Both the position numbers and the translations under genes were made by a program. DNA of 64,000 bases, taken from Vicugna vicugna (lineage: Eukaryota). Positions 1 through 64,000 of this stretch are shown here, piece by piece. The notes beneath the pieces are model-generated. The model did no database searches. It saw only the letters and a list, made by a program, of their open reading frames with translations, and had not been told where the DNA came from. The DNA lies in NCBI GenBank assembly GCA_013265495.1, contig MU059881.1:1-64000 (forward strand), read 5' to 3'. Position 1 is the first letter of the stretch, and each line of letters begins with the position of its first letter.

Positions 1-1
1 G

Positions 2-967
2 CTGAGGGTTTGCTTCGCTTGCTTCAAGGCTGCCTTTCTGGACTTCAAAGAGTTTTTGGAGGAGGAGGACTGGGAAGATGAAGACTGGAACCCTGAGCTG
101 GTGGTGCACGTGGGGGCGGGGTCTGAGCTGGGGGCATCCCCGGGGGTGGGGCCCGGCTGGGGGCAGGCCCAAGGGGGGCCTGCCCAGGGCGGGGCCGTGG
201 CCTGGGGGCCGGGCCCCCTGGGGGCAGGCCCTGTGGGGTACGAGGAGGTGGGCCTGGACCATTACTTCGTGCCCACCGAGCTGGAGCCTCAGAACGCGGT
301 GCCCCTGGGCCTGGGTCCCGAGGACGCTGACTGGGTCCAGGGCCTCCCCTGGAGACTCGGGAGGCTTCCGACCTGCTCGCACTGGCCACGCTCCTCTCTT
401 CCCTGGCAGGGGATTCTCAGAGTGGACCTGCCCCCAGGGGCGCCCATGGTCCTGGAGCTGGGCACCACCCAGGCCGTGGACGCTGCTGAGGCCGAGGCCT
501 GGTTGCTGGGCCTGCAGGTCATCTGTATGGTGGGCTGCTCCGATGCCATCTACTTCCGCAAGATGAAGCCGACACGGGCCCTGAGGACCCCAGGCCAGCG
601 TTGGAAGCTGGTGCTGGAGCCCAGCGAGCTGTGGGTGGTGAGACTCCAAGACGCACCCCAGGTGCAGGACCTGCACCGGTGGCAGCTCAGTATTCTGGAA
701 TCCTCTCCTCCGGCGGGGAATGAAGAGCTGGTCCCTGCAGACTCAGCCCTGCTTAAAAGGGGATTCTCCATCCTCTCTTTCTCACCCTGGGCCCAAAGGG
801 AGGCAGAGGAGGGGGACTCAGCACCTGGGCCACAGCCCTCCAGCCGGGGAGGGGACCCGGGCCCCAGCGGGCCTGGAGGGCCTGGGGAGGGCCTGGCCGT
901 CCCGGGAGCCTCAGCCCCGGGGGAGCTGCCGTGTTTCCAGCCCTTCGGCCCAGGGCCCCAGAACTGA
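2..967 (+). CDS. TEX19: Testis-expressed protein 19, long form; 5'-partial (N-terminus lies upstream of the window)
   Basis: The frame is open from nt 2: [33 protein letters not shown]. This matches recalled human TEX19 ([31 protein letters not shown]). The conserved VPTEL motif is at 269-283 and the TGA at 965-967. The ORF-track start at 56 (TTG) is not the real start. The gene lies upstream of UTS2R, as in other mammals. Confidence 0.95.
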
Positions 968-1461
968 GGGACTGAGGCCCGAGTGGTCACCGTTGTCCTG
1001 GCTTCCCCAGGACACCAGAGGCTGGGAAGGACTGACAGACCTGCCAGGGTAGCAAGTGGCAGAGGATGGGGATGGGGGGCTGTGGGGGAAGAGTGGTGAG
1101 TGGCCAGGAGACTGAGAAACGGGACTTGCTGTGACCTTAGCAGAAAGCAACACAAAGCCAACATTGAGAGAGAAGCTTTTGCCCGGGGACTGTCATGGAG
1201 GTGGGACAGGATTCTGACAAGGACATGCTGGCGTGAACAGCTGCTGCCCAGTGTGTGAGGCAGAAGGCAGCGTGCCGCTCTGTGTGCCAGCCCTGTCTGG
1301 GACCTGTGGAGAGACGTTGTGGGCGTATACACTCTCCCAGGACCACGCAGGACAGTCTCGGGGCTCCCTGGAACCCTGTTTGCGGCAGGAGAAGACCTGG
1401 TTTCCAAAGTTGGCATTTCATGCAGTTTGAGGGTTGAGTTCCCGTTGTGTTTTTGTTTTTG

Positions 1462-1471
1462 ATTAAATAAA
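1462..1471 (+). terminator. TEX19 poly(A) signal (overlapping ATTAAA/AATAAA)
   Basis: ATTAAATAAA about 500 nt after the stop, preceded by a U-rich tract (1447-1460). Confidence 0.7.
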
Positions 1472-2624
1472 GCAGTAAGAGTTTTGCATCAAGCCCTGTG
1501 CTGCGTGATTCCCAGCCAGCGGTTGGCTCTGTCGTCTCAGTGTCGTACCGGTTTGAGTCCCTGGGGAGCAGGGGACAGAGCTGGGAGCGGCCCAGGCCAG
1601 ATGAGGGTTCTGGTCAGGTTTTTGGCTCCTGGTGGGAGTTCATTTTCCAGGTGTTTGTCATGTTATTTATAAACCACAAATACAAACACACAGGCTTAAA
1701 ATAACGAAGTACCATGCTTGGAACAACAAGAGTGTGTCCGCAGATAGAGATTTTCAAGAATCTAAATATGTGCCCCAGATTCTTGAAAAAACCTACAGGC
1801 AGGACCATGTGCAAAGACTGCTAACGACATTCCCGAGCCAGGGCAGGGGCCAGGCTTCGCAGCGGAACCGCCGCCCTGCGCACCTCACTGCAGAAGGACG
1901 CTCCAGAGCTCTCGCCACCAGTGAGGGTGCTGTAGGCAGTGCCGCGGCTCTTCATCGGCTGCTTCCCTTCCCGTAAATGGTCAGTCTGGGGGTTTCTGCA
2001 GCCCTCCGCGGGGGGCCCCGGCTGGCAGAGTCTCCCCCCATCCCAGGGTGGGCTGTGTCCCTGTCAGTGCAGGATGCGGGTCTAAGAGTCCATTCTGGGC
2101 GGGGGTGGCTGCTGCAGCGTTAGGTACTGATGGGGGCAGTCAGTCCTGTCACCGGAGTTTGAGGGCGTCTCTCTACATACCTTTCAGAAGTGAGTCTCCA
2201 GGTCTTCAGTCGTGAAGACTTCCTGCGCGGGTTAAGTGGAGGGAAGGCACTGATGCAGCAGCCGTGGGCAAAGCCTCATCTCCACACAACCTCATGGTTC
2301 TGTGGGCGTTTATTGCCGTGGAGTCTGTGATCGAATGTGCTCCTGGCTCTTCTTCCAATCAACCCAGGCTGGTCTCGTCCTTTCCTGTCTCTGTCCCTCC
2401 AGGTCAAATAGTCTGTTTATTCATTATTCCAGAAAACCCTTGTTTGGGGCAAACTTTTTTTTAGATGACCCGGCTGCTTTGCAGTACTGCAGGGATACTG
2501 AGGTCAGGAGGGGCCCCCCTCTTTGCCTCTTTCCTAAGCGGCTGTATCTGGTTCCTCAGCTCTTCTCACCAAAAACGGGGAAAACATCAACTCCCATGGT
2601 TATAGTGAAGGTGAAATCAGATCA

Positions 2625-3176
2625 AATGTGTCCTCAAAAACTGGAACATAAGACGACCATACGACCCAGCAATTCTATTCCAGGTGTGTACCCACGTAAA
2701 CTAAAAACCTGTACACACAGGCTCATAGCAGCATCAGTCACTGTCGCCAAAAGGTGGGAACAATCCAAATGTCCACCAGCTGATGATGGATAAACAAAAT
2801 GTGATCTCTCTGTAAGATGGAGAATGATCGTGAAAAGGAATGATGTTCTGGGACACACTGCAACGCGGATGAATTTTGAAAACAGTGTGGTAAGTGACTG
2901 AAGGCTGTGGTTACGAAAGAGCACAGAGTGTGTGACTTCATTTATATCAAATGTCTGGAGCGGGCATCGGCATAGAGACAGTGGCAGATGAGTGGGTGCC
3001 GGAGATGGAGGGAAACAGGGAAGGGGAGTAAGTGCTCAACGTGTGTAGGGTGTCCTTCTGGGGTCATGAAATGTTCGGAGACTAGACAGGCCACAGTCGC
3101 ACAACACTCTGGATGTGCTACATACCACCAAGTAATTTTGTGTTAAGTGAATTTTACTTCAATTAGAAAAAAAGAG
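2625..3176 (+). mobile_element. Old LINE-1 (L1M-type) 3' fragment
   Basis: Typical L1 ORF2-end/3'UTR text (ccatacgacccagcaattc..., aaatgtccaccagctgatga, ttttgtgttaagtgaattttacttcaattagaaaaaaa). Confidence 0.8.
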
Positions 3177-5388
3177 TCAAACGTACAAGTTGTAGCACCT
3201 TGGCCCAGAGTAGGAGCAACTGTCCGCTCTCTTCCCGGAGGGCCTGTGAAGGGTGGGAACAGCCCCCCAGCCCCCCACACCCGCTTCACTGTGAATTAAT
3301 CCACTCTTTGGATAAGAACAGCTGCAGTCAGGTCGGCCTTTGGTGGAAACGCTGTCCCCGCGTTGCACACAGTCACCGGGTGATTCGTCTCCGGAGCCCA
3401 AAGCAGCACCACAAACAAGGCCGCTCGTCTGCAGTCGCAGCCTGGGCTCCTGCGGACGCGCGTTCCCCTTGGGTGTCCCAGGTTGCATGAAAAACAGCTC
3501 GGCATTGTTGACCAGCAACTGCATTTACCTGGGAGCCATCGTCTTATCAGGCGACTCTGCACCGGCCCTGGGAGTGAGGACGTGGCGCGTTTCTCTGAGG
3601 AGCGAGGCCGAGCGCAGAGGACAGAGCACGGGCCAGCGAGGGTGGGGCCCAGAGCAGGCGAGATGGATGAGAACTTGGGGCATCTGACCTTCTGCAGCTC
3701 AGGCGCCTTCCAGAAACATCTCCGCGGTGCTGACAGCGTTCCCAGCCCTGCAGGGGCCAAAGCGCGGTCAGGGGACGTCCACCGTGGCTTTTCCACCCAG
3801 TGGGGCAGGGCTGGGGTCCTCTGATTTCCGAGGGGAGCAGGGACAGGACTGACTTGTCCTGGTATCCTGTGCTGACAGGAGGTCAAAGGGCACGGTCAAG
3901 ACACCTGTCCACATTGCTGACCAAACCAGGCCTGTGCTCCCCCCGCCCCAGAGGGGCCCAGCCAGTCCCAGCCACCCTCCCTGGGACGTGGGGGCGTCTT
4001 TGTGTTGCGGGAGCCTCTGTTTCTGGGGTGGCCCATGGTCCCCAGTGCCCAGCCTTTGGGCACTTGGTGGAAACACTGCAGGAATAAACAAAGTGTCTCC
4101 ACAAACTGTCCCTTGTTGGGGGCAATGTGGGTGAAGGTACGTGCCTGCTTCAGGAAGAGGGGACCCTGCCCCAGTCTGCAGACGAAAATCTGGTAACATT
4201 ACTGGGGCTTCTCTGGAACTTTCTGTGTCAGGCAGGGAAAACAACGGGACTGAGACTCCCCTACCCCAGCTTCAAGGCGGGCAGGCACTCAAGGTGGCAG
4301 GCATCCCCACTGCCAGAACCTGAGGAGGCGACACTGGTCCAGATGTGGCCTGTCCCGCCAGGGCCCGAGCATCCCGTGAAGGGGGTGCACCCCTCTAGAG
4401 TCCGAGCCTCTGAAGACCCAGGCCTGGGGGCCTCTAGGCCTTGTTGCTGCAGCTGCCGAGGGGCCACACCCAGACCTGAAGGGCCGCTGCAGCACAGGGC
4501 ACGTGTCCAGGGACCCAGGGCCTCACAGCACCCAGGGGACAGCTGACCACTCCTCAGCCTGAGCTGGGACTGTGGCCTGTCCCATCTTTAGTCTCCATCT
4601 TCTGGGGGCTTTAGCTTTGTGCCTGGCAGGTCACCCCGCACGGACCCCTAAGCTTTAGAAGAATCATCTCCTCCTGCCGCACCCTAGCAGCCCACAGCCC
4701 AGGCAGCCCCCTCCTCCGGCACTCCCCTCTGGACCAGCCCCTCACCGGCTCTGTAATTGGAGGTGGTGAAGTCTCTCCCCCTCACTCAGCCAGGAGACAA
4801 ACGAGGCGCCCCGCTGTTTCCTCTCCCCACTGGGTCAAACGCTCCTCCCAGGCAGAGACCAAGGTACCAGCCTCGTCTCTACGGCGCCCCGCTCCTGACC
4901 GCCAGGCGGCACCAGTGGGGTGCCAGCGCTTCACGCGCTTTGACTCCTCTAAATCTCAATGCTCCGATGAGGCAGGTTCTACATTTAGTCAGATTTTACA
5001 GAGGGGGAAGCTGAGGCACAGAGAGATGTGGTAGCTCCCCTGAGGCCACAGGTGGCAAGGAAAGGCACCCAGATTCACACCGAGGCAGCCAGAGTCCAGA
5101 CCTCTTTGGCCATCTCTGTGTCCGGCCCGGAGCCCTGCCCGACTGTGGCCTGTGCAGCAGTCCCTGTGCAGCAGGGTCAGCTGCCAGGGTCACTGAGCAG
5201 CCAGCCTGACACAGGGTCCCTGTGCAGCAGCTGGCAGTGTGTGGTGGAGCGCCACAGAGCCTTTCAGAGGGGTGAGTGGGCTCCTGTCTGTCCCGTGAGG
5301 GAAAAAAGTGCGAAAGGAGAGCGACAGTATTATTCCATTTAGAACATTTTAAAGCACGTTATTAATGGCCTGTGGAAAAGACCTGATC

Positions 5389-5506
5389 AAAAACAAGTTT
5401 GGAGGAACAGTTCTCGGAGCTTCCTGAGATGCTCTTCCCAGGTTATAATCCTCAAATTTGGCTCATATAAAAATTTTCCGTTTCTTTCTTAAAAAAATAA
5501 GTTTGG
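5389..5506 (+). mobile_element. 90-bp ERV/LTR 3'-end fragment with short A-tail, flanked by a 14-bp target-site duplication
   Basis: Direct repeats AAAAACAAGTTTGG (5389-5402) and AAAAATAAGTTTGG (5493-5506), 13/14 identical. The insert (cccaggttataatcctcaaatttggctcatataaaaattttccgtttctttctt) resembles recalled artiodactyl ERV LTR ends. Confidence 0.6.
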
Positions 5507-8129
5507 GAGTCACCCCAAAGTCAGGGCAGTGGAGCCTCTGGGGAGGGAGAAGACTGGAAATGTGGAGGGCTAGGCATGTGTCATTTCCAAAATCAACAAT
5601 CTGAAGCAAAGACGGAAAAATACCGTCACCTGTTCGGGATAGGGGTGCCCAGGTGTGTGTGTCATGTGCTGAGTGAGTGTAAAAAAAAGGTGGTGGTGAC
5701 CGTGCTGATGGTGGCGGTGAAGAAAGTCCCCAGGAGAGACCTGCAGGAGTGGGGACCCCACCCCTTGGATTCTGGCTGCTGCACAGGCTGTGCCACTGGT
5801 TTGGGGGCTAGGGCCCCCCACTGCTGTCTGCATGGATGGGGCTGAAGGGCCTCAGGAGGAAAGTGGGCCCCCTGACCTCCTTGTTTCCCAGGGAGGCAGG
5901 GGGTGGTGCCATGGCCCTGCTGAGGGGAGGGGTGCTTCTGTGCTGTTACGTGGACAGATCAGGAGTTAGACCCCCGACAGTCGGGACATGTGGCCTCGGT
6001 TGTCCTCTCAGGAGAACCCGGAGCCCCTGGGGTTTCCTCCCCGCTCCAGCATGACTCCCACCTTGGCAATCCCCAGGAGGGCTCTCGGGCCTCTCACCCA
6101 GCCTCTTCACTCACAACAAGCAGCTTCCTGGTCCTGAACTGGGACCCTTTTCCGCAGGTCAGCCAGCCTGAGTGGCCCCAGGGACCTGGGAGGCTGCGGG
6201 GTTGGACCTGCAGCACCTGTGCAAATGGCAGGAGGCCCACGGGGCTTACCCTGGGGCCCCCAATGCCGATTCCAGGAGAAGAGGTCTCATGTGGCCTGAC
6301 ACGTCTCACCCTCCCTGCGCTCCTGTGCTTTCCGTTGGGAGTTACTCTGAGCTCCGAGCTGCCTCCTGCCAGCTTGCACTTCAATCACTTGGATGGCTCA
6401 GGTGTTGGAGGCGCTCCACTGATTTTTAGGCGCCTGCCTCCAGCTGGAGGCCTGCGCGTGTTTTGATTGGTTTGATTGATACCCGCATCCCTCCAGCTGG
6501 GTCTCAGATCTTGGGGTATTTGAGACAAGGCCTGGGGAAATTGTAGTTCTTGAAATTGAAGTCAAGTAATGACATTAGCAGCAGCTCAAAGGGAACGGTC
6601 TCCTGGAAAAGCACAGGTAGCTGCTGACTGCAGAGGGGCTCTGGGCTGGGGAGTGGGGGAACCAGGCAGGTGTGTTCCCACTGGGACCTCCCTCTAGAGC
6701 AGATGCCCCCAGCTGGGTCCCAGGTAGGCTCTGCCGGTGACTGAGCTCTGGGTGGGGCCACACCAGCCCACCCCGTCCTCCCAGCCTTTGCTCTGGAGCT
6801 AGACTGTCGGGGGTGCACTGCGAGGCCTGTGCTCCTCACACCCCCAGTCCCGCTCCCGTCCCTTTTCCCTTTCTCTTTCCCAGGCACTTTTTTTTGGAGG
6901 GTGGAGACGACAGGATGTGCCTCTGACGAGTCTGTGGTCGGGCTGGATGTGACCCCAGCCCGTGAGGAGATCCCATGAAGCCAGATTCTGCCCATGGAAC
7001 CTCATTTTCCATGTAATTTAATAATACAATTGGAAAGGAGTTCTTGCAGGAAAATTACCGTTTCAAAACATATTTAACTCGTTACATGCAGAGCAAAGCT
7101 TCGAAGTCACATCTGTGGAAAGTGATTATGATTCAGTGGCCCGTAAAGTGAATCAGAGATGGACACGGAGCACAGCAAGTTTTAGGGGCAGGGCCTCCAG
7201 CCCAGGGCCCACGGCGTCAGCGGCCTGCAGGACCCTGCCCCTTCTCTAACCCTCCCAACCCCGTGGCCACTTTGGGGTCCAGGCTGAGGATACAGTGCAA
7301 TAGAGGAGGGCTCTCAGGTGTCTCCCTGATGGTGCCCCTGGGGGGCATACCCGGGCCACCAGCACCTTCAGGACTCACAATATCTCCCTCCCCAACCCTT
7401 GCCCCCTGTCGTTCACCACCCCTACACCACCGTCCATGGGGTCTGTCCAGAATGCATGCTGGATGGGTGTCTGTCCTCCTGTGGTGCAAGCAGGGAGAGG
7501 GCCGTGGGACAGGTGGCCTGTGGCTCTGCAGGACGTCATGACTAGGAGATGAGATCAGGTTGCTCCGAGAAGGGCAAGGAGCTGACTGACACGTAAGCAG
7601 ATGCTGTCCTAGGGCATCCGTACATCCTGGCCAGTGGCCCTAAGGGCCTGTGTCAGGCTGGCTGCTCAGTGACCCTGGCAGCTGACCCTGGCTGTGTTCC
7701 TGGCCCGCCCTGGTCACAGGGTGCTTGGACAAAGGCAGCAGGTGGGTCTGAGCGCTGTGAGGCCGGCCAGCCCGTCACCTGCCCACAGAGTGGGAGGAAG
7801 AGAGTGAGACCCACCCTTGAGTCCACTTGTCCAAGACGGTGGTGGGGTGACTCAGATACTCCCCGGTGCCAAGATCCACTGGGCTCAGGGACCCCGTCTG
7901 TCCATGGAGAGTGGGGGTCATGCTCAGGGGGCCCCAGGCTCCCTGGAAGTGCTGGAGTTTCTGAAAAAGACCTGACAAGAAGGATGCCTAGGATTTTCAA
8001 AGAGATAAAGGAAGGAATGTGACCTATTAAAGGAAACAAAGTAGCAGCTCTGGTCATCAGCAGCCAAAGGGACCGCAACCCGGGGGAGTCCATCGTGGAT
8101 GAAGGTGTGGACAGCGGAATATTATTCAG

Positions 8130-8405
8130 CCCTGAAGGGGGAGGGCATTCTGGCCCTTCTACAACACGGAGGAACCTCATAGTACGTGGAAGGAGCCAGA
8201 CACTGAGGTTCAAACCCTGGATGACTCCGCTGTAACCGGTCTCTAGAAGAATCACATCCATGGAGCCAGAGGGAGAATGTGGATGTCGGGGGCTGGGGGT
8301 GGGGGTGCAGGGTTGTTCAGTGGAGACAGAATTTCCGTTGGGTTGATAAAAGGTTTTGGAAATGGGGACGAGTGCACAACATTATGAATGTCACTAATGT
8401 CACTG
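8130..8405 (+). mobile_element. Old L1 3'UTR fragment
   Basis: L1M-like text: gggttgttcagtggagacagaatttccgttgggg...tgcacaacattatgaatgtcactaatgtcact. Confidence 0.6.
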
Positions 8406-8607
8406 GGTTCCCCCTCCACCACTGAGGCTCAGCACCTGAGAAACAGGGGTGGGGGTGCCGAGGGCAAAGGGACGCAGAAACGCCCCCAAGAGCGGCTGCA
8501 GCCCGGCTGGACGTGGCTTCACCCCCATGGACACGATAAGGGTCCTAAGGCGGTATGACCCGCCCATATCCCACCCCAGGGAGCGCAGCCCAGACGCCCC
8601 CATTAGG

Positions 8608-8915
8608 NNNNNNNNNNNNNNNNNNNNNNNNNNNNNNNNNNNNNNNNNNNNNNNNNNNNNNNNNNNNNNNNNNNNNNNNNNNNNNNNNNNNNNNNNNNNN
8701 NNNNNNNNNNNNNNNNNNNNNNNNNNNNNNNNNNNNNNNNNNNNNNNNNNNNNNNNNNNNNNNNNNNNNNNNNNNNNNNNNNNNNNNNNNNNNNNNNNNN
8801 NNNNNNNNNNNNNNNNNNNNNNNNNNNNNNNNNNNNNNNNNNNNNNNNNNNNNNNNNNNNNNNNNNNNNNNNNNNNNNNNNNNNNNNNNNNNNNNNNNNN
8901 NNNNNNNNNNNNNNN
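8608..8915. other. Assembly gap (308 N) within the UTS2R CpG island
   Basis: Run of N directly visible; both flanks are very GC/CpG-rich. Confidence 0.99.
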
Positions 8916-9330
8916 CCCGAGCGCGACCCCGGGGCTCGGCGCACAGACCTGATGGCCCAGTGACCGAGGTGGGCGCGGGCGCTGCGACGGCCGCGGCCGG
9001 TGGGCGCGGGGCGGGGGAGCGGGGCGGGGCCGGGCCGGGCCGGGACCCGGTGCGCGGGGTCCCCTCCCCGCCGGCCCGTGCGGTCCCCAGCCGAATCGCC
9101 CTGCCACGGAGCCCTCCCTGCGTCCCGGAGAGGATGCGCGGCGCTTCAGCGCCGGGTGGCCAGCGGCGAGGTGGTGAGCGGGCTCGGCGAGGGCGTCCTT
9201 TCCCGGGGGGCTCCGAGCCGCGGTCCCCGGCAGACGGTCATCCCGCCGCGGCAGCAGATGCAGGGGCGCCCTCGACTGGGGAACCCCGCGCCCCGCGGCT
9301 CGGTTCCGGGCAGCCCCGGAGGAAGCCTCA
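8916..9330 (+). promoter_or_regulatory. CpG island; probable UTS2R promoter and non-coding first exon
   Basis: Dense CpG and multiple GGGGCGGG boxes. Candidate donor GTG|GTGAGC at 9174. Candidate acceptor ctttccctcAG at 11181-11182, upstream of the UTS2R CDS. Confidence 0.65.
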
Positions 9331-9609
9331 GGAACTTGGGACAGCAGCCGGGAAGGGGAGGCCCCTAGCCCCACCCCCACCCCAGACCAGGGACTGGGCA
9401 GGATCCCGTGGTCAGGGGGCCTGGGGCAGCATCTCTGCACCCAGGTCCCTTTCTGCGTGAAGGGCTTGGACACGCCGGATGGATGCCCCGGGTTTATCTG
9501 GGCTAGTATCAACGCTGGATGTGCAGAGGGGAAAACCCTGGAGCCGCTATTATCCCTGGATACGAGGAGATGGGCTGCTAGAGGGGCCTCTCCTCTCCGT
9601 TCAGGTCTT

Positions 9610-10720
9610 TTTTTTAGGAGGATAATCTTCACACAGTAAGCACAGGTCTTAGGTGAGCAAATCTGAGCGTTTTTACATGTGTCTACACCTGTGTAACCAT
9701 CCCCCAGGGTGCTCTCCAGTTGACACCCCCAGGTAATGCTGTCCTGGAGGTTTGGCCTGTTCCTGGACTTCGGGTAAATAGAATCACACAGTGTATGCTC
9801 TGTCTCTGTTTTTCCTTCGCTCAACGTAGCGTAGGTGAGTTTCACCGTGTGGTTGACTGCAGGGTAATTCCATCTTCACTGGAGCATCCTGATGGGGATG
9901 TCACAGTTTCTGCCTCCACTCTACTGTCCGCAGATGCCCAGCGGTTTCCAGCTCCAGCTGCCGCGAACACTCTCACTCTTCCCTTTTGTGGACATTGCAC
10001 TCATTTGTCTTGGGCACAAGCCTAAGAGTGGATTTGCTGGGTGAGAGGACATGCCCTGACCAGCTGTACCGATGGTGCCAAGTTGCTTTCCGCAGGGGCT
10101 GCACCGTCCCTCGGCCCCATCAGCCGTTCAGCAGTTCACGCCCTCCCAGCGCTCGGTGTCTGCCTTTCTGATTCCAGCAGCCCTGGTGAGGGTGGAGGGG
10201 GTTCTACCCTCGTCTCATGTGCTTCTTGGCCATTTGGAGGTCCTCTTTTGAGAATTTCCTGTTCAAATCTTGTTTGTTTGTTTTTTTTCTCTTTCTTCCA
10301 AATGAGTTGTTAGCCTTTATTGATCTGTAATTCTTTCATATATTTTGGTGGCTAGTTCTTTGTCTGAAATACGCTCTTGACAATCTTTTCCCAGTCCATG
10401 GTTTACATTTTTTACTCCGTGTAGTTAATTTTAATTAAATCATCCTGATGGGTTTTTTAATTGCAAGTATTTCTTGCTTTTTTTTTTCGAGAAATCCTTG
10501 CCCACCCAAGGTCATGCAGATGTTCTTCTGTGTCTCTTGCAGAGCTTAATCAATTGACTTAACCTGTTGTATACTGGTACAGTCCACCTTGAATTGTCCT
10601 TGTGTGCAGTGTGAGGTAGGAGTCAAAGCTCACTTTTCCTGTGCGGATACAGGAGGATTGCAAGGGTTTTCCCCTCTTTACCAAACAGATTTTCCTATTT
10701 GAACTTCAAAGTCATCAGAT
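9610..10720 (-). mobile_element. Degraded L1 3' region, antisense, in the UTS2R intron
   Basis: Reverse-strand L1 ORF2/3'UTR text (tttcatatattttggtggctagttctttgtctgaaata..., cccacccaaggtcatgcagatgttcttctg). Confidence 0.65.
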
Positions 10721-11314
10721 ACTACTTTGGCAGTCTGAACAGAACGTATTTTTCAAAGCACACAGGAGAAATAAATTGGGAGAAGGGACTCTGGGGTCCG
10801 CATGGCCTCCCTGCCGTTCACCGATGAGGAAGAGAGGCCTGGGGAGGGTTCCTGGTTCCATCCACTGCTGACCCCACCCCTGGGGGCTGCTGTGCTGTGC
10901 TCTGATTTTCAGAAAAGTCCAGTCAACCCAGAGGCCTTTGGACTTTCACTGAGGCTGGCGGTGGGGAGGGGACAGCTGGACCAGGTGGTTCTCTGGGTCC
11001 CCTGGGTGGCTGGGGAAACGAGGCCAAGGGGTGGAGCTCTGGACGGAGGGTCCCCCAGGGGTGTGGACAGATGGCCGGCCCCGTCCCTCTGCCGGCATCC
11101 CCAGCCCAGTGGGAACTGTGCCCTCTCATGGGAGCAGAGGGGGTGCCTGACCCACATCTTTAATGGGCTTCCTTTCCCTCAGGACAAGCTTGTCTCCTGC
11201 AGATGCCCCTTCCCTGTCTGAAGGAGCAGCAGACCCCAGCCCCAAGCCCAGCGTGAGGTGGCAGAGACGGCACTGAGCCCAGAGCTGGCAAGCAGGGTCC
11301 CCGTGCCGGCCACC

Positions 11315-12421
11315 ATGGGCAGCACCGTGCCCCAGACACCTGGCACCCCCAACGCCTCCCTCAACAGCTCGTGGGCCAGCCCCACGGAGCCCAGCTCCCT
11401 GGAAGACCTGGTGGCCACGGGCTGCATCGGGGTGGTGCTCTCGGCCATGGGCGTGGTAGGCGTGGCCGGCAACGTGTACACACTGGCAGTTGTGTGCCGC
11501 TTCCTGCGCGCCTCGGCCTCCATGTACGTCTACGTCGTCAACCTGGCGCTGGCTGACCTGCTCTACCTGCTCAGCATCCCCTTCATTGTGGCCACCTACG
11601 TCACCAAGGACTGGCACTTCGGCGATGTGGGCTGCCGCGTCCTCTTCAGCCTGGACTTCCTGACCATGCACGCCAGCATCTTCACCCTGACTCTCATGAG
11701 CAGCGAGCGCTATGCCGCCGTGGCCAGGCCGCTGGATGCCGTGCAGCGCTCCAAGGGCTACCGCAAGGTCCTGGCGCTGGGCACGTGGCTGCTGGCGCTG
11801 CTGCTGGCACTGCCCATGACGCTGGCCATCCGGCTGGTCCGCCGGGGCCACAAGAGCCTCTGCCTGCCAGCCTGGGGCCCACGCGCCCACCGCGCCTACC
11901 TGACGCTGCTCTTTGGGACCAGCATCGTGGGGCCCGGCGTGCTCATCGGGCTGCTCTACGTACGCCTGGCCCGGGCCTACTGGCTGTCGCAGAGGGCCTC
12001 CTTCACTGAGACGCGGCGGCTGCCCAACCCCCGGGTGCTCTACCTCATCCTGGGCATCGTGCTGCTCTTCTGGGCCTGCTTCCTGCCCTTCTGGCTGTGG
12101 CAGCTCCTGGCCCAGTACCGCGGGGCCCAGCCACTCACGCCCCGCGCTGCCCGCATCGTCAACTACCTGACCACCTGCCTCACCTACGGCAACAGCTGCG
12201 TGAACCCCTTCCTCTACACGCTGCTCACCAAGAACTACCGCGACTACCGCCAGCGCTCGCTCCCAGGCAGGGGCGTCGGGGGGCCAGCGGGCGCCCGCAC
12301 CTTCCCGCGGGGCCACAGCCCCTGCCAGCGCGGCTCCGGCCGCTCCCTGTCCTCCAGCAGCCAGCAAGCCACCGAGGCCATCGCGCTGTCCCAGGCAGCC
12401 CCCAGGGGGCTCTGCGCCTGA
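11315..12421 (+). CDS. UTS2R: Urotensin-2 receptor (GPR14), class A GPCR; 368 aa from the first in-frame ATG (384 aa if the ACG at 11267 is used)
   Basis: Intronless 7TM ORF with NLALAD (TM2), TM3 Asp in [18 protein letters not shown] (TM6), NPFLY (TM7), disulfide Cys in GCRV/LCLP and N-glycosylation sites in NASLNSS. Close to recalled bovine, human and mouse UTS2R. The ATG at 11315 sits in GCCACCATGG; TGA at 12419-12421. Confidence 0.97.
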
Positions 12422-12868
12422 GTGTCCAGCCTCCCCCAGAGCCCAGGTCACTCCTGCAGCGCCCCACCTAGTGACTGCCCCCTTTGTCAGTCCTCTTCCA
12501 GAAAGCCCCCTGCCCTCCCCCCACCATGGCTCACTTCAGCTCCATCAGCCCAGCTGCCTTGCCTGTAATGCCCAGAAGTCCCCCACCCCGTCCTCTGGAA
12601 GGGTCTGCGGGAGGCTGAGGCCCAGGACCGGCTTCTGAGGACCACAGTGAGTGGGGTCTTGCCCAGCCCAGCAGATGTGAGTGCCCTGCCCGTGGCTGCC
12701 TGACCCGTGGTGGGGCACGCTGTGGCACGTGACACTGTGTAGGCACACAGGCTGCCTACAGAGGACCCTCCTCCTGGCCCCAGGCGTGGCCCCGGTGGCA
12801 CCTGGCCCCGACCCCATCCCTCCCAGCTCCCATGTGGCTCCATCCCCCGAAGCTTCAGCACCCAGAAC

Positions 12869-12874
12869 AATAAA
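12869..12874 (+). terminator. UTS2R candidate poly(A) signal
   Basis: First AATAAA after the stop codon (about 450 nt downstream). Confidence 0.55.
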
Positions 12875-15800
12875 CCCGGAGCTCTTTGAATCTTGTCCTG
12901 TCTCAGACCTGCAGGTGGGCCACCGAGGGAGGCAGGATCCCCCAGGATGCCCCCAGCACGTGGAGAAGCCCATTGTTCTGGCTGGGGAGGGTGGATGTCC
13001 AGCCACCCTGACTCTGGGCAGGTGCCCTCCTGCCTGAGCCCGGCCCTGGCAGTGGGGCCTGAAGCCGTGGAGGGAGGCAGGGAGCTGGCTCAGGGAGGAG
13101 GGGCAGATGGGGGCATCACTGTAGGGCAGGAACACAGGGCCCAGACTGAAACCCCCAGCCAGGTCACTCTCCCACTGGCAGCTCCCCTGCCTTTCCCTCC
13201 CCAGACCTTGGGGTGGGGGTGAGGGTGGGGTCAGGTCCTACAGTTCATGCAGGGGCTTATCTTGTGCAGCATCGAGCTGGGCCTCCTGGGGATACCTGCC
13301 CACAGAGAGTCCCCCAACAAGGAAGGGTCCTGGACCTCTCCCACCCCCTGTCCCCCGTGGCCTGTACCCTCCACAGTGTGGCCCCAGCTCCCACTCAGTC
13401 CCAGTCTTACCAGACTCTGCCGACCAGGTTCCTCCTGGACCCCTTTCAAGGCCCCGACAGGATCCTAACATGCGGGCAGGTGGAGGCCTGCTGCCACACC
13501 CCTCCACTGGCCCCAAAGTATGGGGTCTGAGGCCATCGGCCCCACTTGGGACCCCAAGTACTTTAGGAAGTAAACAGCCCGAAGTTTGTACCTTGACTAA
13601 GACCCCGGGTCTCTGCTTTGCAAATCCTGATTCCAGGTGCGCCAAGAAGGCCCCGGCCTTGGAGAACAGAGACCCCCAGAACTGTCCCGCAGCCCCCATT
13701 CACCTGCAGGTATGAATGCTCGTTGCACTGTTTCTTGGAGCCATGCTGAAGAAGTTACATTTTTGGCCCCAAACTTAAGACCTAGCTTCCCTGTTTAACG
13801 CTCTGGTCGGGCAGGGGGAGCTTTGCCAGGCCTGGGGACACCTGCAGGGGCTGCCCGCCCACCTCCCACCTGGCAGTGCCTGCTGTCCTGTCAGCCTCCG
13901 GGGAGCCTCACAGTGACACCCCGAGAGCGTCACACACACACACGTGCACACTCACACGCTCTCACACCTCCGCACCGGCACCCACTCACAGCTGGGGGAA
14001 ACCTGCATCCACCGCCCAAAGCCCCGCCCCCTCCCCCTGCCCCCAGGACCCACCCCAAGCTGGGGGCTGGGATGGGAGATTCACGGAGGCCTGGTCTGGC
14101 TCAGGACCCACCAGGCACGGTGCCTGGCCCTCGGCAAGCTGGACCGCGGAGGCCCGGAGTGAGGGGTCGACCCGGGCGAGCGTGCGTGTGGCTGGAACAG
14201 ACTCTGGGCACCTGTCAAATGTGACCAATTTATTGGGCAGTTACACGCCAAAAAACTCACCTGCTTAAACTGCAAGTAGTGACTTTCAAATGACAGAGCT
14301 GCACAGCTGTCACCACCATCCAGTCTTGGGACATTCCTGAGTCAGGGAGCTCCGGAGAAGCTGGACCCGCAGGATGTGCACGGGGGTGCTCTGAAGGAAG
14401 TGGCTCAGCGCCTCATCCCCAGCCCCTGCATCCTCTTCCCTGAGTCGCCCCACCCTCCACACCCCTCAGCTCCTACAACAGAAAGGTGGAGTGGGGATGG
14501 TGTCCTAGGCAAGCGGGGGGCCTGGGACCAGGACAGTGGTGGCCAGCTCCCAGCAGGGAAGGAATGAATGGATGGATGACCCGTGTCCCTCCACCGGGGT
14601 CTCACTGCCGTCTCTTATTCTGCCTTGTCTTCCTGGAGGTGGGGGGGAGGGGGTTGGTGGAAGGTGAGAAGGAGCCAGAAGCCGGTGAGTTCACAGCCAC
14701 ATTCACAGGAGGCTGGGCATCCACGCTGGGGTGGCGAGTAATTGGGTGATCAATTTATCAGATGCAGGCACATTCCTGCCCCGCAGGCCAGTCAGTCTCC
14801 AGGAGACTCAGGCTTGGCTGGGACTGGCTGCTGACCCGTGGGCTCTTACAGGCCCAGGAGCGTGGCCTGGCCCAGTCCAGGAGCCTGTGCCCCCAGCCCC
14901 ACCCTCCCACCCTCTCTGTGTCTTCAGCAAGGCTGGGGCTGGGGGGTAGGGCAGAGCGCAGCTCTCGCAAGGACTCACAGAGCGCGTGCCACCAGGCTAC
15001 ACGCCCAGGGCTGCTGCACTTTGTATAAATTATTTATCAACAAAGAATCGACACAGTCCAAAGCTTCTTCTACTTCTGGTTTTTCCAGGAGCTCAATCTT
15101 TGGGACTGACTTGCACCGACAACCAGTAGACACCACTGTTTACCTGCCCAGAGAGCTCTCTGCTTTAGTAGACCACCCTCACCAAATGGAGCTCTAGGGG
15201 TCGCTGCCTGGGATCGAGGGTGACTGCAGTGACAATGGCCCTGCCTGGGAGGGTGGCCCAGCCAGTTTGCAGAGACCTGAACTCTTCCCTGAGTCCACAC
15301 CTGAGCATGCCCAGCTGACAGGTGTGCCTGGTCCGGGTCACCTGGAGGGCCAGCCTTGGGGGCAGGAGACACTGGGGCTCCTTTTCGCCATGGAGAAAGC
15401 AGTCAGCTCTCTCCCTCCTTTGCTCCTCCACCAGGCAAGAGAAATGGGGGGGCTCAGCCAGCAGAAGGTGGGAGCCCCCATCCTATGCAAGGGCCTGGGG
15501 GCAGCCAGAGTCTAGCCTGGGCCCCAGACACCCGCCAACCACCAAACCAGGAACCTGGGAGCCAAAGGGGCCACCTGCAAGAGCAGGTTTTTCCATTGGA
15601 ATTCCAGATGGATGATGCTCCGAGCAGAAAGCCTGGAGGCCGCCAACGGCCAGCAGCCAGGAGCCCCAGACTCTGGCCTTTTCCAGGCCGGCTGAGGGCC
15701 CAGCCCTAGTTCTGCTTGGGCTGGGTGAGGCCCCAGAGGGGAACCTTGTCCCCTGAGCTGCCCAGGGCAGGCGTCTGGGCTAGACGGCTCTGTCCTGCCA

Positions 15801-18114
15801 CCTTCCCCCTCCTGGAGCTGTGGATACTGAGGCCTGAGTGCTGAGCCAGGTCAGAGCCGGGAGGTCACTGGGGAGGTCGGTAGCCTGAGGACTCCAGCCC
15901 AGTGTTCCAGCCCCTCCCTTCCCTCCCTCGGTGTGCAGATTCCCTGGCCCCCAGGTGGCCCCCTCGGCAAGCTCACCATTGGGTCATCTTTTTTAAAGAA
16001 TTCTCTTATTCCTGCTCCACAGCAGAGGAACCAGGCCACCAGGGACCCACGGGGTGTGTCGAGTGGGGAGCACCTGCCCTCAGCTTGTGGGTCCTGCTGT
16101 CCTTTGCCCTCGGTGGCCTCGGGTACCCCACAGCGTGATTGAAAGCCCAGAGCCTAGTCTCACCCCAAAAATATGTGTCAGCATGAAATATTGAGGCTGC
16201 CTGGGCATCAGAGCTGCTGCCTTGGGCCAAGATTCCTCCCTGGGGCTGGGCGAGTCAGGGCTGGACCTGGGCCTGGGCCTGATGGGGTGGGGGACCTCCA
16301 TCTCCACCCATGGCCTCCCAACCCCCTCGGTCCCTCCCCTCATCCTGCTCCACCCCCCAGCCCATGGCAACTGGGCAGAGCTGGGGGGGACCATGTGAGC
16401 ACCACGACGTGCCAGGCTGGGCCACAGGAGCCGGGAGCCAGAAGGCTTCTCCACCAGAGATGTGGCCAGGAGTTGGTCCCGGGGTGGGTGATTTAGGGGT
16501 AGGGGGAGGTGCTGAAGGAGCAACGTGAGCTGCGTGCCCACCTGACTGCGAGGTCGGGGCACCAACTGGGGCTTCATGGGCAGGTCCTGACCAGCTGAGG
16601 GGTCTGGGCCCCACTCTGAGGGGTGTGTGCCTGAAGCCAGGCCAGAGGAAACACCCACCCACCTTGGACGTGAGGCCTCAGCCAGGGCTCTGAGGCGCAG
16701 GTGGGGCATGGAGGGCAGGAGTCCCCCAGGAACAGCGGCCACAGCCCCATCCGGCACTGACCACCCTGCTCTGCACGGCCCCCACCTCGCTGCCACGTCC
16801 CCCTCTCCCACAAGAACTGTTAGCCTCGCAGCCCCTACCGGTAAGGGCCAGGGGAGGGGAGGCTGCCTGGGGTGGGCAGGGAGGACTGGCTGGGGGCCAG
16901 GGACCCTGGGAGGGGCAGCAGGGGTAAGCACGTGGCCCCCTCTTCTGGGGAGGAGGTCTTCGTCCAGGACCCACCCTGGTGTGCAGAGACCCCAGACGGT
17001 GCCCGCCTGCCTCCTCCTTCGTCCTCCCTCCCTCTTCCTCCTCCTGGCTTACTGGGATTTTCCAGGAATGGGCTCCTTCCTGAGGCCCCCCCAGTGGTCT
17101 GTTCTTTACTGAGGGGCATGGGAGGAGACAGGTGAAGGACTGCAGGCGCCGGCAACCCAGGGCTGGCCGGCAGGGGCGGGGCTCAAGTTGGAGCACCTGG
17201 CCAGGTGTGCAACTGCAGCAAGGATCCGAGCCCCATCTGTGTGTCCACTGGGATGGGGGCTGGTACCCATAACCCCCACGCTGCAGTGGGAGAGGTGCCC
17301 TGCCCTTCCAGAGCCTGCGCTGGCCTTCTCGGGAATGGGGGATCACCTGCACCCCCAGTTCTGTTGAGATCTGCTTGGCCCCAAAGGTGCTGAGATGGAA
17401 GGAATGTTGCATCACATGCACGCAGGACTCACATTGCTGGGCTGTTGGGTCCTCGGCCTCCAGTGTCCGGGACAAGCAGATGTGTCCCCAACCTCCTCAT
17501 CCCTGTGAGACCGCTAGAAGGCATGGGAGGCGCTGGGACACTATGACTCCAGAGGGGAAATGAGCCGGTACCCGGCGGGGGCACCCGAGCAGGCACCACC
17601 ACTCGGGGGCTGGGGGCCAGGACCGCTTCCTGATACCACGTGAGAAGAACGTGCAAGCCCACAAGACGCACTCAGGAGTCAGTGCTACTGGGGCGTGAGG
17701 GCGGGTGGGGGCAGGGCGGCTCGGTCGCCACTCCCGGTGTGAAGATCCTGCTGGAGGGGGAAGCACGGAGTGAAGCGGGCCTGGAATTAAGAGGTCAGGA
17801 CTTGGGGTGCTGTTGGCCCGCCGGGAGGGCCCAAGTGGGAACCCCTCCTTCCAGCAGAGACCAACGCTCAGGCTCTTTGATTCAGACTAAACACTTTCTC
17901 TAGGAATTAAGTCCTCAGCAGAGGACATCCCAAGACGCCTACTTCTCCCGGGAGCAGACCGTGTCCGCCCCCGTGGGGACCCCCTGGCAGGACCAGGAGC
18001 CCACGTGGCCATGGGTGCGTGCTCGGGGGGCCGCCGGTCACGTGCACAGGCGCCTCCTGGGCAGCATGCTGCTTCCCACTTTAAAAGAAAGGCATTCTTG
18101 CTTTTACCCGAATC

Positions 18115-18120
18115 TTTATT
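18115..18120 (-). terminator. OGFOD3 distal poly(A) signal
   Basis: TTTATT on + (AATAAA on -), about 1.8 kb past the OGFOD3 stop. Confidence 0.5.
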
Positions 18121-19909
18121 TCTTTGTCCAAGTACCTCTGTGATTATTGTGAACAGGGTAAGTAGCAAAGAATGTCAATTAAAACCAACACCTTACTTAC
18201 TTCCAAAGCACGTCACCCACCACCCGATCATCAGACCCCCCTCCTTAGACGGGGAGTACCCGAGGCCGCCTGCCTGTCCTCAGACCCTCAGACCAGGGGA
18301 GGGCGTCATTCAGGTAACTCGAAGGTTATGAAACAAGGGGAGGCTTCCCGGGGCTTTCCTCTGTCAGAATTCGAAGCGTCCCAACCCTAGACCAGAGCCA
18401 CAAACCTCTGAGAAGTCCAGACAGGAGAAGCCAGAGGACAACCCGGGGGTGGGGCAGCTTTTCCTGCGCAGGACGGAGGAGCCACTCCAACCTAGAGACA
18501 TCCCTGAGCCATCACCGACCTCAAAGGTCAGCCCTCCGGCTACCGGAGCCCGGCCTTCATCCTCCCCAAATGGACCCAAGTCCTTTAAAAACGGGAACCA
18601 GGACACAGGCTCCCGCGGCGAGGGGTGACCCGCCTTCCTGGAACCTGCTGCTGTGACCTGGGTGGAGCCCATCCCACACCACCGCCTGCCTTCACAGCCC
18701 TGAGGCCCGCACATCGTCGCCCAGGGTGTAGGAGGGACCTTGAGCAAACCGCAGCACAGAGCTGGGGGCCCCGGCTTCCAGACCCTCGTGCAGCCTCAGG
18801 GGCCTCAGGACGGCTCATCCCAGGACCCGTGACCGCCGCCCCTCTCTTCACAAGCCCCGAGCATCTCTGTGGCTGCAGACTGTGGTGGCCGAGGCTGCAG
18901 CCTCCTCCACCACTGGGGGCACACGTGCACACGTGCACACGTCCACACATCCACACGTCCGTGCTGGGTCGGGGGGGCCCGGAGGGCCCGGCACCCACAG
19001 CCACACCTGGAGCTCTGTTTGCATGCACGGTGGGTGAGGGGTGATCAGCCCTTCTCCCAGGAGGTGCCCAAACTCCAGACCAGTTGCTTTGTGGGGCTGC
19101 CCTGGGACTGGCCTGGCCGTGGCAGGAGCTGACTGATGGATGTGCCCCTCTCCCTGGGCCTTGCTGTCCAGGCCTCCCCCAGGCTGGTCTATTTACTATT
19201 CCTGGCTCCCCTGACCATCACTTTTATGTGAAAGGTGGGGATGGCACTGGGACGAGAAGAGGGTGCCAAGATCTGAACCTGAGCAGACAGACCCTCAGCT
19301 GGGCAGTGGGCGGATGGCCGCTCTGGGAACAAATTTGGACCCCGGCTGGTGATGCGGCAGAGCCAGGCTGGCAGGAATACGGTGCCAGGCAGCTCTCGGG
19401 GGCTGGCAGCACTGGCGGATGTGCCCGGACGTCCCCTCTGCTGGGAACCCAGCAGCACCAGCTCTCCCAGCCCTCCTGCTGCTGCTCTGAGAACCGCCTG
19501 ACCCAGAACCTTCCCCAGGGTGTCAGGGTTGCTGGTTCTGCTTCCGTGAGCAGAGGCTGCTGGCCCTACCTGGCTCCATCCACACTCAGGTTGGTCCTCA
19601 GTGGCCAGGATGACCCTCCGTCTGCTGACGGGCAGGGCATCCCCCCGGGGCACAGGGGCTCTTCCTGAGGACAGAGGGCGTGGCGGCTGCTGGCTCCCAG
19701 CCCCGAGTTCGGCGCAGCAGGCAACGACTGATCTTGGGAGGATGAGCTGCTCCCCTCCATTTACTCTCAGATGAAATATGACCGAATGTTAGCAAATCAA
19801 AACTTGGGGTGATGTGTAAGGCACCTTGTTCGGTGGGAGCGGGCTGAGCGGGTGGGAGCGGGCGTGCCCACGGGAGCTGCTTCCCGGCGGGCGACGTGGG
19901 CAGGCCCGG

Positions 19910-22900
19910 CTACGTGAGCGCGGGGTCTGCGATGCTGTGGTCGGGGTTGCAGGTGAAGGCGATGGTGATGGCGTAGCGCGTGCCCCAGCGGACCTTCTCC
20001 ACCCGGTGCAGGTTCTCGGACCCCGAGGTGAAGAAGGACACCCGACCTGGGGAGAGGAGAGCAGAGGCAGGACCGTCAGGCCGCGGCGGCCCTGGCCCTC
20101 CGAGGACGCAGCAGTCCTAAGGAGCCGACAGAACAAACCTGGCGGGAAGGAGGGGGTCGGAGACGAACCAGCAGGCCAACTCTCGTGCAGGACAAGGGGC
20201 GCAGCGCCCAGTCCAGCCTGCCGAGCTCTCTGCAGGGCGGCCAGGACGCGGGGGGACGCCTCTGCTCACGGCCTTTCAGGGCCCACCTCAGGGTCTTATT
20301 TCTAATCACACTAATCCCATGTGAAGCAAAACCGAACTCGGAAGGGTGATGATGCTTCAACGGTAACTCTGCCCACACGGCGGGAGCAAAGACAGACTCG
20401 TGACGTTCACACGGGGGACGGCCCACCCAGCTGCAGAAACGTGAAACTTCCAGGCTCAGAAAGGGTGCTTTCTGGCTTCTCCCCTTCAGTAAACAACAAT
20501 TAGATTATCACCCGCTTCGTCAAAGCAGGATTTAGCTCGGCCACTTAGTAGCCAGAAATGCAAAGTAACCTCAGGTTTGGAACCCACGTGTCCTTTTCCT
20601 CTTCGGCAACAAGCATCCTTGGATGCCTCCCCGAAGCACGTGGCGTGTGACACCCAGGCTTCCCGCCAGCAGCTTCTCTGGCTCTTGGTCCATTCAATCC
20701 TTGGAGCTGCAGGCCGTCCTGAGCCCCCTGCCCACTGACCGGGCCCCGGGTCAGCCCCGCTTCCGGAGCTCACCCCCGAGGGAGGAGAGCCAAACCTGAG
20801 CTGTTTCATTCCCTTTCTATGCCTTCTGATGCCCAAGCCACCTTCTGTGGGGATCCAGGGCTACTGCAAGGACTGCCCACTGGCCTGCAGGACTGGCCCG
20901 TGGCCGACAGGAACGCTCTGAACCAGCATGAGTGGATGGCCTTGCTGGTGTGAGCTGTCTGCCGCCAGGTGGGAGGGGACACAGCAACGCACCCAAGGAG
21001 CCAGGGAGGTGACACCGCGGGGATGGGTGAGCCGCGGCAGCAGGTGAATGGCGTCGGCTCATTCGAGGCGCCCAGGCCAAAGCCAAGGGGCAAGGCTCTG
21101 CGAGTCTCAGCTGGGGATGGGCTGAGGCCTGGGCGGCCCGTCAGGAAGCCCCCAGGAGTCCCCCCTCCACACTCCCCACCCCAGGACCCGGGGAGGAGAG
21201 GGGACATTTATTGTTCCACACGTGCTCGCTGAGCAGCACTGAGTGTCCACTCTGGGACGGGGGCAGTTGGGGCTCTGGGACCACCAGGTAAGGGAGGCCA
21301 GTCCCTGTGCTGTTCCAACATTATTAGGTCAGAATCACCGCCCGGACTTAAGCTGCAAGTTGCTGCAGGGGATGGAGGGGAGGCCAGCTCTGGGAACTCG
21401 CTCTGTGGTGACAGCAGTGACCGTGGCCACACCCGCCTCCTCCTGTGACGAGCAGGCTCGGTGGACACCCTGTAACGCAGCACCAGGGAAAGGCCCTGCC
21501 CACGCGTCACCTGCTCTTGGCTCCACCGTCCTGTTGGCCCCCTCGTCCATGAACACGAACCGCCCGCCGCCAAAGTCGTCCAGGTAGTCGGAGAGGTACA
21601 GCAGTGAGGTGTAGTCAAAGGACCCATAGGTCACCTGCGGGCAGAGCGCGAGGGCGCATCACCGTCTCTGCTCACAGGAGCGTCTGCGCCTCAGGAACGG
21701 CCAGGGCCAGGCCACACGCTGCCCTCCTGACGGCAGGAAGCCCTCTGCGGAGCCCCGGCCATGCGGTCCTGTCCGCTCCCCGCACAGCCCACAGGCGGTG
21801 ACCCCAGGAGGCCATGCCGCCACCAAGCAACAGGCCCGTCCCGCGTCGGCACAGGGAGCCCTTCCTCCAGACGTGGGCCCCAAGCTCTCTTGTAAATTGT
21901 GGGAACACGCCAACCGTGCAGTGCACCCCTCTACCCACCGCCGAGCGCACAGCTCAGGGAAGCGCATTCACACTTGCGCAGCCAGCCCCGCGCACCATCA
22001 CAACAGCTCGTCATCCCCCAGGCTGACACCCTATCCCGTGAGACACTCGCTCCCCACCCCTAGTGCCCACCCTCATCCTGTCCGACCCTGTGAACAGGAC
22101 CCTCCGGAGACCCTGCTTCAGGGAGCCCGACACTGTCTGTCCTCTGCCGGGACGTCCTCCTGGAAGACGGCGGGGCAGCGCACAGCAGGGCCGGGAGATG
22201 AAACCTGTGTTCCGGGCTCGTCTGAGCTGGGCCGTCTGCACCTGAGTGTAACGTAAGCAGGGGGAGCCCCCGTTTGTTCCCTAAGAAGCCCTGGAAGTCG
22301 AGTGGGAAGGCGGCCGCAGGCAGGTGTCCCGTCTGCGGCTCAGGACTTCTTGTGGGTAAGGGATGTCCTGTGAGGAAGCTGTTCTCAACGGGAGGAGTTA
22401 CAGTTTGTCTAAACACTGATTTAGATCTCTGAGGCGGGGTAAGCTGTCTACAACGTGCAAGGCAGGTGTTTCCAAGGGTGTCGTGCGAGAACTCGCACAA
22501 GTCGGCTCCTCGTTAATGAAGGGCACCCAGGAGATGGGCTCTCTTCTTCACGTGAAGACAGTGGCGTGCACCCGCAAGGAGTTTCGATCACGTAATAACA
22601 TTTCCCAGCCTGATGAATCATTCAGTGAGCGAGTCCAGGGCAAGAGACAAAGTCCAGGACGCAGCTCTGAGTGCCTTCCCCCCGCGCCGCTGCACAGCCT
22701 GCCTCCCTCACCTAAGCTGTCGGGTCTAGAAATATAGAGCCTTCAGCGACTTTATTGACACCTGGAGGCACCCTGGGAACTGGACCCAGCCGGCCCGAGG
22801 CCAATCTCCGCAGCGTGTTTGATCAAGGCTCACAACGTCCAAGACCCCTTCTCCTCCTGCACCCAGCTAGACCCCCATCACCATGACAACAGACGTCCCC

Positions 22901-25900
22901 TGGGGGGTGGGCTGACCAGAGGGAGGGGCAGCAAGCCGCCACAGGTCCGAGGCCCCCCGCACCCTCACATGAACCCAGTGCCACCGCCCATGGGGCTGGA
23001 CCCTACGCAGCCCTGGCTCCCTCCATGCTCCCACCAAGACCCCATCTCGGGGCCCCTTATCCGGCGCCAAATACCTAAGGGACATAAACCTGAGAAGGGC
23101 CCGAGGGAGTGCTTCTGCATCGCTGCAGCGGTGAACCCATGTCCATGAGCTGCAGAAAACAGGGGAGACCGGGGGTGTCCAGGAACCTGACCCTCTCCCA
23201 CCCACTCAGCTCAGATACGGCAAAGGAGCCCCCCACCCCCCACGTGAACACAGTGACTAGGCAGGTGGCGGGTTGACGAGCACTGAGGGGGGGCGGGGAA
23301 GGCAGAGGCCGGCGGGGCTCTACCATGTGGCTGTCCTGAGCCAGAGGCCAGAGGAATTCGTGGGCAAGGGGCAGATGCCCCTTCCGGGAGCCCCTCGTGC
23401 GGGGCCGCCTCCTTGCTGTGTCCAAGCGTGAGCGGCCCTCGGCTCTGACAGCTGCCCTGGCCCGCAGACCCTGTCCCGCGGCCGCCCCACGAGTCACTGC
23501 TGACTCGTTCTCTCTGCCCGAAGACCTTCTTCCTTATCTTTGAGGCTTGGCCACCGAACCAGGCTCCGTCCAGTGCCGTCTCTTCCTGGTACATGCAGGG
23601 CTGCCCTTCCTCTGCTGGGGGCTCCCTCCCTGTCTGCGGTGCATACCCACCTTTCCTCCACACACATCGTCTCTGCCCCCAACCCCATAAAACCTCGGTT
23701 TTCCCTCTGCAATGTCCACATGACCTTACACCCACTGAAGTTCTCAGCCCTGGTCTCTTAATGAAACAGCGCATCTGGGCAACGGTTGTCGATGGAACTG
23801 GAGCTGTGTGGGGAGAGCAGCCGCAAGGCTGGGTTGTGAGCAGTGGATCAGCCCAAACCCCCGATCGACCTTAAGCCCAGAGCAGGGGGACAAGCAGACA
23901 CGGGAGGCCCCGGGGTGATGCCCACACTTCCAGCCTGAGCCTCGTCAAGCCCCAGGTGGCTGCCTCAGTTGAAGTTAACTTCTGCAAACACCGGCTTCCT
24001 CGGCCTCATGGCCACGTGCGAGTGCTCCCCTCCTCCAGCGCACTCAGACATCGAGATGAAATAAACACAGAAGCATCTGACGAATCTCAGGCAGAAGCCC
24101 AGTCTGCCAGCTTCTGCCCAAACCCTCCTGGTTATTTTTCACTTCGCTTCCTTTGTTCCAGCCTCAAGAGACACGGGGACTGTCTGGGTCGCCTGCTGGG
24201 GTGACCGCCAACAGCCCTCCGCCTTTCCCGGCAGCCAGCTCTCTGTGGGCGGAGCAGAGCTGGGCTTCAGCCCTGCTGGTCAGGGGCAGCGGATTAGGGC
24301 TCACTGTGTCCGGAGAACAGCGGGAGACGGGGAAGGGGAATCTGCAGAATCCTGAGCAGTTGAGAGACTGACACCCAAAAAAGGTGAGAAGTGGGGTGGG
24401 GGCCTCCTGGGGGATGCAGACCGGAGGAGAGACCACCCGACAGAAAGGCCGGTCCGGTGACGCCCAAGCAGCTCAGGCTTGGGGCCAGGGCGGGGGTGGG
24501 GGCAGGGCCGGCGGCTCTGTCTGGGAGCCATCAGCAGGGGGCGGCCCCAGGCCCGGCTGTTGCTAACGTTGCTCCTCTGCCTTCTCCGACCTCCGTCACG
24601 CGGGAAACGAATGCTGCTTCCTCGACTGCATCACAACCAGAGCCCTGACGGCGCAAACACCGCGGAAGACGCCTGGAAACCCGGAGGGTGCTGGGCTGGG
24701 GCGGCAGGCGCGCCCGGCCATGCGGGAGGGCCTCACCTTGTCCACGTGCGCGTGCCAGTACTCGTCATGGGCCGTCCGGGCCGCCGTGCTGTTGATGCGG
24801 GAGAAGAAGGTGGGCTTTGTCAGGTACAGCGAGGACGCGCTGATGCCAAACGCCCGGGCGATCGCCAGCTGGACCTTCTGCCGCACGTCCCTGCCGAGAG
24901 GAAACACCCGTCACCCAGAGCTGCGCGGGGCTCCTCCACGGAGCCACACTGTGCTACGCCACAACGAGACCCAGGCTGGAGAAGCTGGAAAGGTGAACAG
25001 ATGCACACACAGGTCTCGCACATGTATGCCAGCGTCTCATGTGCACGCCCAGGAACCCGGGGCCAGTTCTCTGTAGAATGACCCCAGTACCAGGCCAGCT
25101 GGGCAGTGGCTGTGGGGACAGCAGGAGCATCAGGGGGTGGGGGGTTGGCCCTCTGCACACGGCCCATCCACTTCCAAGCCGTGTTGAGGCCTGGGTGGCC
25201 CAGCCCTGGGCAGAGGACTGCACAGCGCACGGTCAGGGCTGGGGCAGCAGCCTGACCCAGCAGAGGGGTGCTGGCCCATGGAGACCTGGCCCCTCCCTGG
25301 CCTGTCCAGAGCCTGGGCTCTCAGCCCGACTGTGGGCACAGATTACTGCATCAGCATCCGACCCTCCCTGGACTGCAGCCGACCCCCGGGGCCAGGCTCC
25401 TGGGAGCTGCAGGGAGCTGACTGCCCAGGAGGCCGGACGCAGGGAGCAGTGCTGGAAAGGGTAGCCGGGTCTCTCAGGTCCACCTACATACCTCCCTACA
25501 CACGGACACACTGGACACACATGCACACAAACCTCCCTGCACGCACTGTGCAAACCCACATACATCCACACACGTGCATGACACGTGCCTGCCTGCATGC
25601 GCACACCTGCACGACGGTGCCGCGCTGCCACACACTCGTGCACAGATGTGTGCACTCACAGCACACCTGCAAGTACACCTACCCCGTGCACACGGACATG
25701 TAATAAACCCGGTCCTCAGCCGTGTGCCAAGTGACAGGGCCTGAGCACAACAGCCCACAAGCCCTCCCCGTGCTTCCACACCGCCAGCTGGTCTTCTGCA
25801 CACACGGCACTAGGTGGGGGTCCCACCCAGGCCAGGGCGCCAACCCCGGTGACCGGCCTCTTCCACTGATCCCGCAGACTCATCTCGGTGAGCAGAACGT

Positions 25901-28900
25901 TTATCTGCGTCAACAATGGAGTTCACGGAAACTCTGCTGAACCAACAGCGACATTCTAGTGTTCCTGCCCTTCAGGAGGGAGCGAGACGTGTCAACTCAA
26001 CGTCTCTCATCAACCAAGTCGTAGAATTACTCCCCGAATGTCAGCTATTTCCCCCGCTTCGTTTATCTTCGAGCCTTGACGCCATGCAGGCTGCATTATC
26101 CACGTCTGAGTTCAGCAAACTGGAAGAACTTAACGCTCATGACACCGTCCCGCTTTCCTCAAACAACGAGCGCCTTCTGGGGTGGCGCCCGGACAACCGA
26201 ACAGGTCTCCTCTCAGAGCTGACCCCTTGTTTTGCTTCGAGCAGAGGCCATCTTTCCTGGTTTCTCTGTTGTTTTCTGCTTTTCTATCCTGGTTTCCTCC
26301 CTTTCTTCCTCCAGGCCCCTCATGCTCACCACTGGTCACGTTGACTCCAACTTACTGTTTCTGTGGGAAGTCACAGGGAGGGCCCGTCCCCCGGTCCCTG
26401 TGACCTCGGCTGCCCACCGAGGACTGTCCTCTAGTTTTCAGACTCCGGCTCCCTTTGTCACAGGGCACAGTGTCCCCAGTGTTCAGGTGACAGATGGTAG
26501 TGGAGAAAGCCTGGCCACGATGTGTGGTTTTACTTTCTGCACCATCCAGAAGAAGCCGGAAACAGTGGCTGAGAGTCGAATGACGCTATCCTGCCGTGGT
26601 GGCGAGAACTCTGCTCCCGAGGCCGCACTGTCTCCACGACAACCCAAAGGGCTTCCGGGACGTTTGCCCTAAACGCTCACCACGAAGCTAGACCTCAGAC
26701 CAGTTCCTTCCAGCTGCACGAGATCAACCAAGGGGTGCCGTTTGCACTCTGTTTGGTTTATCAGAGCCCTTCATGGGAGATGGGGCAGCTCCTCTGAGAC
26801 GTCACTGCTGTCAGAGCTCCCCCAAACTCTGCTCTCTTTTTCTGACAATCTAGACCATACGTGTGATCACACGGATGTCCTATGTTGGTAATATTTCTGT
26901 CGTGTCTCAAATGCTCAACCATTTTTAAGAACAGAACATAGGGCATTAAAAAAGATCCTGGTGGTCCCTCTGAACACCACCATTTACGTTATAAATGCTT
27001 CGATGGTACGTTTTTGGAAGTTTGAATCATTTTATTTAATTATTTCACTGTAATTGTTTTAATTAGTTAATTATTAGCTACTAACTATCCAGTTATTTTA
27101 ATAATTGCGTTTTCTTGTTGGAACTGATTGGTGAGGTTCCTCCTGCTTCCTCTTTGATGATGACAAACCGTCCTGGGCTTCTGTGGACAAGACAGACATC
27201 ACAGTGAAGTTGCGCTGGCCTGCCCACCTCCTTCTCCCACGAGCACCGGCTGCGCCCAGCGTTCTGGCCTCTGGTCACACGGTCGACTTGGTTTCCACCC
27301 CAGGAACACCAGCTGTTCCATCTGCCCCGACTCCCATGTTGCAGATGTCCGGGGCTGTGGGGCCCTCGTGACGGTCGGACTGCAGCTGGGATGGGAGTCC
27401 CTCCTCTCTGCAGGCCCGGATGTGCACGACTGTGCGACTCAGATGGGACACGGGGCTACTGCTTTCCCTTCATTCTGGGTGTTCATTTCTGTTTCACAGA
27501 GTCTTGAATTTATAAATATCAAGACACTGCCGCGCACTTTCTACTAAACAAGAGTGAACCCATCAAACCATGGGAACCAGCAGCACAGCGGGTCACGGTG
27601 GTCATCACAGACGGGCCCAGCACTTCCCCAGGTGTGCGGCCAGCCAGGGTGACACCAGCCTCGTCCGTGGTCTCGACGGCAGAGTCTGGACCCTCTGCTC
27701 ACGGCGCACAGGACCAGCCGCTGGAAGAGCGAGTCCCGCTGGAGCCTGGCCTCGGCTGACGGTACCGCTTACTGCTCATCCCGTCCATGGTCAAGAGTGG
27801 AACCTTGTCCACAGCAGTAGCCTGGGCTTCACGTTGCAGCTGTTTCTGTGGTAATATGGCTCCAGCCAATCACGGCCCTGGTGACTGGGGGCGGAGGGTC
27901 AGGGCCGTGGTGATAAAAGGGCAGCAGGGCTCCGCGGCGCCTTACAGACCGACACAGGTGAGTCACTGCACGGGACCAGACGCGCCCCTGGGTGAGCAAG
28001 GTCAAACGCAAGCCTGAGCAGCACAGTGGGTGCCTGGTGTCTGTTTCTGGGGCCTGCACTCCGGATCTCGGTGTCAGGGGAGCCCCTGTGCCACCTCTCA
28101 GGACTGTGTGCGACCTTGATGATCTCAGAACAAGGAGTTCAGTTAAGATGGCAAGCTCCCCGCTGCCTGGGCTGAGCCCGTGACACGAGGGCTGAGCCCG
28201 TGACACGAGGCCCTGGGGGCGCGCGGTGTGGCCCTGGCAGGGCCCGCGGCTGCTCACAACGCCCTTGCGAGGCCTCTGGGCCCACCCGGGCGGGCTGCGG
28301 CTCTGCACCACCTCCTGACTGACGGGAAGCGCTTCGGCTTAACATCCACTGCCCTCCCAGGAAACTCCGGCCGGATGTCGGCCCAACCCGGCCTGAGGAG
28401 AGAGCCAGGACCCGCCACCCTGGCCCGCACCACTCCCGGCCCCGCCAGCCGCCTTCCCCACCCGAACCCGGTGGCCGTCCCCTCCTCACCGGTACAACTG
28501 GAAGTCCTCTCCTGAGAAGACAGTTTGTATTCTATCCCCAAAATACCTGTGGGAAAAAAAAAGGAGCATTAACAAATGAACCATTCTGTTAATGTTTCCT
28601 TATTTCCCTTAAGTCCCTCCTCCGCTGACCAGCGTCCCACAGCCCAGCTGGTCCTCATCATCTTGGAGCCGCTCTTCCCACAATACCTGCGGGAGCGGGA
28701 GGGGGCGCTCGGCACCTGGCAGGTGGGGTAAGATTTATCAAGGCTGGGGGCCCCTGGCTTCCCCTGGCCCTCGGGGAGGGTCAGAGCCCCAGCTCTCAGG
28801 GGCCCAGCCAGCCGTCACCACTCCCACCTCTCCCTCCGCCCCGGCCCCTCGGCTCATCCTGAGAAGCCCCTGCTGATGCACTAGACTTCCCTGACGAATG

Positions 28901-31900
28901 GAAAGCAAGGATGCCGCCCCTCGGAAGGGCTGCACAGCCTGGTCCTTGCCCAGCCACAGCTGGATGGCAAACATCACGGTCTGCCCAAGACTGGAGCTGC
29001 TCCAACCCAGATGCATAAGCCTCACACGGGGGTCGCCGGCTAAGAAACAGGCAGAGACCTCCCCCCCAGGTTTTACCTGTACAGGTTCACAAAGTGCTTC
29101 CCGACAGACAGGGCCCCAGAGTGCAGGTCCAGGATGGACGCCTGGAAAAGACGTTGGCAAGCGGTGTGAGGGTCAAGACAGAGCTTTGAAGGCCACCGTT
29201 AAACTCGGGTTTCTGAGACCCGTCCTCGCACACCCAGGTCAGGGAGACGGCGCACACCGGCGGGGTTTCAAGACGCCTGGACAGAGGCGTGTGAGGGGGA
29301 TCTTTCTCTGAGGCCCTAAGAATGAAGACTCGAAAGTTCTGAGAACAGCCCACAGATGCAGTTCCTCCAGACAGATCCCAGGACTCCTGCGGCTGAGTCA
29401 CAAGCCCCTCCCCTGCTCTGCTGAGGGACAGCCAGCACCCGGTCAGCTCCTGTTTACCTACAATTCGACAGGTTTCGATGTTGACGTGCACCCTCAAAAC
29501 CACCCCACTCTCGGGAGAGTAAACACACCACCCCCCAAACTTCCTTGCACCCTCTGTACCCCCGGCCCTCCCCAGGCAACCACTGACATGCTTTCTGCCA
29601 CAGCAGACTGGACAGTTTCTAGAGCTTGTGCCCTGGAGTCTCACAGGCGCACTGGCTCTCAGCCGGGGCCCCTGCCCTCAGCGCCGCCACCCTGCGGCCC
29701 ACTCACGTGGGTGCAGGCACCCGCTGTCCACTCTGTCCTCAGGGAGCACTCCGTGTCTGGCTGCCTCACCTGGGGGCCCGTTCCCCGTTGAGGGCTGCTC
29801 CCCACAAAGCGGCTGTGGCACTGGTGGACGCTTTATCACGGGGGGCTCTTAGTCTCCCGGGGAGGCACCCGGCCCATAACTTAAAAGGAACCACCAGGGC
29901 ATCTCCCGCCCCTGCCCGCCCTGCCTCCGCGCGGCCTTCCCTGCACCCCGGCCAAGGTGGGCACCAGCACGGACGACCTCCACCCTGGCTGAGTGTCTCT
30001 TCTCACTGAGGCAGCGACCAGCCCAGGGCTTGGTTTGAACATGACTTGGGCTTAAAAAATGTTAACTGCACTTAAAGGCATCAAACTTGGCTGATTCATC
30101 GCAAGACAACTTCTCAAGTGAATGCTGAGCAGAGTAAAGGATGAGTCCGTGCACAAACAGGTCTTTGACAAGTACTCCCCCCGAACCGAAGCAAAGCAGA
30201 AGCTGAACGGTCAGAACTCGAGAGGAAAGCGTTTGCCGAATAGAAGAGTCACAGAGGTCATCACCAAGCTACACGGGGGAAAGGGTGGGCTCCCCCAGCC
30301 CCACATGCTGGGCGAGGGGACCCCCGCACGGGAACTCAGCCCAGCGGAAGGTGCACTGGCCTGAAAGCAGCAGCAACCCCGCCTCTAGCGCTGGAGGCCG
30401 GAAGGGTGGGATTGAGGTGTCAGCAGGGCCCCGCTCCTTCCGAGGGCGTCAGGGAAGGATCCTCCTTGAGTCTTTGGGCTCCTGGTGGCCCTAGGCGTCC
30501 CCGGGTTTGTGCCATCACTCCGTCTCTGCCTCTGTCTTCCTACGGCCTCCTCTTCAATCCCACTCCTCCCCTCCCTTCCTCTCACAAGGACTCTTATCAC
30601 TGGACTGCGGGCCCACCTCGTAGTCCAGGATGATCTGTCTTGAGACCCTACCTGAACGACAGCAGCAAAGACCCTTCTCCCCAGTGAGCTCCCTTCACAG
30701 CTTCTGGGTGGACGCACCTTTCAGGAGCCACCGCTGGACCCCCGCAGACTCACAGTGGACGACAGTCCCCACGCGCGTCTGCGGGGCCTCCTCCACCCGG
30801 CACCTCCGCACCGTTTCCCCGCAGCTCCTCAGCGCGCCCCGACTGTCCCTGCCCAGGGCTTCCCTCCTCACTGGCTCTGCTGGTTCCCTGTTCTGTCTGC
30901 TCCCTGCCTGTGACCTCCGCTGGCCCCAGGCTGGGGTGCCTGACGTGTGGGTGTGACTGGAGGCAGGCCGGCTGTGACACACCGTGAAGGGAGGGGCACT
31001 TTGCCACCAGGAGTGGGCCCTGCGAAGCCCCTCGGGACAGGGGGAGAGCAAAGCCAAGGGGTGACAAGCGGCACACGACTCACCCCTCCGTCGGATCCTC
31101 CGAGGGAGAGCCCCTTCTCGGCTACGCTGCGGGGAGGAGAAGCTTAAGTCAGGATTCCGTGAAGGCCTGCACGCCTCAGCACACGTCAGTCAGCACGGTG
31201 ACCGTGTCGTGCTTCCAACAAAAGCACACGCTTAGACAAAGGACCCGACTCTCAGGCTAGGTGAGTAAGCGGTAACATTTGTCACCGTCTCGCTGCCAGC
31301 ACGTGGCACAGTCTGGGAACGAGAGGGCTTAGCTTCCGTCCTCCGCACAGAGACCTGCGCTGAGTCGAACGGCTGAGCTGCCCCAGCGGGTCCCTCTCCC
31401 GCCATCACAGGCTGGGGCAGCCTTTAATCACCAGCGGGGTGCGGGGCAGAGGCCCCGTGCTGGCCACGTGGGACCTCACAGGACCACGCGCCCCACTGAA
31501 GATGCAGGGCTTCCAGTGCCTTTGGCTGAGGCTTCACGGCCGCCCGGGGAGCCAGGGGATGGACCCTCCCTCACACCAGGGACCCCCACCCAACGAGCCC
31601 GGCAATGGCATCTGCAAACAGGAGCGTCTGCCCTCTGGGACCCCGAGCTCAGCATGTGGGCCAGACACCGCTCCATCTGGCCCCTGCTTGTGTCTGAGTC
31701 CTTGATGGAAAACCAAAGCTCTGAGATCTCGTCTTTGAAAGATGGGGCCCCCATGCCTGATGGGCACATAGCCCCCCCAACCCCAGCGGGCCAGAACCGC
31801 TTCCCCTGGAGCGGGCCCAGGCTCCGGAAGGTTCCGTCAGCAGCTGCGTCAGGGAGGGCAACAGCCTTTTCTCCTGGAAACCAGAAAAGCCCAGCTCTGC

Positions 31901-34900
31901 CTTGGAAGTGCACAAGGGAATTCTTAGGGAATTCTAAATGCATTTCTTTACATTTACACCCCCGTTTCAGTGGTCATTCCCTGCTTCCCACCCCCAGCCC
32001 CACTCTCCTGCTCCTTCAGGACCGAGATGTGTGTACCTGCGAATCCTCCGGGCTTCGTCCCTGGTGATGACAGCATCGGAGATGCCCCGTCCACACTTCC
32101 TCGGGGAGCAGCCTGGAGGGTCGAGCCAGGGTGAGACGCTGCCCCCCCGAACCCTGACATGAGCTGCTGCATTTGTGAGGGACTCACCTGCGGGCGGCCT
32201 CTGCCCCCAGGGACAAGGGAATTCTGTGGGATGGGGCCTTGCCTTCCACGAGATTAGGGATGGGATTTGCAGCGGTGACTGCTCAGTATAGGCACACCCC
32301 TGGCAGCACACGCCCCATCCCACTGGGCCTGCGTGTTGCTGGAGGCCCCACACCAGGCAGGTCATTCCGGGAGCACCAGGCACTGTGCCCACCCTTGGGA
32401 AGACAGCCCAGAGATGACATCTACCACATTCTAGAACCATCACTGACTGCAGAGCCAGACTCATCGGAAAGTCCCTCCAGGATGACCAAAGCTGTGCCTG
32501 TAACTCTAGTCACTGTCCTTCCACGGGGCTCGGCAGTGCTGCCCCAAGGAGCCTACCCGGCCTCCCTCTGCCTCTGCACCTAGGACTGCGGGGAGAGGAT
32601 GGGGGCTTGGATGGGACGGGGCCAGGGTCAGGGTGGAGTCACGGTGGAGACCCGACCTCAAGGCTCCCAGTAACTGTGGACAGGGAGGCAGGGGTCCATG
32701 AGGACAGACCGCACACACTGGACTAGGAGACACGCCGAACTCCACAGCAACCATTCAGATACCCCCACTTTTCCAGGGACACACGGAACACTAACAAAAA
32801 CGTATTAACCCAAAAGGGAAGTCTGAACCAGCGTCACAGGGTCTGTGTCATGCAGGCTACCTTCTCCAGCTACAGAGTAATTAGAGAGGACCAAAACCCC
32901 CTGCCTCTTGAAATTGTAAAATCCAGCAGTGACACAAGAATGAGTATCAAGAGCACAATTTGGGTGAGAAAGTGAGTTGTGAGCAATTGACAGCGTTGCT
33001 GCACAGACAGGCGTGCACAGACTCCAAACACGCAGACACGCCGCCCAGCACACAGGCCCCTTTCAGCCGAGGGGGGAGTCCAGAGGCTTTAACGTCCAAA
33101 ACAGCTGTTTTGTTTTGTTAAGCATATACCCCCAAGTTTACCACTTAAACTGTCTTTAGCATACAGTTCAGGGGCATTAACTACATTCACACTGTTGTGT
33201 AGCCACCACCACCACCGTCTCCAGAACTTCCTCATCTTCCCAACGGCAACCCCCTCCCCATCTACACTAACTCTCCCACACCTTCCAACTGTTTTTAATG
33301 TTAATAAATTATTAAATGGGTAGGAAGAAAAACTTGTCTTCAGCTCTAACCACTGAGAAGTACTTTCTCAAAAGTTGGGACTTCGGAGGGAAAAAGCTGA
33401 CTAAGACAGAGAGAGAATCCCCACGACTGAAGCCGCTCCTTTCCTGGCCCCTGCGGGGAAAGGCAGCCTCCATCCGCGTCCCTGCCAAGGGGCTCACACG
33501 CCTGCGGTCACCCAAACCCCGACTCTGCGTGTCACAACAGCACCCCCTGGTGGAGGGACTCAGCAATCTTTTCTTGGTTCAAGGTTCAAGTTCAAAGCCT
33601 TGCACTGAATTCTTTCTTTAAAATCCCATTGCTCTGGCTAGGCTTTCAAAAGTGCTGCCCGCCTCAGAGCAGGCAGGTGCCAGGATGGGACACACAACAG
33701 GAGGAGGGCCTCTGGGACTGACGTCCCCTGTTGCGACATTTTCTGCTGCGACAACATTCTGAGACACTCCACAGAAAACGCCTTTTCTGGGTTCAACTTT
33801 AGCATTGTTACCTTTCCAGTTCTGTTACATCCTTCCAGGCAAACCATCTCCTCCATCAGATAGCGCCCCCTGTGTGGGGCACCTCCGTGAAACACGCCAT
33901 AGCCTGGGCAGAGAGGCCTGGGCAGTGACCGGTGGGCCTGCCCCTGCACCGGCAGGGTCTGAAACACCTGCAGTTCCTGGACCTGGTGTGAACTAACCAA
34001 CATGGAGGCCGGGGAGGGCACTCGCCACCCACTCCCACTACTTTCAACCTGATTCCCACCAATTCATTGTAGTAAAAAAAGATGCATTTTGAATTCAACA
34101 AATTCCATGTCAAGAAGCTGCTTTTTCCTGGATCATCTCGGCATCACATACCTTCAAACCTTCGGTGACTGTCATAGTCCTCGGAGCAGGGCACCTCGAT
34201 GAACCTGCCTGGCAGGACCTCACTTCGGAGAGCTAGGACCTCAGTGATGCCATCCTCGCCCCCTAGGCTGCCCCAGAGCAGGAGAGCAGCGAGCGAGGTG
34301 CAGGCTCCCAGGACAGCAGCTCTCAGCCACTTCCTTCGCACGTCCCGGGGCCCCCGGACACTCTTGGTGCTGAGAATAGAAAACCGTGGTCACCCAAATG
34401 CACCTGCGTGTGCTGAAAAGGCAGCCCACCTCAACCAGAGACCATGACTATGACCAGAGACCACGCCCACACTTAGTTTCGGCCTTAAACTGTTCCCACA
34501 CAGACCCTTGTCAGAGCCGCTCTCAACCAAGCCAGAGGCACTCGCCAGGATGGATGGAAGTGGAGGGGAAGGTGGGGGGGATTTGGAGGGGAAGGTGCCC
34601 CCCACCCCACATGGCTGGGCAGGGCTCACTGTGCCCCCAGGGCAACAAGATGAACCTGTCTGGGAGTTGGGGTTCCTGGCAGAGTGGCACTGATCATGTT
34701 GCCTGCATTAGAAAATGACTGCCACAACCCCACACATGTGCCCCTGGTGCACGTGCGCACATACACAGACACACAATGTGAACTAAGTTAAGTCTGAGTC
34801 AAACCCATTTTACTAAAACCACCAGCCAGCCAGGAAGAAAATACAAGTCCAACAAATGATTTGCAAGTAAGACACTTTCTGTGCCAGCCAGGCTAACTGT

Positions 34901-36289
34901 GGGATTCACACTGCCTGTGCAGCTGTTGCAGGCATGTCTGTATGTGTGTGCACACGTATGCCTGTGCATACACGTCTCCCTGTGTTTGGGTGACGTATAC
35001 GCATGCATACGTGTGTCTATGTATGTGCACGTGTGCTCTGCTATCTAAGAAAATCATGCAGGGCTTGAAGGACTGGGAGCAACGAGAAGAGAGATCCAGT
35101 CACCCTTCCATGGAGGTGCACCTTGTTTCTTCAAGTATATGATTAATTCCTAAAAAGCAGGAGCCTGCTTTTTTTTTTGTATGTCCCGCCACACTTTGAA
35201 TTGCTGTATAAATAACACCCAGATTATGATTAAATAAGTCCCAAGGTGGCACAGCTCAGTCAGACCATGCTGGGTGCACACACGATCATTTAAAACAGGG
35301 AGTACAGATGCCCAGCTCACAAAGACCCCCACCCCTAGAAATGCTGTCCAGCATCCAGCCCACCTAGCCTCCTCTGATTAGACCAGGGTGGACACCTAAC
35401 TCCAGCGGGCCCATCATTTCTCTTCCCCAAGAATTCCTAACAGAGGGAGGCTGCCAGCTCCTCTCAGCCACAGGTGGCTGGAACCCTAAACTACAGGGGC
35501 AAAGCCGCGGGGGACACGTTCTCCTGAGACACCCCGGCCGCTGGGACAGAAAGGGATGGAAAGGGAGGTGCAGAGACGAGAGGGGAAAACAGCCTCCTGG
35601 GCCATATTCGAACGCCCCTTCCCCTCGGGGGTCTCCTCAAAATAAGCACCCCTGTCCATGGTAATCTGGCTCAAGCAGCACCCCGAGAATCTTGCCAGAA
35701 CGGAAGGGGATTTGGACGGGACAAGCACGACGACACAGTGATTCGTCCCGGAGTGATTAAAATACACTCTGGCCTGAAAGCTTCGGGCAGACTCCCCTCG
35801 AAGGCTACGTGTGAGCTCACGTACTCATTCATTGGGTCACTCAACGAGGAACCCCCATGTGCACACCCTAAGGAAAGCACGCAGAGACCAGACGACGGGG
35901 CCTCGGAGCCCCGTCCCCGTGCGGGAGGCCCGGCGCGGAGCCCTCGGTACCCACGGGGGAGGGGCGTCGGGGAAGGTTTCCCACCCCGCTGCCCTCCCCC
36001 TCCAATCGCGCGCCCCGGGCGTGATTCTGCAGGCCACGCCCTTCGGGTAGACCACGCCCTCTAGGCGTGCGGTTCGCCCAGCACATGCCACGCCCCTCGC
36101 GATCGGGCCGCACCCACACTACAGCCCCGCCCCCAGAAGAGGCCCGCCCCAGCCCCAGCCCCTCTCGGCCAGGCCCCACCCACCCTGTCCGCCTGCTCCC
36201 CTCGCCGCCCAGTACCTGCTCGGTCGCCGGCGCTCGGCCGCCCCGCTGCCCTCGGGCGCCTTGGGCGCGCCCCTCCGCTGAGGTGCCAT
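19910..36289 (-). CDS. OGFOD3: 2-oxoglutarate and iron-dependent oxygenase domain-containing protein 3, 315 aa, 9 coding exons
   Basis: Exons (-): 36216-36289, 34152-34369, 32037-32112, 31084-31126, 29077-29141, 28490-28546, 24737-24890, 21511-21634, 19910-20046. All introns are GT-AG and the total is 948 nt in frame. Protein starts MAPQRRGAPKAPEG, has an N-terminal TM segment, FIEVPCSEDY, the HxD motif (YWHAHVDK), the distal His (ENLHRVEK) and TRYAIT. Confidence 0.96.
25480..25700. repeat. Imperfect (CA)/(CACG)-rich low-complexity tract in OGFOD3 intron 6
   Basis: acacggacacactggacacacatgcacaca...gcacacctgcacg; a similar tract occurs at about 34730-35035. Confidence 0.7.
28169..28208. repeat. 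Perfect 20-bp tandem duplication
   Basis: GGGCTGAGCCCGTGACACGA x2. Confidence 0.9.
33105..33275 (-). mobile_element. L1MB-like 3' end fragment
   Basis: tttaccacttaaactgtctttagcatacagttcaggggcattaactacattcacactgttgtgtagccaccacc is the typical reverse L1M 3' terminus. Confidence 0.7.
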
Positions 36290-36703
36290 CGGCTAGGCCG
36301 CCGGGGAGCCAGGCCGAACGCGGGAGCCGCCGCGAGCCGGGACGAGCGCCGCGAGAGGGAGCGCGAGGCCGGCGCGGCCAGGGACACGAGCGACGCGCTC
36401 GGCCGTCGACCTCCGGGCTGGTGGCAGGCCCGAGCAATCGGAGGCCGAGTGCCGAGCGGGGCGGGGACCCGAGTGCGGGCCCGGCGCGCACCCCGCCCGC
36501 GCCGCGCCCGCCCCGGCCGGACCTGCGCTTCTCCCCTGCGCTCCGCGGAACCGGACGGGCCTCCGCGCCTCCGTGTGACGAGCGTCCTCGCCCCGCCGTG
36601 CGCGCTCTCCCGGGGGCCCGTGCCCTCTCCGGGGTCTCCACGTCCCCTTCCCGGGCCCGCGCCACGCCGAGGGCACTGGGTCCAGTTGACGCTCAGCACA
36701 CAG
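35890..36703. promoter_or_regulatory. Bidirectional CpG-island promoter of OGFOD3 (-) and HEXD (+)
   Basis: Dense CpG. OGFOD3 ATG at 36289 (-). Candidate donor of the HEXD non-coding exon CAG|GTATCC at 36704; acceptor ctctAG before 37214. Confidence 0.85.
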
Positions 36704-37271
36704 GTATCCCTAAGGCCTTGCTGCTGCTGTTACAGCTTTCAGCTTCCCTAGAGAACCTTCCGCCTAGTGGGCAAGAAGTAGGATCTTAACCAGCCCTGTC
36801 CAGATGCCTAAGATTCTGAATGAGCAGTTAGCAGTGAGGTTCATTCACGAGGATCAAGTCTGAAAAAGGTGCATAATTTACTGATACAGGGGAGAAGAAA
36901 ACCTTCCTAGACTCATTGGACAAGAAAAGAGATCTGCCCAACAGTCCTGAAACGGGGAAAATCAGTGTGATCAGAGGCCATTCAGGGGCTCCACAGAGCT
37001 TACCTAGAGGCCGAGGCAGGGACAGGGACAGCTGCAGACCTGCCAGGCAGTCTGGAAACAGTAGTGACAGCTGACCCAAGCCTTTGAAATAATCTGATTT
37101 CTACACACCTCTTGCAGCAGGAATCAAAGCACAGGACCTACACGCTCACAAGACGGAACCCTGACTCTCTCTTGTTCTTTCCCTTTACACTCTGTCCTGA
37201 ATTTCTCCTCTAGGAGGAAGTGACCAGACAGGAGGAGGTTTTCATTATATGACTTCATCAAACATAGTGCA

Positions 37272-40200
37272 ATGTCGAGTTCCTCACCATTCAAGATGCG
37301 ATTAGTTCATCTGGACCTGAAAGGTGCTCCACCAAAGGTCTCCTACCTCTCGGAGGTAAGGGCTCCTTTTTTTCTCTAGAGAATCAATCACCTTCGCCTT
37401 GGGTTTGGTTTTTGAACAATGTTCTGTAAAAATGTGTGCTTAGAACACAACAGTGGGTTCTGGGTTGGGGCTCGGTGGTGACAGCAGCATAGATGTTGAA
37501 TTTCTTCCAAATCCGCTTTCAAAATAGACAGCAACCAGGAGAGCAAAAGGAAAAACAGAGAAGACAAAAGAAACCACAGCCTCTTTGTTATGAGCTGAAT
37601 CCTGTCTCACGGACAGTTTTTCTTAATTCTTAACCCCTCGGACTTGTGAATGTGACCTGATTTACCGATTGGGTCTTTGCAAGTGTTATCAACACAGGAG
37701 TAGGCGCCCTAATGCAAGAGTAGTGTCTACATAAGGAAACAGACAGTGATGTGAGACATGGGGGTGGGTGGCAGGGCAAGTGGGGCAGAGGCAGATTGGA
37801 AGCCCAAGGAGGAGGGCCAAGGGTGCTGGCATCTACCAGAAGCTGGAAGCAGCAGGAAGGATTCCCCCGACAGCCTTCTGAGAGAGCACGGCCCTGCTAA
37901 CACCTAGATTTGGGACTTCTGCCTCCAGAACTGTGGCAGAATAAACTCTTATCGTTTGAAGCCACCCGGATTGTGGTGATCTGTTCCAGCAGCTGTAGGA
38001 AACTCATGTACTCTAAAACAAATGTAGGTAACGGGATGACCCCACGAGTTCCAAAATGCAAGGGGATGGGGCCAAACCACAGACAGTATAACACTCATGT
38101 GGAACCAGAAGCCGGAGAGAGGTGGTGGAGGCAAGAGAAAGAGGAATTTCGATGCTGTCAAGACTGGAGGACCCAGAAAATAGCCCCACAGTAAGGGTCT
38201 GTCGAGATAAACTGGGGAAAGGCTTCACTGGCTCCAGGTCGAGGGCAAGTGCAGAAAGACTCAAAGGAGGGAGCTGGAGGCCCAAGGCCTCAGGGCTTGA
38301 AGAGATAAAAGTGTGTTAGGCAGAGAGGACCCAGCTTCCTTGTAACTGGAATCCCTGTTCCGTTACCTGCTGTGCTGATGGACCCCGAGACTTAGAGGTT
38401 CAGACAACAATGTTTACTCCTCCGTTCCCATGGGTTGGCTCGGTGGCTCTGGTCTGCCTTGGGCTCCCTGGGGGCTGCAGCCCCATGATGGTCCCAGGTG
38501 GCTTCAGCCCCCATCCGGCATCAGTGCTGACGGTCGGCTGGACACCATGGCCCTTCTCCACAGGGGTCTCGTCCTCTCGGAGGCCAGGTCACCAGGCAGT
38601 GCTTCGAGAGCCGGGGGCCAGACCTGCTAGCCTCCCGGGGGCCTGGAGTTGCTCCTGGTAAGAGGAGTCCACGGTCAGCCTAGATTCAAGGCTCAGGTAG
38701 ATGCACAGTGTTGTGGCCGTGTCTTCCGTGCCCAGCAGCCCTCCAGAGCGGAGACGCCACAGCTCAGAACACTGCACCGAGATCGAAGGATACCTGCACC
38801 TGCGTGTTGACTGGGCATACCCCGTGCCTGGAGGATTTACCTGCAGCGACTTACACCAGGGAATCGCTCAGGAAACGTACCAGACTTCAGAGAAAATGAA
38901 CGTGAGAAAGCCTTTGGGCACACAAGCAGCCCAAGTCATGCACAGGAAGAGAGTCAGGTTGCATCAGGTGGTTTTTTTCAGGCAAGAGGGTAGGATCTAC
39001 TGGTGGTCGTGAGTAAGGAGAGGGGACAGTGCCAAGGCTCTTGGGAGTCCAGGGGCCACGACTCGGGATGTATCCGACCCCACAGCCATCCGGGATGAGC
39101 TGCTTTTCTGCCACCACGTCTTCACGTTCATCTGCATTAAACTTGGTATGTCCCCACTTCCTGGAGCTCTGGGTCTAGGGAGAGGCAGGAAGAGCTGAGT
39201 CAGGAGGCCTGGGCATTGGGGCAAGGGAAGGCAAGCCCAAGGCTGCAGCACACTGACCTTGTGGCGGCCAGGGAACCTGAACTTGGCCCCGCATAGGGCC
39301 TCCATCACATGCTGCCTGTTCCGCAGCTGGTCCGGGTGGATGTGAGGCCTGGCCACCGTGCCCCGGGACTTTCCAGAGGCACCCATGTACCTGTCTGGAG
39401 CCTAGACTGGGGACAGCATGAGGTCAGACATGAATGTCCACAGTGAAGGGCCGTGTCCGGGTCCCTTAGGGTGGCCCATGCAGGTAGCAGGCTGCACATA
39501 CCACCGTGGAGGCTGCTGTTTGCAGACACTGCGCTCCAGGCCCCACGGAGAAAAGAGCATGGTGGGCTTAACTGGCTGCAAAGGATCAGATATTGTGACA
39601 GAAGATAAGGGTCAGGGTCAGGGTTAGGGTCGGGAGATGTATTTAAAATACTCAGAAAAATAAATAATGAATCAAGGATTTTGTATCCAGCCAAACTGAC
39701 CTCTAGGTATAAAGGCCACAGACCAACTATTACAAACATCCAAGAACCAAGCGAGCTTTCTGGGGAATAAGCTTCAGCTGCAGCATCAGGACAGGCGAAA
39801 TCAAGTGACTGCAGGGAGGAAGTCCTGTCAGGAGTTCCAGCTGGAGACACAGGAGGGGCGACGGCACTGGACGGTCTCCACCTGGCGACTCTTTGGCGCT
39901 GGCTGGGTAACAGTGGTCAGCGGTTGTAAAACCACTAGGGTCCAGGGTGGATCTGACTGAGGCCCCCTGAACCCACTGGTCAGCCCAACATCACTCCAGT
40001 GGGACAGCCAGACTTGAGTCTTCTAGAACCACCTGTGAGATATTGCCAAAAAAGGAAGCCAGACCCTTAGCACGCCTCCATCTCTGACCGCCTGCGTGCA
40101 CAGGAACGGCAGGCACACGGAGGGCTGTCTTGAGAATACTGCCCAGCAAAGCCACAGTTTAGGAACCTGTACAAAACAAATCACTTGGATTTATCAACAA

Positions 40201-43200
40201 ACACGTTGGGAAAAAAAAAGCACAGGGGTTGTTGAAAATCAAAAGACCCTTAAAAAGATCCATTCCGAAAAATGCAGCTTTGGACCTTGTCTGGATCGGG
40301 TTCAAACAAGCCGCCTGTGGAAAGATTCCACTGACAGGAAGATCTGGACCTGAGCGACACCAGGGAATTACTTGTCTGGGTGTCAGAGTGCTGTTGTGGT
40401 CGTGCCCTGTTTTGATAAGTCTTCATCAGAGATAAACAGGTGACCCTTGAACAACGTGGGAGTTAGGGGCTCTGACCCTCCACGCAGTTGAAATTGCCTG
40501 CAACCTGGAGCTGGTCCTCCGTAGCACAATTTGTCCACATCCACTGTTCCACAGTCACGGATCCAACCAGCCGCGGACCGTGCAGCACTGTAGTGCCTGT
40601 TCGGTGACAGAAGTCCGCGTATGGGTGGACTCATGAAGTTCAAACTTGTGTTGTTCAAGGGCCAACTGTGTACTGAACTGTTCATAGGTGAAAAAATACA
40701 CTGTCTGAGATTTGCTTTAAAATGTTCCATTCGCAGAGGAAAAGTGGAAATTAGGTGAAATGAAATTGGCACAGTGTTGAACCTGAATGCTGGAGGCGTG
40801 AGGGCTCGTGGTATAGCACTCCTGCATTTGTGCATTCGATAAAAACCTCCTCCGCCCCACTCCAGTGCCTGGATGCAGGAGAGGGACGTGTATCGGTGAC
40901 TCTCGGGCAGCTGGGACTCCCAGGTCCCTCCGGCTGAGCTTAGCAGCCTCTCAACCACCCATAGCACAAGCCCCCCCACAACAAACATCAAGGAGGCCGC
41001 CCTGTGGGCAGATGGCCCAGCAGCTGCGAGGGAAACAGAAGCAGAAACGCTGGGAAAAGTGTGAAAATGCTGTAACCGGCGTGTCTCATCTGTGCACACA
41101 TCCAGCCTGCGTCAGTGACTCCTTCCACGCTCCGTCCTACTTGTAGTTTTCAGTCAGTGTTGCTCACCCATTTCGTGAATTGCCAGCTGATCTCCCTGTC
41201 CACCCAGCATGGTTCAGAACGTCCCGCGTTCTTGGGGAGAGAAAGCTGAGACGGGGCAAAATCAACGAGGGCGCTGCGGTCATGCCAAGTCCACCACCGC
41301 CCTTGTCTGGAGGTGGCTGTGCTATTCTAAGTGTCTGCCGGGCGTCCCCTCCCTCAGTGCCACCCTGAACTTGGCGCCAGGCTGGAAGACAATCTCAGGG
41401 CTGTGCGCAGTAGTGTGAGCTAGTTCTGAAAATCCTGGAGAACAGGAATTCATGTCCTGTGAAGTAAAGGCAGAGAGAGAGGTGGGAGAACCGGGGAGGC
41501 CCCTGAGCCAGCAGGACCGCCTGTTTGCTCCCGCATCTCCCTCCTCTGTGGCTCCTCCCAGGCGCTCACCTCCAACTCTTCAGGCCCCCGAGGCCCCCCC
41601 AGCCCAGCCCCCAGCTCCCTGTGCTCTAGAAGCTCCCCACCCCCCCATGCTGCTCTCCTTGACGACGAGCCGTCTGTCCCTGCCCAGCCCGGCCACCAGG
41701 CAGCTGCGGCTCCGCAGCGCACTGTCTCCCTGCCCCTGCCGTGTCAAGTGAACACGTCACCGCGGTAGAGTTTGACTTGATGTAACTCAGAGTTCACGTT
41801 CCAGGTGACGAGTTTCCAGGGAAATACGGAGCTCTGCAGTCCCGGTCCACAAGCTGGAAGTCTGTGGCAGCACATGTGTCACTCCCCGTCCACGTCACTT
41901 CTTCACGGCATCCCCATCTCTCCCCAGATTTTCCCCCTGTTCCGGGCCCTGGGTGCAGACGGCCTCCTCATCGAATATGAAGACATGTTTCCCTACGAGG
42001 GCCCCCTTAGGTTGCTGCGGGCCGAGCACGCGTACAGGTACCCCGGCCACCTTGGCGGAGCCGGAGGGGTTTGCGGGGGGTGGGGGGGCAGGCAAGAGCT
42101 GAACCCAGGACACCCTCTCCGGTGTCTTCAAATGCACATCTTTAATCATCAGAGTAAAGCAACTTCACTGAAGGAATTTGGAACCATTTAAAAGAGAAAG
42201 AAAACGGAGGGGAGGGTGCAGCTCGGGGGTGGAGCGTGTGCTTAGCAGGCACGAGGTCCGAGGTCCTTGGTTCCATCCCCAGCACCTCAGTTAAAATAAA
42301 TAAATAAATCTACTTACTTCCCGTCCTCCAAAAAACAAAACAATAATAAATTAAAGAAACAGAAGAGAAGGGTCAGCTCTGGTTCCCCTCAAGGAAGCGC
42401 AGTAACCCATGCATCAGTCTCGTCTTTTGGTACGAAGTGTGTACAGAACACAGCCAGGGTCCCCGCGGCGGAAGGACTGCTCTTTAAGATCACGAGCGGG
42501 TCTTCATCAGGGAAGTGGAGAGTGGAGGGGAGTGGAGGGGGTCAGTGAGGTCAGGGTGGTCACCGGTGCACCCTGCCTGGCCTTAAAGTGATGGATGTCT
42601 CTATAAATCAGCAACAAATAGCCCGAAAGGAAAATGGGCAAAGAACATCTGATCCCAGAAAAGAAAGAAAAGTGGCCAATAATCCTATGATAGTAATAAA
42701 TAAAACAATGAAGTGCCATTCTGGCCACCAAACTGTGAAGCCTTTAGAAAAATTATAACGTTCCGTGCCCACGAGGGTGAGAAAAGGCAACCCTCTTGCT
42801 GGTGGCCTGGGGGGCGGTTTGACTCCGCGAGTGTGCGTGTGCACACGTGTGTTGTGCGTGTGTGGACGGGAAACGGGAATGGCGTGCACCAGAGCCGAGA
42901 TGCTGTGAGGTTGCCCGAGGTGTTGGTGTTTCTCCCTACAGTGAACAGGATTTGTTCCTTTGTTCCTTTAAGTGGCAAAGGTGGCAGGGTTCTGGGAAGT
43001 TAGAAAAAAGGTATATTTAAAGACAGAATTCTATGTTGCTGATACATTTATAGAACTGGTTAACTGTAGAGATGGTTCAAACACGTACAGAAACTGAGAT
43101 AAATTCACAAGTGACAACTCACGATGGAGCGGGCAGGGGCCCTTCTGGGGTGGCGTCCTCACTGGCCTTGGCGGGGAACGCCGGCCTGGAGGGCCCGCAG

Positions 43201-46200
43201 GTGCGCCACCAGCCACTTCCTCACAAGGGCTCACCCACCTGCAGGAGGGGAGCTGATGCCCAGCTCTTGAGCGTCTTCCGTCTCTCCTCTGTTAAAGGGC
43301 CGCCAGCTTTTCCTGGAAAGGGCCAGACGGTAGGCACTTCAGGCCGCGCGGCCCGCCTGGTCTGTGTTAGCACTGGGGTGGGGGGAGCAGTCACAGGAGA
43401 CGTGACGAGTGGCCGCGGCTGTCTCCCAATAAAGCCCTATTTGTGGATACTGAAGTGTGGATTCCACACAGTTTTCACACGTCACAAAATACTGCTTTTT
43501 AAATTTTTCTCAACAGTTTTAAAATGTAGAAACCATTCTTACATCATGGGCTGTACAGAGACAGGCGGTGACTTTGCTCTCAGGGCTGCCGCCCGCCCCC
43601 GCCCTAGAATATGATCCCTTGTGTGGCCCAGTTCCCTATAAAAGGACTTCAGCCTCTTGCAGAGTTTGGGACAGAATAGCTGGTAAAAAGCAAGCTCTGA
43701 ATTGGCGACATAGCAGAGCACCAACCTCCTGAATTCTAGGACGGGAGTCTTCCCTGAAAACCTGAGGGTACCTTTGGGCTTTTCAGAGTTAGTGCCCTGC
43801 TAGTTTCCTCTGTGGAGTCCCCAGGAGGCTGGCCAGGACGGGCCTGGGGACGTGAAAAGGAGCGGGCATGGTCTTTGTCTCCCAGCCCCTCGGAACTCAG
43901 AGAGATCCTGCGCCTGGCCGCGCTGAACGAGCTGGAGGTCGTCCCCTTGGTGCAGACGTTCGGACACATGGAGGTGAGTTGGAGGAACACAAGCCACCTG
44001 GTGCCGCGGCAAGGGGTTTGGGGTGCACCGGGGGTGCTGCTCAGCGCTGCAGAGAGGGGCTCTGCCCTGGGGACTGCAGGAGCATGGAGCTCCAGGTCAC
44101 AGCCCCCTCGGTCCAGGGGGCGGTAAGAGCTGGGGTGCCCCGGGCGCCCTGCATGGGGGCAGCTTTCCTTTATAACGTGTGTCCATCAAAATATTCCTGT
44201 GTGAGGTGAAACACAGCATTAAGAACACGTGCCTTCTGTCTTCTCTGTCTGCATCCTTTCTGACCTAACACTGAAAAAACCTTTCTGAGCTTCTACGTGA
44301 TCTTCAAAACGTTTCATGTCTGCCTCAAACAAGAAGCAGATTAAACCTCGTGTTGATTTACTGTCTGCCAGGTTCCGTCTTCCCTCCAGCAGCTACGCCA
44401 GCAGGTCTAGGCCGTCCTCCCCCTTCGTCTTCCCTCCAGCCACTCGCACCTTCTGTGCGTCGCCCCCTGATCTGGGACCCCTCCCACAGTCAACCCTCCA
44501 GCGTCCTGGTCACTCCCTGCTGTGCTCTCTGGGCTCCTGTCCTGACTCACCCTTGTCACTTGCCACCCTGGAGGAGGCGACCACATTCCCCTGGGGGTCT
44601 CTTCCGAGGCCACCAGAGTCCTCCGGGTCACTAAATCTGTGGTAGGTTTCAGTGTGCCCTTACTTGACTCTGGGCTCTTGGCATCACCGACAGCCCCCGT
44701 GGTCCCCGCTTCTGGGGATGCCCCAGCGTCTGCCTCGGACTGGGTGTCCGTGGTTCCTCCTGAGGACCCTCCCTCGCTTCACATTCTTCTCTGGACAGAG
44801 CCCCTCCCTCCTGCTTCCCTACGCTGTCCTCAGGCTTCCAGGAACCCCATCTCTCGTGCAGACCCTGGGCTCCAGTCCCTCATCTCCTCCTCCTCCTCCT
44901 CAGGGAGGGGCTGCGGCGCCCCAACCCCCCACCCACTGCCCTTCCCGTCCCTGTCAAGTCCTGCCTTCGCTCCTCCATCTCCCGCATCAGCAGCCCCTCT
45001 GTCCCGCTGTCACCGTCCTTGTGTGAGCCCCTGCCTGACCTACTGGGAAGCCCTCCCCCGGGGCTCCCAGCATCGCTCCATCTCCCAAGCCCTCCCCTGC
45101 CCAGGCACAGCCCGGCTGCACCAGGCTCTCCCGCTGCTGAGGCAGCTGTCTGCTCTTAGGGCGGGTCAGAGGACAACCGCCCAGGCAGCTTAAACCACAG
45201 AAGTGTGTTCTCTCATGGTCTGCAGGACAGAAGTCCAGAGTCAAGGTGTCAGCAGGGCCAGTCCTTCTGGAAGGGACTCGTGTGTTCACCTGGGCCGGCG
45301 CCTGGTCCTCTTGAGCAGTGAAGCGCTGTCTGAGTGTTCTGCCTGTTTCGCTTTCTGAAATGTCATGTGTTTTAAGCGATTTATGCATTCTGGATACAGG
45401 TCTTTTGTTAGATATGTGACTTGCAAATATTTTCTCCCAGTCTTCAGTTTGGCTTTTCATTCTCCTAACGTTGCATTTCAAAGAGCAGAAGCCTTGAACG
45501 GGATGAACTCCTGTGTGTCAGTCGTCTTTGACGAATCACGCCTTTGACGGCATTCCTAAGCTCCTTGCCGATCGCCAGGCCAGGGCCTTTCCCGTTCTCC
45601 TCTGACGTCTCACACCTGCACGTTTTCTGTTCAGCCTGTCAGTCCGTTTGGGCTTTTGGCTTGAGGTGGGGTTTCAGTTTCATTTTTCTTGCACATGGTG
45701 TGGAACCACTTGACCAGTGGGGCCAAAACCAGTTGTGGAAAAGACCATCCTTTCTTTGGAATTTGGAGTCGCCTTTGCACCTTTGTCAAAAACCTACTGA
45801 GCGCATTTGTGAGAATGTTCTAGACCCTGTCCTGCTCCGTGGAGCTGTGCGCTGTACCTTTGCCAATGGACCCCACGTTGTCTGGGTTAGTGTGGCTTCA
45901 CTGTGAGTCTTCAGCCCAGGGAGTGAGAGCCCCCAAACCTCTTCTTTTCCAGAATTCTCTTGGTTACTTCGGTCCCTCTGACTCTTCACATATAGTTTCG
46001 AATCACTTTGCATATCTATGAGAAAGCTTGCTGGGAGTTTGGGATTTTGTGAAATCGGTTGGTTTGAGGGGAAATTGCCTCTGCCATGTGGAGCCTTCCA
46101 GGCCGTGAATGAGTCGTGTCCGCTGTTGACTGTGTCCTCGGCGGCCGGCTCACGGCGCGTCCGGGTTTGGGTGTCTTTGCCTTTGTTCTGTGGGGTGTGA

Positions 46201-49200
46201 TGAGCTTCTCCACTCTGGGGAGGTTTGGGGCCATTTCCTCGCATTTTCTGTCCCCATCTCTCCTCCCGGGACTCCCTCTGCCCGTGTGCTGGTGGCTCCG
46301 TGTCGCCCCGGCGTCTCCGAAGCTCAGTTCCGCAGATGGAGTCATTTCTATTGACTTTTCGTGCCAGTCGCTGCCTCTCCTCTGACCTTTCAGATCTGCT
46401 GCTGAGCCAGTGAGCGGACTTTTCATTTCCCTCCTTGTAAACAGTTTCCTTTAATTCCAGGGACATGTTCATAGTAGTTTCTTTGAAACAATTGTCTGAT
46501 AAATCCAATGCCTGGGACTACCTAGCATCAGGTTCTACAGGCATGTCTTTTCTTTGGGTCTGGATCCCACCTCCCAGTTTATTTACACGTCTCAGAATTT
46601 TTGGTTGAAAACTGAATGTGTCAGACCCTGGGTTAAAGCAAATCTGACTGGTTCCCAGGGTTCCACTGCAGGGTCTGTCTCCCCAGCTGTGTGCGGCCAC
46701 TCATGCCTCTCTTGGCTCCTTGTTCTTACGTTTATTTTGAGCCTGGTACCCGGGGGTGGCCGCCAGGGCTCGCTGTGCCTGAGCCGTGGGGCCCCCCCTC
46801 GTGTCGCAGGGGCTGGGGCCGCACCCTGAGCGCAGCCGGTTCTCAGTCTGCCGCGGCCCCTGCGCTCCTCCCAGCCCTCCGCCCCCAGTGCCCCCGTGTG
46901 TGGCAGGAGAACACACATCACCTCTGCGGCCCCTGGGGGCCGGTTCACCCACAGCCAGCCCTGGGAGGGAGGGGCAGAGCTGCAGGATCTCTGCTCGCAC
47001 CCGAAGTTGCAGGCGGCTGTCATGAACAGACGGTTCCCAATGTGTTGCTCCCATTTGGTTGGTTTCTGGAGCCCTGAAGTGGTCGTTTTTGACCAACGGT
47101 TCCATTTTGTACTTGTCTTGGGGGAAGGATTTGCCAACCTCTTCACTGCAGCAGGAACCCCCCGACTTGTGATTCTGCTGTGAATAGAAACTGCCTTTGG
47201 TTTTCTCACGCAGCGCAGTTAGGACTGGAGGGAGGGAGGGCTATGCTCGGAGCCGCCCCCTCGGCCCCTGGGCCCGGTTCCCGCAGCACAGCCCCGCTGG
47301 GTACCCTGAGCAGACAGGGAGTCCAGACCCAGGGGCCCAGCAGGAGCTGGGCTGCGTCGCCGAGCGCTCTGCTCCTCTCTCCACAGTTTGTGCTGAAGCA
47401 CGAGGCTCTGGCTCACCTCCGCGAAGTGGCCCTCTTCCCCAACACCCTGAACCCCCACAAGGCCGAGTCCCTGGCACTGGTCGGGGCCATGATCGACCAG
47501 GTGATGGGGCTGCACCCGGGCGCGCGGTGGCTCCACATCGGCTGCGACGAGGTGGGTGCCCCGGCTCTGTGGCAGCCCCTCCTCTTCACTCCAGGGTCCC
47601 CTTCTCCCACCCAGTGGGTTCTTCTCGTAAATAGAAAAATAGTACCAAGGACAAAAGACAGGCTGGCAGAGAGATGTCCCCAGTGAGGGTCTTGGTCCCA
47701 GCTGACAGGTGACCGCTCAGGGAGACCCGTGGAGCCAAGTGGGGTGTAAGCTAGTGGGTCAGGTGAGGATGACTGTCCTGCCCACAAAGGGCCAGAGGGC
47801 AGCCCCTGCTCAGGGCAGGTTCACATCCTTGGGGCTGGTGTGGACATGCATTCGAGCCAGTTGCTCTTCCAGCTGAAGAAGTGTGGTTTTGGACGGCAGG
47901 AGAAGGGAAGTTAGGGCCACGGAGCACCAGCTGGAAAGGCAGCTCTGGGGTGCCCTCCTCCTGTCCTCAAGAAACTCGGGCCAGGAAGAGTCCAAGCTGC
48001 CAAGCTCGGTGACCCGCAGGCCTCTGCTTGTCTGAGCTCCGGGTATCTGAGCTGGGATGGTGGTCTGCGGACACTGGACCCCAGAGCTTGGTCCTCATCT
48101 TCAAAAAATCTTCTTATGTAGTAAAATACACAGAACATAGAATTTACCATTGTAACCACTTCAAAGCAAACCATCAGGTCACTTCTCAGTCCTTGGAGGT
48201 GCTTTGCCGCCAGCACCACCATCTGGTCCTGGGACCTTGCACCTCCCCATCCCGACCCTCCATCCCTGCACCCCTCGCCTCCTTTCTCTCAGCGGACCAG
48301 CCCCTCCCGGTCCTAGTGGAGCCCCCGGTTCTCCAGCTTCATCCGTGCTGTGGCTGAGTGACCTTCCAGCGTGGGGACGGGCCATCTTCTGTAGGTGGAC
48401 ATCTGGGCATTCCCACCTCCTGCCTGCTGACCACCGGCCCACAGGAAGTTGTGAGCAGAAGTTTGGGTCTCAGTGCAGAAGGCAGGCCCATCCTTGGCTG
48501 CCGCCTTCCACGGGCAGCTGCCCCCAGAGGCTCCCAGGTCACAGCATGATCCCTGGTCTCGCCTGAGTGCCCGTGGTGAGGATAGGGGATTGGGGGAACC
48601 CACCTGTATCTCCCTCCCAGGTCTACTACCTTGGCGAGGGCGAGACCTCGAGGCGCTGGCTGCAGCAGGAGCCCAACACCAAAGTGGAGCTGTGTCTGTC
48701 CCACATGGAGGCGGTGGCTGGCCACGTGCTGGCCCGGCACCCCACCACAACGCCCCTGGTGTGGGACGACATGCTACGGGACATCCCTGAGGACCAGCTC
48801 TCAGGTCAGCCGCAGGGGCAGGCCGCACTGAGCAGGGGGGCTTCCTGGGGCTGCGGGGGAAGGAAGCGGAGCTGCTCCAAGCCCGTGACACCATGGAGAA
48901 CCCCCATGGTGGGCCCACACCTGGGTTTCCCACTCCAGATGACCCCATTAGGTCCACATTCACGTGCTCCTCTCGTGAGAATGCCATTCCCCTGAAAGGT
49001 GCTGGAGAGTCTTTCGAGAGTACAGTTGTGATGGATCTGACCTGAAGGACAGCACGGGGCCCCAGGGGGCCTTGAGTGTCCAGCGCTCCTTGTGGCCTGG
49101 GCCCCACACGCCTGCATGGTCAGCCCTGCAGGGCCTTCTTCCAAGGTTCTCGCAGCTGATGGAGGGCAGTAGTGCCCCCCAGCCCCCTTGGCCCCCCAGG

Positions 49201-52200
49201 ACCCAGCCTGCCTGAGGCTCTGGGGGGAGATGAGAGGTTGCTGCCCACACTTCTGCAGGGCCTAGGTGTCCTCACTGCAGCCACTGCCCCCACGTGTAGC
49301 CACCAGGGTTGGGATTAATTATAATCGGCTATAATCAGTGGTATAATCAGCGCTGTGTTCCTGTCGTACCTGGGCCTGGCGCCCCACATGCAGGCGGCGT
49401 TGCCCCCTCGCAGAGGCTCTGGCACCGCCGGCCTGGGGCTCACCCCTCGCAGCTCCAGCAGGTCCAGTCACTCTAAAGCTGGCTGGCTTTGCGGCCTGGT
49501 GTTTACTGCCCGAATCATGCAGTGTTGCATCTGTACTTAAATCTGTCTTCACTCAAGAAGAGGGGTCGGAGGGGTGGGCACCCACGGCTTCTCTCCGCTT
49601 CCAGCATCCAGGGTGCCGCAGCTGGTGGAGCCCGTGCTCTGGGACTACGGTGCCGACCTGGACATCCATGCCAAGGGTCAGTGCCAGGCCCCTCCCGATT
49701 CTCTGCCCAGACAGGCGTGTTTTCTCCTGGGGCCCCGCCGGTCACATGTCTCATTTTCCCACACAGCCCTCCTCATGGAGAAGTACCGGAGGAGCGGCTT
49801 TTCCCAGCTGTGGGCTGCCAGCGCCTTCAAGGGGGCCACGGGGGCCAGCCAGGCCCTGACCCCAATCGAGCACCACCTCCGGAACCACATGCAGTGGCTG
49901 CGGGTGGCGGGTGGCGTGCCGGTGGGCTCGCTGAGGGGCATCGTCCTGACCGGCTGGCAGAGGTGCGGCCACGCGGGCCCCAGGGATGCCCTTGGGCCCA
50001 GCCTGGCCCAGGAGGGTGGAAGTGGCCCCGGTTCCCTGGGGCACACAGCCCTCCTCAGCCCATCCAGAGTGGCCTTCCTGTGTTCGGTCAAGGGGAAACA
50101 GCTGGCACTCCAAGGAGGGTGCGGGAGGAGCCTGGGCCCTGAGGACCCACTGCACAGAACAAGCCGCAGTGGCTGGTGCCCAAACATCTGCTGTGCTGAG
50201 CGCCCTCTCCATGCACGTAGGTACGACCACTTCTCCGTGCTGTGTGAGCTGCTGCCCGTGGGCATCCCGTCCCTGGCTGTCTGTCTGCAGGCACTCTTAC
50301 ATGGTATGGACTCCCTGCTCCTCCCAGGAAGTCAGGAGGGCAGAAGGCACAGAGCCAAGCACTCGGTGCCCCCAAACACCACCACCCTGGGGCTGGACAG
50401 TGGTCTTCCAGCCAGTGAGGGAGGCACCCACGGCCCCGGCTCAGCCAGCCGCCCCCCTACCCCACCCCACTGCAGCCTAAACCCAAGACAGGCCAAGTCA
50501 GGGGGCCGGGCCCCTCAGCAAACCCACACAAAAATGCCTTGTGGATGGGGTACGGGAAAGGGTCCGCCTTTGCTGTCTAAACATGCTGAATGCCTAGTGC
50601 TGGCGGGTGTGGAGTTGGCACCAGCAGCCCTGGGGGGCAGCACCCCCACTCCTGGTTCTTGGGGGAGCAGCCAGGTGCGGGCAGAGGTGCTCGGGGCGCG
50701 TTGCTTAGAGCCTTGAGGAGAAGAGCCGGTGGGGAGGGTGGGGAGGCCCTGGGCACACGGACGGCGTTCGTCACACTGGGACCAGGTAGGAATTTGAAGG
50801 ACACCGGAGTGGTGTTGGCGCAGGAGGACCCCGAGATGCCGAGCCAGAGGGCGGGGAGGCAGGCACAGGACTGGTGTCTTCTTAAGTATTGGTTCTAAAC
50901 TGCGGGGGAAAGACCAGACGCCCGCCTTCTCGTAGCGCCGGGCCTCGGCGCCCCTCCCCGCAGGGAGCCTTGGCTAGCAGCATGTCACCCACACCAGCTT
51001 GGAGGTGCTTCCATGTCACCTGCAACTCGCAGTCGTCCCGATGCTCTGGGGGCTTCAGCGCGGAACAAACCCCAGCTGCAGACGGCGCGTGTCACCTGGG
51101 TGGGTGGCACCGGAGGGCGGAGGGCTCGCCCTGCGGTGTCTCGGCATCTCCGCGTGGTCTTGTTTTCTCGTTGCTCGTGGGACACATTTTCACACGGGCT
51201 CGCGCCTCCCTGCCGTCCTGGGGGCGGCACGTGCCCGACTGGGCCTGGCCCGCTGTCCCCCGGTGGTGTGCACACCACCACGGCCGAGGGCCTGGAGGTC
51301 CAGCCGGCACGGGGCCTGGGCCCGTCCTCCTTCAGAGGCCCCTCTGACCACCGAATGTGGTCGGTTTCAGGAGGCTTTGCTGAAAACGTTAAAGCCAGAG
51401 TGGAGAAGCTTCTCGGGATCCCAAGCCTGGAGATGATGGATTTTGCGAGGTAACCCCTCACCGCAGCCCTGCCTCTCCCCTCCCGGTCGGACCCGTCCTC
51501 AGCTTGGCGTTCTCTGTGCAGCGAGGGGGCCGGCTCTTTCCCGGGCAGCGACATCCTGGCCCTCGTCACCCAAGTCAGCCTGCACCTGCGCAGCTCCGTG
51601 GACGCGCTGCTGGAGAGGGACAGGTGAGTGGCCAGGGTAGCAGGCCCCCACAGACGGCCATCCTGCAAGAGGACTTTCTGGGGGGAACCACTCTTTCAAA
51701 ACACTACCAGATTTTCAGGTCTTATTGGACCACGACGGAGGCTGCCCTGCAAGCCCCACACGCCCAGCTGTGTGTGGACTTGCCCCCAGGTACGTGACGG
51801 GCTGGTTCAGCCCCTACCATCGCAGGCGGAAGCTCATCCACCCCGTCGTGATCCAGCACATCCAGCCGCAGGCGCTCAGGTACGGCACCCGCCCGGTGCC
51901 CACCCTGCGGCTGCTCACGCCCCGCTGCAGCCAGCAGCTTTCCCACGAGCTCTCTAGGTATCAGCCGTGGGTTCCCAGGTGACTCACCTGATCGGCTGTG
52001 CCCTTAGGTGTCCAAGCACCTAGGGCATTCCTGCCTGAGTGGTGGGGTCACCCAACACCCTGAGCAGGGTCCAGGGCTCAGTGTAGAACCAGGCTGCCTG
52101 GGGCTGATCCCAGCCCCACTGCTGTGTGTCACCCTGGGGACAGGGGCCCAGCCAGCCCTCCCTCCGCTCCTGGCTCTGAGCTGAGGCTGGCAGACTCCCC

Positions 52201-52748
52201 ACTGAGCGTAAAATGCAGGCAGCTGTCATCAGGTCCCTGCACCAAGAGAAACCCCTCCAGCCAGGCGTGGGTGCCTTCCAGTGTCAGAGATCAACCACGA
52301 CAGTCAAGTCAGTCACTCCCAACAGCCCCATGCATCTGGCGTGCACAGCCCCGTTTTAAGGATGGGTGAAGCTGGGGCTCAGGACGTACTGGCCCAGAGG
52401 TTGCTCAGGACAGGAATATAGCACATAGGCCGTGAGCTATGCCCAGGGTACTCGCCAGGCGGGCTCACCGCCGTCCTGGTCCTCAGTCTCCTGACCAGGT
52501 GGAGCGCCCTCCGGGGGGAGCTGGAGGCCGCCCTGCTGCGTGTCTTCTACCCGGACGCGGTGGAGGAATGGCTGGAGGAGAACGTGCAGCCCAGCCTGCA
52601 GCGGCTGCAGACTCTGCTGGAGGACCTTGGTGAGGCAGCTGGCCTGGGCGGGACGCAGGCCAGGCCCCCTGCGGGGAGTGCCGAGCCCGGGCTGGTGGCC
52701 TCTCTGCCCTTGTCCAGCTGCCCCCGGCCCAGCACACACTCCTGCTGA
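37272..52748 (+). CDS. HEXD: Hexosaminidase D (glycoside hydrolase family 20), 504 aa, 12 coding exons
   Basis: Exons (+): 37272-37355, 41928-42037, 43886-43973, 47387-47551, 48621-48804, 49605-49676, 49767-49962, 50221-50303, 51371-51449, 51522-51623, 51790-51879, 52487-52748. All introns are GT-AG and the total is 1515 nt in frame. Protein contains [31 protein letters not shown], the GH20 catalytic HIGCDE, LVWDDML and LTGWQRYDH. Confidence 0.96.
37625..38012 (+). mobile_element. MLT1-family (MaLR) solo LTR
   Basis: Diagnostic text ggccctgctaacacctagatttgggacttctgcctccagaactgtggcagaataaactcttatcgtttgaagccacc. Confidence 0.85.
38020..38971 (+). mobile_element. Degraded L1M ORF1 region (continues at about 39636-39780, beyond the RPL10 insert)
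   Basis: The translated remnant [13 protein letters not shown] resembles L1 ORF1p LSLQIERAHxVPG. The right-hand segment caaggattttgtatccagccaaactg...gtataaaggc is the next collinear part of ORF1. Confidence 0.6.
38972..39450 (-). pseudogene. RPL10: RPL10 partial pseudogene: 3' end of intron 5, exon 6, retained intron 6, exon 7, 3'UTR and A7 tail
   Basis: Minus strand: acceptor ctAG (39402-39403); exon 6 39258-39401 (RLQTG...GTVAR...[11 protein letters not shown], with a frameshifting deletion of about 19 nt); 83-nt GT-AG intron 39175-39257; exon 7 from 39174 ([20 protein letters not shown]); degenerate poly(A) signal; T7 on + at 38972-38978. Confidence 0.88.
39451..39581 (-). ncRNA. SNORA70: Degenerate box H/ACA snoRNA SNORA70 (U70) retrocopy
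   Basis: The minus strand reads gcagccagttaagcc...ctgcaaacagcagc...tgcagcctg...ctaagggacc..ggacacggc, matching recalled SNORA70. H box ACAGCA at 39514-39519, ACA box at 39454-39456. It lies upstream of RPL10 exon 6, as in the native host gene. Confidence 0.8.
39606..39635 (+). repeat. Telomere-like hexamer run
   Basis: TAAGGG TCAGGG TCAGGG TTAGGG TCGGGA. Confidence 0.6.
40437..40668. mobile_element. Tc1/mariner Tigger2-family MITE (MER8-like)
   Basis: 19-bp terminal inverted repeats CAGGTGACCCTTGAACAAC (40437-40455) and GTTGTTCAAGGGCCAACTG (40650-40668), 17/19 complementary; 232 bp, non-coding. Confidence 0.8.
42209..42345 (+). mobile_element. tRNA-derived SINE (camelid Vic-1-like)
   Basis: GGGGAGGGTGCAGCTCGGGGGTGGAGCGTGTGCTTAGCAGGCACGAGGTCC...GGTTCCATCCCCAGCACCTC with A/B-box remnants and an (AATA)n/A-rich tail; 7-bp internal duplication CGAGGTC x2. 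Confidence 0.8.
45188..45290 (-). mobile_element. MLT1 LTR fragment
   Basis: gcttaaaccacagaagtgtgttctctcatggtctgcaggacagaagtccagagtcaaggtgtcagcagggcc is the reverse MLT1 end. Confidence 0.7.
45340..47080 (-). mobile_element. Degraded antisense L1 (ORF1 and ORF2 remnants) in HEXD intron 4
   Basis: ORF 45786-46508(-) contains ORF2-like [20 protein letters not shown] and ORF1-like coiled-coil text; ORF 44987-45481(-) contains [20 protein letters not shown]. Confidence 0.8.
48115..48440 (-). mobile_element. L1MB-like 3' end fragment
   Basis: gtaaaatacacagaacatagaatttaccattgtaaccacttc is the reverse L1M 3' terminus. Confidence 0.65.
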
Positions 52749-52822
52749 CCGGTGGCCCTGGGAAGAAAACAGCTTGGGGGGAAAAGGCACACCAGGCCTG
52801 TTTTGTGGTCAGCATGTAGAAC

Positions 52823-52828
52823 TTTAAT
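52823..52828 (-). terminator. CYBC1 distal poly(A) signal (ATTAAA)
   Basis: TTTAAT on +; preceded on - by a U-rich tract. A second ATTAAA(-) lies at 53515-53520. Confidence 0.6.
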
Positions 52829-52836
52829 TCCTTTGA

Positions 52837-52842
52837 AATAAA
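52837..52842 (+). terminator. HEXD poly(A) signal
   Basis: AATAAA about 90 nt after the HEXD stop. Confidence 0.75.
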
Positions 52843-54223
52843 AAGGAGTAGAAGCCAAAAATGCCACTGACAAAGATCTGAAGGACTCCAGCACCACCCC
52901 AGCTCCCACTGGTGGCAGCTGGGCCCTGACCATGGCCAGAGATCCTCCTTTCTCACCCAACCCAGCCCTGCGGGAGGGGAGCCGCCAAACACCCTCCCCC
53001 TGGTCTCAGGGCCTCTTCCAGCCCAGGGGCGAACACACTAGAAACAAAATACAGCGTTCCACACTTCTGTAGAAAAAGAATTTGAGATTCAACCACTTAA
53101 AAACCTAACCGGCATGTTTAAGTGACCATGTCCCCAAACCAAGGGCTGGCTGGCAGCGACCCCAAGAAGGGAAGGCTCCTTTCTCTCAAGTTCCCCAGAA
53201 GTCGCGGTCTCTGGCCCAGGCAACCTCAGAACCTGCTCCACCCGCCATTCCCGGGGGGCACAGCCTCACAGGCACCATGCAGGGGTGCTCTGGGCTCACG
53301 CTGAACCTGAGGGACCGACCTGGGTCCAGGGAAGTGGGAGAAAACCAGTGGTGCAGGCAGGGGTCAGCCTCCACGGGGGTGGCTGTAGCTGGCGGCCCAG
53401 GCCCTGCTGAAGGGCAGCCGTGAGCCTGGCCCATCCTGGCCGCGCACAAACAGGCCCAGCCGCCAGGGCTCCCAAGAAGCTGGGGATCTGGTTTCTGAGG
53501 GGAGGATCCCGCTTTTTAATGCTGCACGAGCCTAGAAAACCTGCCTCTGCTATCTGCTAAGGTGGGGGCAGGAGGTTACCCTCCCCATGAGAAGCTGGCT
53601 GCAGCCCTGGTTGAACCTGAGACGAGGCCCCAGTGTGGACAGCGGTCTGCAGGCTGGGGAGGCCTTGGGAGTGGCTTCCGCAGAGCAACCAGGTGGGACC
53701 CTGGGCATCCATCCTAAGCCCCAGCAGCTCAGGGGCCAGCACCTCCCTGAGGACGTCCAGCAAGGGAGGTGATGGGCATGGGGGGCAGGGCAGGAGACCT
53801 GAGGACTCCCAAGGACGGCGTCCTCAGAGCCGGACCAGCTGCTGGCCCCGCTGCCGCCTGCTGAAACCTCATGGCGCCCTGGGAGCTGACTTCCTGCTCA
53901 GAGAGCTCAGCCCTGGGCCTCACGCCCTGGGCCCCTGGGTGTCCTTCCTTCCCGTTTCAGAGGCTTGAGCCCCACACGGCTAAGGGCCTGTCCAGACCAG
54001 GCCACGCTGCCCCAGCAGACTGTCTGATTCCAGGAGGAGGCCTGTGCCCTCCCTGGACACCTTGGAGCCTGCAGAGAAGGTCCTGCTGTGCAAGCAGCTG
54101 AGGGTTCTGCCCGGCGACTCCTGGGGACATGGCTGGGAGATGAGGAGTGAGACGCGCAGGTGGCCTGTCAGGCCTGCTGAGGCACCGTCAGAACCGAGGC
54201 GCGGTCGGGGGGCTCCGGGGGCG

Positions 54224-57200
54224 TCAGCTCTGGTTCCCAGGGTCGTCAGCCTCGCTGTCACTGCTCTGAGACAGCTCTGCCGGACTCTCCAGACGGTGCA
54301 GCTCCAGAAAAGTAGCGATCAGTTTGGCGATGGCTTCCACGTCACTGGTCCAGGCCGGCCCGGGAGGAAGGGTGGGTGACCATGGCAGAAGTGCTGGCCA
54401 CCCCGCAATGGCCAGGGAGACCAAGCCAGTCTCGTCCTGGGCAACCTACATCCAGCATCTCCAGGGGTCTTCCCCCAACCCTAGCCCAGCCCTTTGACCC
54501 CACAGGGGGACCCCTGATGTCCTGTCTCCTGTGCCTGCGGGGACCCCTGACATCTCCCTAGCAGGTGGTGGCAGGCCTGCCCCACAGCCTCACCTCCCCC
54601 CGTTCCTCTGAGCTCTCTCTGCCCTGCGCACTGGGCAGTCTTGTGGGGCCACCTGGCTGGAGGTGAGGGGCACAGGTGGGCAGCCCTGGGCCATCAGGTC
54701 ACCCACCCTCGCTTACCTGCGGTGGCCCATGACAGCGCTCTGGGTGAGGGGGTGGGAGAAGCCCGTGGCAAACCGAAGCACCACCACATAGCCCTTCCCG
54801 AAATAGCGGACCTTCTCTTCCTCCACGTTCACATCCCGGATGTCGCTGAGCAGGACCACCACTGCGGGCAGGGCCAGGTCGGGGACCATGTTCCCCCCGC
54901 CCCGCCCCTCTCGCCTATGTGCTGGCAGTGACTTCAGGGCCATGAGGGATCGAGTCACGCCAGCCATGAAGCAGAAAACGTGCCAGTCCGTGTCTGAGGC
55001 TGGGCCCCAGAGGACGCCAAGACCCTGACCTTAGATGTCACAGGTCAGTGACTGCAGTGCAGGATCAGTTAACATCCCGTCTGGGTAAGAAGGAAGGTCC
55101 CGAACACCCATGTTCCCCCTAGAAAGCCCGCTTCTTTTCCCGCAAGGGTCTAACAGGTCAGGGAGCGTGGGCTTCCTGCTTCATCTCCCCCAGAGGCTGG
55201 AAAGTGCCTTCCTGGTCTCAAGTGGCTAGTCACTGAGCTGAGGCTGCCCAGCAACTTCCTCTGGCCTGGGCAGGTCCAGGGCACACAGCGTCCACGAGGC
55301 AGGACACAACCTGGGTCACCAAGCGGCCAGCTGGAGCCCAGCCGGTGTCCAGGCCTCAGGCCGGGTCCCTGCCATCACAGCCGGGCATGTGCACCCTGTG
55401 TCCTGTCCCGATACCTCACCTTGGTCGTGGCCTGCTCTGCACAGGGTCAGCAGCTTCTTGTACAAGCTGAACGTCTTCAGCACCACCTTCCCAGTGCTCT
55501 TGTTGAAGACAACTTCCTACAACACCGGCCAGAGGTGGTCACCTGGCTGCTGGCCTGGGAGCCAGCCTGACACACAGACCTCGCAGACTGCGTCCCCACC
55601 CTCATCAGCACAAACTCTCAAGGAGCCATCCCACCCATTCCAGTCAGAACCCCAGGACCCCGCAGCCTGATCCCTCCACGGGCCAGGGCGAGACAAAGAG
55701 GGACACTCTTTCACACAAGAAAGAGAAGAAGTGAGTGCAGCGAGCAGGGCGTTAAATGTGGGATGGAGGCCGGGGGATGGAATGCAGCGCAGGCCAGGCG
55801 GCTCGAAGGACACGCGAAGGGGGACAAGAGTGGTGAGGGAGGCGGACCTGCCCTTCTATTTCACTAGAAATTCTAGAATGACAGCTTCAGCGGGGTCGTT
55901 GGCCCAGAGCTGCTCACAGACAGGCGACGTCTGGGGCCGAGTCCGGCCAGCAGAGCCCACCGAGCTCAAGTCTCAGGCTGGGGGCCCGAGGCCCCTGGGG
56001 CCTTTCTTCCTGCATTGATCCCCATGCAAGGAAGCCCGGAGCCCAGCACCCTTCCTGCACGGCCTCACCTCCCAGTCCTCCAGGTTCTGCACAGCCACGA
56101 ACAAGCAGCCTGTGACGTAGAAGAGCTTCCAGCCCAGACTGTCTGGGGAGCAGACACAGGAGACAGCGGGTGAGGGACAGCAGCAGAGGGGCAAAGGCCA
56201 ACGTGCCCACAGGGGTGCCTCCACCCCTCCCCAGCATGACCACTTCTCAGACACTGGGCCAGAGTGGCATCTGGGGGCCCAGCCACCTGCCCACACCTGC
56301 AAAGATCCCCCCACAAGGCCCCACTGCACTGCGGGCCCTGCCTGTCACTCAGGACGTGCTCCGCCAGCTCTGCCCTCAGCTCCCCTGGGCGTCTACCCAG
56401 GGTGCCCATCACAGCCTGGTCTGTGACAGCAGGAAGGTGGGAATGCTCACAGGGAACGGCTGAAAGAACAGATCGTCCCAGCAACGGAATCTGAGGCAGA
56501 CATGAGCGTTTCTGAAGGATGTTTTATAACAAGTAGAAATGCTGGAGATACGAGCCAAAAATGCAAACTGTGAGGGACAAACCAGCACATGGAGATGGGG
56601 CCGTGCCCTCAAACCAGAGAGGCAGGGGCAGTCAGTCCCCAAAGCCACGTCCTGGCAGACACAAATGTCGAGCTGCCTCCTTTTCTCTATTTTCCAGACA
56701 GCTGAGGAGGGTTCTGGGGGCAGATGAGCAGCTCACCTCCGCTGTAGTAGGCAGCAGCCAAGCCAATCGACAGGATTCCTGCAGGGAGAAAGCAGGCATC
56801 TTCCCACTGGGCCACCACCAGCCCAGGACCCACAGACCCTTCCCATTGCCAGGGACAGCTGAGGGCAGGGAGCAGGGGGCCAGGAGACACCGGGCTCGGA
56901 AGTGGGGGGAACAACCAGTAAGCTTGTTCAGGAGGATGCTCTACACGAGTCACGGTTCACTGGAGACACATCTACACGGAGCTCCAGGGCTGATGGGGGA
57001 ACCAGAAAGGGGAGCCTGACGTGGGTGTGAGTCAACAGCACACGGTGTGGAATGCAGGCAACACTGCAGGTGCAGAATCACAACCTGGCACCTGACACAG
57101 AGCAGGCAGGGTCACAGGAAAGAAGGACCAGAGACGGACTGCTGAAGGCACAGTGGCCCTCTCCTCACCCCTCGGATCAGTTAGTACAGGGCAGCTGCCG

Positions 57201-57648
57201 GGCGGTGTGGGGCCTCCAGTGGGTAGTGACATGGACAGAGGCCGGGGCCTCCCCCACTTACTCCTCACTGTCGCCCATCACATGGGCTCGAGAATAAATG
57301 AGACGCTGGGGACAAAGTGTATGAAAGCAAGCAAATGAGGAAGTAAGGGACCCCAGGAGTGCGTACAGGTGTCAACCAAGGGACAAAACAGACAGGTCAC
57401 CTGTAAAAACACGCACCTAGGATAAAAGTTGAAAGGATACAAAGAAGTTAAACCATTGCTATATTTTGGGTTAGTAGAACAGAACAAAAATTTAGTTTCA
57501 TTTTCATCTTTAGAATTTTTCAACTTAGAATTTTAACTTGAGAAGAAATATAGGCGTTCTTACCAACCAGCAGGGACCAGGACCTGATGCCCGGAGCCCT
57601 CTTCAGATGGAGGCGGGAGCTGGTGCGTGTCTCCACCTGCATGTACAT
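54224..57648 (-). CDS. CYBC1: Cytochrome b-245 chaperone 1 (EROS, C17orf62), 187 aa, 6 coding exons
   Basis: Exons (-): 57564-57648, 56737-56778, 56069-56142, 55420-55516, 54717-54861, 54224-54344; GT-AG introns, total 564 nt. Protein MYMQVETRTSSRLHLKRAPGIRSWSLLVG...SLGWKLFYVTGCLFVAVQNLEDWE...EEEKVRYFGKG...DDPGNQS, near-identical to recalled human EROS. Confidence 0.97.
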
Positions 57649-58399
57649 CCCTGGAACGTGCTGCCACCACTCTAGACAGGCGACCGCGGGCTGGGAGGGG
57701 CAGACACACAGACAGCTGGAGTCCTCGAGCCACTGCTCACAAGCACTCAGCTCCTCTCCAGGACAGGAAGCCGGGGCGCCCACCTGCAAGGCCCACACAG
57801 GCGCAGAAACCAATCAACCTGTATTGACCGCCGTCTCTGTGGTCAGGCAAGTCACTTAAACCCCTAGAGGCCCATTTCCTCTGTAAGGAAGGTCCTTCTC
57901 TGCTCAGCTTCAATGACTGCACTGGGGCTACGTCTCCTGCTCAGACTCCCAAAGTATCAACAAGCACTCGGTCATCGCCTGCGGCATCTGACCTGGAAAC
58001 CTCGGTCTCCTGAAAACCATTAGCCCCCAGCAGCCTTCACACTTCCGGCACCCTACCAGAACCTACCGGAACGCCCTAGTTCCCTGTGATGGCCTCCCGG
58101 AAGGGGAACTGAAAGTTCATCACGGTCTGAGTCTACTGGCACTGACCGAGAAAGTCAGCTCTGCGGTCTCCTCCAGCCGCCGAGACAACGGGCTACACCC
58201 AGCGGAGGGTCCGCAGGTCCCAGGGTATCTGCTGAGGGAAGGAGTCGCCAAGGGGGCCGATCTTGCACACGTGGAGAATTGTGCCCTGCAGCCTGCAATA
58301 CGCTCGAAACGCAGGCTCCAGGAATCCCGTTCTCGGCAGCCTTTCAGACAGCCCCTGTAAAGTCAGGTCAAATTTCTCACAGATGCGGGTTCAAGTCAC

Positions 58400-59155
58400 A
58401 AACGACGCCAGCCAGGATCCTGGGACGGCACCGGCTCCCTCTCCTCACATTTCTCATCTGTCCCCACGCGTGTCTCGGCCGCCCACGGGGCGAGGTCACG
58501 CCCCCGCCTGCCCCTGCGGCCACCGCTCGAGCCCCGCCGTCTCGCGCGCCAGGCCCCCGGGGCATCAACCCAGGCCAGGTCCCGAGATCGCGCTCCCGGA
58601 AGGACACCGGGACGTGGGAGCCGCTCCCAGCCCGCCCGGGGACCCCCGACGGCAGCATGGCCCCAGGCGCCTAACGCGGACACTAACCTGCGGGCATTGA
58701 CGCGGGGCGGGAGGGACCTCAGGGCCTCTGGACCTGCTGGCGGCTGACTTCCTGCCCTGGGGGCGGGCCGGCGCTAACTTCCGGACCCGCGGAGGCGGTT
58801 GGAATAGCCGGCTGCCGGGGGCGGGACTGAGCTGACTTCCGGACCCGAGATGAGGGAGGGGTGCGGATGGGTCAGCTGATTTCCGGGGCGGGACCAGGGC
58901 GGCGCTGACTTTCGGACCCGCAGGGGCGGACGGCACAGTTGACTTCCGGGGAGGAACCGGCACGGCGCTGACTTCCGGACCCGCGGGGGCAGATGGGACA
59001 GCTGAACTTCCGGGTCTGTCGTTAGCCCTGAAGCTGGGAAGACGAGCAAAGGTTCCCCCGCAGAGGCGCCTGCGAGCGGCAGAGGGCGCAGCGGCGGTCG
59101 GAGGGCAGGTCAGTGCCAGTGGCGGCCGCGTGGTGTCCGCGGAGGTAGGTGAGTT
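58400..59155 (-). promoter_or_regulatory. CYBC1 CpG-island promoter with tandem ETS/GC-box array
   Basis: CpG-dense; eight ACTTCC(G/T)G-like sites at 58747-59013; candidate first-exon donor CAG|GTTAGT on - at 58687. Confidence 0.8.
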
Positions 59156-59204
59156 ATACCTCGAAAAACCCGTTGAGAACAGTGGGAAAACGTCCGATAC
59201 TTAG

Positions 59205-59420
59205 CTAACCTAACAACAGACATGTGTGAACTTTATGGTAGATTCTTTAAAAACTTTACTGTGGAACACTAAAGTAGATATAAGATAGTTGTCCATGGAT
59301 TGGAAAATTACTGTAAAAATGTAAATTTTCCCAACTTGATCTACAGATTCAAAATACAAACCCAGTAAAAATGTCAACACGGAAAAAAAAAAACAATCTG
59401 AACAGTTCTGCAAGGCACCG
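59205..59420 (+). mobile_element. Old L1 ORF2 fragment
   Basis: ccatggattggaaaattactgtaaaaatgtaaattttcccaacttgatctacagattcaa resembles L1 ORF2. Confidence 0.7.
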
Positions 59421-59991
59421 TGGAGGAGGCTAGGGGGAAGCAGAGATACTTGACCCCCAAAAAAACTCACTGTCGCTGGGAAAACTAAACGTCCACTTGT
59501 TTGTGATGGCAGGTCTTCTGTTGCTCAGAAACTTGCCCCAGTGTCTGGGAAGGGGGTTGTAGTGGGAGAGACAAATTTTCTGCAGGAAAACCTTGCAGTA
59601 GATGCTGAAGAAGCCTCCCACTCTCTGCCTACCCCCACGGCCCCCAGATAAGGCCCAGAGCAGGACCCTAACTTGCCTTTCTGTTTCCCAGCAGGAGAAC
59701 CTCCATCTCCCAGCCACTGCCTATTGCAGTGGTCTCCAAAGTGGGATGGTCAGGATGGTCTGTGGAGTGCTGGAAGAACGTAATAGAGTTGCATTCATAC
59801 TTATTTTATCATTTTGTATCTATTTTTGTTTTATAGTTTGCGTAAGATTGATACACTGTGCATAATGTTACCTTATAAAGAAACATACATTCTTCAGTAT
59901 GCATAACCTTAGAAGTTTACCATTTAGGCACAGAATCAAAAACTTGGAGACAACTTTTCTACTTTGCCCATGTTCTTCAGATACTCTCCAC

Positions 59992-60141
59992 TAGTGGTTC
60001 CCAAACCTGAGCATGCACCAGAATCACCTGGCGGGCTTGCGGAAACACAGACTGTTGGGCCTGTTCCCAGCAGCGGGCAGGACCCGAAAATGCAGATGTG
60101 CTGATGCTGCTGGTCTGGGAATCACACTTTGACAACCTCTG
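59992..60141 (+). mobile_element. MER5A-like hAT-Charlie MITE
   Basis: agtggttcccaaacctgagcatgcaccagaatcacctgg...gctggtctgggaatcacactttgacaacctctg. Confidence 0.8.
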
Positions 60142-60466
60142 CTGTAAGCTGCAACAGAAGTAGGTTCTGCCTGAACATGGCAGGTTCCTGACCTGGTGAT
60201 GCCTCAGCTCACATTCCATCTTCTTGAAGTGCTTTCTCCTGTCAAGATCCCACACCATCTTAAAGGTCCCTTTGAACTGTTGGCACCTCCTTTAAGTCCC
60301 TCCTGCTTGATGAAGGTGGAAGTGATCTTATTCCTTAGAATTTAGGTAGAACTGAGTTGATACCCAGAAAATTCTACTTTGCATTACAGTTTTTTGCATA
60401 ACTTCACCTTCCCTACTAGACTACAAACCATTTAAAAATGAAGCCTACATTGGCATTCTACTAACG

Positions 60467-60658
60467 TTAAAAGAGTAAACAAGTTCATGCTGTAGAGCAC
60501 AGGGAACAATATTTGATTTGTAGTAACTTATGTTGAAAAAGAATATGAAAACAAATATATGTATGTTCATGTATGACTGAATCACTGTGCTGTACACCAG
60601 AAATTGAGACAACATTGTAAAATGACTGTACTTCAATAAAAATGTGTATATTAAAAAA
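60467..60658 (+). mobile_element. Younger artiodactyl L1 3' end
   Basis: tagagcacagggaacaatatt...tgactgaatcactgtgctgtacaccagaaattgagacaacattgtaaaatgactgtacttcaataaaaa. Confidence 0.75.
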
Positions 60659-61099
60659 GTGAACAAATGATGTCTGATATGCTTAAAATCCTGCTGAATA
60701 TTGGTAATAGCAAAAGGTTGGAAATAAATACAACAGCCTAACATAGGAGACCTAGTGAATTAAATCTATGTTGTGCCAAGTCTCAGTGTATTATATCTCT
60801 GCAAACTTCATTGCCTGCTCTATGAAAATGCATCCGAGTCCCTTATTTTTTCTGTGCGCTCTGGTGTGATGTTAAGCTTTGTCCATATAGGGTACCGGAA
60901 ACACACTCCAGGAGGAAGAGTTTCTCTTCCTGGCTCTGGTTCTGGTTCTGATGTGCTGGATACACAGGCTCCTGCAGTGCATCAGTTTCTCCAGTGTCCA
61001 GCTGTTACAGTACACACTGGCCAGCCGCACCCAGCATCCACCACCTTCCCGCTAAACCCGTTAAGCGGTTTTGTAGGTTTTGTAGCAGAGAGCTGCCAG

Positions 61100-62050
61100 T
61101 GAGACTGCAGTCAGAGCTGAAGTAAGACATGTACAAGGAAATGTGTTAAAAAGCAAAGAGACTATTAGTGTCTCATCAGAAGAATTTAGGAGCTTAACTG
61201 TAGAGATTTTCATTGAAAAGAAAAGATTTGAGTGTCAATAAGAACCATAATTCGAATGAGTTAAAAATCATGTGTTTAAATTTGTAGTTCATAATGATAT
61301 TTCTAAAATTCTTTGATCATTTTCGGAGGGAGCTGAGAAACAAACTCGGATTTTTTGAGTGGTTAATAAAGGGAAAGAATCAAGCATTTTTCCTGTCTCT
61401 CTTCATGAGATTTACAACAGAATAACCAAATAGTAGGTAAAAAGACTTTCTCATTATGGAAGTGTTCCTGATAATAAATGAAGAAGAAATGATAAGATTA
61501 AAACATGACCCTAATGAATGAATAGATCTAGGCTGCTAATTAACATCACAAAAAGGACGGACATTAAAACCTCCTGATGGAATTTCACAACCCATCTATG
61601 AAGTAGTATAGACAAAAAATTTTCACCTAACTGTGATCAAGCCACTAGAATGTTCTAACTACCCTTTATTGGAAATTCAGAACAAGGGGGCGCTAAAGAA
61701 CTCCACAAGGATGCAGTCAGCAATTGCTGAAAACCTTATGGGCAAACAACCTGATTTCTTTACAATAGTACGCAAGGAGAGAGAGAGAGAGGTGGATGGA
61801 AACCACAGATTTAAAAGACAAACCAAATGGCTCCACAAAAAATCCTTAAGACTGGGAACTCCCTATACTATGTTTATAACTTTCAAGTGAGTCTTAGGGT
61901 TTTTTGTTTTTTTCAGAAACTACAAGAAAAAGAATTTTAAGAGAGACTTAAACACACAAACCAATTGAAATATAGATTAATAAAACACTGAAGCTTATTT
62001 AGATCCTGATTGAAACTAAAAAAACGATGAAACGACTGGGAAACCTTGAT
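61100..62050 (+). mobile_element. AT-rich old L1MC-like 3' region
   Basis: aataaagggaaagaatcaagcatt..., aatgaatgaatagatctaggc; AT-rich block in a GC-rich context. Confidence 0.5.
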
Positions 62051-62399
62051 AATTTACTTTTTTCACACAGTATTGTGATTATGTTTTTAAAATATTAACA
62101 AAATATATACAAATGACAACCTAAAAGTATCCTTTTATTCATGCTAATAATTGAAGATGTTTTTTGAGACGTGCTGACAGGGATTTCAGTAATGCAGACG
62201 ATTAATCTGAAAGTCAGTTAGGACCTGCATTTAACATGCATTTGTAAAAAGAAGTACGAACCAAAAACTACAAACAAACATAAGTTTTAATGGATAAATA
62301 CTTAAGATCCTAGTCAGGTTCTGGGACCTGGAATAGCCTTAAATGTTTTGCTGAGCTCTATGACCCCGGGGTGAGGAGGGAGAAGGTTCTCGAGATTTC

Positions 62400-63176
62400 T
62401 GAGAACTGCTGGTGTTTGACAGACACGCGCACGCTTTTCCGCAGTCCCCGGAACCCTCCCAGGTGTGTCCCTCATTCCCAGCGGGCTGTACTGAACGTGC
62501 ACAGCGGACGGAGCTCAACACCTCCGCTGGCCCCGCGTCCCTACGGCTTTGCCGGGAGGCGGAGGGCGGACGCAGGTACAGCGCCTCGCGCCCCCGACGG
62601 CGCCACGTGCTCCCGGGCCCGCAGCGCGTGCGCACTGCCGCCACCCCGGCCTACGTGACGTGCCTCGGGCCAGCTATGGCGGCGGGTCGGGAGGCGACAT
62701 CTCCGCCGGCCCGAACCGGTAGGAAGGCGCGCGTCCGGCGTCCAGCTGACTGGCCCGAGAGCCCGGGAAGGACCCCGACCCACCCTTACGACCGTCAGTC
62801 TGCTAGCCCCGAGCCAGTAGGCCGCCGAAACCCACGCGAGAAAATGTCTGGGCCTCCGCGGGCTCCCGACGGGGCGGGACTGGCTCCGCCCCCGCGCGCT
62901 CCTATTGGTTCCGAGGGCGGACACGCCCCTTTCCCGCGCTCTCATTGGCCTAGGCAGGGCCCCGTAGCGTGGAGCCGCACCGTCCTCCGCGCGCTCCGAT
63001 TGGTTTTGGGTTGTGGGGCGCCCGTTCTCCGAGCTCTCATTGGCCGAGCGGAGCCGCTGGGGGTGGGGCCGCGCCGAGTCGACAACAACAAAGGGCGGCG
63101 GGTAGCAGGCGGCAGTAACCAGATCTCTCAGTGCTCTCCACCGGCTGCGCGCCCGGACTCGCCCGCCCGGCTCCAG
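62400..63176 (+). promoter_or_regulatory. NARF CpG-island promoter
   Basis: CpG-dense. ATTGG boxes at 62904, 62944, 62999 and 63039; E2F-type TTTCCCGC at 62930-62937; CACGTG at 62604; TACGTGACGTG at 62652-62662. Confidence 0.8.
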
Positions 63177-63203
63177 ATGAAGTGTGAGCACTGCACGCGG
63201 AAG
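63177..63203 (+). CDS. NARF: Nuclear prelamin A recognition factor, first coding exon only (gene continues beyond the window)
   Basis: ATG AAG TGT GAG CAC TGC ACG CGG AAG|GTGGGC = MKCEHCTRK, identical to the recalled human NARF N-terminus, followed by a GT donor; position next to CYBC1 fits. Confidence 0.9.
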
Positions 63204-64000
63204 GTGGGCTGCGCGCGCTCGGGGCCGGGGTCGGGGTCGGGCGCCGGCGGTCGGGGGCCGCGGTAGGGGGCTGGAGGGGACTGCGCTCGCGAAGTCCGGG
63301 GCCTCAGGACGTCGGGAGCCCGGCAGCTCCGAGCGCCTCTGCCTCCGCACGGTCTCCCGCCAGCGGCTCGCGGCCTCTCTGGGGCGGCGGCGGCTGTGGG
63401 GGAGCCGCCGGCGCGTCCGGTTCCCGCCCCCGGGGGCGGCGTGACGACGGCGCGCGCTCGCTCTTTCTGGTTTTCCGCGCGCTTGTCTGTCCTTTCCAAG
63501 TACCTTCGAGGCTGGAAACCCCCAGAAAAAGCAGCCAACCTCTGCCACCGCTCAGGGCACTCGGGCAAACACCATTCTTGGTGTGAATGATCGCTACGGC
63601 GTCAAAAATGTTTCTGGGGGTGGTTTATCTTATCTAAAAACTTACATGCTTATAGTAACGGACCAGTACAGAAGCGCAGGAAGGAAACGTGGGCTGGGCC
63701 TCCTGCCACCAGGTGACTGTGACCTCCACGCTTGTCTCTAGGCTCCGATAACCTACTTAACTGTACCGCGCAGGCACAGGGGCTTCTGTTTGTTTTTCAA
63801 AATGGGATCGTGTCGTAAATACTACTGCATCACTTGCACGTTCAGTTAACCTTATACCAAAGGTGCGTTTTCAGACCACTACATACGCTCCTAGTTCTGC
63901 CTGTCCAGGTGTCCAGGTAGTCAGGCGCTAAGTCACCTGTCGTGAGAGACCACCTTCCTTCTAGTTTTCAGTTCCTGCAAACGATGCAGATGTCAGGGTG

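Follow-up and report, generated by a model that had tools for sequence, protein, structure and literature searches.

An RPL10 retrocopy lying antisense in HEXD of Vicugna vicugna reads as a semi-processed Type-3 U70 snoRNA retroposon

Introduction

What is an intron-bearing piece of RPL10, headed by a SNORA70 snoRNA and lying in reverse orientation inside the HEXD gene, from what RNA was it copied, and does any part of it still work as a gene? The question arises in a 64,000-nt stretch of Vicugna vicugna DNA (contig MU059881.1, positions 1 to 64,000; hereafter the window), in which a sequence-only reading had placed an RPL10 retrocopy with unspliced introns at 38972–39635 of the minus strand and had proposed a polyadenylated but still unspliced RPL10 pre-mRNA as its template.

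Retroposons of snoRNAs ('snoRTs'), including the Type-3 copies of U70 (SNORA70), were described by Weber (2006, PLoS Genet 2:e205, PMC1687206), and U70 retrogenes were also described by Luo and Li (2006, PMC1802619). A Type-3 U70 snoRT starts where the mature snoRNA starts; the copy contains the whole downstream part of the intron and the 'processed last two exons', carries a poly(A) tail at the host-gene site and is flanked by a target-site duplication (PMC1687206). Our comparison with the parent gene and the sister copies indicates that the window element is a semi-processed Type-3 U70 snoRT, and thus a member of a family known since 2006. This origin, coupled with the absence of any present gene function, is the best explanation of the data, and we regard it as highly probable.

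Results

Host gene and anatomy of the retrocopy

The identity of HEXD was set by protein search combined with exon mapping, which placed its first two coding exons on the plus strand on either side of the element; the retrocopy is therefore antisense to HEXD, as had been claimed, and occupies the intron between these exons. The earlier name for it, intron 2, presupposes an untranslated exon 1. HEXD in the window was missed by a PF00728 search of the whole genome, and PF00728 run on single window exons gave one weak match only (15.7 bits). Comparison of the window with the two other GH20 loci showed no paralogous exons; all that they share with it is the RPL10/SNORA70 retrocopy. The features of the host gene and of the retrocopy are as follows.

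37272..37358, plus strand: HEXD first coding exon (tblastn, camelid HEXD proteins, residues 1–29)
41925..42035, plus strand: HEXD second coding exon (tblastn, residues 28–64)
39449..39581, minus strand: SNORA70 (U70) H/ACA snoRNA pseudogene (RF00156 match; 76.7 % identity to the parent snoRNA)
39514..39519, minus strand: H box, ACAGCA, fitting ANANNA and kept (direct read and Rfam alignment)
39452..39456, minus strand: ACA box region (alignments to the Rfam consensus and the parent)
39402..39448, minus strand: 3′ part of RPL10 intron 5, ending in the 3′ splice site CTAG (81.8 % identity, parent L002 1638–1681)
39258..39401, minus strand: RPL10 exon 6 remnant (84.5 % identity; tblastn with an RPL10 ORF from the same genome)
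39175..39257, minus strand: RPL10 intron 6, retained, 83 nt, GT..AG (73–75 % identity, parent L002 1845–1924)
39041..39174, minus strand: RPL10 exon 7 coding remnant (85.3 % identity; protein-level match)
38979..39040, minus strand: RPL10 3′UTR remnant (78 % identity; ends at the poly(A) site common to family members)
38972..38978, minus strand: A7, poly(A) tail remnant (non-templated; sister copies are A-tailed at the same site)

On the minus strand, 39583–38972 is collinear with the intron-containing RPL10 of the same genome (G000:C8878), a genuine multi-exon gene in which SNORA70 sits between exons 5 and 6. The sought-after match to RPL10 introns 5 and 6 and SNORA70 was thus found, and the native order proposed earlier holds throughout: SNORA70, the intron 5 tail including its 3′ splice site, exon 6, the GT-AG intron 6 (83 nt in the retrocopy vs 80 nt in the parent), exon 7, the 3′UTR and A7. 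Identity to the parent is 73–85 % inside the element and only 38–40 %, a random level, in the 60 nt on each side, so the match is far above chance and its edges are sharp. The RF00156 match at 39449–39581 spans the full model (1–135) with 87.9 bits (E 1.4e-16; gathering threshold 40), which confirms the minus-strand H/ACA snoRNA as SNORA70. Rfam matches to MEG3_2 and MIR528 nearby lie far under their gathering scores (E about 0.5–0.6) and were discarded as chance.

The two ends of the element are informative in different ways. Homology with the parent starts at 39583–39581, 0–2 nt upstream of SNORA70 (Rfam model position 1 is 39581), and the extent suggested earlier stands up to this point; the stretch 39584–39635 is not RPL10 (38 % identity). 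As ~10 nt upstream of SNORA70 faintly resemble parental intron 5 (11/14), the 5′ boundary is fixed only to within ~10 nt. At the other end, the match finishes where the parent is polyadenylated and passes into A residues that the parental gene does not encode, as expected of the retroposition that had been claimed: the parental sequence has no such run at this site (CCTGTCC/ATCTG, the slash marking the site), and no homology continues past A7 into sequence downstream of RPL10, where the flank is at random identity. What was the AATAAA signal now reads AGTAGA (39001–38996), ~19 nt before A7. A search of the flanks for a target-site duplication gave nothing above shuffles (best alignment matched by 515/2000), which is expected of a copy that has decayed by roughly 15–25 %.

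The coding part is dead, as proposed, but not by way of a single exon 6 deletion of about 19 nt. Instead, the exon 6 remnant has lost 17 nt between 39348 and 39347 and carries 1-nt indels, while the 19-nt deletion lies in the exon 7 remnant (near 39055/39054), where the stop codon has also changed from TGA to CAA (39043–39041).

Relation to the Type-3 U70 snoRT family

Besides the window copy, the V. vicugna genome contains at least 20 other Type-3 copies. With about 21 Type-3 copies vs about 10 plain processed RPL10 copies in the same genome, camelids join the mammals whose RPL10 retrocopies are chiefly Type-3 U70 snoRTs. The 5′ ends of these copies are clustered, 15/21 starting at parent positions 99–104 (within ~4 nt; the mature snoRNA 5′ end is 103), while certain sister copies are 5′-truncated within the snoRNA (parent positions 114–149). 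In the younger sister copies, A tails are long and the target-site duplications are clear.

The window copy shares with the described Type-3 members a start at the snoRNA 5′ end (upstream identity 38 %), the entire part of intron 5 downstream of the snoRNA, the last two exons, a poly(A) remnant and an unlinked, dispersed site. It differs in lacking a recoverable target-site duplication and in the 83-nt last intron that it carries between exons 6 and 7, whereas described members are spliced. Among the Type-3 copies that could be scored, 17 of the 18 have intron 6 cleanly spliced out, and the window copy alone has kept it. The intron 5 tail, in contrast, is kept across the family because the snoRNA forms the 5′ end of the family's templates, and its retention is the family rule; the sole unusual trait of the window copy is intron 6. 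The proposed polyadenylated, unspliced template is therefore upheld for intron 6, but the notion of a full pre-mRNA made special by both introns is not.

Retained introns are familiar from semi-processed pseudogenes and retrogenes such as mouse preproinsulin I and the TMF1 insertion in CYBB intron 1 (PMC4151081). Like the window copy, they descend from a polyadenylated transcript from which not every intron had been removed, and one or more parental introns survive in the copy. The hallmarks of such copies are all present here (an A run closing the element at the poly(A) site, an unlinked location and a kept intron 6). The likeness to TMF1 in CYBB extends to the reverse orientation in an early host intron, with the antisense strand offering splice sites. 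The window copy is unlike these cases in that an intronic snoRNA, and not the mRNA cap, would have formed the start of its template, and no phenotype or protein product is involved.

Proposed template and insertion

We propose that the template was an RPL10 transcript with the SNORA70 of intron 5 as its 5′ end. Downstream it would have held the remainder of that intron, exons 6 and 7 with intron 6 still unspliced between them, and a poly(A) tail added at the normal site. The clustering of 5′ ends across the Type-3 family suggests that this end was fixed by snoRNP protection against 5′-to-3′ trimming, and an RNA that starts at the snoRNA is without a 5′ splice site for intron 5. A comparable combination of a snoRNP-protected 5′ end with a poly(A) 3′ end is found in the 5′ snoRNA-capped, 3′ polyadenylated (SPA) lncRNAs, which Wu et al. 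reportedly described in Mol Cell in 2016; the analogy concerns the template RNA only, the window locus itself being a dead DNA copy, and no RPL10 RNA of this make-up was seen in the present analysis. Reverse transcription was most likely carried out by the LINE-1 machinery acting in trans, as the tails and target-site duplications of the younger sister copies suggest; for the window copy itself, with no recoverable target-site duplication, this role is assigned by analogy. The copy would then have been inserted, in reverse, between the first two coding exons of HEXD.

A full-length, polyadenylated and wholly unspliced RPL10 pre-mRNA could also have given rise to the element if reverse transcription had stopped at the snoRNA by accident. 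Both introns are present in the retrocopy, and LINE-1 copies are often 5′-truncated, as are the sister copies that begin within the snoRNA; however, random arrest would not put 15 of 21 starts within ~4 nt of the snoRNA 5′ end, and 5′ ends are clustered at the snoRNA start in other mammals as well (Weber, PMC1687206). We consider such an accident unlikely, and the clustering makes a snoRNA-started polyadenylated RNA the most likely template. A segmental duplication of the RPL10 3′ region at the DNA level, of which the introns would be the classic mark, is highly improbable given that homology breaks off precisely at the poly(A) site and gives way to the non-templated A7, that the flanks are at random identity (38–40 %) and that the 5′ edge is the family-wide snoRNA start.

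As one clear case of a snoRNA-started template with the last intron, the window copy informs, in a small way, on whether splicing or polyadenylation comes first, and it also bears on which RNAs reach the LINE-1 machinery. As the only member with intron 6, it would show that RPL10 RNAs starting at the snoRNA can be polyadenylated and come to that machinery before the intron has been removed.

Decay of the snoRNA and present status

In a functional H/ACA snoRNA, the ACA box lies 3 nt from the 3′ end at a conserved spacing from the pocket. Functional SNORA70 has a hairpin-hinge-hairpin structure in which the stems are unbroken and the guide pocket has its two halves, is located in sense orientation in a transcribed intron or has its own promoter, and gives a stable product of ~130 nt.

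Both boxes had been described as intact in the window copy. The H box is (39519–39514, ACAGCA), but the homologous ACA triplet (39454–39452) reads ACG, and the visible ACA at 39456–39454 is shifted 2 nt upstream; together with a 1-nt deletion, this leaves the spacer 3 nt shorter. The retrocopy is also present in a related species about 2–4 % diverged, and the insertion is thus older than the split between the two. Three runs of this species have G in place of C at 39455 (minus strand), which marks the shifted ACA as a lineage-specific change, and the homologous ACA is gone in both species. The previously reported state of the guide pocket was reproduced in the Rfam alignment, with AAGGG kept and the 5′ half changed from GUGUA to GUAUG. 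The same alignment contains five non-canonical (broken) stem pairs, and 2/6 pairs of the upper stem of the 3′ hairpin are broken. The minimum free energy z-score against shuffles is +1.34 for the window copy vs −3.54 for a well-kept copy, and of twelve copies with a SNORA70 score, the window copy has the lowest. Another copy, at G000:C10346:15080262–15080396, may be a second, expressed SNORA70 gene.

Divergence between the two species points in the same direction: 4/133 positions (3.0 %) differ in the snoRNA vs 2.2–3.5 % over adjacent sequence in the related-species contigs, and the SNORA70 copy appears to drift at a neutral-like rate. The related species has likewise kept intron 6, with only 39164–39179 missing at the intron 6/exon 7 junction (X16 contig).

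We also considered whether the element is a functional SNORA70 paralog, expressed within the HEXD intron from an RNA antisense to that gene. Such a paralog would agree with the Rfam score of 87.9 against a gathering threshold of 40, the kept H box and half pocket, and the low-depth RNA-library contigs that cover the region. These contigs, assembled mostly from runs with a guessed RNA label and including no small-RNA library, show no snoRNA enrichment, the X17 contig depth being 2.8 on the snoRNA and 2–3 on the neighbouring intron. Loss of the homologous ACA in both species with a shifted ACA in one lineage, broken pairs in a fold no better than shuffles, the lowest score of the twelve copies and neutral-like divergence all argue against such a paralog, and snoRT copies antisense to their host fall in the 'dead on arrival' class (PMC1687206); we judge it very unlikely. 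With the coding part broken, the ACA box lost, stems broken, an antisense position and drift at a neutral rate, snoRNA function, including the 18S guide function already suspected of being lost, would be gone, and the element as read from its sequence does nothing as a gene now. An Rfam match well over threshold here denotes a pseudogene, and the seemingly intact ACA is a chance, lineage-specific triplet. Old and decayed, the retrocopy matters little beyond annotation.

A possible cryptic exon on the HEXD-sense strand

Finally, the reversed element offers splice sites to its host, and we list one lead on the basis of the sequence read and one contig joint in X16.

38972..39151, plus strand: possible cryptic exon, made up of a T7-CAG acceptor at 38972–38981 (from the antisense A tail), a body at 38982–39145 and a donor TTG/GTATGT at 39146–39151

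The joint connects 39144/5 to 39690/1 with GT..AG on the plus strand and has higher contig depth on both sides; it is a splice-like joint in a single contig from one run of the related species, with a short side of 29 nt. Use of the T7-CAG acceptor was not seen in the RNA-library contigs. Depth spikes in the thousands at 39083–39170 come from 33–55-nt contigs of true RPL10 mRNA at 90 % likeness and were rejected as expression of the copy, and a loose A run behind 40219 (X29) was rejected as a transcript end, as it adjoins a genomic A9 run.

A U70 snoRT on human Chr6 yields an EST exon in the opposite orientation (PMC1687206). That case and antisense Alu exons have in common with the present element a splice site derived from an antisense poly(T) tract; here, it is the donor that is used in one spliced-looking contig, whereas acceptor use was not seen. 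Co-option of the reversed retrocopy as a HEXD-sense cryptic exon in camelids is possible but doubtful. If it were true, the former poly(A) tail, as T7-CAG, would provide the 3′ splice site; the donor, read from the strand opposite RPL10 exon 7, would be joined to an acceptor at 39690/39691, and the 164-nt exon would shift the frame, giving a non-coding or truncated HEXD isoform.

Structure and origin of the SNORA70-RPL10 retrocopy

An Rfam scan of window positions 36000-42000 returned a match to the whole SNORA70 model (RF00156, gathering score 40) at 39449-39581 on the minus strand (87.9 bits, E value 1.4e-16); matches to MEG3_2 and MIR528 in the same interval fell far under threshold (E value ~0.5-0.6) and were taken as chance. 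When 38900-39700 was searched against the window's own assembly (G000), one collinear match besides the window itself, on contig C8878, ran through the entire query, and many shorter matches at other loci all broke at one fixed point.

C8878 carries an intron-containing RPL10 gene, hereafter the parent: separate Pfam Ribosomal_L16 matches fall on its exons, and an intact RPL10 ORF from a processed copy in the same genome maps onto it as separate exons. The parental SNORA70 lies between exons 5 and 6 (C8878:3926-4060; 1503-1637 of locus L002; 145.5 bits), in agreement with Weber 2006 (PMC1687206), where U70 sits in the penultimate intron of RPL10 in species from fishes to human. Its hinge carries lineage-specific changes (ACAGTATTCTCC vs consensus ACAGCAGCUUCC), and it is outscored by two of its own retrocopies.

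RPL10 exons on C8878, from ORF mapping
2948-3016, exon
3102-3524, two exons with their intervening intron
4103-4270, exon
4348-4497, exon

Segments of the window copy, with identity to the parent (pairwise alignment and per-segment counts)
39581-39449, minus, snoRNA, 76.7 %
39448-39402, minus, intron 5 tail, 81.8 %
39401-39258, minus, exon 6, 84.5 %
39257-39175, minus, intron 6, 73-75 %
39174-39041, minus, coding part of exon 7, 85.3 %
39040-38979, minus, 3′UTR, 78 %
60 nt on each side of the copy, 38-40 %

The flanks are at the level of unrelated sequence, so the edges of the copy are sharp. Intron 6 is 83 nt long with GT..AG ends (80 nt in the parent). The 3′ edge falls ~19 nt past a decayed poly(A) signal (AATAAA to AGTAGA, 39001-38996) and is followed by seven A residues (38978-38972); at the same point the parent reads CCTGTCC/ATCTG without an A run, and the A tails of sister copies begin there too. 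RPL10 homology past the A run was looked for and was absent, so the element is a retrocopy rather than a DNA duplicate, as the sequence-only reading had proposed. That observation was real and far above chance, and its interpretation was right in outline, though not on the ACA box, the deletions or the meaning of the intron 5 tail. The coding part is indeed dead, with 1-nt indels and the stop codon TGA changed to CAA, but in place of the single deletion of about 19 nt described in exon 6 there are two, of 17 nt (exon 6) and 19 nt (exon 7). The extent had also been drawn too far, to 39635, taking in sequence at 39608-39634 that does not belong to RPL10. This stretch holds four to five telomere-like units on the plus strand (GGGTCA GGGTCA GGGTTA GGGTCG), ~25 nt past the 5′ end of the retrocopy, and is also covered by a related-species contig (run X16, record 5, 39407-39719). 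Elsewhere in the window, a run of 308 N (8608-8915) marks an assembly gap or masked stretch.

A 391-aa plus-strand open stretch matches hexosaminidase D (HEXD) of many mammals, best alpaca and then camels. Protein mapping placed its first coding exons as follows, with further exons to about 52745.

37272-37358, plus, HEXD exon, residues 1-29
41925-42035, plus, HEXD exon, residues 28-64

The minus-strand copy is thus antisense in HEXD, as claimed, in the intron that separates the first two coding exons; the name 'intron 2' presupposes an untranslated first exon.

A Type-3 U70 retroposon with a retained intron

A genome search with the parent segment, from which 20 further copies were fetched, gave at least 21 copies, including the window's, that start in or at the snoRNA and then cross the intron 5 tail to enter exon 6; plain processed RPL10 copies occupy ~10 other loci. 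In 15 of these 21, the first base falls between parent positions 99 and 104 (mature 5′ end, 103), the others being truncated within the snoRNA. Exon 6 is joined straight to exon 7 in 17 copies and lacks recognisable sequence after it in L029, L038 and L041; the window copy alone keeps intron 6. In the younger copies (identity to the parent up to 90 %) the A tails are long and target-site duplications are clear (e.g. AAAGATAAATGTAT / AAAGATAAATATAT), the footprint of LINE-1-mediated insertion.

Type-3 U70 snoRNA retroposons (snoRTs) begin where the mature snoRNA does and carry all of the intron downstream of it, followed by the last two exons in processed form and poly(A); they are the major RPL10 retrocopy form in human (30/42; Weber 2006, PMC1687206), and the same U70 retrogenes are listed by Luo and Li (2006, PMC1802619). 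The window element is a decayed member of this family, known since 2006 (PMC1687206), from which it differs in one feature, the last intron still being present. In keeping an intron it resembles the already known semi-processed pseudogenes (PMC4151081). The retained 83-nt intron is its sole uncommon feature; the element is otherwise ordinary.

The common snoRNA 5′ end of 15 independent copies suggests that the snoRNA fixed the template 5′ end, presumably with the snoRNP blocking 5′-to-3′ trimming, and that a random reverse-transcription stop did not, as Weber also inferred (PMC1687206). An RNA starting at the snoRNA would have no donor site for intron 5, so that the intron 5 tail would be unremovable; it is kept in every member. 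Intron 6 would still be spliceable and was normally removed, but in this one template it stayed unspliced. The earlier proposal that 3′-end processing preceded removal of the last intron therefore holds for intron 6. A whole unspliced pre-mRNA, the template then envisaged, is unneeded and less likely given the 15 copies starting at the snoRNA 5′ end, and the intron 5 tail, kept throughout the family, is not a mark of one.

Age of the insertion

With exon segments at 84-85 % identity, the window copy is diverged like the older half of the family, though not the oldest; the overall figure of 75 % from genome searches is lowered by gap columns. K80 distances to the parent are ~0.17-0.18 for the exons and 0.30-0.36 for the snoRNA and intron 6, and a flank search found no remaining target-site duplication. 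Public runs under five species labels carry the window stretch almost identically. Contigs of X16 (a sixth species label), X17 and X29 have a common set of differences from the window and match the whole 2 kb at ~2-4 % divergence, including the retrocopy and intron 6 (X16 record 4 covers 39116-39417, lacking 39164-39179 only), so the insertion is older than the split from this related species. It is probably much older, since in its exons the copy has diverged from the parent several times more than the two species have from each other. At 39812-39877, related-species contigs (X29; a loose end in X16) show, relative to the window, 66 nt repeated in tandem and 19 extra letters at 39877, a structural difference and not a splice.

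State of the snoRNA

The SNORA70 copy is not alive as a snoRNA. The ACA box reported as intact (39456-39454) aligns with a parental AGA and is not the homologous box, which reads ACG (39454-39452); use of the shifted ACA, with a 1-nt deletion, would leave 3 nt of spacer beyond the lower stem instead of 6 nt. At minus-strand 39455 the related species has G, the parental state, rather than C (three runs), so the shifted ACA arose recently by chance, and an ACA box was already missing from the copy in the common ancestor. The 5′ half of the guide pocket is altered in the Rfam alignment, and Infernal marks five non-canonical pairs, including 2/6 in the upper stem by the pocket. The score of 87.9 bits is the lowest of twelve SNORA70 copies scored (others 92.6-155.3), and the minimum free energy (MFE) is no better than that of shuffles (z +1.34, against -3.54 for a well-kept copy). 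Between the two species the snoRNA differs at 4/133 positions (3.0 %), adjacent sequence in contigs of the same related species at 2.2-3.5 %. In X17, the one run on record as RNA-seq, contigs covering the snoRNA have a depth of 2.8, the same as nearby pieces of intron (2-3.1), although depth in assembled contigs from poly(A)-type libraries is a weak point on a snoRNA product. Antisense copies belong to the 'dead on arrival' class (Weber, PMC1687206). The loss of function suggested from sequence alone is thus borne out by the ACG box, broken pairs, MFE, between-species drift and orientation.

A possible cryptic exon in HEXD

On the plus strand the old A tail reads T7-CAG (38972-38981), a possible acceptor, and the antisense of exon 7 offers a possible donor, TTG/GTATGT, at 39145/39146. 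One X16 contig passes directly from 39144/5 to 39690/1; this joint has GT..AG on the plus (HEXD-sense) strand, and the short side of the contig is 29 nt; depth is 64 in the contig ending at 39145, 31 in that starting at 39690 and ~12 between. The donor thus looks to be used by a HEXD-sense transcript, the RNA label of X16 being a guess and the joint known from one contig of one run. No use of the T7-CAG acceptor was seen. The reversed retrocopy may supply a cryptic exon to the HEXD-sense strand; donor use, if true, would be similar to the case of the TMF1 insertion in CYBB (PMC4151081) and to a human Chr6 U70 snoRT giving an EST exon in reverse orientation (PMC1687206).

Other SNORA70 copies in the genome

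A Type-3 copy at C10346:15080262-15080803 (+) (L004/L025) has a SNORA70 of 155.3 bits, vs 145.5 for the parent, and a fold z of -3.54, with exon 7 decayed to 80 % and the UTR to 60 %. It is intronic and in sense orientation to its host, a GH20 gene of the HEXA/HEXB type (PF14845 exon at 15064263, PF00728 exons at 15083646-15087486), and probably represents a live SNORA70 paralog that has switched host. A second Type-3 copy at C7737:2705682-2706214 (+) (L005/L030) has a near-consensus snoRNA (150.2 bits, 91 % identity to the parent) and more decayed exons (85-89 %). Loci C3773:16055531-16055713 and C5318:942982-943154 match the snoRNA and intron 5 tail only (parent ~100-283), without exon 6, and could be truncated copies or else snoRTs resembling Type 2.
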